Shown here: piece after piece, positions 1 to 64,000 of the stretch
Layout of the letters: each line of letters opens with the position of its first letter
Position numbering within the stretch: the first letter of the stretch is position 1
From: Candidatus Nomurabacteria bacterium
GTDB taxonomy: Bacteria > Patescibacteriota > Minisyncoccia > Phycocordibacterales > UBA918
Direction of reading: 5' to 3'
Length of the DNA stretch: 64,000 bases
NCBI GenBank assembly: GCA_023898585.1
Contig: CP060229.1
Span: 594,149 to 658,148 of the forward strand
Notes under the pieces: model-generated
What the model was told of the DNA's origin: nothing
Databases searched by the model: none
What the model saw: only the letters and a program-made list of their open reading frames with translations
Position numbers and translations under genes: made by a program

Positions 1-930
1 GGCAGTCTCGAGAACCTAGCGTACTTGCTGAAATTCGATTCGGTTTACGGCCGGAGTCCTTTCTCGGTTGAAACCGAAGAAGGAAAGCTAAAGGTAGACG
101 GCAGAGAAATTGCGTTTGTTCAAGAATCAGACCCGGAAAGATTACCTTGGAAGGATTTGAATATTGATGTAGTAGTCGAATCCACCGGATTCTTTACTTC
201 GTATGAGGGCTCAAAAAAACATCTTACGGCTGGTGCGAAAAAGGTGGTCATTTCCGCACCGGTAAAAGATGATCCGTCAGCGCTTGGTATCAATGGAGCA
301 ACAGTACTGATGGGTGTCAATGACGATCAACTTGAAACTTGCGACATTTCCTCAAACGCCTCCTGTACCACCAACGCGACTAGTCCTTTGATTGCGATTC
401 TCAAAGAAGCGATTGGTATTGAAAAAGCGATTCTTAATACTGTTCATGCCTTCACTGCAACACAATCTCTCGTTGACGGTCCGGTCAAGGGTGATTTTCG
501 AAAGGGAAGAGCTGGTACTTTGAATATTATACCGTCAACAACTGGTGCAGCGGAAGCGACCACCAAGGCTCATATTGAGCTTGAAGGTAAATTTGACGGT
601 ATGGCCATGAGAGTTCCGGTCCCGGTTGGTTCTATCGTGGACGTGACGTTCATTTCCTCCAGGGATACAACTGTCGAGGAAGTAAACAACGCTCTCAAAA
701 AAGCATCGGAAGAAGACCGTTGGGCGAACATCTTTGCAGCTACCGATGAGCCGATCGTTTCTTCCGATATTATCGGTTCCAGGGTGGGATCGATTGCCGA
801 CCTTTCGTTTACGAGGGTGGTAGGGGGTAATTTAGTAAAAGTATTGGCTTGGTACGACAACGAGACCAGCTACACACAGACGTTGATCGAGCATGTAGCG
901 AAAGTGGCAAGAAACTTAGCGAAACAATAA
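1..930 (+). CDS. gap: Glyceraldehyde-3-phosphate dehydrogenase, 5' partial (runs off window start)
   Basis: Frame is open from nt 1. Translation matches the GAPDH catalytic domain (SNASCTTN active-site Cys motif, C-terminal WYDNE). The NAD-binding N-terminus is missing, so the gene is truncated by the window edge. Confidence 0.9.
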   Translation, partial: GSLENLAYLLKFDSVYGRSPFSVETEEGKLKVDGREIAFVQESDPERLPWKDLNIDVVVESTGFFTSYEGSKKHLTAGAKKVVISAPVKDDPSALGINGATVLMGVNDDQLETCDISSNASCTTNATSPLIAILKEAIGIEKAILNTVHAFTATQSLVDGPVKGDFRKGRAGTLNIIPSTTGAAEATTKAHIELEGKFDGMAMRVPVPVGSIVDVTFISSRDTTVEEVNNALKKASEEDRWANIFAATDEPIVSSDIIGSRVGSIADLSFTRVVGGNLVKVLAWYDNETSYTQTLIEHVAKVARNLAKQ

Positions 931-947
931 AACACTAATATTTATTC

Positions 948-1412
948 ATGATCGTACACTTGGCATCAGATCACGCAGGCTTTTATCACAAAGAGGCCGT
1001 TCAGGTGTGGTTGATGGACGAAGGTTATAAAATTGTCGATCATGGTGCAGTATCTTTGGATAATGAAGATGATTTTCCGGATTTTATTTCCAAAGCAGCG
1101 CTCGCTGTAAGTCGAAAACCGGAAAAGGACAAAGCGATAATTTTTGGCGGTTCCGGTCAGGGCGAGGCGATTATGGCCAACCGTTTCCCTCAAGTCAGGG
1201 CGGCCGTTTTTTACGGAGGCGATAATTCCATCCCTGCTCTTTCGCGTCAGCATAACAACTCTAATGTGCTTTCGATCGGGGCACGTTTCATCAGTGTTGA
1301 TCTCACTAAGCAAGTAATATGGGAATGGTTGCACACAGAGCCATTACCACTGATTAAATATAAAAGACGCAATCAAAAGATCGAAGAAATAACTAAAAAA
1401 ATACAGCCATGA
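948..1412 (+). CDS. rpiB: Ribose-5-phosphate isomerase B (RpiB/LacAB family)
   Basis: 154 aa. MIVHLASDHAGF...FGGSGQGEAIMANR matches the RpiB fold. Its TGA stop overlaps the next start as ATGA. Confidence 0.85.
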   Translation: MIVHLASDHAGFYHKEAVQVWLMDEGYKIVDHGAVSLDNEDDFPDFISKAALAVSRKPEKDKAIIFGGSGQGEAIMANRFPQVRAAVFYGGDNSIPALSRQHNNSNVLSIGARFISVDLTKQVIWEWLHTEPLPLIKYKRRNQKIEEITKKIQP

Positions 1413-2065
1413 CTTACGTACCTATTGTTCCGGCAGTTATTCCTTCCAGTTTAGATGAAATAATCAAATATGCGGAAAACTTGTCTTTTTCACCGGAGTT
1501 CCATCTGGACTTGGTTGATGGTAAATTTGTTCCAACCATATCTTGGCCTTACGAGCCTATAGACGACATTCTTTCTGTAAAACCATATTTGGATTTCTTT
1601 ACTCTCGAGGTTGATTTGATGGTAGCTGAACCAATTTCTGTAGCGGAAGAATGGGTAAGGGCGGGGGCGGATATGTTGGTCTTTCATGTCGAGACACTTT
1701 CCCTCGATGATTTTAAGCTGATTGTCGAAGAGACAAAAATTTCGGTGGGGGTAAGTGCTCACGGCGACACCCCGCTTAATAAACTGATTGAATATGCCCG
1801 TTACGCAGATTATATTCAACTGATGGGTATCCATGAAATTGGTTCCCAAGGTCAGCCTTTTGACGAGGATGTGTTGAGAAAAATTGCAGAACTTAAGAAA
1901 GTATTTCCGGAAAAATCCATAACGGTAGACGGCAGTGTTAACAAAAATACGATCAGGCGTATTTATGATGCCGGAGCAGATCGTTTTATTTGTGGTTCAG
2001 CCATTGTCTTACAGCCTGATCCGGCCAAAGCACACAGCGAATTATTAAGTCTTATTAACGAGTAA
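1409..2065 (+). CDS. rpe: Ribulose-phosphate 3-epimerase-like (TIM barrel)
   Basis: 218 aa with HLDLVDGKFVP, similar to the HxDxMDGxFVPN motif of Rpe. Sits in the pentose-phosphate context between rpiB and tkt. Confidence 0.65.
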   Translation: MTYVPIVPAVIPSSLDEIIKYAENLSFSPEFHLDLVDGKFVPTISWPYEPIDDILSVKPYLDFFTLEVDLMVAEPISVAEEWVRAGADMLVFHVETLSLDDFKLIVEETKISVGVSAHGDTPLNKLIEYARYADYIQLMGIHEIGSQGQPFDEDVLRKIAELKKVFPEKSITVDGSVNKNTIRRIYDAGADRFICGSAIVLQPDPAKAHSELLSLINE

Positions 2066-2108
2066 AATTTCACCCTCGCGATAAAGGTTGTTATACTACT
2101 AGAACATT

Positions 2109-3005
2109 ATGCGGTATCTTACTTCTGAAGAAATAAAGGCGCTTGAGCAGAAAGCGAATACACTTCGACAGAGTGTGATCGAAATGTTAACCGAAGCTGG
2201 CAGTGGACACACCGCCGGTCCGCTTGGTATGGCTGATGTTTTCACCCTGCTTTATTTTGGGGTACTAAAACACGATCCGAAAAACCCGGATTGGGAAGAA
2301 AGGGACAGAGTAGTCTTGTCTAATGGTCATATCTGTCCGATTTTGTATGCCACTTTAGCTCATGCCGGCTACTTTCCGGTTGAAGAACTCATGACTTTGC
2401 GCAAGCTTGGTTCACGTCTCCAGGGTCATCCTCACAGGGGAACGTTACCCGGAGTAGAAACCAGCTCAGGACCGCTAGGGTCGGGTTTGTCGCAGGCGGT
2501 TGGCATGGCTCTGGCGGAGAGGATAGACAATCCCTATTCTTCCAAATTCATTTATTGTTTAACCGGCGATGGGGAATTGGATGAGGGTCAGATTTGGGAA
2601 GCTTTGATGTTAGCCGGAAAAGAAAAACTAAACAATCTGATCATGATTATTGACCGTAACGGTATTCAGATTGATGGTTACACCAAAGACATCATGCCAC
2701 TAGAGCCTTTGGCGGAAAAGCTTGAATCATTTAATTTTGATGTGCAAGAGGTTGATGGGCACAACATAAGAGCCTTGAATGACGCTATCGGTAAAGCACA
2801 GTCGGTATACAGTCAACCATCAGTCATTATTGCTCATACTGTCGCCTCGAAAGGAGTTGATGTGTTTGAGAGAGACTTCAGGTGGCATGGCAATCCTCCC
2901 GGGAAAGGACCGGAGGACAGGGTGAGTAAAGGCGAGCAAGAAGCAGTGGCACTGAGAAAACTCAGAACATTAGCCGGAACTATTGAACCTCAAGATATTT
3001 CATAA
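2109..3005 (+). CDS. tkt: Transketolase, N-terminal (TPP-binding) subunit of a split enzyme
   Basis: GSGHTAGPLGMADV...NGHICPILYATLAHAGYF...GDGELDEGQIWEA are typical of the transketolase N-terminal section. Confidence 0.9.
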   Translation: MRYLTSEEIKALEQKANTLRQSVIEMLTEAGSGHTAGPLGMADVFTLLYFGVLKHDPKNPDWEERDRVVLSNGHICPILYATLAHAGYFPVEELMTLRKLGSRLQGHPHRGTLPGVETSSGPLGSGLSQAVGMALAERIDNPYSSKFIYCLTGDGELDEGQIWEALMLAGKEKLNNLIMIIDRNGIQIDGYTKDIMPLEPLAEKLESFNFDVQEVDGHNIRALNDAIGKAQSVYSQPSVIIAHTVASKGVDVFERDFRWHGNPPGKGPEDRVSKGEQEAVALRKLRTLAGTIEPQDIS

Positions 3006-3008
3006 ATT

Positions 3009-3992
3009 ATGTTTGCTAACCATCTACAACAAAATCTATCAGAAGAAACGGTAGAAAAAATACCAAACAGAAACGGTTACGGAGACGGGCTGTTGGAAGC
3101 GGGGAAGCGCGACGAGAGGGTCGTTGCCTTATGTTGCGATCTGACAGAGTCCACTCGCACCAATTTGTTTGCGGAGGAGTTTCCGAACCGCTTTATCCAG
3201 GTAGGTATTGCTGAACAAAACATGGCTTCTGTCGGCTCGGGAATGGCCTCTATGGGCAAGATTCCTTTTATCGCTTCTTACGCTATGTTTTCACCGGGCA
3301 GAAATTGGGAACAAGTCCGCACCACCATTGCTTACAACAATAGTAATGTAAAAATAGTCGGGGCTCACGCCGGTATCTCAGTCGGACCCGACGGTGCTAC
3401 TCATCAAGCGATTGAGGACATTGCCATTATGAGAGTAATTCCTAACATGGTTGTGATTGCTCCTTCTGATATCCACGAAGCGCGCAAGGTTACTTTAGCG
3501 GCTTCCAAGTACGATGGCCCGGTATATTTTCGTGTGGGGCGAAGTGCGGTGCCGGTTGTTACTACTCCTGAATCACCGTTTGAAATCGGGAAAGCTTACC
3601 GGATGTACTCAAGAAACGAATCACACGAACGTAAAGTGGGTATAGTGGTGACCGGTTCATTGCTCTTTAACGCGCTGATGGTAGCTGATAAATTAAACAA
3701 GGAAAATGTAGGCGTTTCGGTTCTGCATATGCCGACTATTAAGCCGTTAGACACCGAAGCTCTGGAGTCTTTTGCGGTCGAACATGGAGTCTTGGTAACA
3801 ATGGAAGAGCATAGTATCATCGGTGGTCTTGGTGGTGCGGTCGCTGAACATCTGTCAGAAACAGTCCCAACAAAAATTGTCAGAATGGGAATAAAGGATG
3901 TGTTTGGTGAGTCCGGAGAACCGGACGAGTTGATTTCTCACTTTGGTCTTGATGTGAAAAGTCTTATAAGTGCGATAAAGATGTTGGTCTAA
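3009..3992 (+). CDS. tkt: Transketolase, C-terminal (pyrimidine-binding) subunit
   Basis: GIAEQNMASVGSGMA...FSPGRNWEQVR present. Starts 4 nt after the N-terminal subunit's stop. Confidence 0.9.
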   Translation: MFANHLQQNLSEETVEKIPNRNGYGDGLLEAGKRDERVVALCCDLTESTRTNLFAEEFPNRFIQVGIAEQNMASVGSGMASMGKIPFIASYAMFSPGRNWEQVRTTIAYNNSNVKIVGAHAGISVGPDGATHQAIEDIAIMRVIPNMVVIAPSDIHEARKVTLAASKYDGPVYFRVGRSAVPVVTTPESPFEIGKAYRMYSRNESHERKVGIVVTGSLLFNALMVADKLNKENVGVSVLHMPTIKPLDTEALESFAVEHGVLVTMEEHSIIGGLGGAVAEHLSETVPTKIVRMGIKDVFGESGEPDELISHFGLDVKSLISAIKMLV

Positions 3993-4066
3993 GAAACTAC
4001 ATTAACTCTTTTCATTGTCCATACCTATCTAATATCTTGGGTAAGTTAAGCGAAAATCTTAACCTC

Positions 4067-5077
4067 TCAATTAACCTTACTAGCTACGTACTCATCAGGG
4101 CGATTGGCCAAAAGTTCTTCCAATTCCTCGCGCGTTAAAAGCCCTGTTTGGGCGCCGATATGTTGCACTACATTCATGGAATTGATTGGTCCCCAAGACA
4201 ATGCTTCAGCCGGATCTTTGCCTAGTATGATGGCTGAGGTGAAGGTGGATGAGAAAGAGTCTCCAGCTCCAGTACGGTCAACCGGCGGGGCGGGGTCCGG
4301 ATACATCGGCATGTACCAAGCTTGGTCATCAGTGTCTACAGTGTAGGCGCCATTTGGACCGTCGGTAATAACAGGAATCGTAGGACCGAGTTCTCTGATG
4401 GCGCGAATAAGAGTAGGAATATGCTGTTCGTCGGTTTTTAATATTTCTTGCGCTTCTTCTTTGTTACAGAAGAATATTTCCGTGTTTTTGTAAACGTCGG
4501 AAATCTCCTCAATTCCGACTTTAATCTGAAAAGTTCCCGGCTGGAACGCCAATTTGGTCTCATTGTTTTTTACGTATTCGGCGATTTCGTGGTGATAGGG
4601 TATGCCGTGTTCGCCAACCGAGGAAAAGTAAAAGAATTTCGGTGCGACTGGGAAGTCGGGTAAGGAATAAGGATAATGTTCGTGGTTGATGAGAATGGTT
4701 CTTTCCGGTCCGTAGCGAAGGACGTAATGGTAATTGGTCACTTTGCCTTCATGAATTTTTACAAAATCAGTGTACACGCCCTCTTTCCGTAAAGCTTCCA
4801 AACATTCTTTGCCAAACTTGTCATGACCCAAGTTTGTGACCAATCCTGTCTCGAGACCCAATCTATGAGCGGAAACAGAGGCGTTTGGCGAATTGCCGAC
4901 TGCCGGTATTACCACTACGTTATCGTAGGGTAACTTACTTCCAAAAGGCATGTGGAGGGTTTTTCTGCCTGTGTCTAAATCGACCGAAACATCCGCCTGA
5001 TCTATATTTAACTGTATAAACGCATCAATGAGAATATCTCCGATCGCGACAAAATCATATTGTTGTGACATATACAA
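4067..5077 (-). CDS. PfkB-family carbohydrate kinase (ribokinase-like)
   Basis: 336 aa. N-terminal DFVAIGDILID and C-terminal TGAGDSFSSTF (PfkB signature 2). Confidence 0.75.
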   Translation of the reverse strand: MYMSQQYDFVAIGDILIDAFIQLNIDQADVSVDLDTGRKTLHMPFGSKLPYDNVVVIPAVGNSPNASVSAHRLGLETGLVTNLGHDKFGKECLEALRKEGVYTDFVKIHEGKVTNYHYVLRYGPERTILINHEHYPYSLPDFPVAPKFFYFSSVGEHGIPYHHEIAEYVKNNETKLAFQPGTFQIKVGIEEISDVYKNTEIFFCNKEEAQEILKTDEQHIPTLIRAIRELGPTIPVITDGPNGAYTVDTDDQAWYMPMYPDPAPPVDRTGAGDSFSSTFTSAIILGKDPAEALSWGPINSMNVVQHIGAQTGLLTREELEELLANRPDEYVASKVN

Positions 5078-5154
5078 TTGAGTATACCATCCGCGTCCGA
5101 CGTCAAGGCTTCAAATTACTTCACATTTCGGGGGATTATGCTAGGCTATTTCGC

Positions 5155-5802
5155 ATGACTATAACATTATCTGTCACTAAACGTGACGAAGCGACAACAA
5201 CGGATAAATTAAGAGCTAACGGCATTGTACCGGCGGTGGTTTATGGGCCTAAGCAAGAGCCTGTTCATATCGCGATTGACGGTAGAGAATTTGATAAAGT
5301 GAGAAAAGAAGCGGGGGAATCGACCATTGTTGAACTGACAGGTTTGGAAAAACCCATCGAAGTGTTGATAAAAGAAGTGGATTTTAATCCGCTAAAACAG
5401 CAGATCATGCACGCTGATTTTTATGCTATTGAAAGAGGTAAAGAAATGACGGTTCATGTCGGGCTTGAGTTTATTGGTGAGGCACCAGTCGAGAGTTCTC
5501 GCGCCGGTTCTGTTACCAAAGTTCTTCATGAAATTGAAGTAACTTGTCTACCAAGAAATCTCCCGTCTCATATAGACGTAGACATCAGTTCGCTAGTTGA
5601 GGTGACAGACAAGATTCATGTCAGCGATCTTAACATACCGGAAGGAGTGACTGTCGAAGGTGATTTGGATGATATCGTCGCGGTTGTTAGTGTAACTAAG
5701 GAAACATCCGAAGAGGAAGACACAGACTCGTCAGTTGACATGGACTCAATCGAGGTTGAATCAAAAGGAAAAATCGCCGAAGGTGAGGAGGATAAGTCAT
5801 AA
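5155..5802 (+). CDS. rplY: Ribosomal protein bL25 / general stress protein Ctc, with an acidic C-terminal tail
   Basis: MTITLSVTKRDE...ANGIVPAVVYGPKQEPVHIAIDGREF is L25-like. The ORF-track start at 5065 overlaps pfkB, so the internal ATG at 5155 was chosen. Confidence 0.8.
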   Translation: MTITLSVTKRDEATTTDKLRANGIVPAVVYGPKQEPVHIAIDGREFDKVRKEAGESTIVELTGLEKPIEVLIKEVDFNPLKQQIMHADFYAIERGKEMTVHVGLEFIGEAPVESSRAGSVTKVLHEIEVTCLPRNLPSHIDVDISSLVEVTDKIHVSDLNIPEGVTVEGDLDDIVAVVSVTKETSEEEDTDSSVDMDSIEVESKGKIAEGEEDKS

Positions 5803-5851
5803 TAACTTTCTCATCCAGACACACTGAATAAAATTCTGATATAATACCGGT

Positions 5852-7213
5852 ATGGCACGAACGTTTCTGTCCGGTATTTTGGTTTTGACTTTTATAATTT
5901 CACCGTTTGTTGTGTTGGGTGAAACCGAGAAAGAACGTCGAACCAGGTTGGAGACCGAACTACAGAATGTAGAAAGACAAATACTGACACAGCAAAGATT
6001 GGTTGAAGACAAGCAACAAGAAAGACAATCTCTCGAAAGGGATATATCAATCATCGAAGGTGAGATAAAAAAGACCCAGCTTGGTATTCAAGCGAGAGCG
6101 GTTGCGATTGAACAGTTATCCGACCAGATTGGTGAGAAAGAAGTTGTCTTGGATATACTATCCGACAAGTTGAAACGACAAAAAGTGTCTCTCGCCGATT
6201 TGGTGCGTAAGTCAGCTTTGCTTGAAGACTACTCATTGGTGGAGGTTATGTTGAGCAAACAAAGCTTCTCGGAATTTTTTACTGATGTGGCAACTTACCA
6301 AGCCATTAAAGAATCACTCAATGAATCACTGGCAGTTCTCCACGGTATCAGGCGTGACACGGTTGAACAAAAGAATGAACTGGAAAACAAGCAAGAGACG
6401 GAGGCTGAGATGAAAAGAATTCAGGAATTGCAGAAAAAAGAAATCGAAACAAAAGAAAGAGAGAAGACTCGGATTTTGACGGTTACAAAGGGTCAAGAAG
6501 AAGCTTATCAGACGTTGTTGGAATCACAACAGAGAACAGCCTCTCAGTTAAGAAGTGCTCTTTTTGAACTCTTGGGTGGGGGAGGCGGTATTCCGTTTCC
6601 GGAGGCTGTTAGTCTTGCTCAGTATGCGTCGCGCGTGACCGGGGTTGAAGCCACTTTGATTTTGGCGATTTTGGAACAAGAAACCAACATCGGCTCTAAT
6701 CTTGGTAGCTGTCTCTTTACCGATAGTCACAGCTCGCGACCGGTTATGCATCCGACTCGTGACGAACCAGTCTTTTTGGCCATTGCCGGAATACTTGGTT
6801 TTGATCCTTATTCGAGAACGGTGTCTTGTCCGATTATGCAAAATGGTTCGCGAGTCGGTTGGGGTGGCGCAATGGGACCGTCACAATTTATTCCTTCGAC
6901 CTGGGCAATTTATGGCGGTATCATAAATATTGGTGGTAATTGGGTGTACGACAAAGGCGCAGATGCGATTCGAAAAATTAACGGAAACAATACCCCAGCC
7001 AATCCTTTCAATAACAAAGACGCTTTTATCGCCACAGCACTTTTGCTACGCGACAATGGCGCCAACGGTAGCTACGGTGGAGATCGTCTCGCGGCGCTTC
7101 GTTATTACGCCGGTTGGGGCGGAGCATCTAATCCGGCTAACGCCTTCTACGGTGATCAGGTGATGAATCGTAAAGCCAGGCTCGCGAATGAGATTAAGAT
7201 TTTGGGGTCTTAA
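5852..7213 (+). CDS. Membrane-anchored lytic murein transglycosylase (MltB/SLT_2-like) with N-terminal coiled coil
   Basis: N-terminal TM segment, then about 200 aa of heptad-rich E/K/Q sequence. The C-terminal domain carries AMGPSQFIPSTW (MltB GPMQFMPSTW motif). Confidence 0.7.
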   Translation: MARTFLSGILVLTFIISPFVVLGETEKERRTRLETELQNVERQILTQQRLVEDKQQERQSLERDISIIEGEIKKTQLGIQARAVAIEQLSDQIGEKEVVLDILSDKLKRQKVSLADLVRKSALLEDYSLVEVMLSKQSFSEFFTDVATYQAIKESLNESLAVLHGIRRDTVEQKNELENKQETEAEMKRIQELQKKEIETKEREKTRILTVTKGQEEAYQTLLESQQRTASQLRSALFELLGGGGGIPFPEAVSLAQYASRVTGVEATLILAILEQETNIGSNLGSCLFTDSHSSRPVMHPTRDEPVFLAIAGILGFDPYSRTVSCPIMQNGSRVGWGGAMGPSQFIPSTWAIYGGIINIGGNWVYDKGADAIRKINGNNTPANPFNNKDAFIATALLLRDNGANGSYGGDRLAALRYYAGWGGASNPANAFYGDQVMNRKARLANEIKILGS

Positions 7214-7280
7214 AACTTTACTTCGGAGTTAAGAGTCGTTACTGTTAAGAGTAGTATAAGTTGGGCAAGGAGAAAATATT

Positions 7281-7550
7281 GTGTACGTTAAAGTAAGAGA
7301 TGTGTTAAAGATGTTCTTGGATACTTTGGATCCAGAATCAGATCAGGATCAAAGAAATTTCATAAATATAGTCCGCACTGCAATTAATGAGGAGTCTCAT
7401 TTGTATTACGAAAAGAGTAATTTGTTGGAAGCCATCCTTTCAAATATTGTAAGTACTAATGAAGGAGGTCGTATATCAGATCCATTGAATTCGATGTTAC
7501 TCGCTATGCAGATAGCTACTTGGGTGAATAGTGCAAGTCATGTCAAATAA
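7281..7550 (+). CDS. Hypothetical protein (89 aa)
   Basis: GTG start 7 nt after an AGGAG RBS. No family recognised. Confidence 0.4.
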   Translation: MYVKVRDVLKMFLDTLDPESDQDQRNFINIVRTAINEESHLYYEKSNLLEAILSNIVSTNEGGRISDPLNSMLLAMQIATWVNSASHVK

Positions 7551-7658
7551 TACTTTAGACAAGGCCACCACGGAAGGTGGCTATTGCTTGTTGTCAAAAT
7601 CGAAACATTTGCTATAGTGTCGCCACAAAAAGTAGGTGTGTTTAATTATTATATTCCG

Positions 7659-7699
7659 GTAGCTGGCGGGAAAAATCAAAGATTTTTCCCGCCAGCTAC
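7659..7699 (+). promoter_or_regulatory. Perfect 19-bp-stem hairpin (GTAGCTGGCGGGAAAAATC-aaa-GATTTTTCCCGCCAGCTAC) 27 nt upstream of rpmE, with no U-run
   Basis: The two arms are perfectly complementary by direct reading. No T-run follows, so it is not an intrinsic terminator. Could be a leader structure or a dimeric-regulator site. Confidence 0.5.
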
Positions 7700-7725
7700 A
7701 CCGAATACGCCGAAGTATTTGTAAT

Positions 7726-7995
7726 ATGAAAAAAGACATTCATCCCAAAAATTATCGCAAAGTAATCTTTCATGATAATTCCAGTGGCGAGCGCTTTCTG
7801 ATCGGTTCTACCGTGGAAACCAGCGCCACCGACAAATGGACCGATGGTAAAGAGTATTCACTAAAACAAGTTGATGTAACAAGTGCATCACATCCGTTTT
7901 ACACCGGACAAGAAAAAGTTATGGATACCGCCGGTCGCGTTGATCGTTTCAAGCAACGTGCATCAAAGGTCAGAGACAGAAAGAGTAAATCTTAA
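7726..7995 (+). CDS. rpmE: Ribosomal protein bL31, type B (no Cys zinc ribbon)
   Basis: [13 protein letters not shown]...HPFYTG...GRVDRFKQR. No CxxC pairs. Confidence 0.9.
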
Positions 7996-8007
7996 ATACA
8001 AGTTAAG

Positions 8008-8041
8008 ATGTGTCACAGGTGCAAATCTGTGACACATTTTC
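8008..8041 (+). terminator. Intrinsic terminator after rpmE
   Basis: ATGTGTCACAG-gtgcaaat-CTGTGACACAT followed by TTTT. Confidence 0.75.
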
Positions 8042-8113
8042 AATTAGGTTCTATAGAAAAAATCGAAGTTGGTATTACTGTCTTGCTTGATATTGTAACA
8101 AGATTAAGTACTA

Positions 8114-9094
8114 TTGATTCACGATATGGAATTCGATACCGAAAAGCTGAAAGAATTTAAGAACAATCAAAAAACGCAGTTCTTGGCGTCGCAGTTTGAG
8201 AGTGAGCTGGAGAAATTGAGGGAAGCGGAAGAATTGGCTTGTAGCGACCCGGAAATGGCCGAGCTGGCTAGGGAAGAAATTGCAACTCTCACTAAACAAC
8301 TGGAAGGACAGTTTTCTGACATGGATAAAATTATCGAGTCCGACAAAGAGGAAGAGACAAAACCATACGGAGTGATGCTCGAAGTAAGAGCCGGGGCCGG
8401 AGGAGACGAAGCGTCACTTTTTGCTACTGAATTGGCAAACATGTATTTAAAGTATGCCGAGCTTAACAATTGGCCGACTTTTCGCTCTCACGTATCGGCA
8501 ACCGAGGCCGGGGGATATAAAGAGGCTTCTTTTGAAATAATGGGTAAAGACGTCTATGATCACTTGAGATATGAAACCGGTGTCCATCGAGTACAGAGGA
8601 TACCGGCGACTGAAAAACAGGGAAGAATTCACACTTCAACCGCTTCGGTTGCTATACTGCCAATGCGTAAAAAATCCACCATCGAGATTAATCCCGGAGA
8701 CATCGATATGGAGTTTTCGAGATCAGGTGGGGCCGGCGGACAAAACGTTAATAAGGTGGAGTCCGCGGTACGATTAATCCACCGTCCGACGGGAATTGAT
8801 GTTCGATGTGAAAGTGACAGAACACAACTTAAGAACAGAATCAAAGCTATGGAAATGCTAACCGCTAAGCTTGAAGCGCTTCATGAGGAAGAGGAAGCGA
8901 AGAAACACGCTGAAACTCGCAAGAATCAAATCGGCACCGGAGATCGTTCAGAAAAAATCCGTACCTATAATTTCCCGCAAAACCGTATTACCGATCATAG
9001 AATCAAACAGTCATGGCACACTATAGAATCAACTTTAGCGGGAAACATAGCACCTATTGTTGAAGCTTTGCGTATGGTGGCTACGGAGGAATAG
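8114..9094 (+). CDS. prfA: Peptide chain release factor 1
   Basis: PAT tripeptide (RIPATE) rather than SPF, and the GGQ motif ([14 protein letters not shown]). Global similarity to RF1. Confidence 0.9.
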
Positions 9095-9207
9095 GCAAAC
9101 TAATCTCACGAACAGCAGTCAATCAGACTGACTATTGCTTTTTATGGTATTTGTTGTATAGTATCTGGGGAGAAGAAATAACTTTTCAATTATTGAGGAG
9201 AGCTAAG

Positions 9208-9594
9208 ATGGACACATACGATGAGATTGAAAGTTTGCTGGACGAATTCGAGCAATGCTTGCTGGATGGATATGGAGAGGATCCTATCGATCCGGGCAGA
9301 GTCTCTATACTGTTTTTTTTCTTAAAACCTGTTGGTGAACTCGTGGGTATCGGTGCAGAGGTTGTTCCACACCTCCAACAGCGCTTGGAGAAGTTAGTCG
9401 GCCATGATAAGGATCATATTCTAAATCAAAGTAATAGCAGACAAACCTCGTATATAGGTTACTTGATTTTAGCTGATGTGTTGAGTTTATTGCCTGACGT
9501 CGAGATATCTCAACCTTTAAGTCAGTTAATCGAGGGTGCCGGTGCAACTTACTTTAGAGACAGAATCCATCTCTTTAGACAGCGACGAGTTTAG
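9208..9594 (+). CDS. Hypothetical protein (129 aa)
   Basis: ATG 8 nt after GAGGAG. No recognised domain. Confidence 0.4.
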   Translation: MDTYDEIESLLDEFEQCLLDGYGEDPIDPGRVSILFFFLKPVGELVGIGAEVVPHLQQRLEKLVGHDKDHILNQSNSRQTSYIGYLILADVLSLLPDVEISQPLSQLIEGAGATYFRDRIHLFRQRRV

Positions 9595-9685
9595 TTCGTT
9601 TCGTCTGAATGAATGGGCCGGAATTGTCTTAGACAGTCCGGCCTTTTTCTTTCCTGAAAACGGTTTGTAATTCAAAATTTTTAAT

Positions 9686-9714
9686 TTGCGTTCAAGAATT
9701 GGCTGTGGTACTAT
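9686..9714 (+). promoter_or_regulatory. Sigma70-like promoter (TTGCGT-17-TACTAT) feeding a roughly 160-nt rpsB leader
   Basis: -35 and -10 hexamers with 17-nt spacing, read directly. It follows a terminator hairpin (GGCCGGA...TCCGGCC plus T-run) at about 9620-9655. Confidence 0.5.
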
Positions 9715-9876
9715 CTCGCGACTAGCGTGTTACCTGGGTTTTTGTATTACAAACCCACGTAGCGCTTTTAAGACCCAGACCGCCATTCTTGTAATGATCG
9801 GTTGTCTAGACCAGGAGTGTTTTATTATTAACTTTCATTCCGGATCAGAATCTCACATGGGTCGCTATAAATTATT

Positions 9877-10641
9877 ATGTCAATTACAACAGAAAAAACA
9901 CCACTGATAGATCGGCTTTTCAAAGCCGGGTCACATTTTGGTTTCAAAAAAGCCAGACGCCATCCGACAGTCGCTCCGTTTCTTTTTACCACAAAGGACG
10001 GTAACGATATTTTTGATCTTGAAAAGACCGCTTTATCAATAGAAAAAACTAAAGAAATGCTCAAAGAGGCCGGTCTTCAGGGCAAAACGGTACTTTTAGT
10101 TGGAACAAAAGATGAAGTCTCCAGAATTGTAAAGGCGGTTGCCGAAAAAGTGGCCACTCCCTACGTGACCAACCGTTGGATAGGAGGTATGTTAACTAAT
10201 TTTGCTGAGATGAAGAGACGTATCAATCGCCTGGAAGAATTGAATGCGGAAAAAGAATCAGGTGAGCTCGAAAGAAAATACACTAAGAAGGAACGAGTAC
10301 TTATCGGTCGTGAGGTGGCCAAATTAGATTTTAATTTCAGTGGCATTTCTTCACTTAAAAAAATGCCAGACTACATATTGGTGGTTGATCCTCGACACGA
10401 TTCCATAGCGGTAACCGAAGCTAGGGATAAAAAAATTCCTGTCATAGCGATAATGAGTTCTGATTGTGACGTCGCTAAAGTCAAGTTCCCTATCGTAGCC
10501 AATGATTCGCTACAGACTAGCGTGTCTCTTATTTTGAATGAGCTCACTGCTTCCTATGCGGAAGGTAAGTCTTCCTATACACCTACACCTAAATCCGCTG
10601 ACTCTCAATCGAGAGTTTCGGTTAGACGCAAGGTTGCATAG
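9877..10641 (+). CDS. rpsB: Ribosomal protein uS2
   Basis: N-terminal KAGSHFGFKKARRHP and VVDPRHDSIAVTEA are conserved S2 blocks. Confidence 0.9.
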   Translation: MSITTEKTPLIDRLFKAGSHFGFKKARRHPTVAPFLFTTKDGNDIFDLEKTALSIEKTKEMLKEAGLQGKTVLLVGTKDEVSRIVKAVAEKVATPYVTNRWIGGMLTNFAEMKRRINRLEELNAEKESGELERKYTKKERVLIGREVAKLDFNFSGISSLKKMPDYILVVDPRHDSIAVTEARDKKIPVIAIMSSDCDVAKVKFPIVANDSLQTSVSLILNELTASYAEGKSSYTPTPKSADSQSRVSVRRKVA

Positions 10642-10689
10642 CGGTTTTGGTTGTAGCAAGGTCTAATTTATTTAGTTCATTTATATTTT

Positions 10690-11274
10690 ATGGAAATAAC
10701 ATCGGCACAATTAAAAGAATTACGAGAAAAGACTGGAATTTCAGTGATGCAATGTAAGACTGCGTTGGAAGAGGCTGGAGGGGATATGGACAAAGCGGTT
10801 ATTATTTTGAAGAAAAAGAGAAGTGAGGCCGCGGATAAAAAATCCGATCGAGTGCTGGGAGCGGGAGCGGTTGGAGTCTACGTTCATAATACAAACGAAG
10901 TCGCAGCTATGGTGTTGCTGGCTTGCGAAACCGATTTTGTGTCCAAGAATGAGGAATTTGTTGCTCTTGCGAAAGATATCGCAATGCATGTTGCTGCCAC
11001 GAACCCAGGTTATATAAACAGGGATGAATTACCTGAAGAAGTAGTAAAGAAAGCCAAGGAAGTATTTGCGACTGAAATAGAAGGTAAACCGGCTGAAATG
11101 CAAGAAAAAATAATGGAAGGGAAATTGGCTTCCTATTTCAAAGATCAAATTTTGCTCGAACAAGATTTCATTAAAAATCCCGAGACGACTATCGGTGAAA
11201 TGGTCAAGGGTGCTGTGCATAAATTCGGAGAAAATGTGTCGGTTGCAAAAATAGCCCAAGTGTCTGTAAAATAG
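10690..11274 (+). CDS. tsf: Elongation factor Ts (short form)
   Basis: MEITSAQLKELREKTGISVMQCKTALEEAGGDMDKA is the UBA-like N-terminal domain of EF-Ts. Canonical rpsB-tsf order. Confidence 0.9.
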   Translation: MEITSAQLKELREKTGISVMQCKTALEEAGGDMDKAVIILKKKRSEAADKKSDRVLGAGAVGVYVHNTNEVAAMVLLACETDFVSKNEEFVALAKDIAMHVAATNPGYINRDELPEEVVKKAKEVFATEIEGKPAEMQEKIMEGKLASYFKDQILLEQDFIKNPETTIGEMVKGAVHKFGENVSVAKIAQVSVK

Positions 11275-11278
11275 TCGA

Positions 11279-11722
11279 ATGATATTTCCCGCCACTATTT
11301 CATTTGTTGGAAGTATTTTGGTTTTCATCATTCTCTGCGCGGGGATACAAAAAGAACGTCGGCGCGGTCGACGTTTTTTTGCGACCAGTCTCAGAAACTG
11401 GTTGGATGAAAAGATCGATAAACTCGGTCGATGGGTAATTATGAGCTGGGATCATTTCGTTAAGTATATTGTACAGCTAAATTGGTACTACAGTATCCAT
11501 TCTGTTTTGAAAGGAATCTTAAGAGTGATTGTTAAGTTCTACACTTATTTCGAAAACGTCTTTGAAGTAAACAGAAGTCGGACAAAACAACTCCGGGCGG
11601 AAAAAAGACAGTTGAGCAAAATGAATCATCTGCGACAAATGGCTGAGCACAAAGAAGACGTGGCTCTATCGCCAGCCCAAAAACAAAAATTGCGGAAAAA
11701 GAAGTTGGAAGAAAAACATTGA
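11279..11722 (+). CDS. Hypothetical membrane protein with K/R-rich C-terminus
   Basis: One N-terminal TM helix. No known domain. Confidence 0.4.
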   Translation: MIFPATISFVGSILVFIILCAGIQKERRRGRRFFATSLRNWLDEKIDKLGRWVIMSWDHFVKYIVQLNWYYSIHSVLKGILRVIVKFYTYFENVFEVNRSRTKQLRAEKRQLSKMNHLRQMAEHKEDVALSPAQKQKLRKKKLEEKH

Positions 11723-11814
11723 TGTTTTCTGAACAGCAGAAAAGATGGAAAATATATTTTTTTTCTGATAGGATACAGACCGCAATCAGGTTAGTTCCGA
11801 TAGTTTTTAGATAA

Positions 11815-11889
11815 GCCACCTTAGCTCAGTGGTAGAGCATCGGTTTTGTAAACCGCAGGTCGTCAGTTCAAATCTGACAGGTGGCTCCA
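11815..11889 (+). tRNA. tRNA-Thr (anticodon UGU), CCA encoded
   Basis: Manual cloverleaf: acceptor GCCACCT/AGGTGGC, D stem GCTC/GAGC, anticodon loop TTTGTAA (U33, UGU, A37), T stem GTCAG/CTGAC with loop TTCAAAT, discriminator U, 3' CCA. Confidence 0.85.
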
Positions 11890-12084
11890 AAAAGAAGGAA
11901 GTGGTGAGAGACTCTAGACTCCGGGTTTGCTATTTCTGTTTCCGAATAAGTTCACGACGTATTTTACTGGCAATGATTTATAACAAAGATATTTTTAATT
12001 ACGCCCAATACTTTCTCGACTAAGTTTTTGTAAACCTATTGATTATGTGTCCAACTGCGTAAAATAGCTTTATTTTAGGCTGAA

Positions 12085-13671
12085 ATGGGTATATACTCGC
12101 CAAGTAAATCTATGTCCCAAAAAGACTTGTCGCATTTACTACCGTATGCCAGGAGGAGTGATTTCAAGGTAGCGAGAGCATCGGAGTTGGTTGGTAGAGA
12201 CCGATATTTTTTTCGCTTTCTGGAGGTTGTGCCCGGTGTGGCCTCCTGGGGGGCACTGATTGGGATCGTGTTGGCCTCGATGTACGCTCCTTTTTTCGCT
12301 GCCTATTTCATCATTGCTTTTTCAGTATATTGGGTTTTGAAAACAGTCTTTCTTTCTGTTCACGTGAGACATAATTGGAAGCGACTCAAGCACCATATGG
12401 AGCTTGATTGGCAACAAATGGTTGGCCGTTTTGAATATGATAAATTTTACCACTTAGTAATTTTCCCCTTCTACAAAGAACCCAGGGAGGTCCTGGAAGA
12501 AACATTACTTGGCCTCACCAAAGCCAAGTACGACGCTAAAAAGTTGATTGTGGTTCTGGCGTCGGAAGAGAGGGCAGGGAAGGACGCGACCGCACTAGCT
12601 TATGAAATGGAAAAAAAGTTTTCCTCGCAATTTGGTCACTTTCTCGTCACGGTTCACCCTGCTGACACCATGGGAGAGATTGCCGGCAAAGGTTCTAATA
12701 CTCACTTTGCCCTGCACGAAGTAAAAGAAAAAATCATTGATCAGAATCACATTCCCTATAAAAATATAATAACTTCGATTTTTGATGTTGATACGGTTAT
12801 CTACCCAGACTATTTCAACTGCCTGATTTGGCACTTCATGACGGTCGAAAATCCTTACAAAAGCGCTTTCCAGCCGGTACCTCTTTTCACAAATAATTTA
12901 TGGGAAGCAACGGCTCTCGCTAGAGTAATGGCCATGTCAAGCACTTTCTGGCAAATGATCATGCAAGAACGTCCAGAGAAAGCAGCAACATTTTCTTCCC
13001 ACTCCGTCAGTTTTCAGGCCCTTTACGAAATCGGTTATGGTCAGGCCAATGTGGTAAGTGAAGACTCCAGGATATTCTGGAATTTATTGATTGCGAATAA
13101 CGGTAATTTTGAAGTTGTTTCGCTGTCCTACCCGATTGCCATGGATGCTACGACTGCTCCGACTTTACGAGGTACGATTGCCAATATCTATCGCCAACAC
13201 CGACGTTGGACATATGGGGTGGAAAATTGGTGTTATATCATTTATCATTTTTCCAAGAACAAAGCCATTCCTTTTAAAAAACGACTGACGATAGCTGTTT
13301 TGCAGGGGGAGGGGTATTGGTCTTTGGTTACCAACCCAATAATGCTTTTTATTCTCGGTTGGGCACCGATCTTTTTGGGCACCAGAGAATTTCATGAAAC
13401 GGTACTTTCTTACGAATTGCCGATTATGGTCAGAAATCTACTCATCGTCGCCATGTTTGGCTTAGTTGTGTCGTCGGTTATTTCGTTATCGCTGACTCCG
13501 CCTCGCCCCGATGGACACAGCCGTTTTCGTTACATTGTCATGACCTTGCAGTGGATAATGGTGCCGATGACGATGATTGTGTTTAGCGCTATACCCGGCC
13601 TTGATGCGCAGACAAGGTTAATGTTGGGGCGATACATGGGATTTTGGGTGACACCCAAGAGAGAAAAATAA
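12085..13671 (+). CDS. Processive family-2 glycosyltransferase, integral membrane (cellulose/chitin/hyaluronan-synthase-like)
   Basis: Multiple TM helices. DVDTVIYPD (DxD) and YRQHRRW (QxxRW processivity motif). Confidence 0.7.
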   Translation: MGIYSPSKSMSQKDLSHLLPYARRSDFKVARASELVGRDRYFFRFLEVVPGVASWGALIGIVLASMYAPFFAAYFIIAFSVYWVLKTVFLSVHVRHNWKRLKHHMELDWQQMVGRFEYDKFYHLVIFPFYKEPREVLEETLLGLTKAKYDAKKLIVVLASEERAGKDATALAYEMEKKFSSQFGHFLVTVHPADTMGEIAGKGSNTHFALHEVKEKIIDQNHIPYKNIITSIFDVDTVIYPDYFNCLIWHFMTVENPYKSAFQPVPLFTNNLWEATALARVMAMSSTFWQMIMQERPEKAATFSSHSVSFQALYEIGYGQANVVSEDSRIFWNLLIANNGNFEVVSLSYPIAMDATTAPTLRGTIANIYRQHRRWTYGVENWCYIIYHFSKNKAIPFKKRLTIAVLQGEGYWSLVTNPIMLFILGWAPIFLGTREFHETVLSYELPIMVRNLLIVAMFGLVVSSVISLSLTPPRPDGHSRFRYIVMTLQWIMVPMTMIVFSAIPGLDAQTRLMLGRYMGFWVTPKREK

Positions 13672-13673
13672 TT

Positions 13674-14825
13674 ATGACGATAGAACCGCAAATTGGTGAA
13701 TTATCACATAAACGCCGACAACGATTCTTTTTCGTGTTGGTATTTATTTTTATACTGGCGTTGCCGGCGCTTATATTCTATACGACCGGATACCGACTGA
13801 GTTTCGAAAACGAAGAGACCAGTATTGTTTCGACCGGGGGAATTTATGTTACGACCGACAATCTTGAAGTCAGTGTATACATAGATGATAAAAAAGAAGA
13901 AAAACCCCGCCTCTTTCGCTCGGCCTATTACATTCAAAACATCGCGTCGGGACAACATAGAATCGTGGTTCAACGTCCGGATTTGTACACCTGGGTCAAG
14001 GTACTGCCGGTTGATCCTCATATCGTTATAGAGGCATCGTCTTTCAATATGCCTCTTCTGCCACATTTGCGACCAATAACCAGATACACAACAAAGACAA
14101 ACATGCCGGTATTTTTTGTGTCCTCGACTTCAATAGATGTTTTACCGGGGGCTACCTCCACCATCCCATATTTGCTCGCCACTTCGACAGCCACCTCGAC
14201 TTTTAATCTGAACGAAGAATATATCTTCGTCGAAAGTCTTTTCAGCACGACTTCGACATCCAGCAAATCGGTTTTTGATATATTTTTGAATAATTTTGAA
14301 CGCTTTGGTTTTGCCACCTCCAGTTCCGGTGTTGATGATTATGCACCAGAAGAGGAATTTATTCGAAACGGTAACTCAGTATTGATTGAAAGAGATAATG
14401 AGTTGTATGTCGTATGGCAAGGTGGCCTGAATAACATCCCGCACTATTTTTGTGTATCCGGTATCAGACCAAGCTCTACAGCCAAACGCTATGGACAACA
14501 TGTCGCTGACGAGATAAAAAGAATGTCAATCTCCACCTCGAGCCCTTTGCTGATTGATGGTAACAGAGTTTGTCGCTCGGAAATAAAACTTGATCGCCTG
14601 AGACAAGATGTTTATTTTTATGACTTCTTTCCTGATAATTCAGACCTGGTATTGTTACAGTTGGAAGACGGACTCTATGTAACGGAGATCGATGATCGTT
14701 CCTGGCAGAATTCACAAATGATCTATCCCGGAAAAGATTTTCGAGTGGTGGTGGAAAACAACGCGATTTTTATTGAAAAAAATGAGATGTATTTCGAGAT
14801 TATTACGGAAATTGAACCGAAGTAA
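13674..14825 (+). CDS. Membrane-anchored PEGA-domain protein, likely partner of the GT2 synthase
   Basis: Starts 3 nt after the GT2 stop. N-terminal TM helix. GGIYVTTDNLEVSVYIDD...GQHRIVVQRPDLYTWVKVLPV fits the PEGA beta-sandwich pattern. Confidence 0.55.
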   Translation: MTIEPQIGELSHKRRQRFFFVLVFIFILALPALIFYTTGYRLSFENEETSIVSTGGIYVTTDNLEVSVYIDDKKEEKPRLFRSAYYIQNIASGQHRIVVQRPDLYTWVKVLPVDPHIVIEASSFNMPLLPHLRPITRYTTKTNMPVFFVSSTSIDVLPGATSTIPYLLATSTATSTFNLNEEYIFVESLFSTTSTSSKSVFDIFLNNFERFGFATSSSGVDDYAPEEEFIRNGNSVLIERDNELYVVWQGGLNNIPHYFCVSGIRPSSTAKRYGQHVADEIKRMSISTSSPLLIDGNRVCRSEIKLDRLRQDVYFYDFFPDNSDLVLLQLEDGLYVTEIDDRSWQNSQMIYPGKDFRVVVENNAIFIEKNEMYFEIITEIEPK

Positions 14826-14856
14826 TCACATGCTAGAATAAGAACTGTAAAATTTT

Positions 14857-15576
14857 ATGAAAATACCAACTGGACATCAGCATCCAATCACCAGAATGAT
14901 CTCAGAGATCAATAGTATTTTTTCCGAAATCGGTTTCGTCTTTGCTGAAGGACCAGAGGCAGAAACGACACATTACAACTTTGATCAACTCAATGTACCG
15001 AAAGATCACCCGGCTCGTGATATGCAAGACACATTCTTTTTTAAAGAGAAAGACGTGAGTGAACCAACGGTATTGCGCACGCATACGAGTCCTGTGCAGG
15101 CGCGATATATGGAAAGTCACAAACCACCAATTCGTATCATTGTGCCAGGGAAAGTATTTCGCAACGAAGCGACTGATGCTACGCACGAAGCACAGTTTTA
15201 TCAGCTAGAGGGTCTGTATGTTGACAAAGGGGTGCATCTCGGTCACCTGAAAGGAACTCTTGAGTACTTTTTCTCCAAACTGTTTAGTGGTGAGACAGAA
15301 GTTCGTTTCCGACCGAGCTTCTTCCCATTTACTGAGCCGAGCGTGGAAGTCGATATGAAAATCGAGGGAGAAGGAAAGTTGTGTGGCAAATGGATCGAGG
15401 TTATGGGTGCGGGTATGGTGAATCCAAGAGTGCTTAGTAACTGTGGTATTGATCCTGACGTGTACTCTGGTTTTGCATTTGGTATGGGTATCGATCGTCT
15501 GGGGGTGATGAAGTATGGCATTGAGGATGTGCGCGACTATTATTCGGGTGACTTACGATTCGTTAATCAGTTTTAA
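14857..15576 (+). CDS. pheS: Phenylalanine--tRNA ligase alpha subunit (short, catalytic core only)
   Basis: Class II motifs: PKDHPARDMQDTFF (motif 2 region), FRPSFFPFTEPS, GMGIDRL (motif 3). Only 239 aa. Confidence 0.9.
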   Translation: MKIPTGHQHPITRMISEINSIFSEIGFVFAEGPEAETTHYNFDQLNVPKDHPARDMQDTFFFKEKDVSEPTVLRTHTSPVQARYMESHKPPIRIIVPGKVFRNEATDATHEAQFYQLEGLYVDKGVHLGHLKGTLEYFFSKLFSGETEVRFRPSFFPFTEPSVEVDMKIEGEGKLCGKWIEVMGAGMVNPRVLSNCGIDPDVYSGFAFGMGIDRLGVMKYGIEDVRDYYSGDLRFVNQF

Positions 15577-15579
15577 AGT

Positions 15580-17502
15580 ATGGAAGTAATACATAGCTGG
15601 CTCAAAGAATATCTTGGTAAAGCACTACCTGAAGCAAAGCAAATAGAAGATTTGTTGACGTTCCATGCATTTGAAATTGAGGGAGTTGAGGAACGGGTAG
15701 GCGAGACAATTATTGACGTGGATGTGTTGCCAAACCGTTCCAGTGACAGTCTCTCACACCGTGGCGTAGCGCGAGAGGTAGCCACCTTACTTGATGTGCA
15801 GTTAGAGACAGATCCATTAACTCAAGATATCACCATTGGGACTGGTTCTAAGGTTACTCTACATATTGAAGACAAAGAGTTGTGTCCTCGGTTCACCGCG
15901 GCTGTGATTACTGGTGTGAAAGTAAAAGAGTCTCCCACTTGGCTTAAGCAAAAGCTGGAGGCACTTGGCCAGCGTTCTATTAACAATGTGGTGGACGCGA
16001 CTAACTATGTCATGTATGGGATCGGACAACCAACCCATGCTTTTGATTTCGATAAAATGGGGAAAGATACTGAAGGTCGAGTGAATATCACCGTTCGTCT
16101 TGGGAAAGCAGGTGAAGAACTAACGCTGCTGACTGGCGAGCACATTACATCCGATCCTAACATGTTGCACCTCGTTGATGGTAATACTGACACTTTGCTT
16201 GACTTGGCGGGTATCAAAGGTGGCGCTGCAGCGGAGTTAACTAAAGATACAATGAACATTGTTGTGACTAGTGGTAACTTCAACTTCAAGTCAGTGCGCC
16301 AGACTGCGCGTAAAGTACGAATTACCACCGACGCTTCTAACCGATTCCAAAATCAGCCATCCCCAGAGTTAGCAGGATATGGTCTCCAGGAAACTGTACG
16401 ACTTATCTTGGAGCTGGCTGGTGGTGAAAATGACGGTATGGTAGATGCGTATCCATTGCGTCCAGAAACCGTTGTAACCAAAGTGCGAGTTGAGAAAGTC
16501 AATGACCTGCTCGGTCTCTCACTATCTGTTGAGGAAGTAAAACACATCATCGAGCGCATAGGTGCGACGGTGGAAGAAAAAGGCGGGGGTGTGCTTGTGG
16601 CAACAGCACCATGGGAACGAACCGACCTTGTGATCGAAGCGGACTACATTGAAGAAGTGGGGCGCATTCATGGTTTGTCTAACATAGAGCCAGTTGTCCC
16701 AGAAGCAGCACCACTCATTGAGGTCAATAAACGGCAGTACTATAGCGAGAAGGTGCGGCACACACTCATGGCAGTTGGCTTTTCTGAGGTCATTACTTCA
16801 TCATTCCTTAAAAAAGCGGAGATACAGCTGCAAAACGCACTGGCTGGTGATAAGAGCTACATCCGCAATACGTTGTTAAGAAATATTACTGCCGTACTTG
16901 ATGCTAATATTGTGCACTGCGATCTGCTCGGTATTCCAGATGTGCGCGTGTTCGAGATTGGTGCGGTTTTTGATAAGACTGAAAGCGGAGTGGGGGAGCA
17001 TTTGGCGCTGACTCTTGGTGCGCGTACTAAAGGTAATGGCTACAACCCGAAAGATGACCAGGTGTTGGAAGTGGGGCAGAAAGCGGTCGAGAGTGTGTTG
17101 GGTGAAAAATTAGATTGGAAGATAGAAAAAGGGGTAGCAGAACTTGATCTTGGTGCTGTGCTGGAAACGCTTCTTGTGCCAACAGGGTACGAACCATATG
17201 AGAAACCAGCAGTCGTTTCATTTCGGCCAATTGTGCCATATCCAGCTATTGCTCGTGACATAGCGCTGTGGGTGGCCGGCGACGATGAGGCTTCCGAGGT
17301 GGCAGACATCCTCACTGCCGCCGCCGGCCCACTGCTTGTCCGACATGACCTTTTCGACACCTTCGAAAAAGATGATCGTACGAGCTACGCCTTTCGTCTC
17401 GTTTTTCAGTCCCCAGAAAAAACCCTCACTGATGAAGAGGTGAACAAAATTATGGACGAGGTGTACGCGGTGGCAAAGAAAGAGGGTTGGGAGGTGAGAT
17501 AG
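15580..17502 (+). CDS. pheT: Phenylalanine--tRNA ligase beta subunit (short, 640 aa)
   Basis: N-terminal MEVIHSWLKEYL and B3/4 and B5-like regions. Immediately downstream of pheS. Confidence 0.85.
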   Translation: MEVIHSWLKEYLGKALPEAKQIEDLLTFHAFEIEGVEERVGETIIDVDVLPNRSSDSLSHRGVAREVATLLDVQLETDPLTQDITIGTGSKVTLHIEDKELCPRFTAAVITGVKVKESPTWLKQKLEALGQRSINNVVDATNYVMYGIGQPTHAFDFDKMGKDTEGRVNITVRLGKAGEELTLLTGEHITSDPNMLHLVDGNTDTLLDLAGIKGGAAAELTKDTMNIVVTSGNFNFKSVRQTARKVRITTDASNRFQNQPSPELAGYGLQETVRLILELAGGENDGMVDAYPLRPETVVTKVRVEKVNDLLGLSLSVEEVKHIIERIGATVEEKGGGVLVATAPWERTDLVIEADYIEEVGRIHGLSNIEPVVPEAAPLIEVNKRQYYSEKVRHTLMAVGFSEVITSSFLKKAEIQLQNALAGDKSYIRNTLLRNITAVLDANIVHCDLLGIPDVRVFEIGAVFDKTESGVGEHLALTLGARTKGNGYNPKDDQVLEVGQKAVESVLGEKLDWKIEKGVAELDLGAVLETLLVPTGYEPYEKPAVVSFRPIVPYPAIARDIALWVAGDDEASEVADILTAAAGPLLVRHDLFDTFEKDDRTSYAFRLVFQSPEKTLTDEEVNKIMDEVYAVAKKEGWEVR

Positions 17503-17519
17503 TTTTATATGTAATCAAA

Positions 17520-17829
17520 AACAAAAAAGCCGGTCTACATCTTATTTCTCACCAGCGCTACGCGCACCTCAATTAGGGTGGTGGTTCGAAATAAGACGTG
17601 AGCCGGTTTTCTCTTGTGTGCGTAGCCACCCAAGCCACTTCCGCTAAGTAGACTCACCGTCCTTGCGGACAGCGGTTTGGGGATGGTAGCGGAAGCGGCT
17701 TTTGCGAAAACTGACCAGCCTGAACCTATGAGAGGTCAAACCCCTCATAAAAACGGAATGGTGAAAATGGCAGGACGGGAAGTATGATAAAAAAGTCCCG
17801 CATCGTGTTAATGATGCGGGGCGGTTTTT
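17520..17829 (+). ncRNA. Candidate structured non-coding RNA (class unassigned) ending in a bidirectional intrinsic terminator
   Basis: About 310 nt with no credible ORF in a compact genome. Nested imperfect inverted repeats: AGCCGGTCTACATCTTATTTC / GAAATAAGACGTGAGCCGG, and CCACTTCCGCTA / TAGCGGAAGCGG enclosing CCGTCC..GGACAG. Terminates at CCCGCATC-gtgttaat-GATGCGGG plus TTTTT (17797-17829). Confidence 0.4.
17797..17829. terminator. Bidirectional intrinsic terminator (U-runs on both strands)
   Basis: 8-bp GC-rich stem flanked by AAAAAA on the plus 5' side and TTTTT on the 3' side. Serves the candidate ncRNA on plus and the 17847..18368 gene on minus. Confidence 0.7.
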
Positions 17830-17846
17830 CAGGGCGAAGCCTCTAC

Positions 17847-18368
17847 TCACAAATCTTGAGTTTTACCCAACAGTTCAGCGTATCGAGGATTATCCCTTCG
17901 AAACTGTGTTTCCAGGGCCATTCGCTCCCGGTCGCTTTTTCGGGTGTATTTCAGATAGAGAAGTGACACCAATAATGCACCAACTATGGCGGTTAGCAAT
18001 GCGATAGAAAAAGTGTAACTAAATCCTGTAGCAAGCAAAGATTCAATGTTGTTGACTGTTAACCAAATGACGACTGAAAAATATGTGAATATGAGTGCCA
18101 CTATAAACGTACCATCATGACCCCAAATCCCTAATCGTTCATTCGTGAATTCCTGGAGTCGTTTTCTCCAGGTGTTCCACTCTTCGGTACATACATTTGC
18201 CTGAACATATTGAGTCTCGTGCATATGAGGTTCGTCATCAGTGCTGCAGATCAAACACTTAGCCATCCTCTCATTGATAGGGTGGTCTAGTCCAGTGGCT
18301 TCGTCGTGGAAGAAGCGAACTTTCTGCTTCGTTGTCATGGTAAGAACTCCTTGCAGGGTTTCCTGCAT
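17847..18368 (-). CDS. Hypothetical membrane protein with N-terminal Cys/His cluster (possible zinc-ribbon; anti-sigma-like architecture)
   Basis: N-terminal HDEATGLDHPINERMAKCLIC...H.H...C, then two or three TM helices. Confidence 0.4.
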   Translation of the reverse strand: MQETLQGVLTMTTKQKVRFFHDEATGLDHPINERMAKCLICSTDDEPHMHETQYVQANVCTEEWNTWRKRLQEFTNERLGIWGHDGTFIVALIFTYFSVVIWLTVNNIESLLATGFSYTFSIALLTAIVGALLVSLLYLKYTRKSDRERMALETQFRRDNPRYAELLGKTQDL

Positions 18369-18468
18369 TGTAAATTCGCTGTTATTTATATAACGAAGTA
18401 TGTATTATGTCAAAAAACCCCGCACACGTGTAGTGGCGGGGTCGTCGATTTGAGATTGTTTGGTCAGG

Positions 18469-18729
18469 TCAGTTTTCGGCCGCCGCCTTGACTATGCGCC
18501 TGAGCAGTTCCGGACCCAAAGCTACAGTCAAGAATCCGATACAAATGAGCACGGATCCAAGCAGAGCGTTAAGCCACGCATTGGGCAGGAAGGGTCCTGT
18601 CACGTCAGATAAGATCCTGACTCCAAACATAAGGGTGATTCCGCCTGCGGCGATGAGTAAGAAAAAGAGCTTAAGCTGCAGTGTTTTGAGTTTGTCGCTC
18701 TTCTTCAAAAGACTGAGTGTGTTTTCCAC
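18469..18729 (-). CDS. Small two-TM membrane protein (86 aa)
   Basis: Hydrophobic helices. Followed on the minus strand by a hairpin plus T-run at about 18415-18445. Confidence 0.4.
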   Translation of the reverse strand: MENTLSLLKKSDKLKTLQLKLFFLLIAAGGITLMFGVRILSDVTGPFLPNAWLNALLGSVLICIGFLTVALGPELLRRIVKAAAEN

Positions 18730-18889
18730 GGTTTCCTCCTTAAGGTTCAGTGGTGGAACCGAATTATTTAATCATAAATTAAGCATTAAGTCAATAAATA
18801 ATTACTCAACAAACCAGTCTAAAAGGAAGAGATTTTTGGGTAAAAAAATGCTATAATGGGCGCTAATTTATTGATTATTTTTATTCTGT

Positions 18890-20986
18890 ATGCCAGCGAA
18901 AAAACCAGCCAAAAAAGCCGTAAAAAAGAACGGACATCATTACGACGCTTCTTCCATTTCGGTCCTTGAAGGATTGGAACCGGTTCGGAAACGCCCCGGA
19001 ATGTACATCGGCACAACCGGTCCGGACGGACTCCATCACTTAATATGGGAAGTGTTTGACAACTCGCGCGATGAAGCGATGGGTGGTTTTGCCGACAGAG
19101 TGGAAGTGGCTTTGTTGCCTGATAATTACATACGGGTGGTCGACAACGGTCGCGGTATTCCGGTTGATATACACAAACAAACCAAAGTTTCCGCCCTTGA
19201 AACCATCCTCACCACCCTTCACGCCGGCGGTAAATTTGGAGGAGAAGATTCCGGCTACAAATCATCCGGAGGCTTGCACGGAGTCGGTGTGTCGGTGGTA
19301 AATGCTCTCTCGACTCACATGATCGCTGAGGTTCATCGTGACGGTGCTTACTGTATTCAGGAATACAACATCGGTAAAGCCAAAGCTAAGGTTAAAAAAG
19401 TCGGCGCTTCCAAACTAAACGGCACCATCATTACTTTCAAAGCCGATCCCGATATTTTTAGTGTCATAGAGTATGACTATAAGCGAATTGTCAGTCGTCT
19501 TCGTCAGCAAGCGTATTTGGTCAAAGCCATGCATGTTACCGTTATCGATGCTCGTGAACTGGACGAAAAATCACAAGCAAAACTCGATCTAAAAGGTAAG
19601 CAATATTTGGCCGATGAACACCTGGAAGTGCCGTCGCAGAGTTTTTATTTTGAAGGAGGTCTCCGTTCGCTAGTTTCTTTCAGTAACAAGTACCAGAAAC
19701 CGATTCATAAAAATATTTTTTATGTTGAGAAAAATGACGCCACTCCCGAGGTGATGGCGGTCGAGGTTGCTTTACAATACGTTGATGATATTGCTCCTCG
19801 TATCACAGCTTTTGCTAACAACATCTACAATCCCGAGCAAGGTACTCACGTAACCGGTTTTAAAACGGCTCTGACTCGAACTCTTAACAATTACGCTAAG
19901 AAAAATAATTTTTTCTCAGTCAAAGATAAAGACACCGGCTTTACCGGAGATGATGTGCTTGAAGGGATTACCGCGGTGATATCGATCAAGATGGGGTCTG
20001 ACATTCAGTTTGAAGGTCAAACCAAAGCTAAGCTAGGATCGGTGGAGGCGCGTGGCGCGACAGAATCAGTCTTCAGCGAAGCTTTTAACGCTTTTCTGGA
20101 AGAGAATCCCGACGACGCCAAGGCTATTGTTAACAAGGTGATCATTGCGGTAAAAGCTCGGAAGGCAGCTAAGGCGGCTAAGGACAGCGTGCTTCGAAAG
20201 GGAGCTCTGGAAGGCATGTCTTTGCCGGGCAAGTTGGCCGACTGTCAGAGTAAGAAGGCGGAGAACTCAGAAATTTTCATAGTGGAGGGAGACTCGGCTG
20301 GTGGTTCGGCTAAAATGGGTCGTGATCGAAAGACTCAAGCAGTGTTGCCTCTTCGAGGTAAGATTCTTAATGTCGAACGGGCTCGTATCGATAAAATGCT
20401 GGCTTCGGAGCAAATCAAGAATTTGGTGATAGCACTAGGTACGGCCATTGGTGACGTTTTTGATGTTTCCAAGTTACGCTATCATAAAATAATCATTGCG
20501 ACTGATGCTGATGTTGACGGAGCACACATAAGGACTCTGTTGCTGACACTTTTCTTCCGTTACTTCAGGCCTCTTATCGATGAGGGGTATGTCTATATTG
20601 CTCAACCACCTCTCTATAAAATTCAAAAAGGCCGTGATTCGCGTTACGCATTCACCGACGAAGAAAAGTTCGCTATTCTTAAAGATATGGGCGAAGACGT
20701 CAACGAAGATGTTCCCGACGAAGAAGAAAGTGAAGAGGAAGAATCGGAAACAGTCGGTAAAAAAGGAGGCAAGGTTCGTATTCAAAGGTATAAGGGTCTC
20801 GGTGAAATGAACGCTGAAGAATTGGCTGAAACAACTATGAAAATCGAGAATCGAATTTTGAAACAAGTGTCAGTAGATGATGCGCAGGAAGCAGACAAAG
20901 TATTCGACATCCTGATGGGAACTGATGTGTCAAGCAGAAAATCATTTATTCAGAGTAACGCGAAGATGGCGACTTTGGACATTTAG
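18890..20986 (+). CDS. gyrB: Type IIA topoisomerase ATPase subunit (DNA gyrase B-like) with Lys-rich N-terminal extension
   Basis: GHKL ATPase motifs (HHLIWEVFDNSRDEA, GLHGVGVSVVNALS), TOPRIM (EGDSAGGS) and a C-terminal tail. No gyrA adjacent. Confidence 0.85.
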   Translation: MPAKKPAKKAVKKNGHHYDASSISVLEGLEPVRKRPGMYIGTTGPDGLHHLIWEVFDNSRDEAMGGFADRVEVALLPDNYIRVVDNGRGIPVDIHKQTKVSALETILTTLHAGGKFGGEDSGYKSSGGLHGVGVSVVNALSTHMIAEVHRDGAYCIQEYNIGKAKAKVKKVGASKLNGTIITFKADPDIFSVIEYDYKRIVSRLRQQAYLVKAMHVTVIDARELDEKSQAKLDLKGKQYLADEHLEVPSQSFYFEGGLRSLVSFSNKYQKPIHKNIFYVEKNDATPEVMAVEVALQYVDDIAPRITAFANNIYNPEQGTHVTGFKTALTRTLNNYAKKNNFFSVKDKDTGFTGDDVLEGITAVISIKMGSDIQFEGQTKAKLGSVEARGATESVFSEAFNAFLEENPDDAKAIVNKVIIAVKARKAAKAAKDSVLRKGALEGMSLPGKLADCQSKKAENSEIFIVEGDSAGGSAKMGRDRKTQAVLPLRGKILNVERARIDKMLASEQIKNLVIALGTAIGDVFDVSKLRYHKIIIATDADVDGAHIRTLLLTLFFRYFRPLIDEGYVYIAQPPLYKIQKGRDSRYAFTDEEKFAILKDMGEDVNEDVPDEEESEEEESETVGKKGGKVRIQRYKGLGEMNAEELAETTMKIENRILKQVSVDDAQEADKVFDILMGTDVSSRKSFIQSNAKMATLDI

Positions 20987-20991
20987 AACCT

Positions 20992-21228
20992 ATGGTGAAA
21001 ATAATTTCCGTAGCTCTTATTGTGTTGATTTTTGTGTTGGGAGCGTATTATTTTTTGATGCAAAATCGACAACCAACCAAGCAAGAAATATGTGCGAGTT
21101 ACGATGGGGGACTCCGTGGAGGATCGTGCCTTGAAGGTGCGCCTGATTACTGTCGAGTGGTAATTTATCGGGCTGGTTCGGATTCGGGAATGCAGGATGG
21201 AGGAAGTTGCGGATATGCTGAACAGTAA
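20992..21228 (+). CDS. Small membrane/secreted protein (78 aa), Gly/Cys-containing
   Basis: N-terminal TM helix. Followed by a bidirectional terminator (AACTGCCT...AGGCAGTT). Confidence 0.35.
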   Translation: MVKIISVALIVLIFVLGAYYFLMQNRQPTKQEICASYDGGLRGGSCLEGAPDYCRVVIYRAGSDSGMQDGGSCGYAEQ

Positions 21229-21283
21229 AGAAAACTGCCTAGCAACGAAGTGCCAGGCAGTTTTACTGAGTTTAAGTCAATGG

Positions 21284-22348
21284 TTACTTAATGAACGATG
21301 CTGTTTTTACGAATCTGTCATTCAGTGAGTTTCTGTCAGTTGCTTCATCTATCGTCACTACGAATTCATGGATCGGATCTTTGTTGGTAGAGAAACCAAC
21401 AGCCAGCACTGCCCGCTCATTTGGTTTTAGTGGTTTTTGTTTTTCCGAGGAATAGGTACTACCATCAGGCAAGGTCACTTTAAAGTCCCACTCCTTTGAA
21501 GTTTTCGAACCGAGATTTATGACTTCAAACTGAATGGCACCGTTACTGTTTTGCTTTATTGGTCCAGTGTAAAAAGCACCACTTTTAATTGTTCCCAAAT
21601 TTAAGAATTTTGTCGATAAGTCGGTACGACCATTGGGGTCCGAGACAGGGATAGTATAGATGAATTTTTGCTCATAAGTCGGTTTGGACGGCTTTGTAGC
21701 GACAGTAGCAACTGTGTCAGTTGTGGTTTCTGTATCGGTCTCTTCCTCGGTTTCGAATTCCGTCTTTGTCGATGCGTCACCGTTGTCATCGGTTGCGAAA
21801 ACACTTTTCCTCTCGCTGTTAACAACGGTGATTGAGGCAGAGCCACTGTTTCGTGGCGTGGTGTCGTTGGTAGCCAGAAATGACACAGTATATTCGACGT
21901 CGGAATAACGGTCCTTCTCTGAGTCTATTGTCAGAGTAAGAGAATTCACATCACCAACATTGTAGTTTGTGTCGCAGGCAATGTTACGGATGCCTTCGAT
22001 ATTGGTTATATCGACAGCGACTCCCTCGCGACACTTATAAGAGAAGGTGAAACTGCCTTGTGTCTCTGTTTTGCCCCATGAAATATTTACGCTATCACCA
22101 GCGCTAATCAGGGTGTTGTCGCTACTTACCAACAATGGATTCTCGGTAGCGTCGCTAGTGTCATTCGTATTCAACCTTTGACCTTGATTTATTCCCTCGG
22201 CTAAGGAAGCAAGGGACGAAAAAGCGCCGGGCAAGACGTTTACCAACTGTATTGAAAGCCAAGCTATTAAAACGATAATACCGATAAAACCGGCGACTGC
22301 CAGAGATTTGAGAACCGAATCTTTTTTGTTTTGTGTAGCATCATTCAT
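21284..22348 (-). CDS. Membrane-anchored extracellular protein with T/E-rich linker (354 aa)
   Basis: N-terminal TM anchor, Thr/Glu/Asp low-complexity linker and beta-rich segments. No catalytic motif. Confidence 0.5.
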   Translation of the reverse strand: MNDATQNKKDSVLKSLAVAGFIGIIVLIAWLSIQLVNVLPGAFSSLASLAEGINQGQRLNTNDTSDATENPLLVSSDNTLISAGDSVNISWGKTETQGSFTFSYKCREGVAVDITNIEGIRNIACDTNYNVGDVNSLTLTIDSEKDRYSDVEYTVSFLATNDTTPRNSGSASITVVNSERKSVFATDDNGDASTKTEFETEEETDTETTTDTVATVATKPSKPTYEQKFIYTIPVSDPNGRTDLSTKFLNLGTIKSGAFYTGPIKQNSNGAIQFEVINLGSKTSKEWDFKVTLPDGSTYSSEKQKPLKPNERAVLAVGFSTNKDPIHEFVVTIDEATDRNSLNDRFVKTASFIK

Positions 22349-22488
22349 AATGCGCGAAAACTACCACTGTCATGGCGAATTGTCAATGTACAAAAGCTGA
22401 TTATTTACGTACTCTGAATATTGGTTATTTGATTGCAGGGGGCAGGGTCACCGATCCGACATATGTGCTTAGACATTACCTTGCTTCA

Positions 22489-22516
22489 TTGACTTTTGGT
22501 GAAGTAATGCTATAAT
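22489..22516 (+). promoter_or_regulatory. Strong sigma70-like promoter (TTGACT-16-TATAAT) upstream of sortase
   Basis: Consensus hexamers read directly. Confidence 0.55.
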
Positions 22517-22543
22517 TTTAACATTGATTTTAATGATTGAGTC

Positions 22544-23272
22544 ATGAACACCATTTTCGAAAAGATATGGGAGAAAAAGTTTGTGTTTTTGGGCACGTTT
22601 TTTCTGGTGTTCACTTTGTCATACATTGTCCTTCTGGCCGTTGATTTCTTACCCGAGCCGGTAACTAAAACAGAAGAATCAAAATCAGGGACCGACCAAG
22701 AGTCCTCCAAAGAATCTGCATCCGAATTGGATACTGAAGATGTTGAAGCGGTTGATGTATCGGGTGATGACATCTCCGCTCTTGAGATTGAATCAACGTC
22801 AACAGAGGATTTAGCAGTCAACGATAGTGAAGCGGTGAAACCAATCAGGATCGCGATCGCTAAAATTGACAAGGACATAGCTGTTCTTAATCCCACTTCT
22901 CGCACCATAGCCGACTTGGACGAGGCGCTACTTGGTGGTGTCGTAAGACATCCCGACTCAGCCACTTTGGCCCAAGAAGGTAACGTTTTTATTCTCGGCC
23001 ACTCCAGTTATCTGCCTAAAGTCTTCAATAAAAATTTTCAAGCATTTAATGGTATTCAAAATCTTGAATGGGGAGATGTGATTGAGGTTTATTCTGAGGA
23101 TTCTGTATACAAATACCAAGTGGTAAAAGTTTACCGAGCCAAGGCCAATGATGTGACAGTTCCTATCGCCGGGACAGGTAAAATGCTTACCTTGGCAACC
23201 TGCAACAGCTTTGGTAGTACCGACGATCGGTATATAGTGGAAGCAAAACAGATAGAGGTGGAAACCATCTAG
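22544..23272 (+). CDS. Sortase-family cysteine transpeptidase
   Basis: N-terminal TM anchor, acidic linker, His motif (FILGHSS) and catalytic TLATC (TLxTC) followed by Arg. Confidence 0.8.
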   Translation: MNTIFEKIWEKKFVFLGTFFLVFTLSYIVLLAVDFLPEPVTKTEESKSGTDQESSKESASELDTEDVEAVDVSGDDISALEIESTSTEDLAVNDSEAVKPIRIAIAKIDKDIAVLNPTSRTIADLDEALLGGVVRHPDSATLAQEGNVFILGHSSYLPKVFNKNFQAFNGIQNLEWGDVIEVYSEDSVYKYQVVKVYRAKANDVTVPIAGTGKMLTLATCNSFGSTDDRYIVEAKQIEVETI

Positions 23273-23435
23273 CAACTTGACAAAAGGTGAATTTACGGTA
23301 CATTATTAAATAATAGTGTTCTCCCGGTTGTACGGTTTATTTATTTAGTTCGTTTTCCTTGACGCATGTTTCTTTGTTGTTTCGTAAGCTTTGTTACTCT
23401 TGTGTATATATGGTGTAGGCAGGAGTATTAATTTT

Positions 23436-26400
23436 ATGAATAACCAAGATACTCGCATTATGAAAAAATATTCAAAGACCATTGCCAGTGTGATGGTGGT
23501 TTTTGCTATGACACTGTCAGCTGTGGCAAACCCATTTCTAACTGTGGCGGCATTCGATCAGTTTGATTCCCAATTTGGTTTTGACAATTCCTTTAATTTT
23601 GACAAGGACTTCGAATTTTCAAATTCTCAAGGATCGTCGAATGGAAACACTTTCGAATCCACCACTCCCGGTCAGGTGATAACCTCATCATCAGAGACAT
23701 TCACCGAATGTGTTCTCGAAGCTAGTCACGATGTTGTGACGGTGGGAGACAATATTACTCTCAACTGGCGAACCAGTGGTTTTGACAGTATCACTATCAA
23801 CGGCCAGTCTGTTTCTGGTAACAGTGGTTCTAAAGTCATTACCAATTTGCGTGAAAACTCCACTTTTACACTGCAGGCCTTGAGCAACAGTGGTTCAAGT
23901 TGTTTTCAGCAAGTACAAGTTACTTGTCTTCCTCCGGAAGAGCCGAAGGAATGTAAGCTTGAGATTGAGAAGACGGTAAACACGACTACCGCCGTACCGG
24001 GCGATAATCTTACCTATACAATCACGGTAAAAAATACCGGTGACGCCGACTGTACCGGAGGAGGGGTAAAGATCGAAGATGTAGTTGATAATAACCTGAG
24101 TTATTTGAGCCACCAATTAAGCGGTAATTTCAGTGCCGGTTACGGAGGTGATCCTGTCTACACCACCAACAATCGCACTCTGCATTTTAATGGCAATGTT
24201 CTAAATCCCGGTGAATCAGGAACTATTACTTGGATCGGTAAAGTAAACGCCCCCACTCAATGTGGAGACTTCCAGGTGAAGAATCAAGCCAAGGCTTCTG
24301 CCAAGGAACTAAATAATTTTCAGAGTTGGGTATACAGTCAAACTGTAAAAACTGACATTGATAATGATTGTCCGGAACCGGACGGGTGTGTGCTTGATGT
24401 CGATAAGACGGTAAACAAAACCACCGCTGTACCAGGTGATAACCTCACTTACACCATCACGGTAAAAAATACCGGTGACACCGATTGTACCGGGAGTGGT
24501 GTTTTGATTGAGGATGTGGTTGATCCGAACATCAGTTACCTGAGTCATAGTTTGAGCAATGATTTCCTCGCCGGATATCTTAATATTCCTGTCTACACCA
24601 CCAACAATCGCACTCTGCATTTTAATGGCAACATCTTGACTCCCGGTGAATCAGGAACCATTTCTTGGGTCGGTAAAGTCAGCGCTCCTAATCAGTGTGG
24701 TGATTTTGAAGTTACAAACCAAGCCAAAGCAACGGCTGTTGAGTTGGATAATTTTCAGACTTGGGCATATAGCCAGGTTGTAAAAACTGTTGTCGATAAT
24801 GACTGTGTGGTTGAGGATGAATTCGCCACAGTGGTTGCTCATAAAATTGTTTGTTCAAACGAGGCTGAATTGCCGAATTACGGTAACGATGGTCCGAACA
24901 TTACATCCAACACCGCTACCGATTGGGTTGCTACTCACAACAGTTGTTCACTGGTTTCCGGATGGGAATTCGAATGGACCGACAACCAAATCAACGACCC
25001 CGGCGACACACTGATCGGCCGGGCCGGTTCACCTTGGAACACTTTTGGTCCAACTGATGGAAACGGAAAAACTTCAACCGTGATCAATCTAACCAATTTG
25101 ACAAACGACCAAGTTTGGTTCAGGGAAGTGTTGCAAAATGGATATATTCCATTTACTCATGGAGCAAACGCCGGAACGAATATTGATAATGTTTCAGCTG
25201 AATTCTATTGTGGCAGTGACGTTATTAACTATGACAATCGAGATTATATACAAGGAATGCAAGATGATGGTGTCTATTATTGTGTAGCTTGGAATTCTCC
25301 GATACCAGAGGTACCCGCTCCAACCTGTGATTTGTTCACAGCCAATCCAACGGCCATAACCGCAGGCGACAGTTCGACTCTAACTTGGGAGACATCGCAT
25401 GCTAGTCAAGTCTTCTTGAATAATGGCATCGGAGAGGTGGCACACGACGGCTCTATAGCTGTTTCTCCTCTAGCCGATATTGTCTACAAACTTACTGTTA
25501 TTGGAGAGGAAGACAAGCGAGTTGAATGTGAAGTTCCTATTAATGTCTCTCTCGATTCGGTACCGGTTTGTGAATTGTTCACCGCGACTCCCAATTCACT
25601 TCCGTACGGAGGAGGAAGTGTGGCCTTGAATTGGAAAGTTTCTAATGCTTCCCAAGTGTCCATCTCTCCTTTGGTCGGTTCTGTTGAATTGATCGGCACA
25701 CGAAATGTAAATGTAGCGGAAGGTACCACTTTCATTTTAACTGCGACTGATGACAATGGAGACAAGGTGACTTGCCCGGCTCCGGTTGCTGTGGCTGATC
25801 CGGAACCAGATCCTATCACATGTCAAAACAACGTCTCTTTCTCTGCTTCTGACACGTCCATCAGACGAGGTGGTTCATCCACTCTTACTTGGAGCACGAC
25901 CGATATCGACTCAGTGTCTATAAGTGGTATAAACGAAACTTCGTTGTCAGGAAGTAAAAAAGTTTCACCCTCAAATGATATCACTTACACTTTAACCGCA
26001 ACAAAAGGGAATAATTCAATAAACTGTCCGGTTTCGATTGATGTTTCGAGTGGTGGTGGCGGTGGAGGAAGTGTGTCACCAAGTTGTGAGTTGGATATTT
26101 CTGATACCAAAATTAAAGCTGGTGAGAAAATCACTTTGGAGTGGGACACATCAAGAGCGACCGAAGTAACACTGACAGACGACAAAGGTAAGGTTCTGTT
26201 TACAACGGATGATTACCTAGCTAAGGATAAAGTTGATTATTACGATGGCTCGATCACCCTGAAGCCAACCCGAGACACCGAATATACACTGTTGGCGGAA
26301 CGAGGTTCAAGAGACGAAGAGTGTAAAGTAAAAGTTAAAGTCGAGGATGACGTGGTTGTTTTACAAACTAGAGACCAGCAACCATTGGTAGCCGGCATCT

Positions 26401-27341
26401 CTCTAAGTCAAGTGCCATACACCGGATTTGAAGCAGGTCCGATCATGACCGCTATGTTCTACATTCTTTTGATTGCTTGGGCAGTGTACGTCAGTTACCT
26501 GTTGGTGATACGAAGACAGGTGTCTTCAGTTGGTGGGGGAGGAGGTGAAGTGTTTTCCGTTAAAGAAGAAAAAAAAGCATCAATGCGACAGAAGGAGGAG
26601 TCAGTACGACCCGACGTATTTGTAGCTTCTGTTACGACAAGTCCCGCTCCGTCTGATGTCACCCCGGCTAATTTACCAACCGGTATGCCTGTTATCGGCT
26701 ATGAAAATCACATTGAAGATGAGGGTGATGGTGAGACTGACGAGACAAACCCGCATCAAGTTGATGACGCTTTTGTCACCGCTTTGGAGAATCGCGCTCA
26801 CAGTCAAAAAGCACTTTTGTCCAGCGATGCTGTACGGTACTTTATTGGAACAACTACAAATGAGGCGGAACGTAATGAAATACTTGATGTTGTTATCAAA
26901 GAAGCAAAAAACAATTATCCGCTTGAGGACGGTTGGATTGTGATAAATGAATCAAGAATGCGAAACCTTTGTGAAGTTTGTAAAAACAATAAGCAATCAT
27001 CGGAATTCTCATCGTTTATCCCTGCTGTTGTGCCGGAAGGCACTGGCTCTCTTGCGGAAGCAATTGTAACCGGTAACGTGGTCGCCGCTTACCAAATGAT
27101 CGGCAATCGACCAATGTTTGCTTTGGCTGATGCTTCGGCCGATCTTGACGCTCTGTATCGACAGAGGAAAGGAGGCAAAGAGCAAGTCTCAAATCTCTTG
27201 AAAAAGGAGTCAGAGAAATTGTCTGATGAAAAAATAAAAAATATGATTTCAGCTTTGACCGGGGCGTTAGATGGTGTATATACCGATGAAGCGTCTGCGG
27301 TAAAGATGGCGATCATGAAAGCAGTTAAGGAAGTATCGTAA
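23436..27341 (+). CDS. Giant (about 1300 aa) secreted surface protein with two DUF11-type repeat domains, Ig-like repeats, a VPYTG sorting-like signal, TM helix and an unusually long (about 280 aa) C-terminal domain
   Basis: ATG 13 nt after AGGAG. Signal peptide KKYSKTIASVMVVFAMTLSAVA. Two copies of KTVNxTTAVPGDNLTYTITVKNTGD[AT]DCTG..EDVVD..SYLSH (DUF11-like). QVPYTG followed by the hydrophobic segment IMTAMFYILLIAWAVYVSYLLV and RRQ. The ORF then continues to 27341. Confidence 0.7.
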   Translation: MNNQDTRIMKKYSKTIASVMVVFAMTLSAVANPFLTVAAFDQFDSQFGFDNSFNFDKDFEFSNSQGSSNGNTFESTTPGQVITSSSETFTECVLEASHDVVTVGDNITLNWRTSGFDSITINGQSVSGNSGSKVITNLRENSTFTLQALSNSGSSCFQQVQVTCLPPEEPKECKLEIEKTVNTTTAVPGDNLTYTITVKNTGDADCTGGGVKIEDVVDNNLSYLSHQLSGNFSAGYGGDPVYTTNNRTLHFNGNVLNPGESGTITWIGKVNAPTQCGDFQVKNQAKASAKELNNFQSWVYSQTVKTDIDNDCPEPDGCVLDVDKTVNKTTAVPGDNLTYTITVKNTGDTDCTGSGVLIEDVVDPNISYLSHSLSNDFLAGYLNIPVYTTNNRTLHFNGNILTPGESGTISWVGKVSAPNQCGDFEVTNQAKATAVELDNFQTWAYSQVVKTVVDNDCVVEDEFATVVAHKIVCSNEAELPNYGNDGPNITSNTATDWVATHNSCSLVSGWEFEWTDNQINDPGDTLIGRAGSPWNTFGPTDGNGKTSTVINLTNLTNDQVWFREVLQNGYIPFTHGANAGTNIDNVSAEFYCGSDVINYDNRDYIQGMQDDGVYYCVAWNSPIPEVPAPTCDLFTANPTAITAGDSSTLTWETSHASQVFLNNGIGEVAHDGSIAVSPLADIVYKLTVIGEEDKRVECEVPINVSLDSVPVCELFTATPNSLPYGGGSVALNWKVSNASQVSISPLVGSVELIGTRNVNVAEGTTFILTATDDNGDKVTCPAPVAVADPEPDPITCQNNVSFSASDTSIRRGGSSTLTWSTTDIDSVSISGINETSLSGSKKVSPSNDITYTLTATKGNNSINCPVSIDVSSGGGGGGSVSPSCELDISDTKIKAGEKITLEWDTSRATEVTLTDDKGKVLFTTDDYLAKDKVDYYDGSITLKPTRDTEYTLLAERGSRDEECKVKVKVEDDVVVLQTRDQQPLVAGISLSQVPYTGFEAGPIMTAMFYILLIAWAVYVSYLLVIRRQVSSVGGGGGEVFSVKEEKKASMRQKEESVRPDVFVASVTTSPAPSDVTPANLPTGMPVIGYENHIEDEGDGETDETNPHQVDDAFVTALENRAHSQKALLSSDAVRYFIGTTTNEAERNEILDVVIKEAKNNYPLEDGWIVINESRMRNLCEVCKNNKQSSEFSSFIPAVVPEGTGSLAEAIVTGNVVAAYQMIGNRPMFALADASADLDALYRQRKGGKEQVSNLLKKESEKLSDEKIKNMISALTGALDGVYTDEASAVKMAIMKAVKEVS

Positions 27342-27375
27342 TCAAACTAAGGGTTACCCTTCGTAGCCAAAAAAC

Positions 27376-27415
27376 AAAAGAGGCGCGCCCTTGGGTGCGC
27401 CTCTTTTGTTTTTTG
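27376..27415. terminator. Bidirectional terminator between the surface-protein gene and thrS
   Basis: AAGAGGCGC-gcccttgggt-GCGCCTCTT with A-run and T-run flanks. Confidence 0.7.
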
Positions 27416-27455
27416 CGTATTTTGTAGCATCGTAACACCCGAAAAACGACACAAA

Positions 27456-29207
27456 TTACACGTCCGCTTCCGGGTTCAGTTTTTCGATAAGTTCTTCCAC
27501 TTTGTAACTTTTCGACTCCATCGTATCTCGTGACTCAAGTGTAACAGTTTTGTCCTCCTTCTCCTTATCTCCCACCACTATGAAATAAGGCAGTCTCATC
27601 TTTTTGGCATTGCGTATTTTTTTACCCATACTTTCGTTAGAGGTGTCTATTTCCGTCCTGAAACCGGCTTCAAGTAGCTGTTGGTAAATTTCCATGGCGT
27701 ACTCGTTATGTGTATCAGCAACCGGAATAACGGCAATTTGTGTCGGACAGAGCCAGAGTGGAAAATTGCCCGCGAAGTGTTCAATAATGATTGACATAAA
27801 TCGTTCCAGAGAACCGGCAATGGCGCGGTGTATCATAACCGGACGTTCCTTCTTTCCCGTATTGTCTGTGTACTCGAGCCCAAAGCGCTCTGGCATAACA
27901 AAGTCAAGCTGAGCTGTTGCTAATTGCCACTCGCGACCGATGGCGTCCTTAAACATAAAATCCAGTTTGGGTCCGTAAAAGGCAGCCTCTCCCTCAACTC
28001 GTTTGTAGGGCAGGTTTAGTCTTGTGGCTACATTTTCCAGCATACTTTCAGCTTTAACCCAGTTTTCCGGATCGCCAAGATACTTTTCCGGTTCGGCTGG
28101 ATTGCTGACTGAGAGCGATACCCAGAATTTATTTTTCTCATACATGCCGAGTGCGGTGTAGAATTTCTCAATCACTTTTACGATGTTTTCAACCTCTTGG
28201 TCTATTTGTTCGACAGTGCAAAAGACGTGCCCATCGTCTTGAGTGATACTGCGCACTCGGCCGAGTCCAAGCAGTTCACCTGCTTGTTCATCGCGATAGA
28301 CCATCGTCGATTCGGCATAACGAATCGGCAGTTCTTTATAAGAACGAAGTTTGCTGTCAAAGATTTGCGTATGATGCGGGCAGTTCATCGGCTTCATAAC
28401 AAACTCTGCGTCAGTCTTGCCTTTGACATGAAATAGCTCATCTTTAAATTTTTCCCAGTGACCGGATGTCTTGTATAAGTCACTTTTAGTGATGTGTGGG
28501 ATAACAACTTTCGTGTAGCCAAACTTTAATTGTATAGACATTATTTTGTCTACTATCAAATCACGCATTAAAGTTCCGTTGGGAGTAAAAAGCGGAAGGC
28601 CGGGACCAACCAGTTCCGAGAAAGTGAACAGATCCAATTCTTTTCCTAGCTTTCGATGATCGCGTGCCTTAGCTTCTTCAATTTGTGTTTCGTACTCGCC
28701 CAACTCTTCTTTGGTGTTAAAAGCGATTCCGTAGATACGGGTAAGCATTTTATTTTTTTCATCACCACGCCAGTAGGCACCGGCGATTTTGTCGAGCTTG
28801 AAGGCATCAGGATTGATTTCTGCTTTAGGGTTCTCCGAGTGGCCACCTCGGCAAAGATCGGTAAAACCGCCACAGGTGTACAAGGTAATTTTCTCTCCCT
28901 TATCTTCAATTTCGTCGATCAGTTCGAGTTTGAATTGGTTGCAGGCGAACATTTCGCGCGCTTTGTCTACCGAAACTTCCTCGTGGGTAAATCCATCCCA
29001 TTTATTCAAAAGTTTTTTCATCAACTTCTGTATTTGTTTCAAGTCCGCATCTCCTGGCGCTTCTCCATCGCCAAAGTCGATATCGTAGTAGAAGCCAGTG
29101 TCGATAGCAGGGCCGAGAGTTAGTTTGGCGTGAGGGTATTTTTCTAACACTGCTGCTGCCAATAGGTGGGCGAGAGTGTGTCGTTTAAATTCTAGTTGTC
29201 GATTCAT
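27456..29207 (-). CDS. thrS: Threonine--tRNA ligase (583 aa, N-terminally reduced)
   Basis: Class II core motifs (FRDE.., GLGRVRS, HRAIAGSLERF) and C-terminal anticodon-binding domain. Confidence 0.9.
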   Translation of the reverse strand: MNRQLEFKRHTLAHLLAAAVLEKYPHAKLTLGPAIDTGFYYDIDFGDGEAPGDADLKQIQKLMKKLLNKWDGFTHEEVSVDKAREMFACNQFKLELIDEIEDKGEKITLYTCGGFTDLCRGGHSENPKAEINPDAFKLDKIAGAYWRGDEKNKMLTRIYGIAFNTKEELGEYETQIEEAKARDHRKLGKELDLFTFSELVGPGLPLFTPNGTLMRDLIVDKIMSIQLKFGYTKVVIPHITKSDLYKTSGHWEKFKDELFHVKGKTDAEFVMKPMNCPHHTQIFDSKLRSYKELPIRYAESTMVYRDEQAGELLGLGRVRSITQDDGHVFCTVEQIDQEVENIVKVIEKFYTALGMYEKNKFWVSLSVSNPAEPEKYLGDPENWVKAESMLENVATRLNLPYKRVEGEAAFYGPKLDFMFKDAIGREWQLATAQLDFVMPERFGLEYTDNTGKKERPVMIHRAIAGSLERFMSIIIEHFAGNFPLWLCPTQIAVIPVADTHNEYAMEIYQQLLEAGFRTEIDTSNESMGKKIRNAKKMRLPYFIVVGDKEKEDKTVTLESRDTMESKSYKVEELIEKLNPEADV

Positions 29208-29400
29208 GTATTTATAAAATTAAATAGCCCGCGCAAATACAAGAGTCTTCTTGTATTTGCGCGGGCGATCTACGCCGCGGTTCCACCGCGCTTCCAGGCG
29301 AGCCTGGCACTTATTAACATTACAGATTAGAGAAATAAGTTCTGGACAAACATAGTCCCGGTGGTTGGTAGCCATCGCAATCTCTGTAAATACAATCCTA
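29208..29400 (-). promoter_or_regulatory. T-box riboswitch leader (Thr-specific by context) with terminator/antiterminator, upstream of thrS
   Basis: Minus strand reads GCGCGGTGGAACCGCGG, matching the T-box consensus GGGUGGNACCGCG with bulge UGGA. It is followed by a perfect 18-bp terminator GCCCGCGCAAATACAAGA-agac-TCTTGTATTTGCGCGGGC and TATTTAATTTT (plus coords 29227-29266). A Stem-I-like AGAGAUUGCGAUGG...ACCAACCACC lies upstream. Confidence 0.7.
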
Positions 29401-29467
29401 ACGCGACTGAGGATATTGTCAATAAAAAAACCGCGCTCGTGGCGCGGTTCTGAGATAAAAGAGCACT

Positions 29468-29920
29468 TTATTCTATCGTTTGATACCCATGTGCGGATAA
29501 AGCATTATTGAGAGCCACTATGCACTTTGGTCCAAAGTTAGGAATTTTTTTAATGAGGTCAAGAGTAGCTACTTCAAGAAACTCAGTAACTGTGCACGAA
29601 TGAAAATCTAACTTTTCTAGCGGCGTAGGTCTCTCTCCTTCTTTTAAATACCTACCTTCGTTAAGTGTTGCAATAAAATTGTGTATGATTAACGTACAGA
29701 CGTTTTTTGAAGCTCCTACTTCGGCAAGGTTCTTTTTCGAAAGCAACTCTACGAGCATCAACGGCTCGGCCTCCTCTATCTCTACCACCTTTGCCTCAGG
29801 TTGGATGATTAATTTCTTTTTGTCAGTGAACGTCAATGAAATTTCAATTTGTGAAATATTTTCGGGTTGCTTGGCTGTCCAATCTTGGACAAGTTTTTGA
29901 AGACCAGTTATATCCATCAA
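29468..29920 (-). CDS. Small protein with C-terminal helix-hairpin-helix resembling the RNA polymerase alpha C-terminal domain
   Basis: C-terminal LDFHSCTVTEFLEVATLDLIKKIPNFGPKCIVALNNALSAHG parallels the alphaCTD pattern (L.LSVRS.N.L......I.DL.....L..I.N.GKKSL.EI...L). Its terminator is at about 29423-29450. Confidence 0.45.
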   Translation of the reverse strand: MMDITGLQKLVQDWTAKQPENISQIEISLTFTDKKKLIIQPEAKVVEIEEAEPLMLVELLSKKNLAEVGASKNVCTLIIHNFIATLNEGRYLKEGERPTPLEKLDFHSCTVTEFLEVATLDLIKKIPNFGPKCIVALNNALSAHGYQTIE

Positions 29921-29973
29921 GAATCCTCCGGTTAAACAAACTGGTACAGTTAAATACTATTATAAGTAATGTG

Positions 29974-32900
29974 TCAAGAATCTATTGAAACCGGCTCACC
30001 AACCAACCTATCATCTCCCAATCTTTTCACCTTATCGATCAGGATACTCGGTTCATCATTGCGAAGGTTGAATTTACCTTTTACTGCAACGCAATTGCCG
30101 GGTACAAGCAGTTCGTGATTTTCTCTGTAAGTTTCGGGAAAAGCGACTGTTTCAATACTGTCTTTTTGATCTGCCAATTTTATAAAGGCCATCTTGTCGC
30201 CCTTCTTGGTGAGAAGTTCTTTCACCGACTCAATCAAACCGGTTGTGACCACTGTCGTTCCTTGATAACTGTTTTTGATTTTTTCGATGCTAGGACGCTT
30301 GGCGACCTCATCGGCAACCGCATTGAGCGGGTGACCGGAAACATAAACACCCAGCAATTCTTTTTCCCAAAGCAATTTCTGAGCCAGGGGAATATCTTTA
30401 GTCGGTTTCAGAGTGAGGTCATTGACGGCGTGATCTAGTCCACCAAAGAGAGAATCTTGATTGGCTTCCTTACCAACCACTTGTTCCCGATTGTAACTGA
30501 GTAGATTTTCAATATTGGTAAAAAATGTTCCTCGTTCGCCGAAGCTATCGAAGGCTCCCGTGGTGATCAGCGCTTCCATTGATTTTTTGTTCAGATTACG
30601 GTCGTGGATACGAGTGAGAAAATCTTGCATCGAAGTAAAAGCCCCATTGGTTTTTCTTTCTTCTATAATTACTTCCGCAATACCCGCCCCGAAGTTTTTT
30701 ATGGTAGTGAGACCGAAGCGGATGGTGTTTTTGTTTGGTACGACCGAAAAATCCGCGAATGATTCATTGATGTCCGGCGGAAGCACGGTGATTCCCATCC
30801 TTTCACACTCGTGGATGGAATCGGAGACTTTTTCGGTATCACCCGAATCGGCTGTGAGTACGGCAGACATGTATTCGACGGGGAAATTTGCCTTCATATA
30901 TGCTGTCTGGTAAGCGACACGTCCGTAGCTTGCAGCGTGGGCCTTATTGAAGCCGTAAGCGGCGAAAGGTTCAATCAATTTCCAAAGTTGCTCGGCTTTG
31001 GTCTCGGTGAGTCCGTGTTCAACAAAACCCTTAAACAACTTGTCTTTCTCGGCTGCCATCACTTCGGGAATCTTTTTTCCCATAGCCTTGCGCAGTTTGT
31101 CTGCTTCAAGCCATGAGTAGCCGGCCAGCTTTATGGAAATCATCATCACGTCATCCTGATAGGTGATAACCCCGTACGAACGTTCAATTACTTCTTCCAG
31201 TCTCGGATCAAGATAGGTAACCAATGAAGGATTGTGTTTGCGTTCGATATACTGAGGAATCATTTCCATCGGGCCTGGGCGATACAGCGCCACCATCGCA
31301 TTAATATCGTGGATGGTGGTCGGTTTTAGTTGCTTTAAGAAAGCTGTCATCCCGGTGCCGTTGAGCTGGAAAAGACCCATGGTTTCTCCTTTGGAGAGCA
31401 TTTCAAAGGTCTTAGGATCGTCAAGCGGTACATCTTCTATATCGATGGTTATTTTGTGTATCTTTTTTACACGCCTGACGGCGTCGGCCAAAATGGCCAA
31501 GTTTTTAATACCGAGAAAATCAAATTTCAGAAGACCGACTCCGTCTTCGCCCACACTGTGCATTTCGTACTGCGTAATCGACTTGCCAGTTTTGGAATCG
31601 ATTTGAATCGGTACATATTGATTGAGTGGTTTTGGGGCTATAACGACTCCGGCCGCATGTACACCAAGGTGTCTGACACGCCCCTCGATTTTTTTGGCCA
31701 AGTCGATGACCTCGCGCGACTCAGCGTCTTTTTGGTAGAGTTCTGCCAGGTCGGGCTCTATCTCCATCGCTCGGTCTATCGTCATAGGAAATCCCTGCGC
31801 TCCGAGAGGGATCATTTTAGCAATCCTGTCGCCGGTTGAATACGAATGTCCAAGAGCACGAGCGACATCCCGGACGGCAGCCTTAGCCATCATTGTTCCA
31901 AAGGTTCCAATCTGGGCTACTTTGTCAGAACCGTATTTTTCTTTGGCGTATTCTATGATTTCATCACGGCGATTATCGGCAAAGTCCATGTCTATATCGG
32001 GAGCCGATGGTCTTTCCGGATTAAGAAATCGCTCAAAAGGGAGGCGATATTCAAGCGGGTCGACGTTAGTAATCCCGAGCACATAAGTCGCGTAACTTCC
32101 GGCTACCGAACCCCTGATAGTGGTGTAGATTCCACGCTCGCGAGCCTCGCGCAATAAATCTCCAACAGCGAGGAAGTATGTGGAATAGCCCTTATTCTTG
32201 ATGACTTCTAGTTCATAATCAAGTCTTTTCTTGATGGTCGGATTATTTATATCGTGTTTTCTCCAAGCGACACCCTTGTAGGCCATGTCTTTAAGCTCAT
32301 CATCCGGAGTTTTACCGCTCTCAATTATGTAGTTCGGGAACTGCCAGGCTTCTTGTCCGAGCGTGATTTCGACATTGCACTCATTGGCTATTTTGACAGT
32401 GTTTTCAATCGCTTCCGGAACATCAACAAACCATTCCTTCATTTCGGCTTGGGTTTTGAAAGAAAAGTCTTCCGATATGTCGTGGTCGGCGGTGGTGTCT
32501 ACGACACCACCGTTTTGAATCTTAATCATCGTTTCTCTAGTCAGCCTGTCTTCCGGTTTCATGTAATAAACGTCATGGACAGCAACCAGGGGAGTCTTGG
32601 TCTTTTGGGCGAGTTTTTTTATTTTGGCTTGGTTTTCTTGGTGGCTGAATATTTCCGGGTGGTTGGATATTTCGAGATAGCAATCGTCGCCGAAAAGACT
32701 CTTATACCAATCCAATCGCTCGGACGCTTTTTCCGGATTGTTGTCTTTTAGAGCTTGTGCCACTTCGCCGGCAAAGGAGGGAATGATACAGACGAGATCT
32801 TGTTTCAGGTTTTCAATAAGTTGATCATCGATGCGTGGGCGGTAGTAAAAACCGTCGACATTGGAGCGAGTTACCATCTCGATGAGGTTTTGGTAACCCT

Positions 32901-33222
32901 TAAAAGTTTTGGCCAAGAGGACGAGTCGTGAATGTGGCCGATCAACCATTTCTTTATCGAAGCGGGTTCGGGGGGCGAGGAAAGCATCCAGTCCAATAAT
33001 GGGCTTAATACTTTCTTGCTGGCAAGCGTTGTAGAAATCGATGGCGCCATAGAGAGCACCGGCATCGGTGAGAGCTAGAGCGTCTTGTCCGTCGGCCTTA
33101 GCGCCGGCAACCAGTTCCTTCGGAGTAGGTACGGCGTTTAACAGAGAATACATTGAATGGACATGCAGGTGGATGAAATCGGCAGTCAGTTTCGAGTGAG
33201 GCATGATGTCAGTAGTATACAT
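29974..33222 (-). CDS. dnaE: DNA polymerase III alpha subunit (1082 aa)
   Basis: PHP domain start IHLHVHSMYSLLN, the polymerase core and a C-terminal OB region. Confidence 0.9.
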   Translation of the reverse strand: MYTTDIMPHSKLTADFIHLHVHSMYSLLNAVPTPKELVAGAKADGQDALALTDAGALYGAIDFYNACQQESIKPIIGLDAFLAPRTRFDKEMVDRPHSRLVLLAKTFKGYQNLIEMVTRSNVDGFYYRPRIDDQLIENLKQDLVCIIPSFAGEVAQALKDNNPEKASERLDWYKSLFGDDCYLEISNHPEIFSHQENQAKIKKLAQKTKTPLVAVHDVYYMKPEDRLTRETMIKIQNGGVVDTTADHDISEDFSFKTQAEMKEWFVDVPEAIENTVKIANECNVEITLGQEAWQFPNYIIESGKTPDDELKDMAYKGVAWRKHDINNPTIKKRLDYELEVIKNKGYSTYFLAVGDLLREARERGIYTTIRGSVAGSYATYVLGITNVDPLEYRLPFERFLNPERPSAPDIDMDFADNRRDEIIEYAKEKYGSDKVAQIGTFGTMMAKAAVRDVARALGHSYSTGDRIAKMIPLGAQGFPMTIDRAMEIEPDLAELYQKDAESREVIDLAKKIEGRVRHLGVHAAGVVIAPKPLNQYVPIQIDSKTGKSITQYEMHSVGEDGVGLLKFDFLGIKNLAILADAVRRVKKIHKITIDIEDVPLDDPKTFEMLSKGETMGLFQLNGTGMTAFLKQLKPTTIHDINAMVALYRPGPMEMIPQYIERKHNPSLVTYLDPRLEEVIERSYGVITYQDDVMMISIKLAGYSWLEADKLRKAMGKKIPEVMAAEKDKLFKGFVEHGLTETKAEQLWKLIEPFAAYGFNKAHAASYGRVAYQTAYMKANFPVEYMSAVLTADSGDTEKVSDSIHECERMGITVLPPDINESFADFSVVPNKNTIRFGLTTIKNFGAGIAEVIIEERKTNGAFTSMQDFLTRIHDRNLNKKSMEALITTGAFDSFGERGTFFTNIENLLSYNREQVVGKEANQDSLFGGLDHAVNDLTLKPTKDIPLAQKLLWEKELLGVYVSGHPLNAVADEVAKRPSIEKIKNSYQGTTVVTTGLIESVKELLTKKGDKMAFIKLADQKDSIETVAFPETYRENHELLVPGNCVAVKGKFNLRNDEPSILIDKVKRLGDDRLVGEPVSIDS

Positions 33223-33326
33223 CGCTTGGCGGGGGACAGGAAATCGTAAAAATGGGCTTATTATGGTTCTCGTTTATAAAAAAACGCACCGAATTGCTAC
33301 TCGGTGCGCTTCTAGGACACTGGTCC

Positions 33327-33791
33327 CTACTGAGTTACGTTAAGTGGAGCAGATGCGGAAAAACATTCTTTGGCAAACCTTCCCCACCTTACTTTGGTTG
33401 GTTTCGGATTGAAACCTGCGATTGAGTCGTCGATCGCAAAGGTGAAATTTACGGTGATATTCCACAGGTGACTTTTATCAGAGAGTCCGGTGTAACCCAC
33501 CAATATGTCTATTTCTTGATCGTTCACCGAGAATGTGCTGATTGTCGGTTTTTCTTTTCGACTGACTTTCTTAGCATTCCTTTCTGGAACAAAACTCTTT
33601 TTAATTGTATCAACGGCGTATAATCGAATTTTTTCAGCGATTTCTAATGACGGAACCTCTTTTTGGTTGATTGCAACGGCGTCTTTGTATTTGTCATACG
33701 TGATTTGGTGTGTGATTAGTGCCGTAAGTGGTATTGCCACGAACAGAGTTAATAATACCGTTTTCAAGTGACTCACAGGCTTGTCTCCCAA
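33327..33791 (-). CDS. Hypothetical membrane-anchored protein (154 aa)
   Basis: N-terminal TM helix. No recognisable domain. Confidence 0.4.
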   Translation of the reverse strand: MGDKPVSHLKTVLLTLFVAIPLTALITHQITYDKYKDAVAINQKEVPSLEIAEKIRLYAVDTIKKSFVPERNAKKVSRKEKPTISTFSVNDQEIDILVGYTGLSDKSHLWNITVNFTFAIDDSIAGFNPKPTKVRWGRFAKECFSASAPLNVTQ

Positions 33792-33863
33792 CTTGAATTA
33801 AGAATACAAAATTTTGACCTGCGACATTATGTATAAAAAATAAAATAAGTCAAATTTGTTATA

Positions 33864-34457
33864 ATGTGCGGAATGGAAACGAAATGGTTGATTGGTATTG
33901 ATGAGGCCGGACGAGGACCGCTTGCCGGCCCGGTCTCGGTTGGAGTAGTGGCTGTGCCTTTGAATTTTGATTGGAGTTTAATTGAAGGAGTGGGGGATAG
34001 TAAGGCGATTGTGCCGGAAAAGCGCGAAGCGCTTTTCCGGCGAGCGCAAGACCTCCGGCACCATCGGCAATTAAACTTTGCATCATCAATGGTCGGACCG
34101 TCAGTAATTGATGAAAAGGGAATAGTTTACGCCATCAACTTAGCTATGGGGCGCTGTCTAAAAAGATTAAATTTAAACGAGGACGGTTGTTTTATTAAGT
34201 TGGACGGCGCGCTTCGCGCGCCGTCCCAATTCCCCCAAGAAACCATCATCAAAGGCGACAGTAAGGAGAAAGTCATCGGCCTGGCTTCAATTGTAGCTAA
34301 GGTTACGAGAGACCGATACATGGAGCGGATCGCGAGACGCTACTTTCAATATGGTTTTGAGAAGCATAAAGGGTACGGCACACGGTCCCACCGATTGGCT
34401 ATTTTGAAATATGGTAAATGCCCAATTCACCGCGTTAGCTATTGTAAAAATATATAA
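33864..34457 (+). CDS. rnhB: Ribonuclease HII
   Basis: LIGIDEAGRGPLAGPV (DEAGRG catalytic motif) and downstream conserved blocks. Confidence 0.9.
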   Translation: MCGMETKWLIGIDEAGRGPLAGPVSVGVVAVPLNFDWSLIEGVGDSKAIVPEKREALFRRAQDLRHHRQLNFASSMVGPSVIDEKGIVYAINLAMGRCLKRLNLNEDGCFIKLDGALRAPSQFPQETIIKGDSKEKVIGLASIVAKVTRDRYMERIARRYFQYGFEKHKGYGTRSHRLAILKYGKCPIHRVSYCKNI

Positions 34458-34521
34458 ATGTTGTACAGTTTTGAATGGATTTGGGTATTAATTTACTTGG
34501 TTGTGTACTTTGGGGAAACAA

Positions 34522-34758
34522 ATGAATAGAAATGATCGCAGAGAAAGTGACAAAAGGAAGTCAGATTTATCTACTCCTGAACACATTGGTGCGTGTTCGG
34601 ATTGTGGTTGGCACAATGCTCAGGGTTCGTGGATAGTTGAAAACGGACGAGTTGTCGCAATCAGCTGTTTTAATGAAAAAGGTGTGGTGCCACCGCGGCT
34701 CGACATATCAGATCCAAAACAATGTGAGTGGTACAGATCGGGAATTTCGGTTGACTGA
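34522..34758 (+). CDS. Small Cys-containing hypothetical protein (78 aa)
   Basis: ATG 6 nt after GGGGA. CSDCGW...SCF...QCEW. Confidence 0.35.
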   Translation: MNRNDRRESDKRKSDLSTPEHIGACSDCGWHNAQGSWIVENGRVVAISCFNEKGVVPPRLDISDPKQCEWYRSGISVD

Positions 34759-34833
34759 AAACCCTGTTTGTTGTATCAATATAAGGTGCAATTGGGCACA
34801 AACAATTTTGACGAAACAAAAAATGGGGAAATA

Positions 34834-35061
34834 ATTGTGGAGACAACACAAATAGTAACAGAAAGCATCTGTTCTAGTTGCAATTCTAACTATCCTTCTC
34901 GGCTTTGTCAGGGTTCGCCTTCTTGTAACTGGGAACCTATACCTGGAGTAAACAATCCCAGAGATTGCGAGCGAACCCATGCGAACGATTGGACAGCTCG
35001 CGTGAGGAACAATGGGTATAGTAGCAAGAAAAACCCGAGCACTGTTCCTGGGCTGGGATAA
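34834..35061 (+). CDS. Small Cys-rich hypothetical protein (about 75 aa, GTG start)
   Basis: GTG 7 nt after GGGGA. CSSCNS...CQGSPSCNW...DCE. Followed by a terminator (AACCGG..CCGGTT plus T-run, about 35095-35135). Confidence 0.3.
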   Translation: MVETTQIVTESICSSCNSNYPSRLCQGSPSCNWEPIPGVNNPRDCERTHANDWTARVRNNGYSSKKNPSTVPGLG

Positions 35062-35203
35062 TATAACATTCGACCCTGCCTTCGGCAGTAGGATCAAAAC
35101 CGGTAAGCGTAAGCGAGCCGGTTCTTTTATACTTTTTTTCAAATAGAAACAATCCACGCAAAACCATTGCATTTGTTGATTTTTTTGCTATAGTTTCGCC
35201 ACT

Positions 35204-35533
35204 ATGGTAATTCGAATGCGTCACACGCGGGCACATACCGCGAACCGCCGTTCCCATCATGCGCTTAAAACGCCCACTTTAGCTATTTGTAGTAATTGTG
35301 GAGCAAAGCATCGTCCGCACCACATGTGTTTAGAATGTGGCTTTTACAATGGACGAATGGTGGTTGATATGGAGGCCAAGAAGAAAGCACGGGAGGAGCG
35401 TTTGCAGGCCAAGCGCGAAGCAATAAGAGGAGAAGAGCCTGAGTCTGCAGAGTCAGGAGAACCGGCTACTGCCGAAGTCAAGGAACTGAAAGGGGGAAAG
35501 AAAGAAGAAGCAAGAGACGAGAAGAAAAAATAA
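35204..35533 (+). CDS. rpmF: Ribosomal protein bL32 with K/E-rich C-terminal extension
   Basis: [17 protein letters not shown] and a C-x2-C...C-x2-C zinc ribbon ([20 protein letters not shown]). Confidence 0.8.
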
Positions 35534-35618
35534 ATTTAAATCCCCACCTGGGGATTTAAGTTTGTTTGGTTATTTTTCAGTGCTACACTTATGTTAGTAA
35601 AAGTTTAGTACATTTAAT

Positions 35619-36521
35619 ATGGCAAACCGACATTTATCGCGCAGTATTGTTCTTCAGTCACTCTTTGAGTGGGATTTAAACGCGTTAGAAAAAAAGGCGG
35701 TACTGGAAGTTTTAAATAGAAACGTCACGGAGTTCGCTCCCAACAAGACCGACATGCCATTTATGGAAAAACTACTCGATGGAGTGATGGCCAAACAACC
35801 CGAGCTCGATCTGGTGATAGAAAAAGCGGCCCCGGAGTGGCCCATCGACCGCATTTCTCCTGTCGATCGAAATATTCTTCGTCTCGGTCTATATGAGTTG
35901 CTTTTTGCAGACCGAGCGGAGGTCCCGGCCAAAGTCGCTATCAATGAAGCGATCGAACTTGCCAAGCAATTCGGCGGTGACAATAGCAGTCGTTTTGTTA
36001 ACGGCGTCCTCGGCGCTGTCTACAAAGAAATCGGCGAGCCTGGAAAGAACGAACAAAGCAAAAACCGCAAAAAAGACGTTCCCTTTGAAGAAATGCCGAT
36101 TGAGCGCCTGTCTGGAGCGGTTGTCTACGCGGTGCATGAAGGGCAAATTTACCTCGCCTTAGTACATGACATTTTCGGCCATTGGACTCTCTCTAAGAGC
36201 AAAGTGAAAGAAGAAGAATCATTTGAGGATGGCGCGACAAGAGCTTTATTGGAAGAAATCGGCTTGCCGGTCAAGATTGAAGATAGTCTCGGAAACAACG
36301 AATATGTAGCCTCTCAGCCGGAAAAAGGCAAGGTTCGGAAACAAGTTCAGTATTTCCTTGCGCAAGCACCATACCAAGATGTCGAATTGCTCAAGAAAGG
36401 CGGTCTCGACGACGCCAAGTGGTTTAAAGTGGCTGAAATTCTCGACCTTAATTTTTACGAAGATATCTTACCGATCGTGACTAAGGCCGTTACCGTGCTG
36501 GTTGGCAGGGGCTCAAAATAG
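35619..36521 (+). CDS. nusB: NusB-like antitermination domain fused to a C-terminal Nudix-hydrolase-like domain
   Basis: N-terminal 140 aa: RHLSRSIVLQSLFEWDL...RNILRLGLYELLF (NusB fold). C-terminal 150 aa: AVVYAVHEGQIYLALV...EEESFEDGATRALLEEIGL (Nudix box variant E-x7-RALLEEIGL) and DDAKWFKVAEIL. Confidence 0.7.
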   Translation: MANRHLSRSIVLQSLFEWDLNALEKKAVLEVLNRNVTEFAPNKTDMPFMEKLLDGVMAKQPELDLVIEKAAPEWPIDRISPVDRNILRLGLYELLFADRAEVPAKVAINEAIELAKQFGGDNSSRFVNGVLGAVYKEIGEPGKNEQSKNRKKDVPFEEMPIERLSGAVVYAVHEGQIYLALVHDIFGHWTLSKSKVKEEESFEDGATRALLEEIGLPVKIEDSLGNNEYVASQPEKGKVRKQVQYFLAQAPYQDVELLKKGGLDDAKWFKVAEILDLNFYEDILPIVTKAVTVLVGRGSK

Positions 36522-36569
36522 TGCTACTCTCTCATAATTAAATAAGCCAGTTAAATAACCAAGGAACCG

Positions 36570-37289
36570 TTGTCTATGGAAGAACGAAATATTCAAACAG
36601 ATTTACTAAAACTGCAAAATTTACTCAATGTACAGTTTAAAGACACTACTGTCCTGCTTTCGGCTATTACGCACCGTTCGTATTTAAACGAACACCGGGA
36701 AGCAACCTGGGACCATAATGAACGCCTGGAGTTTTTGGGAGACGCGGTTTTGGAGTTGGTGGTGACCGATTATCTCTTTGCCAAGTACCCCGAAAAACCG
36801 GAGGGTGAACTGACTGCTGTAAGGGCGGCGCTGGTTAATACTGTGTCGCTGTCTGCCACCTCCGAGCAGATGGGAATCAATGAATACTTGCTCATGTCAA
36901 AGGGTGAAGCGAGAGATGTCGGGCGCGCGCGTCAGTATATTTTAGCCAATGCCTTTGAGGCTTGTATCGGGGCCATCTACAAAGATCAGGGTTATAGGGA
37001 AGCTAAGGAATTCATCGCCGGTCGTCTGTTTGAAAAAACCGATGAGATTGTCCGCAAGCGCTTATGGCAAGACGCCAAGAGCCGTTTTCAAGAACTGGCC
37101 CAAGAGCATGTCTCAGTTACTCCGACTTACGAGACCATTTCCCAAGACGGTCCCGATCATGACCGAGTATTTACCGTCGGTGTTTATTTAAAGAAAGTTT
37201 TAGTAGCCGAAGGAACAGGCTGTTCCAAGCAAGAGGCCGAACAAAAGGCCGCCGAGCAGGCCATTGTGGCGAAGGGTTGGGATGTTTAG
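36570..37289 (+). CDS. rnc: Ribonuclease III
   Basis: RNase III signature ERLEFLGDAVLELVV and C-terminal dsRBD. Confidence 0.9.
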   Translation: MSMEERNIQTDLLKLQNLLNVQFKDTTVLLSAITHRSYLNEHREATWDHNERLEFLGDAVLELVVTDYLFAKYPEKPEGELTAVRAALVNTVSLSATSEQMGINEYLLMSKGEARDVGRARQYILANAFEACIGAIYKDQGYREAKEFIAGRLFEKTDEIVRKRLWQDAKSRFQELAQEHVSVTPTYETISQDGPDHDRVFTVGVYLKKVLVAEGTGCSKQEAEQKAAEQAIVAKGWDV

Positions 37290-37346
37290 AAACAGTTCGT
37301 ATATTCTACGAAGCATGTTTAAATCTACTCTGGTCTGAAAAACCAA

Positions 37347-37374
37347 ATTGCGGGCTTAAAGGGCGTGGTATAAT
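37347..37374 (+). promoter_or_regulatory. Promoter with extended -10 (TGGTATAAT) upstream of the pilin array
   Basis: ATTGCG/TTGCGG -35 candidates 15-16 nt upstream of TATAAT, preceded by TGg. Confidence 0.45.
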
Positions 37375-37380
37375 TTTGAC

Positions 37381-38073
37381 ATGAGAAAAATGTCTGTCGG
37401 AATGAGTCTGGTTGAGTTGTTGGTGGTCATGACCATAATCGCCATTTTGACCGCCGCCTTTGCCACCAGCTTTACCAAGGAATCTCAACAAAAGAGGGAT
37501 ATTCAAAGACAGTCTGATCTGCGGAATCTTCAAGTGGCGATTGAGCTTTATAAAAATAAGAATGGTCGGTATCCGGAGGGGTGTAACACGCCTGGTAATT
37601 GGTCTGGAGAGTTAGGGTCGAGTTATAAATGTGGTAATAATACCTCACAATACATAAAAAATTTAGCTCCTGAGTTTATTCCGGTTCTACCCACTGATCC
37701 TAAGCTAAACTGCCCATCGAGCGGATCTTGTAACAAGGGGTATGTTTATACGGTAAACGCCGACGGCAGTGTGTATAAATTAATGGCCAAGAATACAGTT
37801 GAGGCTGAGCCTGACAGTGATAATTTGAACGGCAAAGGTGTCGACTGGGACCATCCTTTCAAAAGTTGTGAAATTAGTGATGATAGCCAGTCATATTGTA
37901 CAGGCTCTCTGTCTGGAAACACGCCTCCTCATTGTCAAGAGAGTAACGATCAATTTAAAACCAGTTACGGTGTATGGGGAGGTTACGCTATACCAGATGT
38001 AGTTCCTGGTCATCCTCAATATGAAAACAAAATTAAAACAGGAACCAGGGCTATTATTTGCAACATCCCATAA
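37381..38073 (+). CDS. Type IV pilin / pseudopilin-like protein (class A of this array)
   Basis: Prepilin signal VGMSLVELLVVMTIIAIL (G at -1, E at +5), then LRNLQVAIELYKNKNGRYPEG. Confidence 0.75.
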   Translation: MRKMSVGMSLVELLVVMTIIAILTAAFATSFTKESQQKRDIQRQSDLRNLQVAIELYKNKNGRYPEGCNTPGNWSGELGSSYKCGNNTSQYIKNLAPEFIPVLPTDPKLNCPSSGSCNKGYVYTVNADGSVYKLMAKNTVEAEPDSDNLNGKGVDWDHPFKSCEISDDSQSYCTGSLSGNTPPHCQESNDQFKTSYGVWGGYAIPDVVPGHPQYENKIKTGTRAIICNIP

Positions 38074-38119
38074 ATATAACCCCTCAATCAAACCTTACAA
38101 CCACTGCATTTACCACAAC

Positions 38120-38704
38120 ATGAATTTTTACAAAAACAAAACAAACACCACCGGCTTCTCACTGATTGAAGTTATGATCGTGACCTCGATCATCGGTATT
38201 TTGGCGACATACGGGACATTCTCCTATAACGAAACCAAGAAGCAGGCACGCGATGTTAGGCGTATGGAAGACCTGACCACCATCGCCAAGGCATTTGTGT
38301 TGGCAGAAGAGGACAGGGGTCGGGCGTTTGATTGTGATTCGGGGGTGAGGATTGAGCCGGGTTTTATGTCTGCGGACAACAACACCGTAGTTGATTGTAG
38401 TGATAAAGACGAGATACAATCCGCTTTGGCAAAGTATTTGGGCAAAATACCGAGTGACCCTAAAGGCCCGGGCGATGCGAGGTATTTTTATTACTACAGC
38501 AATCATGATTGTCTCGCTCCGCAAAGCAAAGGATATCTAGTCCATGGCGCTATGGAAAATGACAGCAATTCCAACCGCGACCAGGTGTGTGGCAAAAAAG
38601 TCAATGGAACTGATGCGGGGTTGAATAATGAAGGTTACTACAATTACAACACTGGTCTAGGAGTCGCTAACCATCCCTTCGTCGTTCGGGTCGGAGATCT
38701 GTAG
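38120..38704 (+). CDS. Type IV pilin-like protein (class B)
   Basis: TGFSLIEVMIV prepilin motif. KQARDVRRMEDL...NHPFVVRVGDL. In-frame ATG chosen at the signal peptide. Confidence 0.75.
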   Translation: MNFYKNKTNTTGFSLIEVMIVTSIIGILATYGTFSYNETKKQARDVRRMEDLTTIAKAFVLAEEDRGRAFDCDSGVRIEPGFMSADNNTVVDCSDKDEIQSALAKYLGKIPSDPKGPGDARYFYYYSNHDCLAPQSKGYLVHGAMENDSNSNRDQVCGKKVNGTDAGLNNEGYYNYNTGLGVANHPFVVRVGDL

Positions 38705-38729
38705 TATTCCTCTTTAAATAAAAGTCAGT

Positions 38730-39365
38730 ATGTTCAAAGATATTTTACAAACAAAAAAATCCGGCTTCACCTTGGTGGAGCTCTTGGTGGTGATTGGGAT
38801 TATCGGGGTTTTGGTCGGAGCGGTTTCTTTGAATTTCAACGCTTCCAAAGTAAAGGCCAGAAACGAAGCTTTTCAAAATTCTCTGGAAGAATTACGTCTG
38901 GCCATGAATCTCTACAAGGCTAAGTACGGGAGATATCCGGAGGCTAATAGCAATTGTTCCACTTATTCTTATTCTGGTAATATTACAAAAATACACAAAA
39001 CAGACGCTAGTGGATGCGCCGGTTTCGAAATAATTTCCGGAATGGTACCGGATTTTGTTGATGGCTTACCTTCGGCCAAGAGTTCGGCCAATGAGAATTG
39101 TGTAATTACCTATCAAGTTCATGGTGATAACATTGGTACCTGGGGTGATAATATCATTGATGGTGATTGGTATAAACTGACGGCCGAAAATTGTCACGGC
39201 GGAGCTTCTTCACCGGCCGAAGGTATTCAGCCGGGAGACAGATTTGCTCGCTGTCCGGATAGTTGTTCTGACTGTAATGGTGTCACCTACGCGACGATCA
39301 AAGTAGACAAGTCTTTTTATGAGTCTTACAGTATCTACAGTAGCAGTACAGGCATGTGTCGCTAG
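38730..39365 (+). CDS. Type IV pilin-like protein (class A paralog)
   Basis: SGFTLVELLVVIGIIG, and LRLAMNLYKAKYGRYPE shared with the first pilin. Confidence 0.75.
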   Translation: MFKDILQTKKSGFTLVELLVVIGIIGVLVGAVSLNFNASKVKARNEAFQNSLEELRLAMNLYKAKYGRYPEANSNCSTYSYSGNITKIHKTDASGCAGFEIISGMVPDFVDGLPSAKSSANENCVITYQVHGDNIGTWGDNIIDGDWYKLTAENCHGGASSPAEGIQPGDRFARCPDSCSDCNGVTYATIKVDKSFYESYSIYSSSTGMCR

Positions 39366-39448
39366 ATTTCAAATAAAATATTTAAACTATAAGAAACCCC
39401 TGTGCACACGTAAAACAATCCATCTCCCCTCGGTGGTACAATATCACC

Positions 39449-40030
39449 ATGATTAAACTTAATTCGCGGGCTGGCTATTCTTTGCTTGAGATTATGGTGG
39501 TGGTGTCTATTATCACTATACTGGCTTCCATCGGCGCCTATTCTTTAAACGAAAGTTCAAAACAAGCTCGTGATGTTAAGCGAATTGAAGAATTAAAGCA
39601 AATAGCAAAAGTGTTAAGTTTGGCTGAATTTGAGTTGGGGAGGGAGATAAAGTGTGGTGGCGGAACACGTATAGAATCCGGTTTTAAGGAAGAGGATGGT
39701 GTAACACCGCTTACAGAAACTAGCTGTGCAGACATAGAAATAATAAAGAGATACATAACCGAGTATTTTCCTGAAGTGCCACACGATCCCAAAGGCCCAG
39801 ATGATAAAAGATACTTTTATTATTATGATCGACATGATTGTCCACTTCCACAAAAAAATGGCTTCTTGGTTTATGCCGCCATGGAAAATGAAAGCAATTC
39901 CAACCGTGATGAAGTGTGTGGGAAAAAGGATAATTCAAACGAGGGAGGTAATAATCATGGCTACTACAATTACCATCCAGTTTTAAAAGTTCACAATCAT
40001 CCCTACGTTGTACGGGTCGGAGATCTATAG
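39449..40030 (+). CDS. Type IV pilin-like protein (class B paralog)
   Basis: AGYSLLEIMVV. KQARDVKRIEEL...NHPYVVRVGDL is nearly identical in its blocks to the second pilin. Confidence 0.75.
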   Translation: MIKLNSRAGYSLLEIMVVVSIITILASIGAYSLNESSKQARDVKRIEELKQIAKVLSLAEFELGREIKCGGGTRIESGFKEEDGVTPLTETSCADIEIIKRYITEYFPEVPHDPKGPDDKRYFYYYDRHDCPLPQKNGFLVYAAMENESNSNRDEVCGKKDNSNEGGNNHGYYNYHPVLKVHNHPYVVRVGDL

Positions 40031-40043
40031 TTATTATAAAAAT

Positions 40044-40607
40044 ATGTTTAAAAAAAATTCCCAACCCAACCAACTCGGCTTCACTCTCATTGAGGTTTTG
40101 GTGGTGATTGCTATTATCAGTGTGTTGATTTCAATTGTCAGTATCAGCTTTACTGAAGCCAGAAAGGGGACTAGAGACGGCGTTAGAATGACCGCGCTCT
40201 CCGAGCTTCAGTTGGCGATAGAAAAGTATAAAGCGCAAAAAGGGCAGTACCCGGATCAAGGTTGCGGGGTGGCGGGAACTAATTGGGCCGGGCCGGGTAG
40301 CCATTCGTCAGATGGTGGGGTGACTTGCAATGAATACATAACAGGTTTAGCCCCTGAATATATCGCCAAATTACCAACTGATCCGAATAGCGAAGCGGTT
40401 GCCGATATGGGCTTTCTTTATCAAGTATCGACGAACAGAGACGCCTACAAAATAATGGTTTACGGCAGTGTGGAGAAAAAGACCATCACTTCCTACGGTG
40501 ATAAATTTGCTCGGTGCCCAGCGAAAGATACTAGCGGTGAGTGTGGCGGAGATTTACCTCCGGAAAAAGTATACGCTGTCTATTCACCGGGGGCGGAAAA
40601 TTGGTAA
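40044..40607 (+). CDS. Type IV pilin-like protein (class A paralog)
   Basis: LGFTLIEVLVVIAIIS. LQLAIEKYKAQKGQYPD. Confidence 0.75.
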   Translation: MFKKNSQPNQLGFTLIEVLVVIAIISVLISIVSISFTEARKGTRDGVRMTALSELQLAIEKYKAQKGQYPDQGCGVAGTNWAGPGSHSSDGGVTCNEYITGLAPEYIAKLPTDPNSEAVADMGFLYQVSTNRDAYKIMVYGSVEKKTITSYGDKFARCPAKDTSGECGGDLPPEKVYAVYSPGAENW

Positions 40608-40616
40608 TCATTAACA

Positions 40617-42869
40617 ATGTACTTAAAAGAACTTTCCATCAACGGTTTTAAATCTTTCGCTAAAAAAAGCGAGTTGGAATTTTCCGCACCCATCACCGCG
40701 ATAGTCGGGCCAAACGGCTCCGGCAAAAGTAACATTGCCGAATCTTTTCGTTTTGTCTTGGGTGAACAGTCGGTGAAGTCGATGCGGGGCAAAAGAGGCG
40801 AGGATCTCATTTGGGGTGGTTCGGAGAAAGTGTCGCGTGGTAATCGAGCCGGTGTTGTGGTGGTTTTTGATAATAAAAGTCGGACGTTCGCGCTCGATTT
40901 TGACGAAGTCAAAATCGAGCGCGTCGTCCATCGCGATGGTCAAAATGAGTACAAGCTCAATGATTCTTCAGTTCGCTTGAAGGATATTCATGAACTGCTG
41001 GCGAACGCCAACATCGGTTCGACCGGTCATCATATTATTTCCCAAGGTGAGGCTGACCGTATCTTAGCTTCCGGCCCGAAAGAGCGACGTGAAATGATTG
41101 AAGACGCGCTTGGTCTCAAGGTTTACCAGCTCAAAAAACAAGAAACCGAGCGAAAGTTGGAAAAAACCAGAGAAAACATTGCCCAAGTGGAGTCGTTACG
41201 AAGAGAAGCTTCCCCGCATTTAAAGTATTTAAAGAAGCAAATGGAGAAAGCCGAACGCTCGCTGGAAGTGCAAAAAGAATTGCGCTCCAGATACGCCGAA
41301 TATTTAAAGAGGGAAGATGTTTACGTTGCTTTTCATACCGACAGACTGACAACGAGCCGTCGCGAGCCGTCTGAAGGGCTGGAGGTGGTGCAGAAAAAAT
41401 TATCCAAAATCAAAGAAGTACTCAGAGAAACCGAGTCAGAACCAGCCACCCCGCCCGATTTGGTGTCGGCCGAAGAGGCCTATCGCTTAGCTACAAAAGA
41501 GCGTCAGTCTCTTGAGCGCGAGTTGAGTAAGGTGGAAGGACAAGTTTCGTTTATTGAGCGACGCCTAGCGAACCCGGCTCGAACGGAGGTCAAGGCCGAT
41601 ATGTTTGTCTCACGCGCGGAGCTCGAAGAGGTGGTGCTTGATATCGAATCCGATGTCGACAAAGCGCTTGGTAAAGGCGGAGAGTCCGTTCTGGAGCGAG
41701 CGTTGAATGATTTGCTTCATAAGCTGAAAACTTTTTTACGACGCGAACAAGGAGAGGTGGTCGACACCGCCTCGGCCGACAAGGAGGAGTTGGAGATATT
41801 GTGGAAAAGTTTGGAAAAAGCGGACAAGGCGGTTAAAGAAGCGTTGGCAACGGAAGGAAAAAAAAGAGAAAGTCTTGAAGCTCTAAGACTGGCCCGAGTG
41901 GCGGATTCCGAGAAGAATCGCGATGCCGAAAGAGAAATGTTTTCGCTTCTGAACAGAGAGCGGGAATTGGAAGCGAGTATAGAGAATATTGACAGAGAAT
42001 TGCGAGTCTTGGAGCGTGACCGAACTGATTTTAAAATTCAACTTCAGGAAGCGGTTGCTCTGCTCGGGAGAGGAGCTTCCGATTATTTCACACTGGAAGT
42101 TATAAATGAAGAGGGTGAGAAAATAGCTGACGAAGCAATTGTCAGTGAAGATCGTGACGCGCAAAGAAAGCGCCAGCATGAGCTCGAGAAACTGAAAATC
42201 AGACTGGAAGAATTGGGGGTTGGTGCCACGGAAGATCTGCTCAAAGAATACAACGACGCGAAAGAACGTGACGAATTCTTGGCGCGCGAACTCGGAGACT
42301 TGGAAGCCTCTGTCTCCAATCTGAAAGAATTAATTGTCGACATGCAATCCAAGCTACAAGAGCAATTTGCCGGCGGGGTGGAAAAAATTAACAAGGAATT
42401 TCATACCTTTTTCACGCTCATGTTTGGTGGCGGTTCGGCCGGTCTCGAAAAAGTGCAATTAAAACAACGTGGTGAAGGGGAAGAATCATTGAGTGATGAT
42501 GAAGTGGAAGGGGAAGAAGGGGTGGAGTTGCGGGTTGCGCTACCCAACAAAAGAGTGAAGGGCCTCGAAATGCTGTCCGGGGGAGAAAGAGCGCTTACCT
42601 CGATCGCGCTTATTTTTGCCATGAGTCAGGTGAATCCACCGCCGTTTATCATTCTCGACGAGACGGACGCCGCGCTTGATGAGGCCAACAGTCGGCGTTA
42701 TGGTGACATGATTGAGGCGTTGGCCAAGAAATCACAGTTGGTCTTAATCACTCACAACCGCGAAACCATGAGCCGGGCGGGCATTCTGTACGGTATTACC
42801 ATGGGCTCGGATGGGGTGTCGAAAATGTTGTCGGTGAAGTTTGAAGAAGCGGCTGAAGTTGCGAAGTAG
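40617..42869 (+). CDS. SMC-family ABC ATPase, short (750 aa), no obvious hinge domain
   Basis: N-terminal MYLKELSINGFKSF..GPNGSGKSN (Walker A), a long heptad-rich E/K/R/L middle, and C-terminal LSGGERALTSIALIFAM (signature) plus FIILDETDAALD (Walker B). Confidence 0.65.
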   Translation: MYLKELSINGFKSFAKKSELEFSAPITAIVGPNGSGKSNIAESFRFVLGEQSVKSMRGKRGEDLIWGGSEKVSRGNRAGVVVVFDNKSRTFALDFDEVKIERVVHRDGQNEYKLNDSSVRLKDIHELLANANIGSTGHHIISQGEADRILASGPKERREMIEDALGLKVYQLKKQETERKLEKTRENIAQVESLRREASPHLKYLKKQMEKAERSLEVQKELRSRYAEYLKREDVYVAFHTDRLTTSRREPSEGLEVVQKKLSKIKEVLRETESEPATPPDLVSAEEAYRLATKERQSLERELSKVEGQVSFIERRLANPARTEVKADMFVSRAELEEVVLDIESDVDKALGKGGESVLERALNDLLHKLKTFLRREQGEVVDTASADKEELEILWKSLEKADKAVKEALATEGKKRESLEALRLARVADSEKNRDAEREMFSLLNRERELEASIENIDRELRVLERDRTDFKIQLQEAVALLGRGASDYFTLEVINEEGEKIADEAIVSEDRDAQRKRQHELEKLKIRLEELGVGATEDLLKEYNDAKERDEFLARELGDLEASVSNLKELIVDMQSKLQEQFAGGVEKINKEFHTFFTLMFGGGSAGLEKVQLKQRGEGEESLSDDEVEGEEGVELRVALPNKRVKGLEMLSGGERALTSIALIFAMSQVNPPPFIILDETDAALDEANSRRYGDMIEALAKKSQLVLITHNRETMSRAGILYGITMGSDGVSKMLSVKFEEAAEVAK

Positions 42870-42994
42870 GGGTTGTGGATAACCAAGGCCGGCGAGATTG
42901 CTTTTCTTGGTAAATGTGGTATTATCCTGGTAGCGCTCCGGTCCTTTTCGGAGTTTCTTTTTTGCTCCGCACGGGGCTTTTGGAGGATAGTACG

Positions 42995-43543
42995 TTGAAA
43001 TATAAAATCATTCTTCTGGTTTTGGGTCTTTTTGTCTCCGGAATAAACTTTGCCTATTCGGCCACATATGTGGCACACAACGAGTTTTACAAGATTCACG
43101 TTCCTGGGGATGCTTATATCCCTTCGGGAACGATAAGCGAATCTCAATATTACACCTTCGGGCTAGGTATGACTCAGTCTTGGTATGTGCTCGAAGTTAC
43201 AATTACCGCGCCGGATAGTCTCGAGGGCGGATTGGAGTTCGTTACCAGTAGTAAACCCTACGGATCCGGATGGTTATTTTATGATGGCACCTTATTTGGT
43301 GGAGAATCGTCAAGTTTTACTATGTCTGGTTCCTTACTCTCGACGCCCGAGGTGCCAACTAACGTGTACTTGTCTATGGCACTATACGGAACCGATCAGG
43401 TGATCACCTTCGGTGAAGGTGGAAGCTTTATCACTGCGGGTGTAGACACCTCGGTGATACCGATCCCGGCCGCGTTTTGGCTCTTCGGCTCAGCCCTACT
43501 CAGCTTTGTCGGATTCTCAAGAAGGAGAACTGTCTTTGTATGA
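42995..43543 (+). CDS. Secreted protein with PEP-CTERM-like C-terminal sorting signal (TTG start proposed)
   Basis: GGAGG 9 nt upstream of TTG. Signal peptide KYKIILLVLGLFVSGINFAYSA. C-terminus VIPIPAAFWLFGSALLSFVGFSRRRTVFV (P-x-P motif, TM helix, RRR). Confidence 0.55.
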   Translation: MKYKIILLVLGLFVSGINFAYSATYVAHNEFYKIHVPGDAYIPSGTISESQYYTFGLGMTQSWYVLEVTITAPDSLEGGLEFVTSSKPYGSGWLFYDGTLFGGESSSFTMSGSLLSTPEVPTNVYLSMALYGTDQVITFGEGGSFITAGVDTSVIPIPAAFWLFGSALLSFVGFSRRRTVFV

Positions 43544-43549
43544 CAATGG

Positions 43550-43613
43550 CCCTAGGTCTTGCCTAGGGAAAAAGACGAAAATAAACCCAGGTAACCCTAG
43601 GTCTTGCCTAGGG
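43550..43613. repeat. Two tandem copies of the 19-bp palindromic hairpin CCCTAGGTCTTGCCTAGGG (43550-43568, 43595-43613)
   Basis: Exact duplicate read directly. Each is followed by an A-run on the plus strand. Confidence 0.7.
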
Positions 43614-43627
43614 AGAAAAAATGGAAC

Positions 43628-43666
43628 GAGCGTGTCGGAAATCACTTTTCCGACACGCTCTTTTTT
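43628..43666. terminator. Bidirectional intrinsic terminator (GAGCGTGTCGGAAA...TTTCCGACACGCTC plus TTTTTT)
   Basis: 14-bp stem with T-runs on both strands. Sits between the PEP-CTERM-like gene and rnr. Confidence 0.75.
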
Positions 43667-43676
43667 ATTCCTTTTT

Positions 43677-43711
43677 CCGAAGGGTTACCCTTCGCGAAGG
43701 GTAACCCTTCG
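43677..43711. repeat. Two adjacent copies of the dispersed palindrome CGAAGGGTWACCCTTCG (also at 27350-27364 and 63266-63284)
   Basis: Four intergenic occurrences in 64 kb, read directly. Core GGTWACC flanked by CGAAG/CTTCG. Confidence 0.7.
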
Positions 43712-43753
43712 TTTGGTTCCCTCGGTATGCGGTATGTTTTTGTTCGTTATTTT

Positions 43754-45694
43754 TTAGGTTTTTTCCACTAGTTCAAAATCCAACTGCCTTTCGTCTTTGT
43801 CGGCACGAACCAGCTTCACACGAACAGCGTCTCCCAGACGATATATCTTTCCGGTACGTTGACCTCTTATTCGGTACTTTTGTGCTTCGTGCTCAAAGAA
43901 ATCACTTTTAATACTCGATAGTCTGACCATGCCGTCAGCCAAAGTGTCTTGTTCTTGTACGTAGATACCCCAGTCGGCTACACCATTTATCACCCCTTCA
44001 AATTCTTCACCGACTCTATTTATCATATACTCGACCTGCTTGAATTTGATGGAATCACGTTCGGCGGACACCGCTTCCATTTCACGTTCTGATGATTGAA
44101 TTGATATTTGTTCGTATTTGGCGGTTTCTTTCGGTCCGATATTTGAGCCGTCAAGATGTCGTCGTAACAGGCGATGAGCCATCAAGTCGGGATAGCGACG
44201 AATGGGGGAAGTGAAGTGAGTGTAATACTTGAAAGCCAATCCAAAGTGGCCAATGTTTTTAGTGGAGTAAATCGCTTTGGCCATGGAGCGGATACTGGCG
44301 GTCTTTATTAAATTTTCCTCCGGCTTACCTTCGACCTCTTTCATTAGTTGGTTGATGGACTTGGCGTGAACGATACCTTTTTTCGCTTCAAAATCGTAAC
44401 CCAATGCGTGAACAAAAGTAGCCAGTTCTTCAATTTTGTCGGGATTGGGAACATCGTGAATACGATAGACAAACGCCAGATCGCGACTTTGGCTTTTGGC
44501 TTTTTTGTTTATGTAGGTTGCTACCTCACGATTAGCAAGAAGCATAAAGTCTTCGATCATGAGCATGGTTTCTGTGCGGTGCTTCACGTAGGCCTTAATA
44601 GGCGCTCCTCTCTCGTCAAGTTCGAACTTTACTTCCGGTTGCTCGAAAGCGATTGCTCCGTCGGCGTAGCGTCTTTTACGGAGAGTTCTTGACAGGCTCA
44701 TTAGAGTCTTTAGTTCCGGCAGATAATCACCTTCATTTTTATCGAGAGTAGTTTGAGCTTCTTCATAACTGTAGCGTTTGTTGGAGTGGATTATTGTTTG
44801 ACCGTACCAGGCATTTTCAATACCGGCTTTGGGCGTGAGTTCAAAGACGGCCGAGAACGCCAACCGGTCTTCATTGGGTCTCAGGGAACAAAGATCATTG
44901 GAAAGCACCTCAGGTAACATCGGAATCACTCTATCCACCAAATAGACAGAAGTTCCGCGTTCTACTGCCTCGTTGTCTAACGGCTCACCTTCGATAACGT
45001 AATGTGAAACATCGGCAATATGAACCCCGACCTCAACATTGCCGTTTTTAAGAATTCTACAAGACAGCGCGTCGTCAAAATCCTTGGCGTCTTTTGGGTC
45101 TATGGTCATGGTGACGACGTCTCGCATGTCGCGACGTTTCGGGTCGGCTATCGCTTCTGCAAAAATCTGCTCTCTTTTTTCATAGATATCGTGGGCGGAT
45201 TTTTGGACGGATTCGGGAAAATCTTTGGAAAAACCGCCGGAGCGAATAATGGCCTGCATTTCGGTTTCGTGGTCCCCGGTCCTGCCCAGTGTCTCGCTGA
45301 TTTTGGCGATGGGTTCTATGTTGGGGCTAGGCCAACTGGAAATCTCAACCGCTACTTTCGTATCGAGATCATTGGTTGTTGCTCCGGGCAAAAGAGGTCG
45401 GATATGGATTCTGTGATTATCCGGTTGGAGATAAAAAACCGTCTTGCTCCCTTCTTGTTTTTCTTTCACCGAACCGATAAGTTCGCGGTGGGCTGACTTT
45501 ATAACTTGCTCAACGGTGCCTTCTTGGCGACGTCCTGATACCTTCTTTTTAAGTTTAATTTTGACAATGTCGCCGTCGAGCGCGAAGCCAAGGGCTTCGC
45601 GCTCGATGACAATATCTTCCGTAAAATCCGGGTGGGAAACAAAACCTGTTCCTTTGCCACGGATCATAATTGCGCCTTCGTAGGTTGTTAACAT
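43754..45694 (-). CDS. rnr: Ribonuclease R / exoribonuclease II family (RNB domain)
   Basis: N-terminal cold-shock-like OB, RNB catalytic region (DPKDAKDFDDALS) and C-terminal S1. Confidence 0.85.
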   Translation of the reverse strand: MLTTYEGAIMIRGKGTGFVSHPDFTEDIVIEREALGFALDGDIVKIKLKKKVSGRRQEGTVEQVIKSAHRELIGSVKEKQEGSKTVFYLQPDNHRIHIRPLLPGATTNDLDTKVAVEISSWPSPNIEPIAKISETLGRTGDHETEMQAIIRSGGFSKDFPESVQKSAHDIYEKREQIFAEAIADPKRRDMRDVVTMTIDPKDAKDFDDALSCRILKNGNVEVGVHIADVSHYVIEGEPLDNEAVERGTSVYLVDRVIPMLPEVLSNDLCSLRPNEDRLAFSAVFELTPKAGIENAWYGQTIIHSNKRYSYEEAQTTLDKNEGDYLPELKTLMSLSRTLRKRRYADGAIAFEQPEVKFELDERGAPIKAYVKHRTETMLMIEDFMLLANREVATYINKKAKSQSRDLAFVYRIHDVPNPDKIEELATFVHALGYDFEAKKGIVHAKSINQLMKEVEGKPEENLIKTASIRSMAKAIYSTKNIGHFGLAFKYYTHFTSPIRRYPDLMAHRLLRRHLDGSNIGPKETAKYEQISIQSSEREMEAVSAERDSIKFKQVEYMINRVGEEFEGVINGVADWGIYVQEQDTLADGMVRLSSIKSDFFEHEAQKYRIRGQRTGKIYRLGDAVRVKLVRADKDERQLDFELVEKT

Positions 45695-45746
45695 GTCGGC
45701 CAGTATAACACTTGTAAAAAAACATGATAGGGTTTAAAATGCTCAG

Positions 45747-45885
45747 CACCACAAAGTCATGAAAGGGCGTAGTGGTAGGCAACAGTTCCGGGTACCCTCT
45801 GGAACAAACTCTCCCTACAAGGAGATAGCAGTACAAGTCCCGCGTGTTCACCGTCTACAATTTGGTGAACTGCGCGGGGCTTTTT
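45747..45885 (+). ncRNA. Candidate small RNA: sigma70-like promoter (TTGTAA-17-TAAAAT at 45712-45740), about 140-nt hairpin-rich transcript, strong terminator (45839-45885)
   Basis: Promoter hexamers, internal hairpins (GUUCC..GGAAC, UCUCC..GGAGA) and a long terminator CCCGCG..GUUCACC..GGUGAAC..CGCGGG plus TTTTT. Could instead be insulation between the divergent rnr and rpsP promoters. Confidence 0.3.
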
Positions 45886-46018
45886 ATTTTTGCTATTGAC
45901 GTATAGTTCCAATCTGGTATGCTAGCGTCCACTACAAGTGAAGAGAGCGAGCAACGCAGGTAAAAAAGTCTTTGCTTTTGTCGAGCGAGCGAAGCTTGTA
46001 TAAATTTCTCAAATTTCT

Positions 46019-46492
46019 ATGTTAATGATGCGTTTACAACGAGTCGGTCGCAAGAATGATCCATCATTCCGAATTGTGGTGACTGACAAAAGAACCAGTG
46101 TAAAAAGCGACAGGCATGTTGATCGTCTCGGTTCATATAATCCCAAGTCAAATCATATTCAGATTGATGTTGATAGGGCGAAAGAATGGCTGGAAAAAGG
46201 CGTTCAGCCGTCTGACACTATGCACAACATACTGGTTAGCCAAAAGGTGATTGAAGGCAAGAAAATCAATGTTCTTCCGAAGAAATCACCGATTATAGAT
46301 GAGGTAGCAATTAAAAAGGCGGAGGAAGAAGCTAAAGCAAAGGCTGAAGCAGAAGCGAAACTAAAAGCGGAAGCGGAGGAAAAAGTTAAGGAAGAAACCG
46401 AAGCAGAAACTCCCGTAGAACCAGTGGCAGAAGAAAGTTCGGAAGCAGGGGAAGAAAAAGCAGGTAAGGAAGAAGAAAAAATCGAGAAATAG
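46019..46492 (+). CDS. rpsP: Ribosomal protein bS16 with K/E/A-rich C-terminal extension
   Basis: MRLQRVGRKNDPSFRIVVTDKR...RLGSYNP. The start may be 46022 or 46028. Terminator at about 46503-46535. Confidence 0.85.
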   Translation: MLMMRLQRVGRKNDPSFRIVVTDKRTSVKSDRHVDRLGSYNPKSNHIQIDVDRAKEWLEKGVQPSDTMHNILVSQKVIEGKKINVLPKKSPIIDEVAIKKAEEEAKAKAEAEAKLKAEAEEKVKEETEAETPVEPVAEESSEAGEEKAGKEEEKIEK

Positions 46493-46683
46493 TTTGTGAA
46501 GAAAAACGGCCGGGCTAAAGCCCGGCCGTTTTCAATAGACAATAATTAAGTGTGCTCACTGAAAGACATAAAGATTTTTTGCACCTAAGGCTATTGACTC
46601 TCTGAGGCCACTCTCGTATGATTTTGATAGCACGTTGCAAATACTGTAACGGAAGCTTAACAGCTATAGACATAAATCGATGT

Positions 46684-47037
46684 ATGGATACGCACGAAGA
46701 TAAGCAATTTCTTGAGAATTTGGTTAAATCACTGGTTGATCACCCGGATTCGGTCAAAATTAACAGAACAGTCGACGAGATGGGAGTTCTCCTTACTCTC
46801 GATGTGCACGCAGAAGACATGGGAAAGATTATCGGCCGTTCCGGCAACACTGCCAAAGCAATCAGAACTTTGCTTCGAGTGGTGGGAATGAAGAACGACG
46901 CTCGAGTTAATCTCAAGATCAACGAGCCGGAAGGTGGACAACGAATGAATCCAGAAGTAGCTGAGGCTATGAAGGAAGATAATCCTTCCAGCGAACCTAA
47001 AAGCTTGGATCAAGCTATAGACGATTTAAAGATTTAA
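46684..47037 (+). CDS. KH-domain RNA-binding protein (YlqC/UPF0109-like), canonical rpsP neighbour
   Basis: LVKSLVDHPDSVKINRTVDEMGVLLTLDVHAEDMGKIIGRSGNTAKAIRTLL is a type-II KH domain with GxxG. The ORF track starts at 46618; the internal ATG 46684 was chosen. Confidence 0.7.
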   Translation: MDTHEDKQFLENLVKSLVDHPDSVKINRTVDEMGVLLTLDVHAEDMGKIIGRSGNTAKAIRTLLRVVGMKNDARVNLKINEPEGGQRMNPEVAEAMKEDNPSSEPKSLDQAIDDLKI

Positions 47038-47060
47038 ATCCAGGAGAACAAAAGAATACG

Positions 47061-47126
47061 AACAAAAAAGCAATTTACCTATCATTAATGATAGGTAAAT
47101 TGCTTTTTTGTCTATCATTAATGATA
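47061..47126. promoter_or_regulatory. Two operator-like perfect palindromes TATCATTAATGATA (47070-47083, extended to the 32-bp palindrome 47061-47092; and 47113-47126) overlapping the presumed promoter of the HTH gene
   Basis: Exact 14-bp self-complementary sequence read directly. Centres are about 43 bp apart. The second site abuts the start codon at 47137. Confidence 0.6.
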
Positions 47127-47136
47127 TGATTTTGAT

Positions 47137-47586
47137 ATGAGTAAAAATCTTAAACATGTTAAACCAAGTGAGCGAAAACGCGTTATCAATGCGCTCTATA
47201 AAACAGCACGCAGTATGCCCCAGAAAGATCCTGTCGTTACTTTCATTTCCAGTGTTCTCACAGAGAGTGAGCAAGTACTGATCGGGCGCAGACTACTTAT
47301 TGCGCAAATGATACTGGCGGGGAAGAAGCAAACCGAGATTGCTTATGAGTTGGACGTAAGTCCGAACACATTTAGTAGAACCAAGAAATGGCTAAGTGGC
47401 CAGATTCCTGAATATGACAAAGCTCTTAAAGAGTACCGGGCTGAGCAAAATCGATTGAAAGGTGATTCTAAACTTATTCACAGTAACTTCGCAACCCCTT
47501 TTTCGTTCACTGCTCTCAGGAAAAAGTATCCAGCTCACTTTCTTTTGTTTGCATTGATATACCAAGTGAATAAAAAGACTGACTAA
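47137..47586 (+). CDS. TrpR-like / YerC-YecD family helix-turn-helix regulator
   Basis: LTESEQVLIGRRLLIAQMILAGKKQTEIAYELDVSPNTFSRTKKWL matches the Trp-repressor-like YerC pattern (..RL.VA..L..G....EI....G.S..T.SR.K..L). Confidence 0.6.
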   Translation: MSKNLKHVKPSERKRVINALYKTARSMPQKDPVVTFISSVLTESEQVLIGRRLLIAQMILAGKKQTEIAYELDVSPNTFSRTKKWLSGQIPEYDKALKEYRAEQNRLKGDSKLIHSNFATPFSFTALRKKYPAHFLLFALIYQVNKKTD

Positions 47587-47590
47587 TGAC

Positions 47591-47667
47591 TATCATTAAT
47601 GATAGAAAAACTCATCTAATCACCACCTAGTGGCAACTTTAAAAACGTCTATCTATCATTAATGATA
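47591..47667. promoter_or_regulatory. Two further copies of TATCATTAATGATA (47591-47604, 47654-47667) downstream of the HTH gene, before its terminator
   Basis: Exact copies. Centres are about 63 bp apart. Confidence 0.6.
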
Positions 47668-47694
47668 GGTAGTTTGTTTCTAGATTGTGTGAGA

Positions 47695-47724
47695 AGAGCG
47701 CGACCCTTCGGGTCGCGCTTTTTT
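47695..47724 (+). terminator. Intrinsic terminator (AGCGCGACCC-ttcg-GGGTCGCGCT plus TTTTTT) 18 nt before the NADAR gene
   Basis: Perfect 10-bp GC stem, tetraloop and U6. Confidence 0.8.
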
Positions 47725-47742
47725 GTGCTAAGATTTGGAAAT

Positions 47743-48210
47743 ATGTCAGACATTTTTTTAGGCTTGGATTTTGATAAAAATTCAAGCGCACCAATAAACT
47801 TTCTTGAGAATCGATTTCACGATCTGTCACCGTTTTCCGCACTCGAAGTTGAGATTGATGGAGTAAGGTACAAAACAGCTGAACATGCTTATCATGCTTT
47901 ACGTGTGGTCCCTGAAGCACGAACAGAAATCATGAATGCTTCAAGTCCTTTGGAAGCGTGGCGTTTAGCTCAGGTGTGTAAAGAGAAAGACCAGCTAATA
48001 GAACATGATAAAGATGAATTAATGGAGAGAATCTTCCGAGCAAAATTGGCACAGCACGAAAGTGTGAAAGAAGTGTTGTTGCTTACTGGCGAAAGAGAGT
48101 TACTTAAAGTGTTTGATAAAGATTACTATTGGGGAACTGGCTCAGATGGAACTGGTCAAAACAAAATGGGAAAGCTTTGGATGAAACTGCGCGAAGAGAT
48201 ACGAAATTGA
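47743..48210 (+). CDS. NADAR / YbiA-family (DUF1768) protein
   Basis: FLENRFHDLSPFSALEVEIDGVRYKTAEHAYHALRV...AKL fits the YbiA/NADAR pattern (F.......LSNF.....E....Y.S.EH.Y...K). Confidence 0.6.
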   Translation: MSDIFLGLDFDKNSSAPINFLENRFHDLSPFSALEVEIDGVRYKTAEHAYHALRVVPEARTEIMNASSPLEAWRLAQVCKEKDQLIEHDKDELMERIFRAKLAQHESVKEVLLLTGERELLKVFDKDYYWGTGSDGTGQNKMGKLWMKLREEIRN

Positions 48211-48220
48211 CCAACTCTAT

Positions 48221-48757
48221 ATGAATAATTCAGTGAGGTTTATACCATTTTCCAGTAACATAATTTTTTACGACACGGAGTTTTCGTCGCTTGATCCATA
48301 TGTGGGTGAAATCCTGTCCATCGGAGCAGTTAAAATGGATGGTCGGGAGTTTTACTGTGAGCTGGAATACCGTGGTGAATATAGTGAATGGGTCAGAGAA
48401 AACTTATTAGTAACGCTCACCCAACCAAAACTTTCAAGAGAATTAGCCAGACAGAAGCTCTCTGAGTTCGTCGGTAATTCAAAACCTTACGCTCTAGCTT
48501 ACATAAACCAGTTTGATACCATCTATACCAAGAAGCTATTTGTTGGAGAAGGTGAAGAACCCTTCTACTGGTTGCCTTTAGACTTTGCTTCGATTTTGTT
48601 TGGTTTAGGTTATGATCCCGAGGTGTACAAATACGATAACTACACCAAGCTGGCTAAGGATTTGGGAGTTCTTGTGAAAGAGGGGCATACACACAATGCT
48701 TTAGACGACGCCCGTTTTTTAAAGGATGTCTATATGGCATTAATTAACAGAGGTTAA
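48221..48757 (+). CDS. DEDDh 3'-5' exonuclease, oligoribonuclease (Orn)-like
   Basis: Exo I IIFYDTEFSSLD, Exo II YINQFDTIY, Exo III HTHNALDDARFL. Size (178 aa) and block spacing parallel Orn. Confidence 0.65.
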   Translation: MNNSVRFIPFSSNIIFYDTEFSSLDPYVGEILSIGAVKMDGREFYCELEYRGEYSEWVRENLLVTLTQPKLSRELARQKLSEFVGNSKPYALAYINQFDTIYTKKLFVGEGEEPFYWLPLDFASILFGLGYDPEVYKYDNYTKLAKDLGVLVKEGHTHNALDDARFLKDVYMALINRG

Positions 48758-48759
48758 AT

Positions 48760-49434
48760 ATGAATTTTCACATAATCACTATCTTTCCTGAAGTTTGCGA
48801 AGCGTACACGAACGCCAGCGTGCTGGGGCGGGCGCAGAAAACAGAGAAGGGAAAAGGAGCCAAAGTGCGTGGTAAGAAAATTTCGGTCAGTTACTACAAT
48901 CCTCGTGATTATACCGACGACAAGCACAAGAAGGTCGACGACAAACCTTACGGAGGCGGGCCGGGAATGGTGATGAAAGCGGAACCTATTCTTAAGGCGT
49001 GGCAAAAAGCAGTTGGAAGAAAAAAAGATCAGAAAAAAGTGAAAACCCTCATAATGTCCCCTCGCGGTAAACAATTTACCAACGAACTGGCCAAACAATA
49101 TGTCAAAAATTACGACCATCTCGTTCTTATAAGCGGTCGTTATGAAGGTATTGATGCGCGAGTGAAGGAGATTCTCAAAGCCGAGGAGGTGAGTGTCGGT
49201 GACTACATATTAACTGGGGGAGAATTACCCGCCCTTTCTATCGTTGACTCTACCGCGCGTCAAGTAAAAGGGGTGTTAGGCGCCTTTGATTCCCTGGAAG
49301 ACGATCGTGCTACGACCGGAGAAACGTACACCCGTCCTGAGGTGATTGAATACAAAAAGAATAAATTAAAAGTCCCTGATGTTTTTCTCGGGGGCAATCA
49401 CGCAGAGATTGAAAAACGACGAGGTAAAAAGTAA
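48760..49434 (+). CDS. trmD: tRNA (guanine37-N1)-methyltransferase
   Basis: MNFHIITIFPEV...YDHLVLISGRYEGIDARV...ILTGGELPALSIVDS. Contains an inserted K-rich loop. Confidence 0.85.
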   Translation: MNFHIITIFPEVCEAYTNASVLGRAQKTEKGKGAKVRGKKISVSYYNPRDYTDDKHKKVDDKPYGGGPGMVMKAEPILKAWQKAVGRKKDQKKVKTLIMSPRGKQFTNELAKQYVKNYDHLVLISGRYEGIDARVKEILKAEEVSVGDYILTGGELPALSIVDSTARQVKGVLGAFDSLEDDRATTGETYTRPEVIEYKKNKLKVPDVFLGGNHAEIEKRRGKK

Positions 49435-49517
49435 CATGAAATATTACTTCAATAACAACGTAAAAGAGATAATGGCTAAAGGCCGAATGGAGTTTTTGTT
49501 TAGTTAAAATTTAAAAT

Positions 49518-50240
49518 ATGAAAATAATCCTTGGATTCGTAGCAGTGGTTATGGTGGTAGGTTTGTTCGTCTTTATAAATATGGATGCAGACTCTGACTT
49601 GGAAATCGAATCTATAGTCACCACTGAAACGGGAGTAGAAACAGAAGTGGCGTCTTCTATAGAGGGAGATACGCCATCAGTCATGTCGGTAGATGCTAAC
49701 TACGTAGTGGTGGCAGAAAAAAGTGAAATCAATTGGTCCGGCAAAAAGCCTTTAATTGAAGGCTATATAAATTCCGGTTCTCTAGCGGTGAATAAAGGAG
49801 ATGTTTTAGTTTCCGCTGGTACAGCGACAGGGGAATTCGAAATAGACATGAATTCCTTAACTGTGAGCGAAACTAAAGCCAAGCCAGGGAAGGAATCTTT
49901 GTTGGAAAGTCATTTGAAAGGAGAAGGTTGGTTTAGTGTGGCAGAATTTCCTGTCGCCACATTCGAAATCATTGAAGCAACGGCAGATGTGAACGGCGAG
50001 AGCAATACTTACAACGTCCGAGGAGCTTTGACCATGAAGGGACAGACACACGAACTCACATTCCCGGCAGAGATCTATTTGAACAGCGACGGTCAACTGC
50101 AAGCCGATGCTACTTTTGAGTTTGACCGCACCCAGTGGGGAATTACCGCTGGCTCTGGGTCTTTCTTTGATAATCTGGCTGATAACGTTGTTGACGATAT
50201 GGTCTCTCTCACTTTTTCCTTGGTGGCTGAGAAAAAATAG
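49518..50240 (+). CDS. YceI-like periplasmic/lipid-binding domain protein with N-terminal TM anchor
   Basis: INWSGKK...GEFEIDMNSLTV...GEGWFSVAEFPVATF...VRGALTMKGQTHELTF fits the YceI fold pattern. Confidence 0.6.
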   Translation: MKIILGFVAVVMVVGLFVFINMDADSDLEIESIVTTETGVETEVASSIEGDTPSVMSVDANYVVVAEKSEINWSGKKPLIEGYINSGSLAVNKGDVLVSAGTATGEFEIDMNSLTVSETKAKPGKESLLESHLKGEGWFSVAEFPVATFEIIEATADVNGESNTYNVRGALTMKGQTHELTFPAEIYLNSDGQLQADATFEFDRTQWGITAGSGSFFDNLADNVVDDMVSLTFSLVAEKK

Positions 50241-50546
50241 AATTTACGTTTGCTGTCAACAGTCGTTGCTATTGCAAAAACTATAAACTCCTGTATACTT
50301 TCGCCCACAAACGCAAGTCAATGCGATCTCGAATGAGTTCTGGGAGTGAGATACTTTGCCGCGGGGTAAATGAACTTTCCAGCGCAATAATATTTTTTTA
50401 AATGTTATTTTTTGTTGTCAGTTCAAATAAATCACTGTCGTGATGCATTTATTCATCGGGTAAAAATTAAAAGTAAAAAAATGCGCGTCCGCGCGATTTT
50501 TGGGTTGTAGTCAATTCGTTTTATCCAAATTAATTATTTGTTTTTT

Positions 50547-53500
50547 ATGAGCAAAAAAGAACTGTCGGTTGGGCAATTGCCACAAAAGATCTTTGCGAAA
50601 GCTTCGGCGCCTCGTATCCCATTACCTGACCTTATCGAACCGCAACGCGAATCATACAAATGGTTTGTAGAGACTGCACTGAAAGAAATTTTCACTGAGT
50701 TTTCACCTATATCTGATTATTCAGAGAAGAAGTTTGAAATGCAGTTTAAAAAATATGAGCTCGGTGCACCAAAATATTCACCCGAATTCGCTCGTGAAAA
50801 CAAACGCACCTACGAAGCACCCCTGCGTGCAACGGTTGTTTTGAAAAACAAAACTTTCAATAGTGCCAAAGACCAGGAAATCTTCATGTCCGACATCCCG
50901 GTCATGACCGACAATGGAACTTTCATCATAAACGGAGTGGAAAGAGTCATTGTGCCTCAGTTGGCGAGAAGCTACGGTATTTTCTTTACCACCAATGAGT
51001 CTAAAGGAAAAACTTACTTTGGAGCTAAAATCATCCCGGCTCGCGGAGCTTGGGTTGAAATCGAATCCGAAGCCGATGGAATAATTTATGTAAAAATCGA
51101 CCGTAAAAAGAAGTTTCCTATTACTTCACTTCTTAGAGTTTTGGGAGTTGATGAAGACAAAGAAATGGTCAAGCTCATGAAGGGTGTTGAGCGTGGTCCT
51201 GAGTATATCAAGGCTACCTTGGAAAAAGACCCTGCTAAAACCAAAGACGAGGCTTACGTCGAAATCTACAAACGTCTTCGAGATGGTGATTTGGCGACTG
51301 TCGATAATGCCCGAGAATTTGTTGATTCAATATTTTCACCAGAACGTTATGACTTGTCTGAAATCGGTCGTCATCACTTCAATGGACGATTCGGTCTTCC
51401 GACCGACGCGAAAGCAACCGCCGAAAGAACTGTTTCGATTGAGGACTTGCGATTGATAATCACCCAGATCATCAACTCAAATCATGATAATCAGGCTCTG
51501 CCCGACGATATCGACCATCTCGGTTTTCGCCGAGTCAGGTATTTTGGTGAAATGCTTCAACAGCGAGTTCGAGTGGGAATGACTCGCATGAAGCGAAACA
51601 TTCAAGACAGAATGTCTACTATCGAAGCGGAAACGTCACTCCCTATGCAAATAATCAACCCTCGCCCGCTCCAAGCTGCTATCAAAGAATTTTTCACCAC
51701 CAACCAGCTTTCACAGTTTTCTCAGCAACAAAACATCTTGGCTGAAGTTGAGCACCTACGCACACTATCGGCCCTCGGCCCGGGCGGACTCACAAGAGAA
51801 AGAGCCGGTTTTGAAGTGCGTGACGTTCACCCTTCCCACTACGGAAGACTTTGTCCAATCCATACTCCGGAAGGACCGAACATCGGTTTGATCCTTCGGC
51901 TTTCCATGTATTCCCGAGTTAATCGTTTCGGTATTATCGAGACCCCGTACATGAAAGTGGTCAAAGGTAAGTTGACTGATGAAATCGTTTACATGAATGC
52001 TCACGAGGAAGAAGGTCACACTATCGCTCATGCTGCTATCGAGGTTGATGATAAAGGTAAAATCAAAAAGGAATTTGTCGAAGCTAGAATGAAAGGTGAA
52101 CCGAGAGTGGTACCAAGGGAAAATGTTGATTATATCGACGTGGCAACCAACCAGCCGTTTTCTGTCGCGACATCAATGATCCCGTTCTTGAACCACGATG
52201 ACGCCAACCGTACTCTCATGGGTTCAAACATGCAGAAGCAGTCTACACCTTGTGTTATCCAAGAAGCACCGATCGTAGCAACCGGAGTGGAGGGAATGTC
52301 TGCGCGTGATGTCGGTAGAGTGCTCTACGCGGAAGAGGCGGGTGAGGTAACTGTCGCAGACGCTCGAATGATCGTGGTGAAGGGTAAGAGTGGTAAAGGT
52401 AAAGAGTACCCGCTTACGCAATTGCAAAGGACAAATGATTTTTCCGCTTTCCAACATCGACCGGCAGTTTCTGTCGGACAGAAAGTAAAGAGAGGAGACT
52501 TACTTGCCGACACGACTTCGACCGATAACGGTCAGATCGCGGTTGGGCAAAATGCCATGGTGGCGTTTCTGAGCTGGAACGGAGCAAACTACGAAGACGC
52601 GATTATCATTTCCGAAAGATTGGTCAAGAAGAGTAAGTTCTCCAGCATTCACCTTGATGAACTTGAGGTAGCAGTACGAGACACCAAGCTTGGACCGGAA
52701 GTGACCACTCCCGATATTCCCAACGTTTCGGAATTGAAACTGAGAAATTTGGATGAAAGTGGAATAATCAGAATCGGAGCAGAGGTCAGGCCGGGCGATA
52801 TTCTCGTCGGTAAAGTGACTCCGAAAGGCGAAACTCAACTTACCCCCGAGGAGCGATTGTTAAGATCAATCTTTGGAGAAAAGGCTAAAGATGTAAAAGA
52901 TACCTCGCTTCGCTTGGAAGCCGGAAAGAGAGGGCGTGTCATAGGAGTAAAAATCTTTTCCCGAGAAAACGGTGATCAACTGGAAAGCGGTGTTATTAAG
53001 AAAATACATATCACAGTCGCACAAGTTAGAAATGTTTCGGTCGGAGATAAATTAGCTGGTCGTCACGGAAACAAGGGTGTTATCTCTCGAATTCTTCCGG
53101 AGGAAGACATGCCATACACGGAAGATGGTACACCGGTTGATATTCTTTTGACTCCGCTTGGTGTGCCGTCACGTATGAACCTGGGTCAGATTCTTGAGTT
53201 GCATTTAGGAATGGCCGCCAACACCCTTGGCTACCAAGCAATAGTGCCTCCATTTGCCGGAGCTTCGGAAGATGATGTTAAGAAAGAACTGGAAGAAGCC
53301 GGTTTTTCAACCGACGGAAAAATTCAACTGCGAGACGGTCTTACCGGTGAAAAATTTGCACAGAAGACGGCAGTTGGATACATGTATATTCTCAAGCTTC
53401 ATCACATGGTAGAAGACAAAATTCACATGCGATCCATTGGTCCGTACTCACTTATTACCCAACAGCCACTTGGCGGAAAGGCCCAAATCGGCGGACAACG

Positions 53501-53750
53501 TTTTGGAGAAATGGAAGTTTGGGCTCTTCTTGGATACGGAGCCGCTTACACGCTACGAGAAATGCTTACTATCAAGTCTGACGATATCGTGGGCCGAAGC
53601 GCAGCTTTTGACGCGATTGTGCGAGGCGAGAAGATCTCCCATCCGCACACTCCCGCAGCATTCAATGTATTGTTGAATCAGCTTCGTGGTTTGGTACTTG
53701 ATGTGAAACTGGATAAAGAAGAAGTCCGACGTAATTATGAATCATCTTAA
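50547..53750 (+). CDS. rpoB: DNA-directed RNA polymerase beta subunit
   Basis: Full-length collinear match to conserved RpoB blocks (GRHGNKGV, NMQRQ-like regions). Confidence 0.95.
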   Translation: MSKKELSVGQLPQKIFAKASAPRIPLPDLIEPQRESYKWFVETALKEIFTEFSPISDYSEKKFEMQFKKYELGAPKYSPEFARENKRTYEAPLRATVVLKNKTFNSAKDQEIFMSDIPVMTDNGTFIINGVERVIVPQLARSYGIFFTTNESKGKTYFGAKIIPARGAWVEIESEADGIIYVKIDRKKKFPITSLLRVLGVDEDKEMVKLMKGVERGPEYIKATLEKDPAKTKDEAYVEIYKRLRDGDLATVDNAREFVDSIFSPERYDLSEIGRHHFNGRFGLPTDAKATAERTVSIEDLRLIITQIINSNHDNQALPDDIDHLGFRRVRYFGEMLQQRVRVGMTRMKRNIQDRMSTIEAETSLPMQIINPRPLQAAIKEFFTTNQLSQFSQQQNILAEVEHLRTLSALGPGGLTRERAGFEVRDVHPSHYGRLCPIHTPEGPNIGLILRLSMYSRVNRFGIIETPYMKVVKGKLTDEIVYMNAHEEEGHTIAHAAIEVDDKGKIKKEFVEARMKGEPRVVPRENVDYIDVATNQPFSVATSMIPFLNHDDANRTLMGSNMQKQSTPCVIQEAPIVATGVEGMSARDVGRVLYAEEAGEVTVADARMIVVKGKSGKGKEYPLTQLQRTNDFSAFQHRPAVSVGQKVKRGDLLADTTSTDNGQIAVGQNAMVAFLSWNGANYEDAIIISERLVKKSKFSSIHLDELEVAVRDTKLGPEVTTPDIPNVSELKLRNLDESGIIRIGAEVRPGDILVGKVTPKGETQLTPEERLLRSIFGEKAKDVKDTSLRLEAGKRGRVIGVKIFSRENGDQLESGVIKKIHITVAQVRNVSVGDKLAGRHGNKGVISRILPEEDMPYTEDGTPVDILLTPLGVPSRMNLGQILELHLGMAANTLGYQAIVPPFAGASEDDVKKELEEAGFSTDGKIQLRDGLTGEKFAQKTAVGYMYILKLHHMVEDKIHMRSIGPYSLITQQPLGGKAQIGGQRFGEMEVWALLGYGAAYTLREMLTIKSDDIVGRSAAFDAIVRGEKISHPHTPAAFNVLLNQLRGLVLDVKLDKEEVRRNYESS

Positions 53751-53755
53751 TTTCT

Positions 53756-56700
53756 GTGCTTATGTCTAATGAATCAACATTCAAAAAAACAGATTTCAAA
53801 AAACCACCGGTAATTCCAACAAATTACACAGGAGTGAGTTTGAAACTGGCTAATCCAGAAACCATTCTCGATTGGTCTTGGGGAGAAGTAACAAAGCCGG
53901 AGACGATCAACTATCGTACACAACGTCCGGAAAAGCACGGTCTTTTCGATGAGCGAATTTTCGGACCGGTTGAAGATTATGAGTGTTCTTGCAAGAAATA
54001 TCGCGGTATCAGATATAAGGGGATTGTCTGTGAAAAGTGTGGAGTGGAGATTACGCGTTCGATTGTGAGAAGGGAACGTATGGGTCATATCGACCTTTGT
54101 GTACCCGTGTCACACATTTGGTTTTTGCGGGGTGTGCCGAGCCGAATCGCCATGATCCTCGGTATCACCGCGTCGGCAGTGGAAAAAGTCATCTACTTTG
54201 CAGGATACATTGTGACGAGTGTCAGTGAACAAGACCGAGTTAGAATTCTAGGAGAACTGGAAACCGAGTTCAAAGCCAAGCTCAAAACTTTGCAAAATGA
54301 GGAAGCGAGGGACGCTCTAAAAGCACGAGCCGACGAAACTAAAAAAGAGATCGAAAGCATTACCCAAGGAGTGGTGCTTGATGAAGCGACTTTCCATAAG
54401 TTTTCAATCAAGTATAGTACTTTGTTCGAAGCAAAAATCGGGGCTGAAGCAATCTATGAAGTGTTTAAGCAAATCGACCTCGCCAAATTGTGTGAAGAAT
54501 TGGAAGACAGGTACACCAAAGCTGGCGCGATGGAGAGAGCGAAATTGGATAAGCGACTGGCCCTTATTCGTGGAATGTTGAATGCCGGCGTGAGACCCGA
54601 ATGGCTCTTTTTGGTTCGTATTCCGGTCGTTCCTCCAGCTATCCGACCAATGGTTGCTCTCGAAGGTGGACGACACGCTTCTTCAGACCTAAACGATCTC
54701 TACAGACGCGTGATCAACCGAAACAACCGACTAAAGAAATTGATAGATATCCAAGCTCCGGACGTGATTCTTCGCAACGAAAAAAGAATCATGCAGGAGG
54801 CGGTCGACGCTTTGATTGATAACTCGATTCGTCATGGTGGCGGTGCTTATTCTGTCATGAGTCAGGCGCAACGACGTCCCCTGAAGTCACTTTCCGATTA
54901 TCTAAAAAGTAAACAAGGTTACTTCCGACAGAACTTGCTCGGTAAGCGAGTCGACTACTCTGGACGTTCGGTGATTGTTATTGGTCCTGAATTGGCGCTC
55001 GATCAGTGTGGTCTACCAAAACACATGGCACTTGAATTATTCAGACCGTTTGTTATTGCCGAACTCTTAAAACAAGAACTGGCCTATAACATACGCGGTG
55101 CCGGGCGATTGATCGAAGATGGAGTGCCGGAAGTGTGGGCTATTTTGGAAGATATTATCAAGAAGAAATATGTGATGCTAAACCGTGCGCCGACTCTTCA
55201 CCGACAAGGTATCCAGGCGTTCCGACCGGTTCTTATTGAAGGAAATGCTATCCAGGTTCACCCATTGGTTTGTCGTGCCTTTAATGCCGACTTCGACGGT
55301 GACCAGATGGCGGTACATGTACCTCTTTCCGACGAGGCGCAAATGGAAGCCAAAGAGATAATTTCAGCAAACAAGAATATTTTGAAACCCGGATCTTCCG
55401 AGCCGGTTGTTTCTGAAAAACTTCTCGATATGGCTCTTGGTGCGTACTGGATGACCAAAATCGTCAAAGGTGCAAAAGGGGAAGGAAAATACTTTTCTTC
55501 ACCAAATGATGCGATCAATGCTTACGATTACGGTGTGATTGATTTCCGCGCTAAAGTGCAAGTGCTTGCCACGAATACTCCAAAGTACGCCCAGTACGAA
55601 GAAAAACTGTTTGAAACATCAGTCGGTAGGTTGCTTTTCAACTCAGTTTTACCGAGTGACCATCCTTTTATCAATGAAGTGATTGTACAAAAGACACTCT
55701 TCCAAATAATCATTGACATTATTGACGACCGCGGGGCTGAAGCCGTGCCGGCAATCGTAGATAAGCTTAAAAAGTTTGGTTTTCGATACGCCACAAAATC
55801 GGGTGTTACTTGGGGAATCGATGATGTGATTGTGCCGGAACAAAAGCAAGCGATTATAGAAGAAGCGCGTGTTGAAGAGAGGGAAATCATCAGTCATTAC
55901 GAAGAAGGTCTTATTTCCCGAGATGAGAGACGACGCATGATTGTAGAAATCTGGCATCGCGCCAAGACAGAGATTGAAAGTGTTCTTCCTGATACACTTA
56001 GTGAAGATGGTTCTGCTTACGAAATGTGGAAGTCAGGCGCGAGAGGTTCGCTCGGACAAATTGCGCAGATGGCGGGTATGAAAGGACTGATCGTTAACAC
56101 CCGAGGTGAAACTTTGGAGTTCCCAGTACTTTCTTCCATGAAGGAGGGTATGACACCGATTGAGTACTTCAACACGACTCACGGTTCTAGAAAAGGTCTT
56201 GCCGACACCGCACTACAGACCGCTAAAGCCGGTTACTTGACCAGACGTCTCTTCGTTGTTGCTCAAGATGCTATTGTCACTGAAGCGGATTGTAAGACTA
56301 AAGCGGGAATCAACATCAATCGCATTTCAGCTTCAGGAATAGAGATTGCTTTTTCAAAGGCGATTAAAGGACGCATCTTGGCTGAAGACGTGCTCGATAA
56401 AAAGGGCAACGTCATATTCAAGAAAGGCCATCTGCTTTCTCGTCGTGACGCAATTGCGGTTGAGGATTCTACTTGTGAATCTTTAGTGGTTAGATCTCCG
56501 ATGACTTGTAAGACAATGCGTGGTGTTTGTCAGAAATGTTACGGAATTGATTTGACAACCAATGACATTGTAGATATCGGAGAGGCGGTCGGAACCGTGG
56601 CTGCGCAGGCGATCGGAGAGCCTGGTACTCAGCTTACTATGAACACTAAACACGCCGGAGGTGCAGCTACGGTTGGTGGAGACGTAACTCAAGGTCTTCC

Positions 56701-57445
56701 GCGTGTTGAGGAAGTGTTTGAAAAAAGGCAACCAAAAATACCGTGTGTTATTTGTAAATACACTGGTGTTGTGACCGACATAAGAACCGAAGGTCGTGAC
56801 AAAGTGATTGTGGTTGCCCCCGACATGACTGCTGAAGGCGCTCCCAAAAAGAAGGATAATACCGAATACGAGGTCAACCATCGACGCGTCGCCATGGTGT
56901 CGAAAGGCGATTCAGTGGTGGCTGGTCAAATGTTGACCGATGGTTCCGCTCTTCTTCCGGAGCTCTTCAAGTACGGAGGACAGGAAGTTACCCAGGATTA
57001 TATTATTTCCGAAGTTAACAAGATTTACGAACTGCAGGGTGTAACGATTTCACGAAAGCATATTGAGTTGATTGTCAAACAAATGATGTCGAGAGTTAAG
57101 ATCACTCACCGAGGAGACAGTCCGTTTACGGTCGGTGAAATTGTAGAAGAATGGATTATGGTGGATACCAACAAGAAGCTTAAAGAGGAAGGAAAAGATG
57201 TTGCTAAGGGTGAGCGACTCATCATGGGTATTACTGAAACTTCACTTTCCAGAAAGAGTTTTCTTTCAGCTGCCTCGTTCCAGAACACCACTCGCGTTTT
57301 GATCAACGCTGCGGTCAGAGGAAGTAACGATAACCTAGCCGGGTTAATGGAAAACGTAATTATTGGAAAATTGATACCGGCCGGATCAGGTTTTGAAGGA
57401 AGCAATAAACACAAGATGATTGAGGAGTTGCAAGCTCGTCAGTAA
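53756..57445 (+). CDS. rpoC: DNA-directed RNA polymerase beta' subunit
   Basis: Zn-finger CxxC...CEKC and [12 protein letters not shown] (catalytic DFDGD). Confidence 0.95.
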
Positions 57446-57462
57446 TCAATAAGCGCTGTAGA

Positions 57463-57499
57463 AAATCGGCCGGATGTAAAACATCCGGCCGATTTTCAT
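57463..57499 (+). terminator. Strong intrinsic terminator after rpoC
   Basis: AAAATCGGCCGGATG-taaaa-CATCCGGCCGATTTT. Confidence 0.8.
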
Positions 57500-57529
57500 A
57501 ATAATCAACACCCGAGTACAAGTTGGTTT

Positions 57530-58213
57530 TTGAGTCATGCTAAAATCTTTTTTATGGAAGAAGTGGAAGTTTTACTTGAACTTTGGGAGTATTTTTTACC
57601 TGTCCTCGTAGCGGCTCTGGCCGGTGGTCTTATTGGTATAGAGCGTGAGTATCGAGACAAAAGTGCCGGTTTTCGGACGATGATTTTGATTGCTGTCGGT
57701 TCCGCTTTGTTTACTATTTTATCAACGACGATCGCCGGACCAAAAGGAGAAATGACCAGAATAGCGGCCGGTGTGGTAAGCGGTGTCGGGTTCTTGGGAG
57801 CCGGGGCGATATTAAAAGATGGCATAACGATAAAAGGGCTAACTACCGCCGCTTCTATTTGGCTCGTTGCTTCGCTTGGTATGGGGGCTGGTGCGGGAGA
57901 ATTTGCTTTAGTCGGCGCCGTTACTCTACTGATTCTTATTGTCCTCTGGGCATTACCGCCTTTCGAAAGATGGCTGGATCGATTGCATGAGTTTATTGAG
58001 ATTCATATAACCATTAAGAATTCGGATGAAGATGAAGACGAAATCTTGGATATTTTTGATGAGTGCAAGATAAAGGTTGTTCAGATTACCCGTTCAAGAG
58101 TGGTCAAAGGGGAGAGGATAGTCCATATCAAAGCGAAAATGACCCCTCAAAAAAGAACGACTCTCAGTGAAATATTGGTCAATGAAAAAGTCGTCCTAGC
58201 ATTTGAGTCTTAG
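57530..58213 (+). CDS. MgtC/SapB-family membrane protein
   Basis: GGLIGIEREYRDKSAGFRTMILIAVGSALFT is the MgtC signature region. Has a C-terminal ACT-like tail. Confidence 0.7.
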   Translation: MSHAKIFFMEEVEVLLELWEYFLPVLVAALAGGLIGIEREYRDKSAGFRTMILIAVGSALFTILSTTIAGPKGEMTRIAAGVVSGVGFLGAGAILKDGITIKGLTTAASIWLVASLGMGAGAGEFALVGAVTLLILIVLWALPPFERWLDRLHEFIEIHITIKNSDEDEDEILDIFDECKIKVVQITRSRVVKGERIVHIKAKMTPQKRTTLSEILVNEKVVLAFES

Positions 58214-58318
58214 TTTATTCCGCAAAAATACCCCGTCCTGTCAGGGCACGGTAGTTCATTTTTAAAAGCCCCGTTGGTGACGAGGCTTTCTTTTTTTTGT
58301 CGTAGATAGAGACAGGAT

Positions 58319-58768
58319 CTAAATCTTCCCTGCAATTTTTGTCACTATTTTTTCAAACTTTTCCCTATCCTCCCGATTGGGGGTCTTACCTACACACTTG
58401 AACTCTTTGAAACAGACTTTTTTCAAAACCCCGTTTCCTGCCTCTGCGTAGTAGGTTGCCAGTAATTCGCTCAGCCTTATTCCTTCGCCTTCAGGTGTCA
58501 TTCTGTGCATCACCCACAGCTCGTTTTTCGAAACGAGAGTGAAAAATTTTTCATTACCATCTCTGACAATCAATGGTTTTGGAACACCATTGTATTCGTG
58601 ACTTATTGCCACCGCCTGTATTGTCTTTAAGCTAGCGAGTATTTTTTCGTCACTTTGAACACTGCTGGCACCAAAGATGACAATGACTGACAAAAAAAGA
58701 ACTGTTACTTTACATCTGCATCTGCAATTAAACACAACACTCTCCCCGAAACTGACATGTTGAACCAA
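58319..58768 (-). CDS. Small secreted hypothetical protein
   Basis: Hydrophobic N-terminus. No known domain. Start codon uncertain. Confidence 0.35.
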   Translation of the reverse strand: MVQHVSFGESVVFNCRCRCKVTVLFLSVIVIFGASSVQSDEKILASLKTIQAVAISHEYNGVPKPLIVRDGNEKFFTLVSKNELWVMHRMTPEGEGIRLSELLATYYAEAGNGVLKKVCFKEFKCVGKTPNREDREKFEKIVTKIAGKI

Positions 58769-58924
58769 AAAGCCCAGCCGGTATATTACATCTTTATTGT
58801 TAACAAAGTCAAATTTTTATCTAAGAAACTGCAATATTTTTTCTTCCCTAAGGCTGGTTAGAGAGACTGGAAAGGTAAACCAAGTCCTCGCTTTCGTTGC
58901 TCATTTTGCTTATACTACACAATC

Positions 58925-60679
58925 ATGAGTGATACTGTGAGACAAATTAAGGACAGATTAAATATCATAGATATTGTTGCTCCTTACGTTGAACTACATA
59001 AAGCCGGTAAGAACTTTAAAGGCAAGTCGCCTTTTTCGGCCGAGAAGACCCCTTCTTTTTATGTGTCGCCGGACAGGGGAATGTATTACTGCTTTTCAAC
59101 TTCACAGGGAGGAGATATTTTCAACTTCATAGAAGCGATGGAAGGAGTTGATTTTAAGGGCGCGCTAAAAATATTGGCCGAAAAAGCCGGAGTCGAACTG
59201 GTAGCGGAAGATCCAAAGAAAAGAAGCGAGCGGGATAAAATGTATTCTTTACTTGAGGCGACGACTATTTTTTACTCTGAGTATTTGGAAAAGGACAGAG
59301 AGGCCGTTTCTTACCTGGAACAACGCGGGGTTAACAAGGAGACAATTTTAAAATGGAGAATCGGTTATGCACCCGGTCCACCAAATCACGGTTGGAGAGA
59401 GACAAAAGAACACCTGAATAAACTTGGGTATGTTAACGATGAAATCTTAAAAGCCGGTTTAATTAAAACAACCGATGTCGGTAAAGACCCTTTTGATGTC
59501 TTTCGCGATCGGATAGTTTTTCCGATGGCTGAACCTAGTGGTCAAACTGTTGCTTTTTCGGGAAGGATACTGCATCCGGACGATAAATCTCCCAAGTATG
59601 TCAATTCACCTGAGACTTTGTTGTACAAGAAATCCGAGTTGCTCTATGGCTACGATAAGGCTAAGACAGGAATCAGGAACTTGGACTTTTCTCTGATTGT
59701 TGAAGGACAGTTCGATGTTGTCATGTGCCATCAAGCCGGTTACCACAATACCGTGGCTGTCTCCGGCACGGCTCTGACTCTTCACCACGTGCAGTTGCTT
59801 GAGCGTTTATCTGATAAAGTAGTACTTGCTCTTGATGCCGATCGAGCCGGGATCAACGCCATGAAGAAAGGAGCGACTTTGTTACTTGGTCGTGGACTGG
59901 ATGTAAAAATAGCGGAATTGCCGATTGGAATGGACCCGGCTGATTTGATCAAGATAAATAAATCCGACTTCAGACGCGTAGTTGGGAAATCGGTGCATGT
60001 GATAGAATTCTTACTCCATGTAATAAGAAGAGAAATTGATGACGATCGTTCTTTTAAGTTAAAGGTTAGGGAAGAAGTGTTGCCATTTGTCTTGTTGTTA
60101 CCAAGTCGAATTGATCAAGAGCATTTTGTGTCTAGGGTTGCAAAATTCATTAATTCAACCACTGAAGCGGTGCGTTATGAACTCGATCATTTGCGGGAAA
60201 AAAGTGCCATCGAGAAGTCGCAAGGGCACGCTGAACAAGAGTCAACAATTCATGCTAACAAAACAACAAAAGAAGTTAATGGAGAAGATATAGTTTCTCG
60301 ACTTTTGTTGTTTTTGTCAGCCTCCGCCTTGGTGGTGGAAGATGAATTATGTAAAAAAATAAACGGTGAGCTAAAAAATGTTAGTGAAATCTCGGAACTG
60401 AAAAAACCTTCTGATTCAGAACTGGCGGGGACTGTCTTTACTTTGGAACAACAGTTTGCCGAACTACCCAAACAAGCGATCTTAAGTGAAATAACAGCAA
60501 AACTCAATCAATTAAAAACAAATTTGATAAGAACACGTTTGGCAGAATATCGTGGCATATTGGCGGACCCGGAAAATAGCCAAGACGAAAAAAGATTTAC
60601 CGAGGCGCTTAAATCCATCAGTAATTACGAAGAAATGCTTCGTGAACCGGCTTACTCCCCGGAAACGTTCCTCGACTGA
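58925..60679 (+). CDS. dnaG: DNA primase
   Basis: Zinc-binding domain (CFSTSQGGDIFNF) and TOPRIM (EGQFDVV...LALDADRAG). Confidence 0.9.
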   Translation: MSDTVRQIKDRLNIIDIVAPYVELHKAGKNFKGKSPFSAEKTPSFYVSPDRGMYYCFSTSQGGDIFNFIEAMEGVDFKGALKILAEKAGVELVAEDPKKRSERDKMYSLLEATTIFYSEYLEKDREAVSYLEQRGVNKETILKWRIGYAPGPPNHGWRETKEHLNKLGYVNDEILKAGLIKTTDVGKDPFDVFRDRIVFPMAEPSGQTVAFSGRILHPDDKSPKYVNSPETLLYKKSELLYGYDKAKTGIRNLDFSLIVEGQFDVVMCHQAGYHNTVAVSGTALTLHHVQLLERLSDKVVLALDADRAGINAMKKGATLLLGRGLDVKIAELPIGMDPADLIKINKSDFRRVVGKSVHVIEFLLHVIRREIDDDRSFKLKVREEVLPFVLLLPSRIDQEHFVSRVAKFINSTTEAVRYELDHLREKSAIEKSQGHAEQESTIHANKTTKEVNGEDIVSRLLLFLSASALVVEDELCKKINGELKNVSEISELKKPSDSELAGTVFTLEQQFAELPKQAILSEITAKLNQLKTNLIRTRLAEYRGILADPENSQDEKRFTEALKSISNYEEMLREPAYSPETFLD

Positions 60680-60745
60680 CCCTGCCGTATTTGCAAAAGT
60701 GTGGCACTAGACATTTTGGGTTTTTTCTGTATAGTGGTGGACGTT

Positions 60746-62131
60746 ATGCCTATAAAAAAGGCCACAAAGAAAGTTGTAAAAAAAGCGGTTAAAAAACCCG
60801 TGAAAAAAATTAAAAAGACGACCCTCAAAAAAGCTTCCACCAAAGCATCGGTCGCTAAAAAAAAGACAGTGAAGAAAAAGATTGTAGCGAAGAAAGCGGT
60901 AAAGAAGAAAGTCAAGAAATCAGTTAAAAAGACCGCCACCAAGGTGGTTGCTTCGTCTGCCAGAAAAGCTAAAAAAGTGACGGCCAAGAAAGTTACTCCA
61001 AAGAAAACCGTTTCAAAAAAGGACTCTGGTAAAGATACTCCACGCAAACTAACTAAAAGTGAAAAAGTCTTGGAGGCAAAATCGGCCGAGTTAATGAAGC
61101 TCGGAAAGGAGCGTGGTTACGTAACTTATGATGAACTCTTGAGATCTTTTCCTGAAATCGAGAGAGATGTGGATTTTCTAGATTTGATGTACGAACGTTT
61201 TTCTGTTGCTGGTATTGACGTGCTTCAAAGTGGTGGAATGTTGGGTGATGATCCCAGTGTTGAAATCATTGCCCAGAAAAATGCTTTTAAACGCAGTGAT
61301 AGCGGGTATGACTCAATCCAAATGTATTTGCGGGAAATCGGACAGTACCCGTTGTTGAACGCGCACGAAGAACGAGTGCTCGCAAAGCGAATCGTTGAAG
61401 GTGATGACGAAGCTCGTAATTTGTTAGCGAGAGCCAACCTTCGTCTTGTTGTCTCTATTGCCAAGAAGTATGTTGGAAGATCTCCGGATCTCACTTTACT
61501 TGACTTGATTCAGGAGGGAAACCTCGGTCTTTTTAAAGCCGTAGACAAATTTGATTTTACCAAAGGTTTTAAATTTTCAACCTATGCCACTTGGTGGATA
61601 AGACAGGCCATCACGCGAGCATTGGCAGATCAATCACGCACCATTCGTATTCCCGTTCACATGGTGGAGACGATGGCAAAGTATAAACAAGTCTCACGAC
61701 GTTTATCTCAAGACTTGGGAAGAGACCCGATGCCTGAAGAAATCGCCACTGAGATGAATGTTGAAGTCGAGAAAATTTACCAAATCGAAAAGATCAGTCA
61801 GGACACCATCTCTTTGGAGCTTCCGGTTGGAGACGATGATGATCGTTCTCGTTTATCCGATTTCATTTCGGATGACAAAATTACGTCGCCGGACCAAGAA
61901 GTATCTCACAGTATCCTGACCGACCAAATCACTGAAATACTCGATACACTTTCCGAGAAAGAAAGAAAAATTTTGGAAATGCGCCATGGCTTGATCGACG
62001 GTACGTACCACACTCTTGAAGAGGTAGGTAAGGAATTCGGGGTAACTCGTGAGCGTATCCGTCAGATTGAAGCTAAGGCGCTCGAAAAGATAAGACAACA
62101 CGAAAAAGCACGTAGATTGAAATCGTATTAA
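60746..62131 (+). CDS. rpoD: RNA polymerase sigma-70 family primary-like sigma factor with Lys-rich N-terminus
   Basis: Regions 1.2 through 4: [42 protein letters not shown], and C-terminal [23 protein letters not shown]. Confidence 0.9.
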
Positions 62132-62132
62132 A

Positions 62133-62633
62133 CTAATTAAAAAAGTACGAAAACAAATTTTCTCCCTGAATAATAATAAACAACCAGAACAGGATCCAAC
62201 AAAGAGCAATTATTGATTCGTACAAAATGAACCGTCTAAAACTTATTGCCAGACTGCCGAGCAATAATGCATATAAAGGACGAAAGAAGGTAATAAAACG
62301 GCTGACCGCCATAAATATAAATAATCCTTTTTTATTTAAATACCCTCGCGCTTTTTCGACTTTGGGGTGTCTGAGTCTTTGCGATACGACGGGTGTCTTT
62401 CCAAACAGTCTTCCGGCCCAGTAGTTTGTAACATTGCCTAAAATGGTTCCGGAGTATGAGGAGACAATTATCATCTCAATACTAATCATGCCTGTCGCGT
62501 GCATTAGTGCCACCGAACTCATCATGGCTACTCCATAGAAAATAAAACCGGTAACAAAAAACACGTCGAGAGCTGAGGCTATAAATACAACCACTGGTGC
62601 AAAAGGGGATAGGCTATAGATTGTTTCTAACAC
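62133..62633 (-). CDS. DedA/SNARE-associated-like membrane protein
   Basis: Multi-TM protein. G..LFGK.P and RFITFFRPLYALLLG are reminiscent of the DedA family. Confidence 0.5.
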   Translation of the reverse strand: MLETIYSLSPFAPVVVFIASALDVFFVTGFIFYGVAMMSSVALMHATGMISIEMIIVSSYSGTILGNVTNYWAGRLFGKTPVVSQRLRHPKVEKARGYLNKKGLFIFMAVSRFITFFRPLYALLLGSLAISFRRFILYESIIALCWILFWLFIIIQGENLFSYFFN

Positions 62634-62645
62634 AAGCGATCAAGG

Positions 62646-63093
62646 TCAACTCGCTTCCATGAATTTGGCCAGAATCTGTTTTAGTCCTTGTCTAGAAATT
62701 ATTCCTATCGGCCTGTTATCAGTATCGACAACTGGAATTCTAGCTCTTTCGTAAGTAATGGCCGTTGCGATGATCGTTATTAAATTGTCATTCAAAGTGA
62801 GCGCAGAATAATCTCTCGACATGATTTCAGATACCGGCAATTCTTTCGCTACTTCTATGGACGCGATAAAAGAATCGTCATTATTGAAGTGACCTATAAC
62901 TTCACTACCGTCAAGCGTGTCTGGCACTACCGCATTGAGCAAATCCGCAACTGTTACTTCTCCGACCAACTCACCATTATCGTTGGTTACTAAGAGTGTG
63001 TTTGTGTGCTCGGTCATTAAAGACTTAAGAGCCGAAGCAAAAGTTTTCGTCTCTGGTATAATCACCGCCGGTTTTACAATGTCTTTGACTTTC
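62646..63093 (-). CDS. CBS-domain pair protein
   Basis: Two CBS motifs (VLVTNDNGELVGEVTVADL; IPVVDTDNRPIGIISRQGL). Confidence 0.75.
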
Positions 63094-63556
63094 ATATAAA
63101 ACAATCATACACCTAACTGTAGAAGGTGTACATCTGAAAGTTTCTCCAAATTCCATCTTTACCCCGCATGCTTGCATCGGGGAAGACTCCCTATACACTA
63201 GGCAGTAATGTCTGGTACGCTATCCCATCTCAAAAAACCACACAATAAGTCGTTATTTATCTTTTCCGAAGGGTAACCCTTCGGAACTTCGTAAATTCCT
63301 AAAGCTATCTTTGCTGAACATAAAGAGGTGAGAGGTGAAGACAAAGTTATGGGGCGGTAATTTCTGAACACAAGGTTATTATACCAATATCGTCGGCAAC
63401 GCTAACATGTCCATTTTTACCAACTACGTTAAAAACCAAGGGCTACCTCAGTATCAGTAGCTACGTACCGCACTACAACAAACGTCACTTTTTACCACCT
63501 AACCCAACGCCGATATCCCGTATGCTCTGCATCGGGATAGTACATTTGGAATACCC

Positions 63557-63994
63557 TTAGTTTTTTGAAGTCTCCTCTTTTAAAGTGATGTAAAGTTTTT
63601 GGGTTATGAGTTCTTTGTGGAAAATGTTATTCAAGACTTTTTCTTCAATAGTATGAACACCATGGCCGGCCAAAGACTCAGCCAATACCTTTGCAACCTC
63701 GGGGTTTTGTGATTTTAGATTTTCAAATTTCAAGGAAGAATTCTCTTTAAAGGAGGTATAAAGATTGTTAACGTGATCAACCGCTTCCCTTGTGAAAATC
63801 GTTGATGAGGCCTGGTTCAATATGCTGAGTTCTTTTAAGACCTTGCGAGAAATAATCGCTTGCGCGCGGTAATACATGTATCGTTCCGCGAAAGATTGTT
63901 TGTCACCACATCGTCCCACCAATTTTTTTATCGTACGGAAGAAAATCTCGAACACATCTCTCCCGTCGTCATGAATAGTAACATCGGGTTTCAA
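63557..63994 (-). CDS. Hypothetical protein (145 aa)
   Basis: ORF with start inside the window. No domain recognised. Confidence 0.35.
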   Translation of the reverse strand: MKPDVTIHDDGRDVFEIFFRTIKKLVGRCGDKQSFAERYMYYRAQAIISRKVLKELSILNQASSTIFTREAVDHVNNLYTSFKENSSLKFENLKSQNPEVAKVLAESLAGHGVHTIEEKVLNNIFHKELITQKLYITLKEETSKN

Positions 63995-64000
63995 GTCACC

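What the first reader, a model, noticed from the sequence alone, without database searches (positions are those of the whole stretch)
37381..40607. Five tandem prepilin genes in an alternating A-B-A-B-A paralog pattern
All five ORFs carry class-III prepilin signals (G|F/M/Y-x-L-x-E). Genes 1, 3 and 5 share an ELYK..G.YPE block. Genes 2 and 4 share KQARDV(R/K)R(M/I)E(D/E)L and a near-identical C-terminus NHP(F/Y)VVRVGDL, implying duplication of a two-gene unit. No pilB/pilC/pilD are in the window. Such arrays may supply major and minor pilins for a type IV pilus or a competence or attachment apparatus, possibly with antigenic variation by recombination between paralogs.
Basis: seen in the sequence. 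Interest (0 to 1): 0.5.

Follow-up and report, generated by a model that had tools for sequence, protein, structure and literature searches.

The report
Five-pilin array in a Kaiserbacteria genome
Five intact type IV pilin genes of two kinds sit in a row between two housekeeping genes of an ultrasmall Kaiserbacteria (CPR) bacterium; they are an enlarged version of a pilin slot that related genomes share, not a device for varying the cell surface, so the finding is real but fairly ordinary.

Summary
Window 37381-40607 (+) carries five intact prepilin genes in the order A-B-A-B-A. All five exceed the Pfam N_methyl cutoff, and g2 and g4 are 55% identical (E 1e-75).

The proposed origin does not hold. 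In 48 related Parcubacteria loci the same slot (rpmF, nusB-NUDIX, rnc, [pilins], smc) contains only A-type pilins, usually two. The three A genes (g1, g3, g5) belong to three old orthogroups; each is closer to genes in other genomes than to its neighbours. The B genes belong to a rare pilin family (79 representatives among 1.84 billion proteins). In all five other lineages examined, B-family genes lie in or beside this same slot. g2 and g4 are sister copies.

So the array grew by adding and duplicating B genes in a conserved slot, not by duplicating an A-B unit. Antigenic variation is unlikely:
- paralogs share at most 14 identical bases in a row;
- all five copies are complete;
- ten independent assemblies differ by two SNPs and one 1-nt deletion, the latter probably an assembly error.

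No pilB, pilC or pilD lies in the window, and I could not test the rest of the genome. The most likely function is type IV pilus subunits for attachment or DNA uptake.

The parts
37381..38073 (+). g1: A1-type prepilin, 230 aa, leader MRKMSVG|MSLVE. It is the conserved first gene of the slot.
   Evidence: N_methyl 21.5 bits. Orthologs at mostly 35-50% identity follow rnc directly in nearly all related loci.
38120..38704 (+). g2: B-type prepilin, 194 aa, G|FSLIE.
   Evidence: N_methyl 27.1 bits. Identical to NCBI USN91885.1 / MCA9355808.1. 55% identical to g4 and its sister in the NJ tree.
38730..39365 (+). g3: A3-type prepilin, 211 aa, G|FTLVE.
   Evidence: N_methyl 32.2 bits. Groups with A3-type genes of L013, L151, L167, L170 and L127. 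The L175 slot also ends with an A3-type gene by BLAST, 44% identity. The only two SNPs seen among the assemblies lie here: E100E and M105L.
39449..40030 (+). g4: B-type prepilin, 193 aa, G|YSLLE.
40044..40607 (+). g5: A5-type prepilin, 187 aa, G|FTLIE. It is the best conserved type of the slot.
   Evidence: N_methyl 36.7 bits. 84 homologs, most of them 40-55% identical. AF2 pLDDT 88.7. The 15 best Foldseek hits are all pilins, including EpsG, PilA4 and M. xanthus PilA, but none is significant.
36570..37289 (+). rnc (RNase III): conserved upstream boundary of the pilin slot.
   Evidence: Pfam annotation of the same gene in the 100% identical contigs L001-L003. 78-80% identical in relatives. Synteny.
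40617..42869 (+). smc (short, 750 aa): conserved downstream boundary of the slot. It starts 9 nt after the g5 stop codon.
   Evidence: SMC_N 219 bits. Synteny.
37366..37374 (+). TGGTATAAT, an extended -10-like element ending 6 nt before the g1 ATG. It may be an internal promoter giving a leaderless transcript (inference).
   Evidence: Read directly from the sequence. The consensus scan did not report it because no -35 box matches.
39434..39442 (+). TGGTACAAT, an extended -10-like element with the same geometry, 6 nt before the g4 ATG (inference).
   Evidence: Read directly from the sequence.

Best explanation
The five genes encode type IV pilin subunits of a Candidatus Kaiserbacteria (Parcubacteria / CPR) bacterium. 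They occupy a pilin slot, conserved across related Parcubacteria, that is embedded in the housekeeping string rpmF, nusB-NUDIX, rnc, [pilins], smc.

Shown:
- The usual slot content is an A1-type pilin followed by one or two A5-type pilins, less often an A3-type.
- The window has all three A types (g1 = A1, g3 = A3, g5 = A5) plus two copies of a rare accessory B-type pilin (g2, g4).
- g2 and g4 are lineage-specific sister duplicates. B-family genes elsewhere also live in this slot, immediately after the first A-type gene in four of five lineages and directly after rnc in the fifth.
- A and B are homologous over about 150 residues. They share the N-terminal helix, conserved cysteines and a (L/I/V)PxDP motif. 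Both model as classical pilin 'lollipops'.

Inferred:
- A PilD-type peptidase cleaves the prepilins after the conserved Gly.
- A PilB/PilC/PilM-N-O machine encoded elsewhere extracts them from the membrane and polymerises them into a pilus without a secretin, since the cell has a single membrane.
- The conserved A1 and A5 proteins are the core (major) subunits, co-expressed with housekeeping genes.
- A3 and B are accessory or alternative subunits that change the surface or adhesive properties of the filament, for attachment to a host cell and/or DNA uptake.

The alternating order results from gene gain and duplication within the slot. It is not a functional two-gene repeat or a variation device.
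For: Pilin identity:
- N_methyl and TIGR02532 scores are above cutoff for all five.
- AF2 models of g4 and g5 (pLDDT 88 and 88.7) have a 52-residue N-terminal helix plus a beta-sheet head.

Conserved slot:
- Searches show it in long contigs of relatives.
- Of 48 loci spanning rnc to smc: 31 A1-A5, 12 A1-A5-A5, 3 A1-A3, 1 A5-A1-A3, 1 A1-A5-A3.
- The NJ tree resolves three A orthogroups.

B family:
- A word-indexed search of 5.8 billion proteins returned only g4 itself and its paralog g2.
- The exhaustive HMM search found 79 representatives, all pilins of about 150-220 aa apart from a few shorter fragments.
- Their contexts are A1-B-B-A3, A1-B-A5, A-B-B'-A5, A1-B-A and rnc-B-A.
- g2 and g4 are sisters.
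- A/B profile-profile comparison: probability 99.9%, E 8e-36 over 151 columns.

Intactness: the array is 99.9-100% identical in ten independent assemblies.

Operon-like layout: all genes are on the same strand with gaps of 9-91 nt, and no terminator-like site lies in any intergenic gap.

Machinery and role in the group:
- PilB is abundant and highly conserved in Parcubacteria: all 8000 scored candidates pass E 1e-30 and the top 120 are at least 71% identical to the query.
- PilB sits next to pilin clusters in L016-L018.
- T4P components and pilins are enriched in CPR, and PilQ is absent (PMC6744442).
- T4P mediate host binding and motility in cultivated Saccharibacteria (PMC11623550).
Against: - No assembly ATPase, platform protein or prepilin peptidase lies in the 64-kb window. 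I could not show that they exist in this genome: the PilB list did not flag the 994,774-bp contig.
- The assignment of major versus accessory subunits is inference from conservation only. There are no expression or filament data.
- The internal promoters are read by eye. The consensus scan gave promoter and terminator counts at shuffle level.
Confidence: 0.75

Rival explanations
1. The array mainly builds a competence (ComG-like) pseudopilus for DNA uptake rather than an adhesive or motility pilus.
For: CPR bacteria cannot make nucleotides and widely encode competence components together with T4P (PMC6744442). The A-type pilins give weak ComGC, ComGE and GspG-like hits.
Against: ComGC, ComGD, ComGE and ComGF scores are far below their cutoffs: at most 24.8 bits against 75 for ComGC. 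No comGA, comGB or comEC is adjacent. In Saccharibacteria the pilin mutant studied affected host association, not competence, according to a section heading of PMC11623550. This role does not exclude the best explanation.
Confidence: 0.2
2. The A-B-A-B-A order arose by tandem duplication of an A-B gene pair.
For: The alternating order itself, and the 55% identity of g2 and g4.
Against: The A partners are only 33-35% identical to each other, and each has closer orthologs in other genomes at the same slot. Relatives carry A1-A5, A1-A5-A5, A1-B-A5 and A1-B-B-A3, which shows that A and B genes are gained and lost independently.
Confidence: 0.05
3. The paralogs act as a recombination reservoir for antigenic or phase variation, like Neisseria pilE/pilS.
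For: There are several tandem paralogs. An A8 run (40047-40054) lies at the 5' end of g5, with a 1-nt deletion in one assembly. One Logan variant of g4 has a frameshifted C-terminus (P0001).
Against: The longest shared exact run is 14 nt or less. No copy is silent or truncated. Ten assemblies from different samples differ by two SNPs and no mosaic tracts. The assembly with the A8 deletion (L004) also has smc broken into four pieces, which points to assembly errors.
Confidence: 0.03
4. They are type II secretion pseudopilins, as the NCBI product name 'type II secretion system protein' suggests.
For: The best NCBIfam hits by E-value are GspG and GspH, and Pfam T2SSG gives weak hits.
Against: All scores are far below the cutoffs: GspG at most 44.5 bits against 88.85, T2SSG at most 14.2 against 21. 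The matches to GspH and to g1/g3 cover only the N-terminal region; the GspG matches of g2, g4 and g5 extend further but remain below cutoff. CPR lack an outer membrane and the secretin (PMC6744442).
Confidence: 0.02

Closest known systems
Type IV pili of CPR/Patescibacteria (experimentally: Nanosynbacter lyticus TM7x T4P-1/T4P-2, PMC11623550; Saccharibacteria TM7i, PMC9894109)
   Same: Monoderm-type T4P without a secretin. Several pilin genes per genome. Pilins carry a class III signal. The proposed role is episymbiont-host attachment and motility. Pilins are enriched in CPR (PMC6744442).
   Different: The lineage is different (Kaiserbacteria / Parcubacteria, uncultivated). The pilins here are not next to pilB or pilC but sit between rnc and smc. 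The B-type head domain has no characterised relative. There are no functional data.
Heteropolymeric T4P of Streptococcus sanguinis (tandem major pilins PilE1/PilE2; PDB 8pfb)
   Different: Co-assembly is not shown here. Sequence similarity is limited to the N-terminal helix. In S. sanguinis the pilins lie inside the pil operon.
Thermus thermophilus PilA4 / PilA5 (wide and narrow pili built by one machinery; PDB 6xxd, 6xxe)
   Same: Several major pilins give distinct filaments. PilA4 is among the best structural matches of both models.
T2SS major pseudopilin GspG/PulG/EpsG
   Same: The helix-to-loop motif (LxxYxxxxGxYP) and a (L/I)PxDP motif resemble GspG. GspG is the best NCBIfam hit, and EpsG is the top Foldseek hit for g5.
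   Different: Scores are below all curated cutoffs. The proteins are longer (187-230 aa against about 140), with extra Cys-rich head regions. No T2SS is expected in a single-membrane CPR cell.
Neisseria pilE/pilS antigenic variation
   Same: Several pilin paralogs lie clustered in the genome.
   Different: There are no silent cassettes and no shared DNA tracts (14 nt or less). No population variation is seen.

Membership tests
Type IV pilin (class III signal peptide proteins; Pfam PF07963 / TIGR02532) | Short positively charged leader ending in Gly, hydrophobic +1 residue, Glu at +5, and about 20 hydrophobic residues. | tested here: met
   All five score above the PF07963 gathering score and the TIGR02532 cutoff. 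The motif was read directly.
Type IV pilin (class III signal peptide proteins; Pfam PF07963 / TIGR02532) | Lollipop fold: an N-terminal helix of about 50 residues packed on an antiparallel beta-sheet head. | tested here: met
   AF2 models of g4 (H12-63 plus 4 strands, pLDDT 88) and g5 (H15-66 plus 5 strands, pLDDT 88.7). Top fold matches are pilins. g1, g2 and g3 were not modelled; the fold is inferred for them by homology.
Type IV pilin (class III signal peptide proteins; Pfam PF07963 / TIGR02532) | Cleavage and N-methylation by a PilD-type prepilin peptidase. | not testable with these tools
   No peptidase gene lies in the window. This needs the whole genome or biochemistry.
Type IV pilin (class III signal peptide proteins; Pfam PF07963 / TIGR02532) | Assembly machinery (PilB ATPase, PilC platform, PilM/N/O) encoded in the same genome. 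| tested here: inconclusive
   Absent from the 64-kb window. PilB is ubiquitous in Parcubacteria and adjacent to pilins in L016-L018, but the copy in this genome could not be identified.
T2SS major pseudopilin GspG (TIGR01710 / PF08334) | Score above the curated family cutoff. | tested here: not met
   TIGR01710 gives 26-44.5 bits against a cutoff of 88.85. PF08334 gives 12.9-14.2 bits for g1, g3 and g5 against 21, and no hit for g2 or g4.
Competence pilins ComGC/GD/GE/GF | Score above the curated family cutoff. | tested here: not met
   ComGC gives at most 24.8 bits against 75. ComGE gives at most 22.8 against 49.
Pilin antigenic-variation locus (pilE/pilS type) | Silent, promoterless or 5'-truncated donor copies. 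| tested here: not met
   All five have a start codon, a leader and a full-length ORF.
Pilin antigenic-variation locus (pilE/pilS type) | Conserved DNA tracts shared by the copies that allow gene conversion. | tested here: not met
   The longest exact shared run is 14 nt. The best blastn match is 72% over 250 nt, between g2 and g4.
Pilin antigenic-variation locus (pilE/pilS type) | Sequence mosaicism among isolates or populations. | tested here: not met
   Ten assemblies are 99.9-100% identical, with two SNPs and no mosaics. Read-level data were not available.
rnc-smc pilin slot of Kaiserbacteria-like Parcubacteria (defined in this analysis) | Pilin genes lie between rnc and smc, downstream of rpmF and nusB-NUDIX, with an A1-type gene first. 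| tested here: met
   Window order. The same order occurs in 48 spanning loci and in L011, L013, L175 and L178.

The most novel reading that the evidence does not exclude
The rnc-smc slot is the main, constitutively expressed pilin locus of a whole Parcubacteria clade. Gain, loss and duplication of accessory pilins there (A3 type, the rare B type) would then retune which host-cell surface the pilus binds. On this reading the five-gene array marks a lineage with an altered or broadened host range, and the B-type head is a new adhesin-like pilin module.
Probability: 0.2. Interest if true: 0.5.

Novelty: new member of a known kind. Interest (0 to 1): 0.3.

Why it matters
Type IV pili are the leading candidates for how ultrasmall CPR bacteria find and hold on to host cells, but nothing has been tested experimentally in Parcubacteria. 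This analysis gives two concrete, testable points:
- A clade of these bacteria keeps its conserved pilins in a fixed housekeeping neighbourhood (rnc, pilins, smc).
- The content of that slot varies between lineages, partly through a rare B-type pilin family.

That offers a simple marker locus for comparing pilus repertoires, and possibly host specificity, across metagenomes. It also shows that several public gene calls cut off the signal peptides of these pilins. The finding does not change the current view of pilus biology.

Tried and rejected
- **Genome-contig scan with the full-length A5 alignment.** The generic N-terminal helix pattern swamped it, returning mostly Planctomycetota and no orthologs. 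It served only as a source of PilB-adjacent pilin clusters (L016-L018). Repeating the scan on metagenome contigs with a head-domain-only alignment worked.
- **Finding PilB of the window's own genome.** I queried a Zambryskiibacteria PilB and looked for the 994,774-bp contig among the hits.
- **Consensus promoter/terminator scan.** Counts were at shuffle level and no intergenic terminator was found. The scan is uninformative about internal promoters.
- **Shorter gene calls for g3 (191 aa), g5 (168 aa), g1 (223 aa) and g4 (178 aa) in public assemblies.** I suspected strain differences. The DNA is identical at these start regions, so they are differences in start-codon choice.
- **Phase variation at the A8 tract, and the frameshifted g4 variant P0001.** Each is seen once. 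The A8 deletion is in an assembly whose smc gene is also fragmented, so an error is the more likely cause.
- **dN/dS between g2 and g4.** Not attempted, because at 55% protein identity synonymous sites are saturated.
Full report
**Observation**

Window 37381-40607 (+) contains five consecutive ORFs. After refining the starts they are:
- g1: 37381-38073, 230 aa
- g2: 38120-38704, 194 aa
- g3: 38730-39365, 211 aa
- g4: 39449-40030, 193 aa
- g5: 40044-40607, 187 aa

The g2 and g5 starts match NCBI proteins USN91885.1 and USN91888.1. Each protein has a short basic leader ending in Gly, a hydrophobic +1 residue (M, F, F, Y, F), Glu at +5 and a hydrophobic stretch of about 20 residues. All five pass the Pfam N_methyl gathering score and the TIGR02532 cutoff. 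A regex for this signal over every six-frame ORF of the 64-kb window hits only these five plus one out-of-context match.

The A/B classes are real. g2/g4 are 55% identical (E 1e-75). g1/g5, g3/g5 and g1/g3 are 33-35% identical (E 3e-32 to 9e-18). A versus B gives E 1e-8 to 1e-15, over the N-terminal half in most pairs. The A motif is only approximately shared.

**Organism and surroundings**

The window is housekeeping DNA of a Candidatus Kaiserbacteria bacterium (Parcubacteria, CPR), according to the names NCBI gives to identical proteins. It encodes:
- GAPDH, a split transketolase, RF, S2 and EF-Ts
- PheST, GyrB, ThrS and DnaE
- RNase HII, L32 and a NusB-NUDIX fusion
- RNase III, a short SMC and RNase R
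- primase and sigma-70

ORFs of rpoB/rpoC size and a ribosomal-protein-like gene cluster at 46-57 kb were not scanned.

Pfam scans covered 30 ORFs, including nearly all of 290 aa or more. Together with Walker-A and GGGDxK motif searches they found no PilB, PilT, PilC, PilD or PilM. The array lies directly between rnc and smc, on the same strand, with gaps of 9-91 nt and no terminator-like hairpin in any intergenic gap.

**Population check**

The array was recovered from ten independent public assemblies (ENA, Logan, NCBI GCA_020428745.1) at 99.9-100% identity. The only differences are:
- two SNPs, both in g3 (synonymous E100E, and M105L);
- one 1-nt deletion in an A8 run at the start of g5.

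The deletion is in an assembly whose smc gene is also fragmented, so it is probably an error. The shorter public gene calls for g1, g3, g4 and g5 reflect start-codon choice on identical DNA, not mutations.

**A conserved slot**

Long contigs of relatives show the same string: thrS, dnaE, rnhB, rpmF, nusB-NUDIX, rnc, [pilins], smc. A metagenome scan with a head-domain-only alignment of the g5 family returned 80 loci, of which 48 span rnc to smc. Their slot contents were:

| Slot content | Loci |
|---|---|
| A1-A5 | 31 |
| A1-A5-A5 | 12 |
| A1-A3 | 3 |
| A5-A1-A3 | 1 |
| A1-A5-A3 | 1 |

None contains a B-type gene. A neighbour-joining tree resolves three A orthogroups, and g1, g3 and g5 each group with orthologs from other genomes. 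The three A genes are therefore old paralogs that belong to the slot. They are not recent copies of one another.

**The B type**

A word-indexed search of 5.8 billion proteins found only g4 itself and its paralog g2. An exhaustive HMM search with the B head domain found 79 representatives among 1.84 billion proteins, 37 of them at E 1e-10 or better. Apart from a few shorter fragments they are pilins of about 150-220 aa, and in most the match begins around residue 40.

Every B-family member whose context I could read lies in or beside the same slot:
- L175: A1-B-B-A3
- L178: A1-B-A5
- L179: A-B-B'-A5
- L181: A1-B-A
- L182: rnc-B-A

Only L175 and L178 span the slot through to smc; L181 is a 1.4-kb contig without either anchor gene.

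g2 and g4 are sister sequences in the B tree. Profile-profile comparison shows that A and B are homologous over 151 columns (probability 99.9%, E 8e-36). They share two cysteines and the (L/I/V)PxDP motif.

The window's order A1-B-A3-B-A5 is thus the largest and only strictly alternating arrangement seen. It is best explained by a B gene resident in the slot, which duplicated in this lineage. Duplication of an A-B pair does not fit.

**Structure**

AlphaFold2 models of g4 (44-sequence alignment, pLDDT 88.0) and g5 (24 sequences, pLDDT 88.7) each show a 52-residue N-terminal helix and a small beta-sheet head.
- g5: the 15 best Foldseek hits are all pilins (EpsG, PilA4, M. xanthus PilA, PilA1), with E of 0.3 or more.
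- Sequence matches to solved structures cover only the N-terminal part of the profile (up to position 91), chiefly the helix.

The fold class is therefore clear, but the heads are distant from anything solved.

**Function and mechanism**

Shown: five intact, conserved prepilins with pilin folds, in a conserved housekeeping-embedded slot.

Inferred from established T4P biology and from CPR literature:
- PilD cleaves the prepilins after Gly.
- PilB/PilC/PilMNO assemble them into a secretin-less pilus used for attachment, motility and/or DNA uptake.

T4P components and pilins are enriched in CPR, and PilQ is absent (PMC6744442). In cultivated Saccharibacteria two T4P mediate host binding and twitching (PMC11623550).

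PilB is abundant and very conserved in Parcubacteria: all 8000 scored candidates pass E 1e-30, and the top 120 are at least 71% identical to the query.

I propose that A1 and A5 are the core subunits and that A3 and B are accessory or alternative subunits. This rests on conservation only.

**Rejected readings**

- Antigenic variation by recombination is unlikely. Paralogs share at most 14 identical bases in a row, the best DNA similarity is 72% over 250 nt, there are no silent copies, and no mosaics occur among ten assemblies.
- The 'type II secretion' product name is an artefact of helix similarity. All GspG, T2SSG and ComG scores fall far below their cutoffs.
- The genes are not pseudogenes.

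**Verdict**

This is a real but fairly ordinary feature: new members of the type IV pilin family in a CPR genome. The modestly new points are the conserved rnc-smc pilin slot and the rare B-type pilin family that lives in it.

Interest is 0.3. Confidence is about 0.9 for the evolutionary and anatomical description and about 0.75 for the overall explanation including pilus function.

Noticed in passing
window 42914-43543 (+): A 209-aa ORF just after smc ends in ...VIPIPAAFWLFGSALLSFVGFSRRR, which resembles a PEP-CTERM / VPLPA-CTERM sorting signal. NCBIfam hits are below cutoff (VPLPA-CTERM E 0.013; PepA E 4e-5). Such a signal would be unusual in a single-membrane CPR cell.
   Followed up: partly
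window 22544-27341 (+): A sortase (class D/E-like, below the subfamily cutoffs) is immediately followed by a 1316-aa protein with DUF11/CARDB-type repeats. This is probably a sortase-anchored surface protein, a second candidate adhesion system near the pilins.
   Followed up: partly
window-wide gene starts (e.g. 5852, 9877, 11279, 14857, 37381, 39449, 58925): No Shine-Dalgarno-like motif appears upstream of any of 31 inspected starts. Many have a TAnAAT-like box ending 4-10 nt before the ATG; g1 and g4 have TGGTAnAAT followed by 6 nt and the ATG. This suggests widespread leaderless or very short-leader mRNAs.
   Followed up: partly
window 35619-36521 (+): A NusB-NUDIX fusion protein of 300 aa, conserved at 80-88% identity and the same length in all related loci.
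   Followed up: no
window 40617-42869 (+): SMC is only 750 aa (typical bacterial SMC is about 1,180 aa, from my own knowledge). Relatives have the same short form, 745-750 aa.
   Followed up: no
window 40047-40054 (A8 run in the g5 leader): One assembly (L004) has a 1-nt deletion in this homopolymer. The same assembly has smc split into four ORFs, so an assembly error is more likely than phase variation.
   Followed up: partly
window about 39930 (g4 C-terminus); protein P0001: One Logan assembly encodes a g4 variant with a frameshifted C-terminus (...NSNEEVIIMATTITIQF), 178 aa. It was seen on one contig only.
   Followed up: no
L001-L005, L007, L008 (public gene calls of the same locus): On DNA that is identical at these start regions, automated gene calls start g3 and g5 at internal GTG codons (191 and 168 aa), and g1 and g4 at internal Met codons. 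This removes or truncates the signal peptides, so some of these pilins carry no N_methyl annotation in public data.
   Followed up: yes
L017 (3276-10909), L018 (362-9368), L037 (7245-14224): Other Patescibacteria carry 5-8 tandem pilin genes. In L017 and L018 these lie directly next to a PilB-like ATPase. This is the more usual arrangement, in contrast with the rnc-smc slot.
   Followed up: partly
window 2109-3992 (+), 14857-15576 (+): Transketolase is split into two ORFs (298 and 327 aa), and PheS is short (239 aa). Both fit a reduced CPR genome.
   Followed up: no

What the first reader, a model, noticed from the sequence alone, without database searches (positions are those of the whole stretch)
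42995..43543. PEP-CTERM-like sorting signal in a genome that also encodes an LPXTG-type sortase system
The small secreted protein ends in VIPIPAAFWLFGSALLSFVGFSRRRTVFV, a proline-containing motif, TM helix and Arg cluster at the extreme C-terminus. This is the hallmark of exosortase/archaeosortase cargo (PEP-CTERM and its variants). It appears about 16 kb from a classical sortase with its substrate. If an exosortase/archaeosortase-family protease exists elsewhere, two independent C-terminal sorting systems would coexist. Otherwise the motif defines an orphan sorting signal.
Basis: partly seen in the sequence, partly recalled or inferred. Interest (0 to 1): 0.5.

Follow-up and report, generated by a model that had tools for sequence, protein, structure and literature searches.

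The report
Proteobacterial-type sorting tail in CPR bacterium
A tiny symbiont-type (CPR/Patescibacteria) bacterium that uses a Gram-positive-style sortase also carries a small surface protein whose C-terminal tag is the PEP-CTERM/VPLPA-CTERM type otherwise seen in outer-membrane bacteria; the whole gene belongs to a rare family shared between CPR and non-CPR genomes, and no matching processing enzyme was visible in the ~8% of the genome that could be read.

Summary
The gene at 42995-43543 (+) has a Shine-Dalgarno site, a TTG start and 182 codons. It encodes a signal peptide, a confidently modelled beta-sandwich domain (pLDDT 94.9) and the tail VIPIPAAFWLFGSALLSFVGFSRRRTVFV.

The tail is of the PEP-CTERM class, closest to VPLPA-CTERM, the cargo tag of exosortase XrtD. 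It scores below the curated cut-offs (14-19 bits against 25.35).

The window comes from a ~995-kb Parcubacteria-group genome that encodes a sortase next to a VPYTG protein.

The whole protein belongs to a very small family of about 15 clusters. All members have a signal peptide, the same domain and a PEP-CTERM-type tail. Four related CPR genomes carry a member at the same place, between smc and the RNase R gene, behind a conserved leader. These alleles are only 25-76% identical, while flanking genes are 76-91% identical. They interleave in the tree with copies from non-CPR genomes, so genes have been exchanged between phyla.

No exosortase and no second such tail were found in the window, its ~14 kb of flanks or ~345 kb from relatives. 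Over 90% of the genome could not be searched.

The tag is most likely an orphan that acts as a membrane anchor. A hidden exosortase is not excluded.

The parts
42893..42994 (+). Conserved leader upstream of the gene. It includes a hairpin followed by a T-run (42935-42954) and the Shine-Dalgarno site GGAGGA (42982-42987).
   Evidence: It can be aligned with the regions upstream of the CPR homologues P0142 (L085), P0139 (L088) and P0138 (L143). In L088 the upstream gene is not smc but an SLT-like gene, yet the leader is still there. The hairpin was found.
42995..43543 (+). Gene for a 182-aa secreted protein with a PEP-CTERM-class tail (TTG start; stop codon at 43541-43543).
   Evidence: ORF and sequence. 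Called as 182 aa in independent assemblies. Identical copies in 8 assemblies. Family homologues.
42995..43060 (+). Signal peptide, residues 1-22 (MKYKIILLVLGLFVSGINFAYS); predicted cleavage after AYS.
   Evidence: Assigned by inspection of the sequence. The cleavage site falls in the same alignment column as AQA|A and ANA|A in the homologues. No signal-peptide predictor was available.
43061..43417 (+). Beta-sandwich domain, residues 23-141, with the family motifs P37, Y41, APD(S/D)L, G78, G92, G103 and M110.
43454..43540 (+). C-terminal sorting-signal-like tail, residues 154-182: VIPIPA motif, hydrophobic helix AAFWLFGSALLSFVGF, RRR, then TVFV.
   Evidence: NCBIfam VPLPA-CTERM scored 14.4-18.9 bits (cut-off 25.35), floc_PepA tail 24-25 bits, and Pfam PEP-CTERM 14.2 bits (cut-off 20.7). 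The tail is 79% identical to that of P0002. The same core lies at the extreme C-terminus in 71 ORFs, nearly all from Gammaproteobacteria.
43551..43612 (+). Two exact copies of the palindromic 17-mer CCTAGGTCTTGCCTAGG (43551-43567 and 43596-43612), just downstream of the stop codon.
   Evidence: 2 matches against 0.01 expected by chance, and none elsewhere in the window. Several short-read contigs end about here.
43628..43660 (+). Intrinsic-terminator-like hairpin (14 pairs) followed by TTTTTT.
22544..23272 (+). Context: sortase, the genome's other C-terminal sorting system (active-site motif TLATC).
   Evidence: Pfam Sortase scored 70.8 bits. NCBIfam sortase classes D and E matched below their cut-offs. 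NCBI names the protein 'sortase [Candidatus Kaiserbacteria bacterium]'.
23391..27341 (+). Context: 1316-aa surface protein with DUF11 repeats. It carries VPYTG, a membrane helix and RRQ about 1000-1040 residues into the ORF. This is the likely sortase substrate.
   Evidence: Pfam DUF11 scored 77.5 bits. The translation was read.

Best explanation
The gene encodes a small cell-surface protein of a rare family of PEP-CTERM-class proteins.

**Shown**
- The protein has a Sec-type signal peptide, a single roughly 120-residue beta-sandwich domain, a short linker, and a PEP-CTERM/VPLPA-CTERM-type tail.
- The genome is a ~1-Mb Parcubacteria-group (CPR/Patescibacteria) genome.
- Family members sit in one fixed place, between smc and the RNase R gene, in four related CPR genomes.
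- Those alleles interleave phylogenetically with copies from non-CPR genomes, at least one of them a bacterium with two membranes. The gene, tail included, has therefore moved between CPR and non-CPR bacteria more than once.

**Inferred**
- In the CPR cell the protein is exported by Sec and its signal peptide is removed.
- The beta-sandwich is displayed outside the cytoplasmic membrane. It is held by the C-terminal helix, with RRR on the cytoplasmic side.
- The P-x-P signature is an orphan here. It is inherited from genomes that have exosortase and is not processed, so the tail serves simply as a membrane anchor.
- The domain most likely binds something, acting as an adhesin or matrix-binding module, possibly towards the envelope or exopolymer of partner bacteria.
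For: **Gene and tail.**

**Organism.** Exact-sequence look-ups name the window's proteins Candidatus Nomurabacteria or Kaiserbacteria, on a 994,774-bp contig. The lineage is the Patescibacteria/Parcubacteria group.

**Tail class.**
- 71 ORFs with the same core, nearly all from Gammaproteobacteria, carry it at the extreme C-terminus.
- Of the nine related tails scored, five reach VPLPA-CTERM scores of 25.2-33.3 bits against a cut-off of 25.35 (four of them above it), and one sits next to XrtD at 573 bits.
- XrtD homologues carry names from the same taxa.

**Family.**
- Exhaustive HMMER found homologues of the N-terminal domain at 27-35% identity. All have a signal peptide and a PEP-CTERM-type tail.
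- A profile search found only 11 clusters among 5.8 billion proteins.
- Every NCBIfam hit to a family member is a PEP-CTERM family, apart from three weak single-member matches. P0141 passes TIGR02595.

**Same place in CPR genomes.**
- L085, L088 and L143 carry a member after smc, behind a shared leader.
- Flanking proteins are 76-91% identical, while the alleles are 25-76% identical.
- Only these genomes, out of about 20 relatives in which this region is covered, carry the gene.

**Non-CPR contexts.** These include NirB-like and pirin-like genes (my reading of the translations) with toxin-antitoxin genes; PurE/PurK; and an integrase with TPS/ShlB and GGDEF genes.

**Tree.** P0141 (non-CPR) groups with P0142 (CPR) at 98% bootstrap, and that pair groups with P0138 (CPR) at 100%. 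P0139 (CPR) groups with P0144 at 100%. The target sits on a separate deep branch.

**Fold.**

**No exosortase and no second tail in the DNA examined.**

**Published distribution.** PEP-CTERM systems are described as confined to lineages with a periplasm and outer membrane, and sortases as generally absent from such species (Haft, bioRxiv 10.1101/2023.06.07.544157, read).
Against: - Only about 8% of the genome was visible, so an exosortase or archaeosortase homologue elsewhere cannot be excluded.
- All four CPR alleles keep an intact P-x-P motif, helix and basic cluster (IPIPA, VPEPP twice, IPNPS) even though their domains have diverged greatly. That could reflect selection by a processing enzyme rather than recent acquisition.
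- The gene's base composition is not foreign to the genome: GC z = 1.2, GC3 z = 1.5, codon-adaptation z = -0.8. The target allele is therefore not a very recent arrival.
- The contexts of six family members (P0131-P0135, P0146) are unknown.
- The non-CPR carriers were not identified taxonomically.
Confidence: 0.55

Rival explanations
1. There is a true second sorting system. The genome encodes, outside the window, an exosortase/archaeosortase-family enzyme or an analogous intramembrane protease. It cleaves at the IPIPA motif and re-anchors the protein, as ArtA does for PGF-CTERM proteins in single-membrane archaea. Sortase and an exosortase-like pathway would then coexist.
For: - The three-part signal is intact in all four CPR alleles even though the domains are only 25-76% identical.
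- The gene has its own conserved leader and a fixed location, which suggests long residence in the lineage.
- Its base composition resembles that of the host genome.
- More than 90% of the genome was not examined.
- A membrane-embedded family-2 glycosyltransferase, a possible exopolymer synthase, lies in the window at 12085-13671.
Against: - No exosortase signature was found in the window, in 14 kb of flanks, or in about 345 kb of related CPR loci searched with an XrtD-derived HMM.
- Only one such tail was found in about 80 kb, whereas PEP-CTERM genomes often carry 20 or more (for the published pattern; here).
- All CPR tails score below the curated cut-offs, while some non-CPR relatives pass.
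- The gene is absent from most related CPR genomes.
- No paper in the library links exosortase or PEP-CTERM cargo to CPR genomes.
Confidence: 0.2
2. The resident sortase processes the tail, treating it as a non-canonical sortase signal.
For: The overall architecture matches that of LPXTG signals: a motif, a helix and basic residues. A sortase is encoded 19.7 kb away.
Against: - The motif IPIPA lacks the Thr and Gly of every known sortase motif. The genome's own presumptive substrate uses VPYTG.
- The homologous tails belong to proteins from bacteria that use exosortases.
- The LPXTG anchor model did not match the target tail.
Confidence: 0.03
3. The gene is an artefact of assembly or binning and really belongs to a gammaproteobacterium.
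For: The tail is typical of Gammaproteobacteria. In L085 the gene lies at the end of a contig.
Against: - The same smc-to-gene junction occurs in 8 independent assemblies.
- In the window, L082 and L088 the gene is flanked on both sides by CPR genes.
- The leader and TTG start are shared among the CPR loci but not with the non-CPR copy.
- The gene's GC content lies within the range of the window.
Confidence: 0.02
4. The gene is a decaying relic of a transfer and has no function in the CPR cell.
For: - The gene is sporadic among relatives.
- The tails score below curated cut-offs.
- The alleles diverge extremely fast.
Against: - The reading frame is intact and identical in 8 assemblies.
- It has a good Shine-Dalgarno site, a terminator and a conserved leader.
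- The family's invariant residues are retained and the fold is predicted with very high confidence.
- Four CPR genomes keep intact alleles.
Confidence: 0.1

Closest known systems
VPLPA-CTERM sorting domain with exosortase XrtD (NCBIfam TIGR03370 and TIGR04152)
   Same: - The target has a tail of motif [VI]P[LVI]PAA-(F/V)WLFGS-, a hydrophobic helix and an Arg cluster at the extreme C-terminus of a small protein that carries a signal peptide.
- Its tail is 79% identical to a tail that passes TIGR03370 (P0002).
- The same core occurs in 71 ORFs, nearly all gammaproteobacterial, and one lies beside XrtD.
   Different: - The target scores 14.4-18.9 bits against a cut-off of 25.35.
- Its motif is IPIPA, not VPLPA.
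- The organism is a CPR bacterium, not a proteobacterium.
- No XrtD was seen in the DNA that could be read.
Classical PEP-CTERM proteins with exosortase XrtA/XrtB (TIGR02595, Pfam PF07589), including the floc-formation protein PepA of Zoogloea (NF033554)
   Same: - The three-part signal is the same.
- The best NCBIfam hit of the target is the PepA tail region (24.3 bits, residues 99-179).
- Family members P0141, P0142 and P0138 carry VPEP motifs, and P0141 passes TIGR02595.
   Different: - The target is below the cut-offs (PF07589 14.2 against 20.7; PepA 24 against 80).
- PEP-CTERM systems are described only from lineages with an outer membrane, and usually with many substrates per genome.
FxDxF family PEP-CTERM protein (NCBIfam NF038126)
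   Same: This is the only curated family that aligns over nearly the whole length of family members. P0141 residues 47-186 align to model positions 40-165 (30.9 bits), and P0142 residues 26-195 align at 21.8 bits. Size and architecture are similar.
   Different: All scores are below the cut-off of 50, and the target itself gives no hit. This is at best a distant sister family.
PGF-CTERM with archaeosortase A in Haloferax
   Same: This is the only exosortase-family system described in cells without an outer membrane. The tail is removed and replaced by a lipid anchor (as summarised in the paper read). It is the mechanistic model for the rival explanation.
   Different: The signature motif is different (PGF) and the organisms are archaea. 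No archaeosortase model matched anything in the window.
LPXTG with sortase
   Same: The three-part architecture is the same, and this system is present in the same genome.
   Different: The enzyme fold is unrelated and the motif differs. The target has no [LV]PxTG.

Membership tests
PEP-CTERM / VPLPA-CTERM sorting-signal proteins | Three-part signal at the extreme C-terminus: a short Pro-containing signature, a hydrophobic membrane-spanning segment, and an Arg-rich cluster. | tested here: met
   IPIPA at residues 155-159, the hydrophobic stretch AAFWLFGSALLSFVGF at 159-174, and RRR at 176-178, four residues before the stop. The definition is from Haft's 2023 preprint.
PEP-CTERM / VPLPA-CTERM sorting-signal proteins | A score at or above the curated cut-off of TIGR03370 (25.35), TIGR02595 (16) or PF07589 (20.7). 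| tested here: not met
   TIGR03370 scored 14.4 bits on the whole protein and 18.9 bits on the tail alone. PF07589 scored 14.2 bits. TIGR02595 was not listed.
PEP-CTERM / VPLPA-CTERM sorting-signal proteins | An N-terminal signal peptide, so that the protein is exported before the tail is processed. | tested here: met
   The N-terminus MKYKIILLVLGLFVSGINFAYS|A has a basic region, a hydrophobic region and an A-x-S cleavage site by inspection, and it aligns with the homologues' signal peptides. No dedicated predictor was available.
PEP-CTERM / VPLPA-CTERM sorting-signal proteins | Homology, or a near-identical tail, shared with proteins that pass the curated models. | tested here: met
   The family member P0141 passes TIGR02595 (20.9 against 16). 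P0002, a tail-only match, passes TIGR03370 (25.5). The N-terminal domain homology has E-values of 4e-9 to 1e-4 across 1.84 billion proteins.
PEP-CTERM / VPLPA-CTERM sorting-signal proteins | A cognate exosortase (XrtA or XrtD family; TIGR04178 or PF09721) in the same genome. | not testable with these tools
   None was found in the 64-kb window, in 14 kb of flanks, or in related CPR loci. The other roughly 915 kb of the genome could not be fetched. A database search with XrtD returned only its 120 best hits, none labelled as CPR.
PEP-CTERM / VPLPA-CTERM sorting-signal proteins | Many substrates per sorting enzyme: several proteins with the tail in one genome. | tested here: inconclusive
   Only one such tail was found among all ORFs of the window and its flanks, which is about 8% of the genome.
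PEP-CTERM / VPLPA-CTERM sorting-signal proteins | [quoted passage not shown] | tested here: not met
   The window's proteins are named Candidatus Nomurabacteria or Kaiserbacteria, in the Parcubacteria group. The genome encodes a sortase and its substrate. That CPR bacteria lack an outer membrane is established knowledge and was not tested here.
FxDxF family PEP-CTERM protein (NF038126) | A score of at least 50 bits against NF038126. | tested here: not met
   The target gave no hit. The relatives scored 30.9 bits (P0141), 21.8 bits (P0142) and 20.8 bits (P0139).
Sortase substrates (LPXTG anchor, TIGR01167) | An [LVN]PxT[GAN] motif just before the C-terminal helix. | tested here: not met
   The tail has IPIPA and no Thr-Gly. 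TIGR01167 was not among the target's hits even at E <= 10. The genome's own substrate uses VPYTG.
Other archaeosortase or exosortase tags considered from memory (PIP-CTERM, IPTL-CTERM, PGF-CTERM) | A match to the corresponding NCBIfam sorting-domain model. | tested here: not met
   None was listed for the target at E <= 10. HMMER's filters drop most very weak matches, so this is a soft negative.

The most novel reading that the evidence does not exclude
A clade of Parcubacteria-group CPR bacteria keeps a fast-changing cassette behind smc. The cassette encodes a surface-displayed beta-sandwich protein that carries the sorting tag of its partner bacteria. It is repeatedly exchanged with those bacteria, which have two membranes and use exosortases (Gammaproteobacteria, to judge from this allele's tail). 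Either the protein is processed by a so far unrecognised exosortase-like enzyme in a cell without an outer membrane, or it mediates attachment of the symbiont to the host's PEP-CTERM and exopolymer matrix. In either case the allele and tail type would be a genomic marker of which host a given CPR strain lives on.
Probability: 0.15. Interest if true: 0.75.

Novelty: new member of a known kind. Interest (0 to 1): 0.45.

Why it matters
PEP-CTERM-class signals are described as a feature of bacteria with outer membranes, and sortases as a feature of bacteria without them. I found no paper that links PEP-CTERM cargo or exosortases to CPR genomes.

Here a bona fide member of a PEP-CTERM protein family sits in a conserved place in ~1-Mb CPR genomes that use sortase. 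Its alleles interleave with copies from non-CPR genomes.

If the tag is an orphan, this is a clean natural example of a sorting signal that has been separated from its enzyme and reused as a plain membrane anchor. It would also warn against inferring a sorting pathway from a tail alone.

If the tag is processed, the exosortase family would extend to CPR bacteria.

In either case, gene flow of a surface protein between CPR and non-CPR bacteria gives a testable handle on an open problem: which hosts uncultured CPR lineages live on. CPR bacteria in activated sludge have been seen attached to floc-forming Zoogloea, whose flocs are reported to depend on PEP-CTERM proteins (PMC11393006).

Tried and rejected
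1. **Homologues by the word-indexed search.** The full protein found only itself and two tail-only matches. BLAST and phmmer of the N-terminal domain against 71 gammaproteobacterial tail-bearing ORFs found nothing. The family appeared only with exhaustive HMMER.
2. **Looking for a CPR exosortase through the protein database.** A profile of two XrtD sequences returned 2,888 hits, of which only the best 120 are listed. All were XrtD-type, from Gammaproteobacteria wherever an organism was named except for single Deltaproteobacteria and 'Pacearchaeota' labels, so the search says nothing about CPR. I had planned to recognise CPR proteins by the column 'longest_contig = 994774'. That turned out to be unreliable, because the look-up index did not return the NCBI contig.
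3. **The genome-contig scan.** The window's own genome was not among the matches, so the organism had to be identified through exact-protein look-ups instead.
4. **Family searches in other collections.** The family profile found nothing in JGI metagenome contigs, in IMG/VR viral contigs or in plasmids. No phage or plasmid vector for the exchange was found.
5. **A recent-transfer signal in base composition.** The result was unremarkable, with z-scores of 1.2-1.5.
6. **Candidate processing enzymes in the window.** The multi-pass membrane proteins are a family-2 glycosyltransferase, MgtC and a DedA/VTT-domain protein. None is an exosortase.
7. **Rfam on the window.** Only one tRNA was found. The conserved leader matches no known RNA family, and with three sequences its covariation is too thin to call a structure.
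8. **Unavailable resources.** The AlphaFold-database fold library was not available. Haft's 2012 archaeosortase paper is not held in the library.
9. **Rejected ideas.** Processing by sortase, because the motif lacks Thr-Gly. Misassembly, because 8 assemblies agree and the gene has CPR flanks on both sides.
Full report
**1. The observation**

- An ORF on the + strand ends at 43543. Its longest form starts at ATG 42914.
- Independent gene callers used that start in two other assemblies and gave 182 aa. It also corresponds to the TTG start of the CPR homologues in an alignable leader.
- The product begins MKYKIILLVLGLFVSGINFAYS|ATYV. By inspection this is a typical Sec signal peptide, and its cleavage site aligns with that of the homologues.
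- The product ends VIPIPAAFWLFGSALLSFVGFSRRRTVFV, as reported.
- A terminator-like hairpin with a T-run follows at 43628-43660.
- The same gene follows the same smc gene in eight independent assemblies from SRA and ENA. The locus is therefore not a chimera.
- The sortase at 22544-23272 is confirmed (Pfam Sortase, 70.8 bits). Its 1316-aa neighbour with DUF11 repeats carries VPYTG, a helix and RRQ.

**2. The class of the tail**

- At permissive E-values, every NCBIfam and Pfam match to the target is to the tail of a PEP-CTERM-class model. The matches are floc_PepA, EppA, EDSAP-1, VPLPA-CTERM and Pfam PEP-CTERM. All are below their curated cut-offs: VPLPA-CTERM 14.4-18.9 against 25.35, and PF07589 14.2 against 20.7.
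- I scanned one genome from each of 185,579 species for the core PAAFWLFG.AL. It gave 76 loci. In 71 of them the motif lies 6-19 residues before a stop codon, preceded by [VI]P[VLI].
- Nearly all of these are Gammaproteobacteria (Methylococcales, Sedimenticolaceae, Chromatiales and others). None is from the Patescibacteria.
- Nine related tails were scored: seven from these loci and the two tail-only database matches. They give 15.7-33.3 bits on VPLPA-CTERM. One of the loci (Amphritea) lies next to an exosortase that scores 573 bits on the XrtD model, the VPLPA-CTERM-specific exosortase, whose cut-off is 400.
- XrtD homologues in the protein database carry names from the same taxa.
- The tail is therefore a slightly off-consensus VPLPA-CTERM/PEP-CTERM signal.

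**3. The organism**

- Exact-sequence look-ups show that the window's SMC, sortase, GyrB and EF-Ts are NCBI proteins. They are named Candidatus Nomurabacteria or Candidatus Kaiserbacteria bacterium and lie on a 994,774-bp contig. The lineage is the Patescibacteria/Parcubacteria group.
- The gene content fits this assignment. There is a run of five type IV pilin-like genes, a short SMC and a sortase.
- PEP-CTERM systems are described as confined to lineages with a periplasm and outer membrane. Sortases are described as generally absent from such species (Haft, bioRxiv 10.1101/2023.06.07.544157).
- I found no paper that links exosortases or PEP-CTERM cargo to CPR genomes.

**4. The protein is a member of a family, not a lone tail**

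- The word-indexed search found only the identical protein and two tail-only matches.
- An exhaustive HMMER search with the mature domain alone, against 1.84 billion cluster representatives, found eight small proteins of 170-210 aa at 27-35% identity.
- Each of them has a signal peptide, the same domain, a Gly/Asn-rich linker and a PEP-CTERM-type tail. The tails include VPEA, VPEPP, VPIPPALWLFG, VPVPAAVWLFG, VPLPGAVWLFG and IPNPS.
- A profile search of 5.8 billion proteins found only 11 clusters. With those, about 15 are known.
- Scanned one by one, the family members hit PEP-CTERM families almost exclusively. P0141 passes TIGR02595 (20.9 against 16). The FxDxF family (NF038126) aligns over nearly the whole length, below its cut-off.
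- AlphaFold2 on the nine-sequence domain alignment gives an 11-strand beta sandwich with pLDDT 94.9 and pTM 0.86.

**5. Where family members are encoded**

*In CPR genomes*
- P0142 (NCBI MAG GCA_964521645.1), P0139 (a 13.7-kb Logan contig) and P0138 lie at the same place as the window gene. They are downstream of smc, and where the contig continues the RNase R gene converges on them.
- The same pilin, RNase III and NusB-NUDIX genes lie upstream.
- All four share an alignable leader of about 100 nt, a Shine-Dalgarno site and a TTG start. In L088 an SLT-like gene separates smc from the leader, and the leader is still present.
- Flanking proteins are 76-91% identical among these genomes.
- The alleles are far more divergent. 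The target is 25-28% identical to the others. P0142 and P0139 are 53% identical, and P0142 and P0138 are 76% identical.

*Among other CPR relatives*
- An smc-anchored scan of metagenome contigs recovered 44 related CPR loci. The smc-RNase R arrangement is conserved in them.
- The space between the two genes usually holds an SLT-like gene, or nothing. It holds the family gene in none of the 44.

*In non-CPR genomes*
- P0141 lies between genes whose translations I read as NirB-like and pirin-like, with toxin-antitoxin genes nearby, on two independent contigs.
- P0136 lies next to PurE, PurK and HicB genes.
- P0143 and P0145 lie next to a phage-type integrase. The P0145 contig also carries two-partner secretion genes (TPS/ShlB), and the P0143 contig a GGDEF gene.
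- P0144 has a PDZ-like gene (my reading of its translation) downstream, like those island contexts.

*The tree*
- In a neighbour-joining tree, P0141 (non-CPR) pairs with P0142 (CPR) at 98% bootstrap, inside a 100% clade with P0138 (CPR).
- P0139 (CPR) pairs with P0144 at 100%.
- The target sits on a separate deep branch.
- P0141 and P0142 are 75% identical in DNA, and the similarity starts exactly at the start codon.
- The CPR alleles are thus polyphyletic. The gene, with its tail, has moved between CPR and non-CPR genomes more than once. The directions of transfer are not resolved.

**6. Search for a processing enzyme and for other cargo**

- No window ORF has the exosortase Cys motif together with many membrane helices.
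- The multi-pass membrane proteins are a family-2 glycosyltransferase, MgtC and a DedA/VTT-domain protein.
- Extending the window by about 9 kb to the right and about 5 kb to the left showed no PF09721.
- An HMM built from the XrtD hits found nothing among 2,939 ORFs from the window and 46 related CPR loci.
- A general search for a C-terminal helix followed by basic residues found only the family members.
- All of this covers about 8% of this genome, plus one redundant region of its relatives.

**7. Interpretation**

- Shown: this is a PEP-CTERM-class surface protein family with members in sortase-using CPR genomes, where it occupies a fixed but sporadically filled place, and it has been exchanged with non-CPR bacteria.
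- Most likely (about 0.55): in the CPR cell the tag is an orphan. The protein is exported by Sec, and the helix with RRR simply anchors the beta sandwich on the outer face of the membrane. There it may bind partner-cell or matrix components.
- Three observations are consistent with this. The CPR tails score below the curated cut-offs while some non-CPR relatives pass. Only one such tail is seen. Most relatives lack the gene.
- The main rival (about 0.2) is an unrecognised exosortase- or archaeosortase-like enzyme elsewhere in the genome. Two observations keep it alive. The P-x-P motif, helix and basic cluster are intact in all four divergent CPR alleles. The target's composition also resembles that of its genome.
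- Processing by sortase, misassembly and a dead relic are each unlikely, for the reasons given under the rival explanations.

**8. Verdict**

The class of signal is right. The coexistence of two systems is not shown, and an orphan signal is more likely.
- Novelty: this is a new, uncurated member of the PEP-CTERM protein kind in an unexpected lineage, with an unusual pattern of exchange.
- Interest is moderate at 0.45. It would be high if a CPR exosortase were found or if the gene proved to mark the host.

Noticed in passing
window 23391-27341 (+): The sortase-adjacent 1316-aa DUF11 protein has its sortase-type signal (VPYTG, a membrane helix, RRQ) about 1000-1040 residues into the ORF. About 270 further residues follow it, and these would stay on the cytoplasmic side after cleavage. 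That is unusual for a sortase substrate. It could also be a fusion or a frameshift.
   Followed up: partly
window 42870-43753; L094-L128: The space between smc and the convergent RNase R gene varies among related CPR genomes. It is empty in some (7-469 bp). In most it holds an SLT-like gene of 360-540 aa. In others it holds two small secreted proteins or a 630-aa membrane protein. In four genomes it holds the PEP-CTERM family gene.
   Followed up: yes
window 42893-42994; L085 9893-10000; L088 7290-7393; L143 45-147: A leader of about 100 nt travels with the family gene in CPR genomes. It contains a hairpin and U-run whose position is conserved but whose sequence differs. It may be the terminator of the upstream gene or an attenuator. 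It has no Rfam match, and three sequences give too little covariation to judge.
   Followed up: partly
window 43551-43567 and 43596-43612: Two exact copies of the palindromic 17-mer CCTAGGTCTTGCCTAGG lie 45 bp apart, right after the stop codon, and occur nowhere else in the window. A further 15-pair palindrome lies at 43678-43711. Several short-read contigs end about here.
   Followed up: partly
window 37381-40607 (+): Five consecutive genes encode proteins with prepilin-type N-terminal methylation motifs, directly upstream of smc. The number of pilin genes differs between related genomes (two in L085 and L088).
   Followed up: partly
window 12085-13671 (+): A 528-aa multi-pass membrane protein carries a family-2 glycosyltransferase domain (Glyco_trans_2_3, 32 bits) and has no NCBIfam match. 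It may be a synthase-type exopolysaccharide enzyme in a genome of only ~1 Mb.
   Followed up: partly
L086 9209-13101; L087 9257-13022; L142: In the non-CPR contigs the family gene follows a short phage-integrase-like gene. After it come several small unannotated ORFs and a PDZ-domain protein. This looks like a small conserved island or cassette.
   Followed up: no
window 2109-3992 (+): Transketolase is encoded as two adjacent genes, an N-terminal half of 298 aa and a C-terminal half of 327 aa. They lie next to RpiB and ribulose-phosphate 3-epimerase genes (Pfam labels seen in L140).
   Followed up: no

What the first reader, a model, noticed from the sequence alone, without database searches (positions are those of the whole stretch)
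47061..48757. Three-gene insertion inside the conserved rpsP-KH-(rimM)-trmD ribosomal operon: HTH regulator, NADAR, Orn-like exonuclease; rimM absent
The near-universal order rpsP, ylqC(KH), rimM, trmD is interrupted between the KH gene and trmD. The inserted genes are a YerC/TrpR-like HTH gene flanked by four identical palindromes, a NADAR/YbiA-family gene, and a DEDDh oligoribonuclease-like exonuclease. No rimM is present. NADAR enzymes process ADP-ribose or N-glycosidic adducts. In one recently described toxin-antitoxin pairing NADAR reverses nucleic-acid ADP-ribosylation, and Orn-like enzymes clear short oligonucleotides or dinucleotide messengers. Regulator, nucleotide-adduct hydrolase and nanoRNase together in a translation operon hint at an uncharacterised RNA or nucleotide-damage repair or signalling cassette.
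Basis: partly seen in the sequence, partly recalled or inferred. Interest (0 to 1): 0.6.

Follow-up and report, generated by a model that had tools for sequence, protein, structure and literature searches.

The report
Variable gene slot ahead of trmD
In this tiny-genome (CPR/Patescibacteria) bacterium the gap between the KH gene and trmD is a lineage-specific slot where relatives carry different mixes of small nucleotide/RNA hydrolase genes, plus here a separate self-regulating repressor gene, so it is not a fixed three-gene repair cassette, and the missing rimM is a known trait of the whole group.

Summary
Three genes lie between the KH gene and trmD: a TrpR-like HTH (47137-47586), a NADAR (true start 47743, to 48210) and a DEDDh exonuclease (48221-48757). 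Four copies of CTATCATTAATGATAG flank the HTH gene, and no rimM is present.

- rimM loss is CPR-wide and published. 23 more distant CPR relatives have KH and trmD less than 200 bp apart.
- In the window's own family the KH-trmD gap is a variable slot. It can be empty or hold Nudix alone (commonest), NADAR alone, NADAR-EXO, NADAR-EXO-Nudix, Nudix-EXO, HTH alone or HTH-Nudix, and rarely other cargo.
- The HTH is an independent unit. It sits upstream of a conserved terminator and leaderless promoter that heads the trmD unit. Its homologues occur elsewhere in other genomes and are always bracketed by the same palindromes, one overlapping their own -10 element. This fits an autorepressor, not the regulator of NADAR-EXO.
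- The exonuclease is closest to RNase AS and RNase T, not to Orn.
- The NADAR is YbiA-like, but Lys replaces the family-defining Glu.

NADAR and EXO do recur together in four lineages, always next to trmD. A shared RNA or ADP-ribose clean-up role remains possible but unproven. Interest is modest.

The parts
46019..46492 (+). rpsP (ribosomal protein S16) with a long Lys/Glu/Ala-rich C-terminal tail
   Evidence: Pfam Ribosomal_S16 E 5.2e-17
46503..46532 (+). GC-rich hairpin between rpsP and the KH gene (terminator-like)
   Evidence: Perfect 14-nt inverted repeat. RNA fold -25.3 kcal/mol, z -6.2
46684..47037 (+). khpA/ylqC-like KH-domain gene (an alternative upstream start is at 46618)
   Evidence: Pfam KH_KhpA-B E 2.4e-21. 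The MAG annotation aa
47062..47111 (.). 50-nt perfect palindrome (A-run, stem, T-run) with operator site 1 (47079-47094) at its tip. It probably acts as a terminator after KH
   Evidence: RNA fold -30.7 kcal/mol, z -12.5
47112..47130 (+). Operator site 2 (CTATCATTAATGATA, 47112-47126) overlapping the extended -10 element TGATATGAT (47122-47130), 6 nt before the HTH ATG
   Evidence: The same overlap is seen in L020, L013 and L184
47137..47586 (+). TrpR-like HTH gene (149 aa) with a conserved C-terminal KKYPxHFLLF motif. Inferred autorepressor
   Evidence: Pfam Trp_repressor 39.1 bits. Weak matches to PDB TrpR-like proteins. Family alignment
47590..47605 (.). Operator site 3, 4 nt after the HTH stop codon
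   Evidence: A palindrome right after the stop codon is seen in all 7 HTH loci examined
47653..47668 (.). Operator site 4
   Evidence: Hairpin -12.6 kcal/mol
47692..47725 (+). GC-rich intrinsic terminator. It is the counterpart of the terminator that follows KH directly in relatives
   Evidence: RNA fold -24.9 kcal/mol followed by a T-run. The position is conserved in about 25 loci
47726..47734 (+). Extended -10 element TGCTAAGAT, 8 nt before the NADAR ATG. Inferred leaderless promoter of the trmD unit
   Evidence: TGnTAnnnT followed by 6-9 nt and ATG is conserved upstream of whichever gene comes first after KH in relatives. It is also seen at many gene starts in the window
47743..48210 (+). 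NADAR gene (155 aa), YbiA-like, with Lys in place of the family Glu
   Evidence: Pfam NADAR 80 bits. E. coli YbiA 2b3w E 1.6e-20. Residue mapping
48221..48757 (+). DEDDh 3'-5' exonuclease (178 aa), like RNase AS and RNase T
   Evidence: AlphaFold model pLDDT 90.6. Best Foldseek match 4oke, RNase AS, E 1.6e-8
48760..49434 (+). trmD, starting 2 nt after the exonuclease stop codon
   Evidence: Pfam tRNA_m1G_MT E 1.1e-41

Best explanation
The window comes from a Paceibacteria-class CPR genome. It matches GCA_020428745.1 exactly, and NCBI labels it Candidatus Kaiserbacteria.

In this family the ancestral rpsP-KH-rimM-trmD operon has lost rimM, as in CPR generally. It has also been split by a terminator followed immediately by a leaderless-type promoter (TGnTAnnnT, then 6-9 nt, then ATG). 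The position between that promoter and trmD is a fluid cargo slot. Different species carry nothing there, or various combinations of three small hydrolase genes (NADAR, a DEDDh exonuclease, a Nudix hydrolase), and occasionally other genes.

In the window the slot holds NADAR and the exonuclease. They are packed against trmD with gaps of 10 and 2 nt, so they are presumably co-transcribed with it (inferred).

The HTH gene is a second, independent insertion upstream of the conserved terminator. It is a self-contained unit whose product most likely binds the 16-bp palindromes as a dimer. One operator overlaps its own -10 element, which would give autorepression. Others lie right after its stop codon, which could allow looping or insulation. 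All of this is inferred.

Likely activities, inferred from family membership only:
- NADAR would be an N-glycosidase acting on ADP-ribosyl or ribosyl adducts, with altered chemistry because of the Glu-to-Lys change.
- The exonuclease would trim RNA 3' ends or short RNAs.

The genes are housekeeping-type accessories riding on a constitutive promoter, not a dedicated regulated cassette.
For: Synteny in 24 close species (TrmD 73-85% identical) shows RNase R(-)/rpsP/KH/[60-1700 bp]/trmD/rpoB.

Slot contents:
- Essentially empty in L009, L021 and L025.
- A Nudix gene in 16 loci.
- HTH only in L013, and HTH plus Nudix in L020.
- NADAR in L023.

Targeted look-ups add:
- NADAR-EXO-Nudix (L087; L095).
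- NADAR-EXO (L096).
- Nudix-EXO (L090).
- KH-NADAR-trmD (L175, L178, L180).

A rough NJ tree shows the combinations scattered across the family. Identities of the cargo proteins do not track TrmD identity (Nudix rho -0.09 over 153 pairs).

The terminator plus TGnTAnnnT plus ATG module is conserved upstream of whichever gene is first. The same promoter type is seen at about 12 other real gene starts in the window.

HTH homologues in four genomic contexts are always bracketed by ATCAT-NN-ATGAT palindromes, with the proximal one at the -10 element.

The three-gene region has the lowest GC of any 1.7-kb stretch of the window: 39.3% against 44.2 +/- 2.2%.

rimM is nearly absent in CPR (PMC6744442, PMC12641178).
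Against: - NADAR and EXO do recur together and in the same order (NADAR before EXO, before Nudix when present) in four lineages with EXO identities of 59-82%. This is more than a purely random slot would give and could reflect a functional unit or an ancestral operon.
- Most cargo families seen in the slot (NADAR, DEDDh, Nudix, CYTH, AAA_33 kinase, NYN) act on nucleotides or RNA ends. This hints at a theme.
- Promoters, terminators, co-transcription and repressor binding are all inferred from sequence. No transcript or binding data exist.
- Sampling of NADAR and EXO contexts was targeted, so the frequencies are biased.
- The tree is rough.
Confidence: 0.75

Rival explanations
1. First reader's reading. 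HTH, NADAR and the exonuclease form one regulated cassette for repair of RNA or nucleotide damage, or for signalling. The HTH would be its regulator, inserted into the translation operon.
For: The three genes are adjacent and co-directional. Palindromes lie on both sides of the HTH gene, and two of them lie between HTH and NADAR. The region has low GC as a block.
Against: - A -24.9 kcal/mol terminator and a conserved promoter separate HTH from NADAR.
- The same HTH-plus-palindromes unit precedes trmD directly (L013) or Nudix (L020). It also sits between dnaG/rpoD and rpoC, or after uvrD, in other genomes.
- NADAR-EXO occurs without HTH in L087, L095 and L096.
- No genome other than the window's own has all three genes together.
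Confidence: 0.06
2. NADAR, the DEDDh exonuclease and Nudix form a genuine functional set tied to trmD, ancestral to this family and since lost piecemeal. For example, it could remove ADP-ribosyl or other ribosyl adducts from guanines of tRNA or RNA (NADAR), dispose of the released ADP-ribose or nucleotide (Nudix), and trim damaged 3' ends (exonuclease).
For: - The order NADAR-EXO-Nudix recurs immediately upstream of trmD in two deep branches (L087, L095). Subsets keep the same order.
- Gene spacing is tight.
- All close homologues of NADAR (67-75% identity) and EXO (59% or more) that were looked up lie in this slot.
- NADARs, including YbiA, reverse guanosine ADP-ribosylation on RNA and DNA in vitro (PMC11125620, PMC11833690).
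- NADAR and Nudix co-occur more than expected in DNA viruses (PMC9503650).
- E. coli has a stand-alone NADAR inside the rpsU-dnaG-rpoD operon (PMC11125620).
Against: - Each gene also occurs alone, and most species have Nudix only or nothing.
- The order is reversed in L090 (Nudix before EXO).
- Cargo identities do not correlate with TrmD identity.
- Nudix copies are as little as 34% identical to one another.
- Distant EXO homologues have no conserved partner.
- No ADP-ribosyltransferase gene was noticed among the neighbouring genes.
- The NADAR has Lys at the position of the Glu or Asp needed for guanine de-ADP-ribosylation (PMC11543638).
Confidence: 0.22
3. The block is a recent horizontally acquired or mobile island, from a phage or another element, that landed in the operon.
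For: It has the lowest GC in the window. Its distribution in the family is patchy. NADAR and Rv2179c-like exonucleases are common in phages (PMC9503650). Palindromes bracket the HTH gene, and that unit is found in several genomic contexts.
Against: - No integrase, transposase or tRNA target is present, and no flanking direct repeats were found beyond the operators.
- The HTH gave one weak viral hit only, and the palindrome occurs only singly in viral contigs.
- The closest NADAR and EXO homologues all sit in the same chromosomal slot of related genomes.
Confidence: 0.1

Closest known systems
E. coli YbiA and the YbiA subfamily of NADAR (PDB 2b3w)
   Same: It is the best sequence match: E 1.6e-20 for the single sequence and 2.6e-52 for the profile. 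It is a single-domain protein of about 155 aa. E47, H48, D127 and W130 are conserved.
   Different: The Glu that defines the YbiA subfamily (E125 in P. nicotianae NADAR numbering) is Lys122 here and in the close CPR homologues. Only 15 of the 150 nearest cluster representatives have Lys there. The Lys paired with the catalytic Glu is Arg54. The protein scores 73.6 against a cut-off of 73.7 for TIGR02464. The genomic context is trmD rather than the LexA-controlled dinG operon.
The sigma70-linked stand-alone NADAR in the rpsU-dnaG-rpoD operon of pathogenic E. coli (PMC11125620)
   Same: It is a stand-alone NADAR embedded in a conserved information-processing operon, with no toxin partner.
   Different: The operon, the NADAR subtype and the phylum are all different. 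Here the NADAR is accompanied in some species by a DEDDh exonuclease and/or a Nudix gene.
RNase AS (M. tuberculosis Rv2179c, PDB 4oke) and RNase T
   Same: These are the best sequence and structure matches for the exonuclease. It shares the DEDDh catalytic set and a size of about 175 aa.
   Different: Identity is only about 24%. It scores 34.8 bits against a cut-off of 200 for the NCBIfam RNase_AS equivalog. The substrate is unknown.
Oligoribonuclease Orn
   Same: It shares the DEDDh fold and a similar size.
   Different: There is no sequence match at E <= 1, and the Orn-type structure 2gbz ranks only 47th.
TrpR and the YerC/YecD family of HTH proteins
   Same: The Pfam Trp_repressor match is above its cut-off. 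The operator is palindromic and is centred, like the trp operator as I recall it, on TTAA.
   Different: The protein falls below the cut-offs of the TrpR and YerC/YecD equivalogs. It has an extra conserved C-terminal segment (PFSF..L.KKYPxHFLLF). Operators bracket the ORF at its start and its stop, often at the tips of long hairpins.
The canonical rpsP-(ylqC/khpA)-rimM-trmD-rplS operon
   Same: rpsP, KH and trmD keep their order and strand.
   Different: rimM is lost, as in CPR generally. Terminators and promoters lie between the genes. A variable cargo slot lies ahead of trmD. rpoB, rather than rplS, follows downstream.

Membership tests
NADAR superfamily (PF08719) | Match to the NADAR domain model above the gathering score | tested here: met
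   80 bits against a cut-off of 35.1. YbiA 2b3w E 1.6e-20.
YbiA subfamily of NADAR | A conserved Glu equivalent to E125 of P. nicotianae NADAR. It is replaced by Asp in the BC4488/DarT1-linked subfamily and by His in phage NADARs (PMC11543638) | tested here: not met
   Lys122 aligns to that Glu in both the YbiA and the 8bau alignments. Lys is nearly invariant in the CPR clade and rare (15 of 150) among the nearest representatives.
DarT1-NADAR toxin-antitoxin pair | An adjacent DarT or other ADP-ribosyltransferase gene | tested here: not met
   The neighbours are the HTH, exonuclease and trmD genes. No PADLOC hit for the NADAR.
NADAR guanine-ADP-ribose hydrolase activity | Hydrolysis of ADP-ribosyl-guanine on DNA or RNA | not testable with these tools
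   This needs biochemistry. The catalytic E47 is present, but the second acidic residue is replaced.
DEDDh (DnaQ-like) exonucleases | Exo I DxE, Exo II D and Exo III H-x4-D motifs | tested here: met
   D18, E20, D99, H158 and D163 are invariant in 30 homologues. The confident model (pLDDT 90.6) matches DEDDh structures.
Oligoribonuclease (Orn) | Sequence or structural closeness to Orn | tested here: not met
   No Orn chain at E <= 1 by sequence. Orn 2gbz ranks 47th by structure, behind RNase AS, Cap18 and RNase T. No Orn model appears among the NCBIfam hits.
RNase AS (NF033638) | Score above the equivalog cut-off | tested here: not met
   34.8 bits against 200. It is the closest relative but not an orthologue.
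TrpR-like HTH (PF01371) | Match above the gathering score | tested here: met
   39.1 bits against 27.
YerC/YecD (TIGR02531) | Score above the cut-off | tested here: not met
   21.2 bits against 42.2. The protein is about 50 aa longer and has an extra conserved C-terminal motif.
Autoregulated repressor | An operator overlapping the gene's own promoter, and protein binding to it | tested here: inconclusive
   The palindrome overlaps a predicted extended -10 element in the window, L020, L013 and L184. Binding and the transcription start site were not tested.
Conserved functional gene cassette (HTH-NADAR-EXO) | Co-occurrence of the three genes across related genomes | tested here: not met
   The trio is seen only in the window's own genome. 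The genes occur separately or in other combinations in relatives.

The most novel reading that the evidence does not exclude
In one family of CPR bacteria, the head of the trmD transcription unit expresses a modular clean-up kit for RNA or ADP-ribose. Its parts are a Lys-variant NADAR with a new specificity, an RNase AS/T-like exonuclease and a Nudix hydrolase. The kit would protect tRNA or rRNA guanines, or clear nucleotide signals, against ADP-ribosylating toxins met during the episymbiotic lifestyle. Species would keep whichever modules they need.
Probability: 0.1. Interest if true: 0.65.

Novelty: new member of a known kind. Interest (0 to 1): 0.3.

Why it matters
The result mainly corrects the reading of the locus. 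What looks like a striking disruption of a near-universal ribosomal operon is, in this lineage, normal. rimM is gone from CPR as a whole, and the KH-trmD junction has become a promoter-proximal parking place for small accessory genes.

Three points could be followed up:
- NADAR, an RNase AS/T-like exonuclease and Nudix recur next to trmD. This gives a concrete, testable lead on what stand-alone NADARs do, since their physiological substrates are still unknown.
- The NADAR clade has Lys in place of the catalytic-site Glu.
- The small TrpR-like repressor family has operators that clamp its own ORF at start and stop. Together with the apparently widespread leaderless promoters, it offers a simple handle on transcription control in uncultivated CPR bacteria.

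Tried and rejected
- I searched the viral contig collection for the 14-bp palindrome. It gave only single, scattered occurrences, as expected by chance for an AT-rich 14-mer. No clusters were found.
- I searched viral contigs for HTH relatives. There was one weak partial hit, so no phage link.
- The Rfam scan of 45600-50600 at E <= 1 gave only sub-threshold chance matches to hairpins. There is no known RNA element.
- PADLOC gave nothing for the HTH or NADAR. The exonuclease and Nudix gave only generic or weak hits (a DEDDh model, an exonuclease-effector model, PDC-S07). There is no support for a known defence system.
- I looked for flanking direct repeats or target-site duplications around the inserts. 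Nothing convincing was found beyond the operators and one identical 13-mer shared by the KH and HTH promoter regions.
- I tested vertical inheritance by correlating cargo identity with TrmD identity. There was no correlation, but TrmD identity spans a narrow range, so power is low.
- I considered that the GC-rich hairpin at 47692-47725 might be an attenuator for NADAR. I rejected this because the same terminator-plus-promoter module follows KH directly in relatives that lack the HTH.
- I considered the long ORF start at 47662 for NADAR. I rejected it because it would read through operator site 4 and the terminator, and because homologues and the MAG annotation start at the equivalent of 47743.
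Full report
**What is there**

The region 46019-49434 encodes six genes on the + strand:
- rpsP (46019-46492)
- a KhpA-type KH protein (46684-47037)
- a TrpR-like HTH protein (47137-47586)
- a NADAR protein (47743-48210)
- a DEDDh exonuclease (48221-48757)
- trmD (48760-49434)

RNase R is divergent upstream, and YceI and rpoB lie downstream.

The palindrome core TATCATTAATGATA occurs four times, twice before and twice after the HTH gene. It occurs nowhere else in the 64 kb even with two mismatches allowed. The chance expectation is 0.28, and 0 of 100 shuffles reached 4.

The window is identical to a contig of MAG GCA_020428745.1. Its relatives are Paceibacteria-class CPR bacteria.

**rimM**

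In 23 more distant CPR loci (TrmD 41-55% identical) KH and trmD are less than 200 bp apart, which leaves no room for rimM. A RimM profile built from four non-CPR loci recovers RimM in six non-CPR loci. It finds nothing in the window or in any CPR locus.

Two published surveys state that rimM is missing in most CPR genomes (PMC6744442) and nearly absent in CPR against more than 90% of other bacteria (PMC12641178). The absence is a known lineage trait, not a feature of this locus.

**The slot**

Among 24 species with TrmD 73-85% identical to the window's, the frame RNase R(-)/rpsP/KH/.../trmD/.../rpoB is constant. The KH-trmD distance ranges from about 60 to 1700 bp.

| Slot content | Loci |
|---|---|
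| Essentially empty | L009, L021, L025 |
| ~143-aa Nudix (commonest, 16 loci) | 16 loci |
| HTH alone | L013 |
| HTH plus Nudix | L020 |
| NADAR alone (L023 also carries an unknown membrane ORF) | L023, L175, L178, L180 |
| NADAR-EXO | L096 |
| NADAR-EXO-Nudix | L087, L095 |
| Nudix-EXO | L090 |

Singletons also occur: CYTH, an AAA_33 kinase on the other strand, and unknown membrane proteins.

The exonuclease was absent from the slot in all of the species representatives. The NADAR-EXO combinations and the KH-NADAR-trmD loci L175, L178 and L180 come from targeted look-ups of closer homologues.

No genome other than the window's own has HTH, NADAR and EXO together. On a rough concatenated-protein tree the combinations are scattered. 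Identities of the cargo proteins do not follow TrmD identity.

About 75 more distant exonuclease homologues (48-57% identity) from metagenomes lie in varied contexts. They have no conserved neighbour and no NADAR or trmD nearby.

The three-gene block has the lowest GC of any 1.7-kb stretch in the window.

**Transcription architecture (inferred)**

In relatives, whichever gene comes first after KH is preceded by a GC-rich hairpin with a T-run. This is followed at once by TGnTAnnnT (consensus TGCTAGGAT), and the ATG lies 6-9 nt further on. In the window this module is the hairpin at 47692-47725 (-24.9 kcal/mol), TGCTAAGAT at 47726-47734 and the NADAR ATG at 47743.

The same motif-to-ATG spacing is found at about a dozen other real gene starts in the window, including RNase R and the HTH gene. 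This suggests widespread leaderless transcription.

NADAR, the exonuclease and trmD are separated by 10 and 2 nt. They therefore look like one unit driven by the conserved trmD promoter. The HTH gene lies upstream of the conserved terminator and so outside that unit.

**The HTH unit**

The 50-nt perfect palindrome at 47062-47111 (-30.7 kcal/mol, flanked by A and T runs) carries operator 1 at its tip. It probably terminates KH transcription.

Operator 2 overlaps the predicted extended -10 element TGATATGAT, 6 nt before the HTH ATG. Operator 3 begins 4 nt after the stop codon.

In seven HTH loci from different species, the ORF is bracketed in the same way by ATCAT-NN-ATGAT palindromes. These loci cover three further genomic contexts: between dnaG/rpoD and rpoC, after uvrD, and downstream of rpoB. 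The palindromes are often extended into long hairpins with unrelated arms.

The family is small, with 38 homologues. It shares a conserved C-terminal motif that TrpR and YerC lack.

The simplest reading is a dimeric autorepressor with promoter-occluding and auxiliary operators. Nothing ties it to NADAR or the exonuclease.

**The enzymes**

*NADAR.* It matches E. coli YbiA (E 1.6e-20). It keeps E47, H48, D127 and W130. Arg replaces the Lys seven residues after the catalytic Glu. Lys122 stands where the YbiA subfamily has its defining Glu. Among the 150 nearest cluster representatives, 117 have Glu and 15 have Lys at that position, and the Lys group includes the closest relatives. According to PMC11543638 the equivalent acidic residue is needed for guanine de-ADP-ribosylation by the DarT1-linked enzyme. 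The activity of this clade is therefore uncertain.

*Exonuclease.* It has all the DEDDh residues and a confident model. Its best structural matches are RNase AS, Cap18 and RNase T, and an Orn structure ranks only 47th. By sequence it hits RNase AS weakly and does not hit Orn. 'Orn-like' is therefore not supported beyond the shared fold.

**Verdict**

The locus is a lineage-specific cargo slot ahead of trmD, plus an unrelated self-regulating HTH gene.

The recurring NADAR-EXO(-Nudix) neighbourhood is real. It has precedents in the literature: a stand-alone NADAR in the E. coli rpsU-dnaG-rpoD operon (PMC11125620), NADAR activity on ADP-ribosylated RNA (PMC11833690), and NADAR/Nudix co-occurrence in viruses (PMC9503650).

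Even so, the genes are separable, and no toxin partner or conserved regulator accompanies them. A shared pathway remains a minority hypothesis. All proteins belong to known families, so interest is modest.

Noticed in passing
window 2109, 5071(-), 5852, 22348(-), 33873, 35204, 37381, 39449, 45694(-), 47137, 47743, 57554; also L007-L030 upstream of the first gene after KH: An extended -10-like motif TGnTAnnnT lies 6-9 nt before the start codon of many genes. This suggests that leaderless mRNAs are common in this CPR genome and family.
   Followed up: partly
L184 3916-4533; L182 4691-4716; L008 16095-16596; L013 3845-4530; L020 6950-7501: Every homologue of the HTH gene examined is bracketed by ATCAT-NN-ATGAT palindromes, about 10 nt before its start and just after its stop. 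These often sit at the tips of 30-50-nt perfect hairpins whose arms differ between sites. The unit sits in at least four genomic contexts, which hints at mobility or gene-insulating looping.
   Followed up: partly
window 47437-47586 (C-terminal third of the HTH protein): There is a conserved C-terminal motif PFSF..L.KKYPxHFLLF that TrpR and YerC lack. Its function is unknown.
   Followed up: no
window 46617-46629 and 47125-47137: An identical 13-mer TATGATTTTGATA occurs at the promoter-like site upstream of the KH gene and at the HTH promoter and start. It could reflect a shared promoter type or a trace of how the HTH unit was inserted.
   Followed up: no
L003, L004, L005 (contig ends about 56 nt upstream of the HTH gene): Several independent metagenome assemblies of this organism break inside the palindrome region. 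The repeated hairpins evidently disrupt assembly.
   Followed up: no
window 46260-46492: rpsP encodes 157 aa, roughly twice the usual S16 length, because of a low-complexity Lys/Glu/Ala-rich C-terminal tail. The KH protein also has an acidic C-terminal extension.
   Followed up: no
L017 7015-7578; L030 7330-7890(-); L036 7285-7902; L037 7213-7929; L061 1869-3293: Other cargo is found in the KH-trmD gap of relatives: CYTH, an AAA_33 P-loop kinase, an NYN nuclease, Peptidase_M15 and an AAA_14/DUF4143 ATPase. Several of these act on nucleotides or RNA ends.
   Followed up: partly
window 46503-46532: A strong terminator-like hairpin (-25.3 kcal/mol) and a sigma-70-like promoter (46594-46622) lie between rpsP and the KH gene. 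Even rpsP and KH may therefore not be co-transcribed here.
   Followed up: no
L018 1735-1746: A single copy of the same palindrome, within aaaatcttattttATCATTAATGATaaaataaga, lies just downstream of trmD in a relative where no HTH homologue was detected nearby.
   Followed up: no
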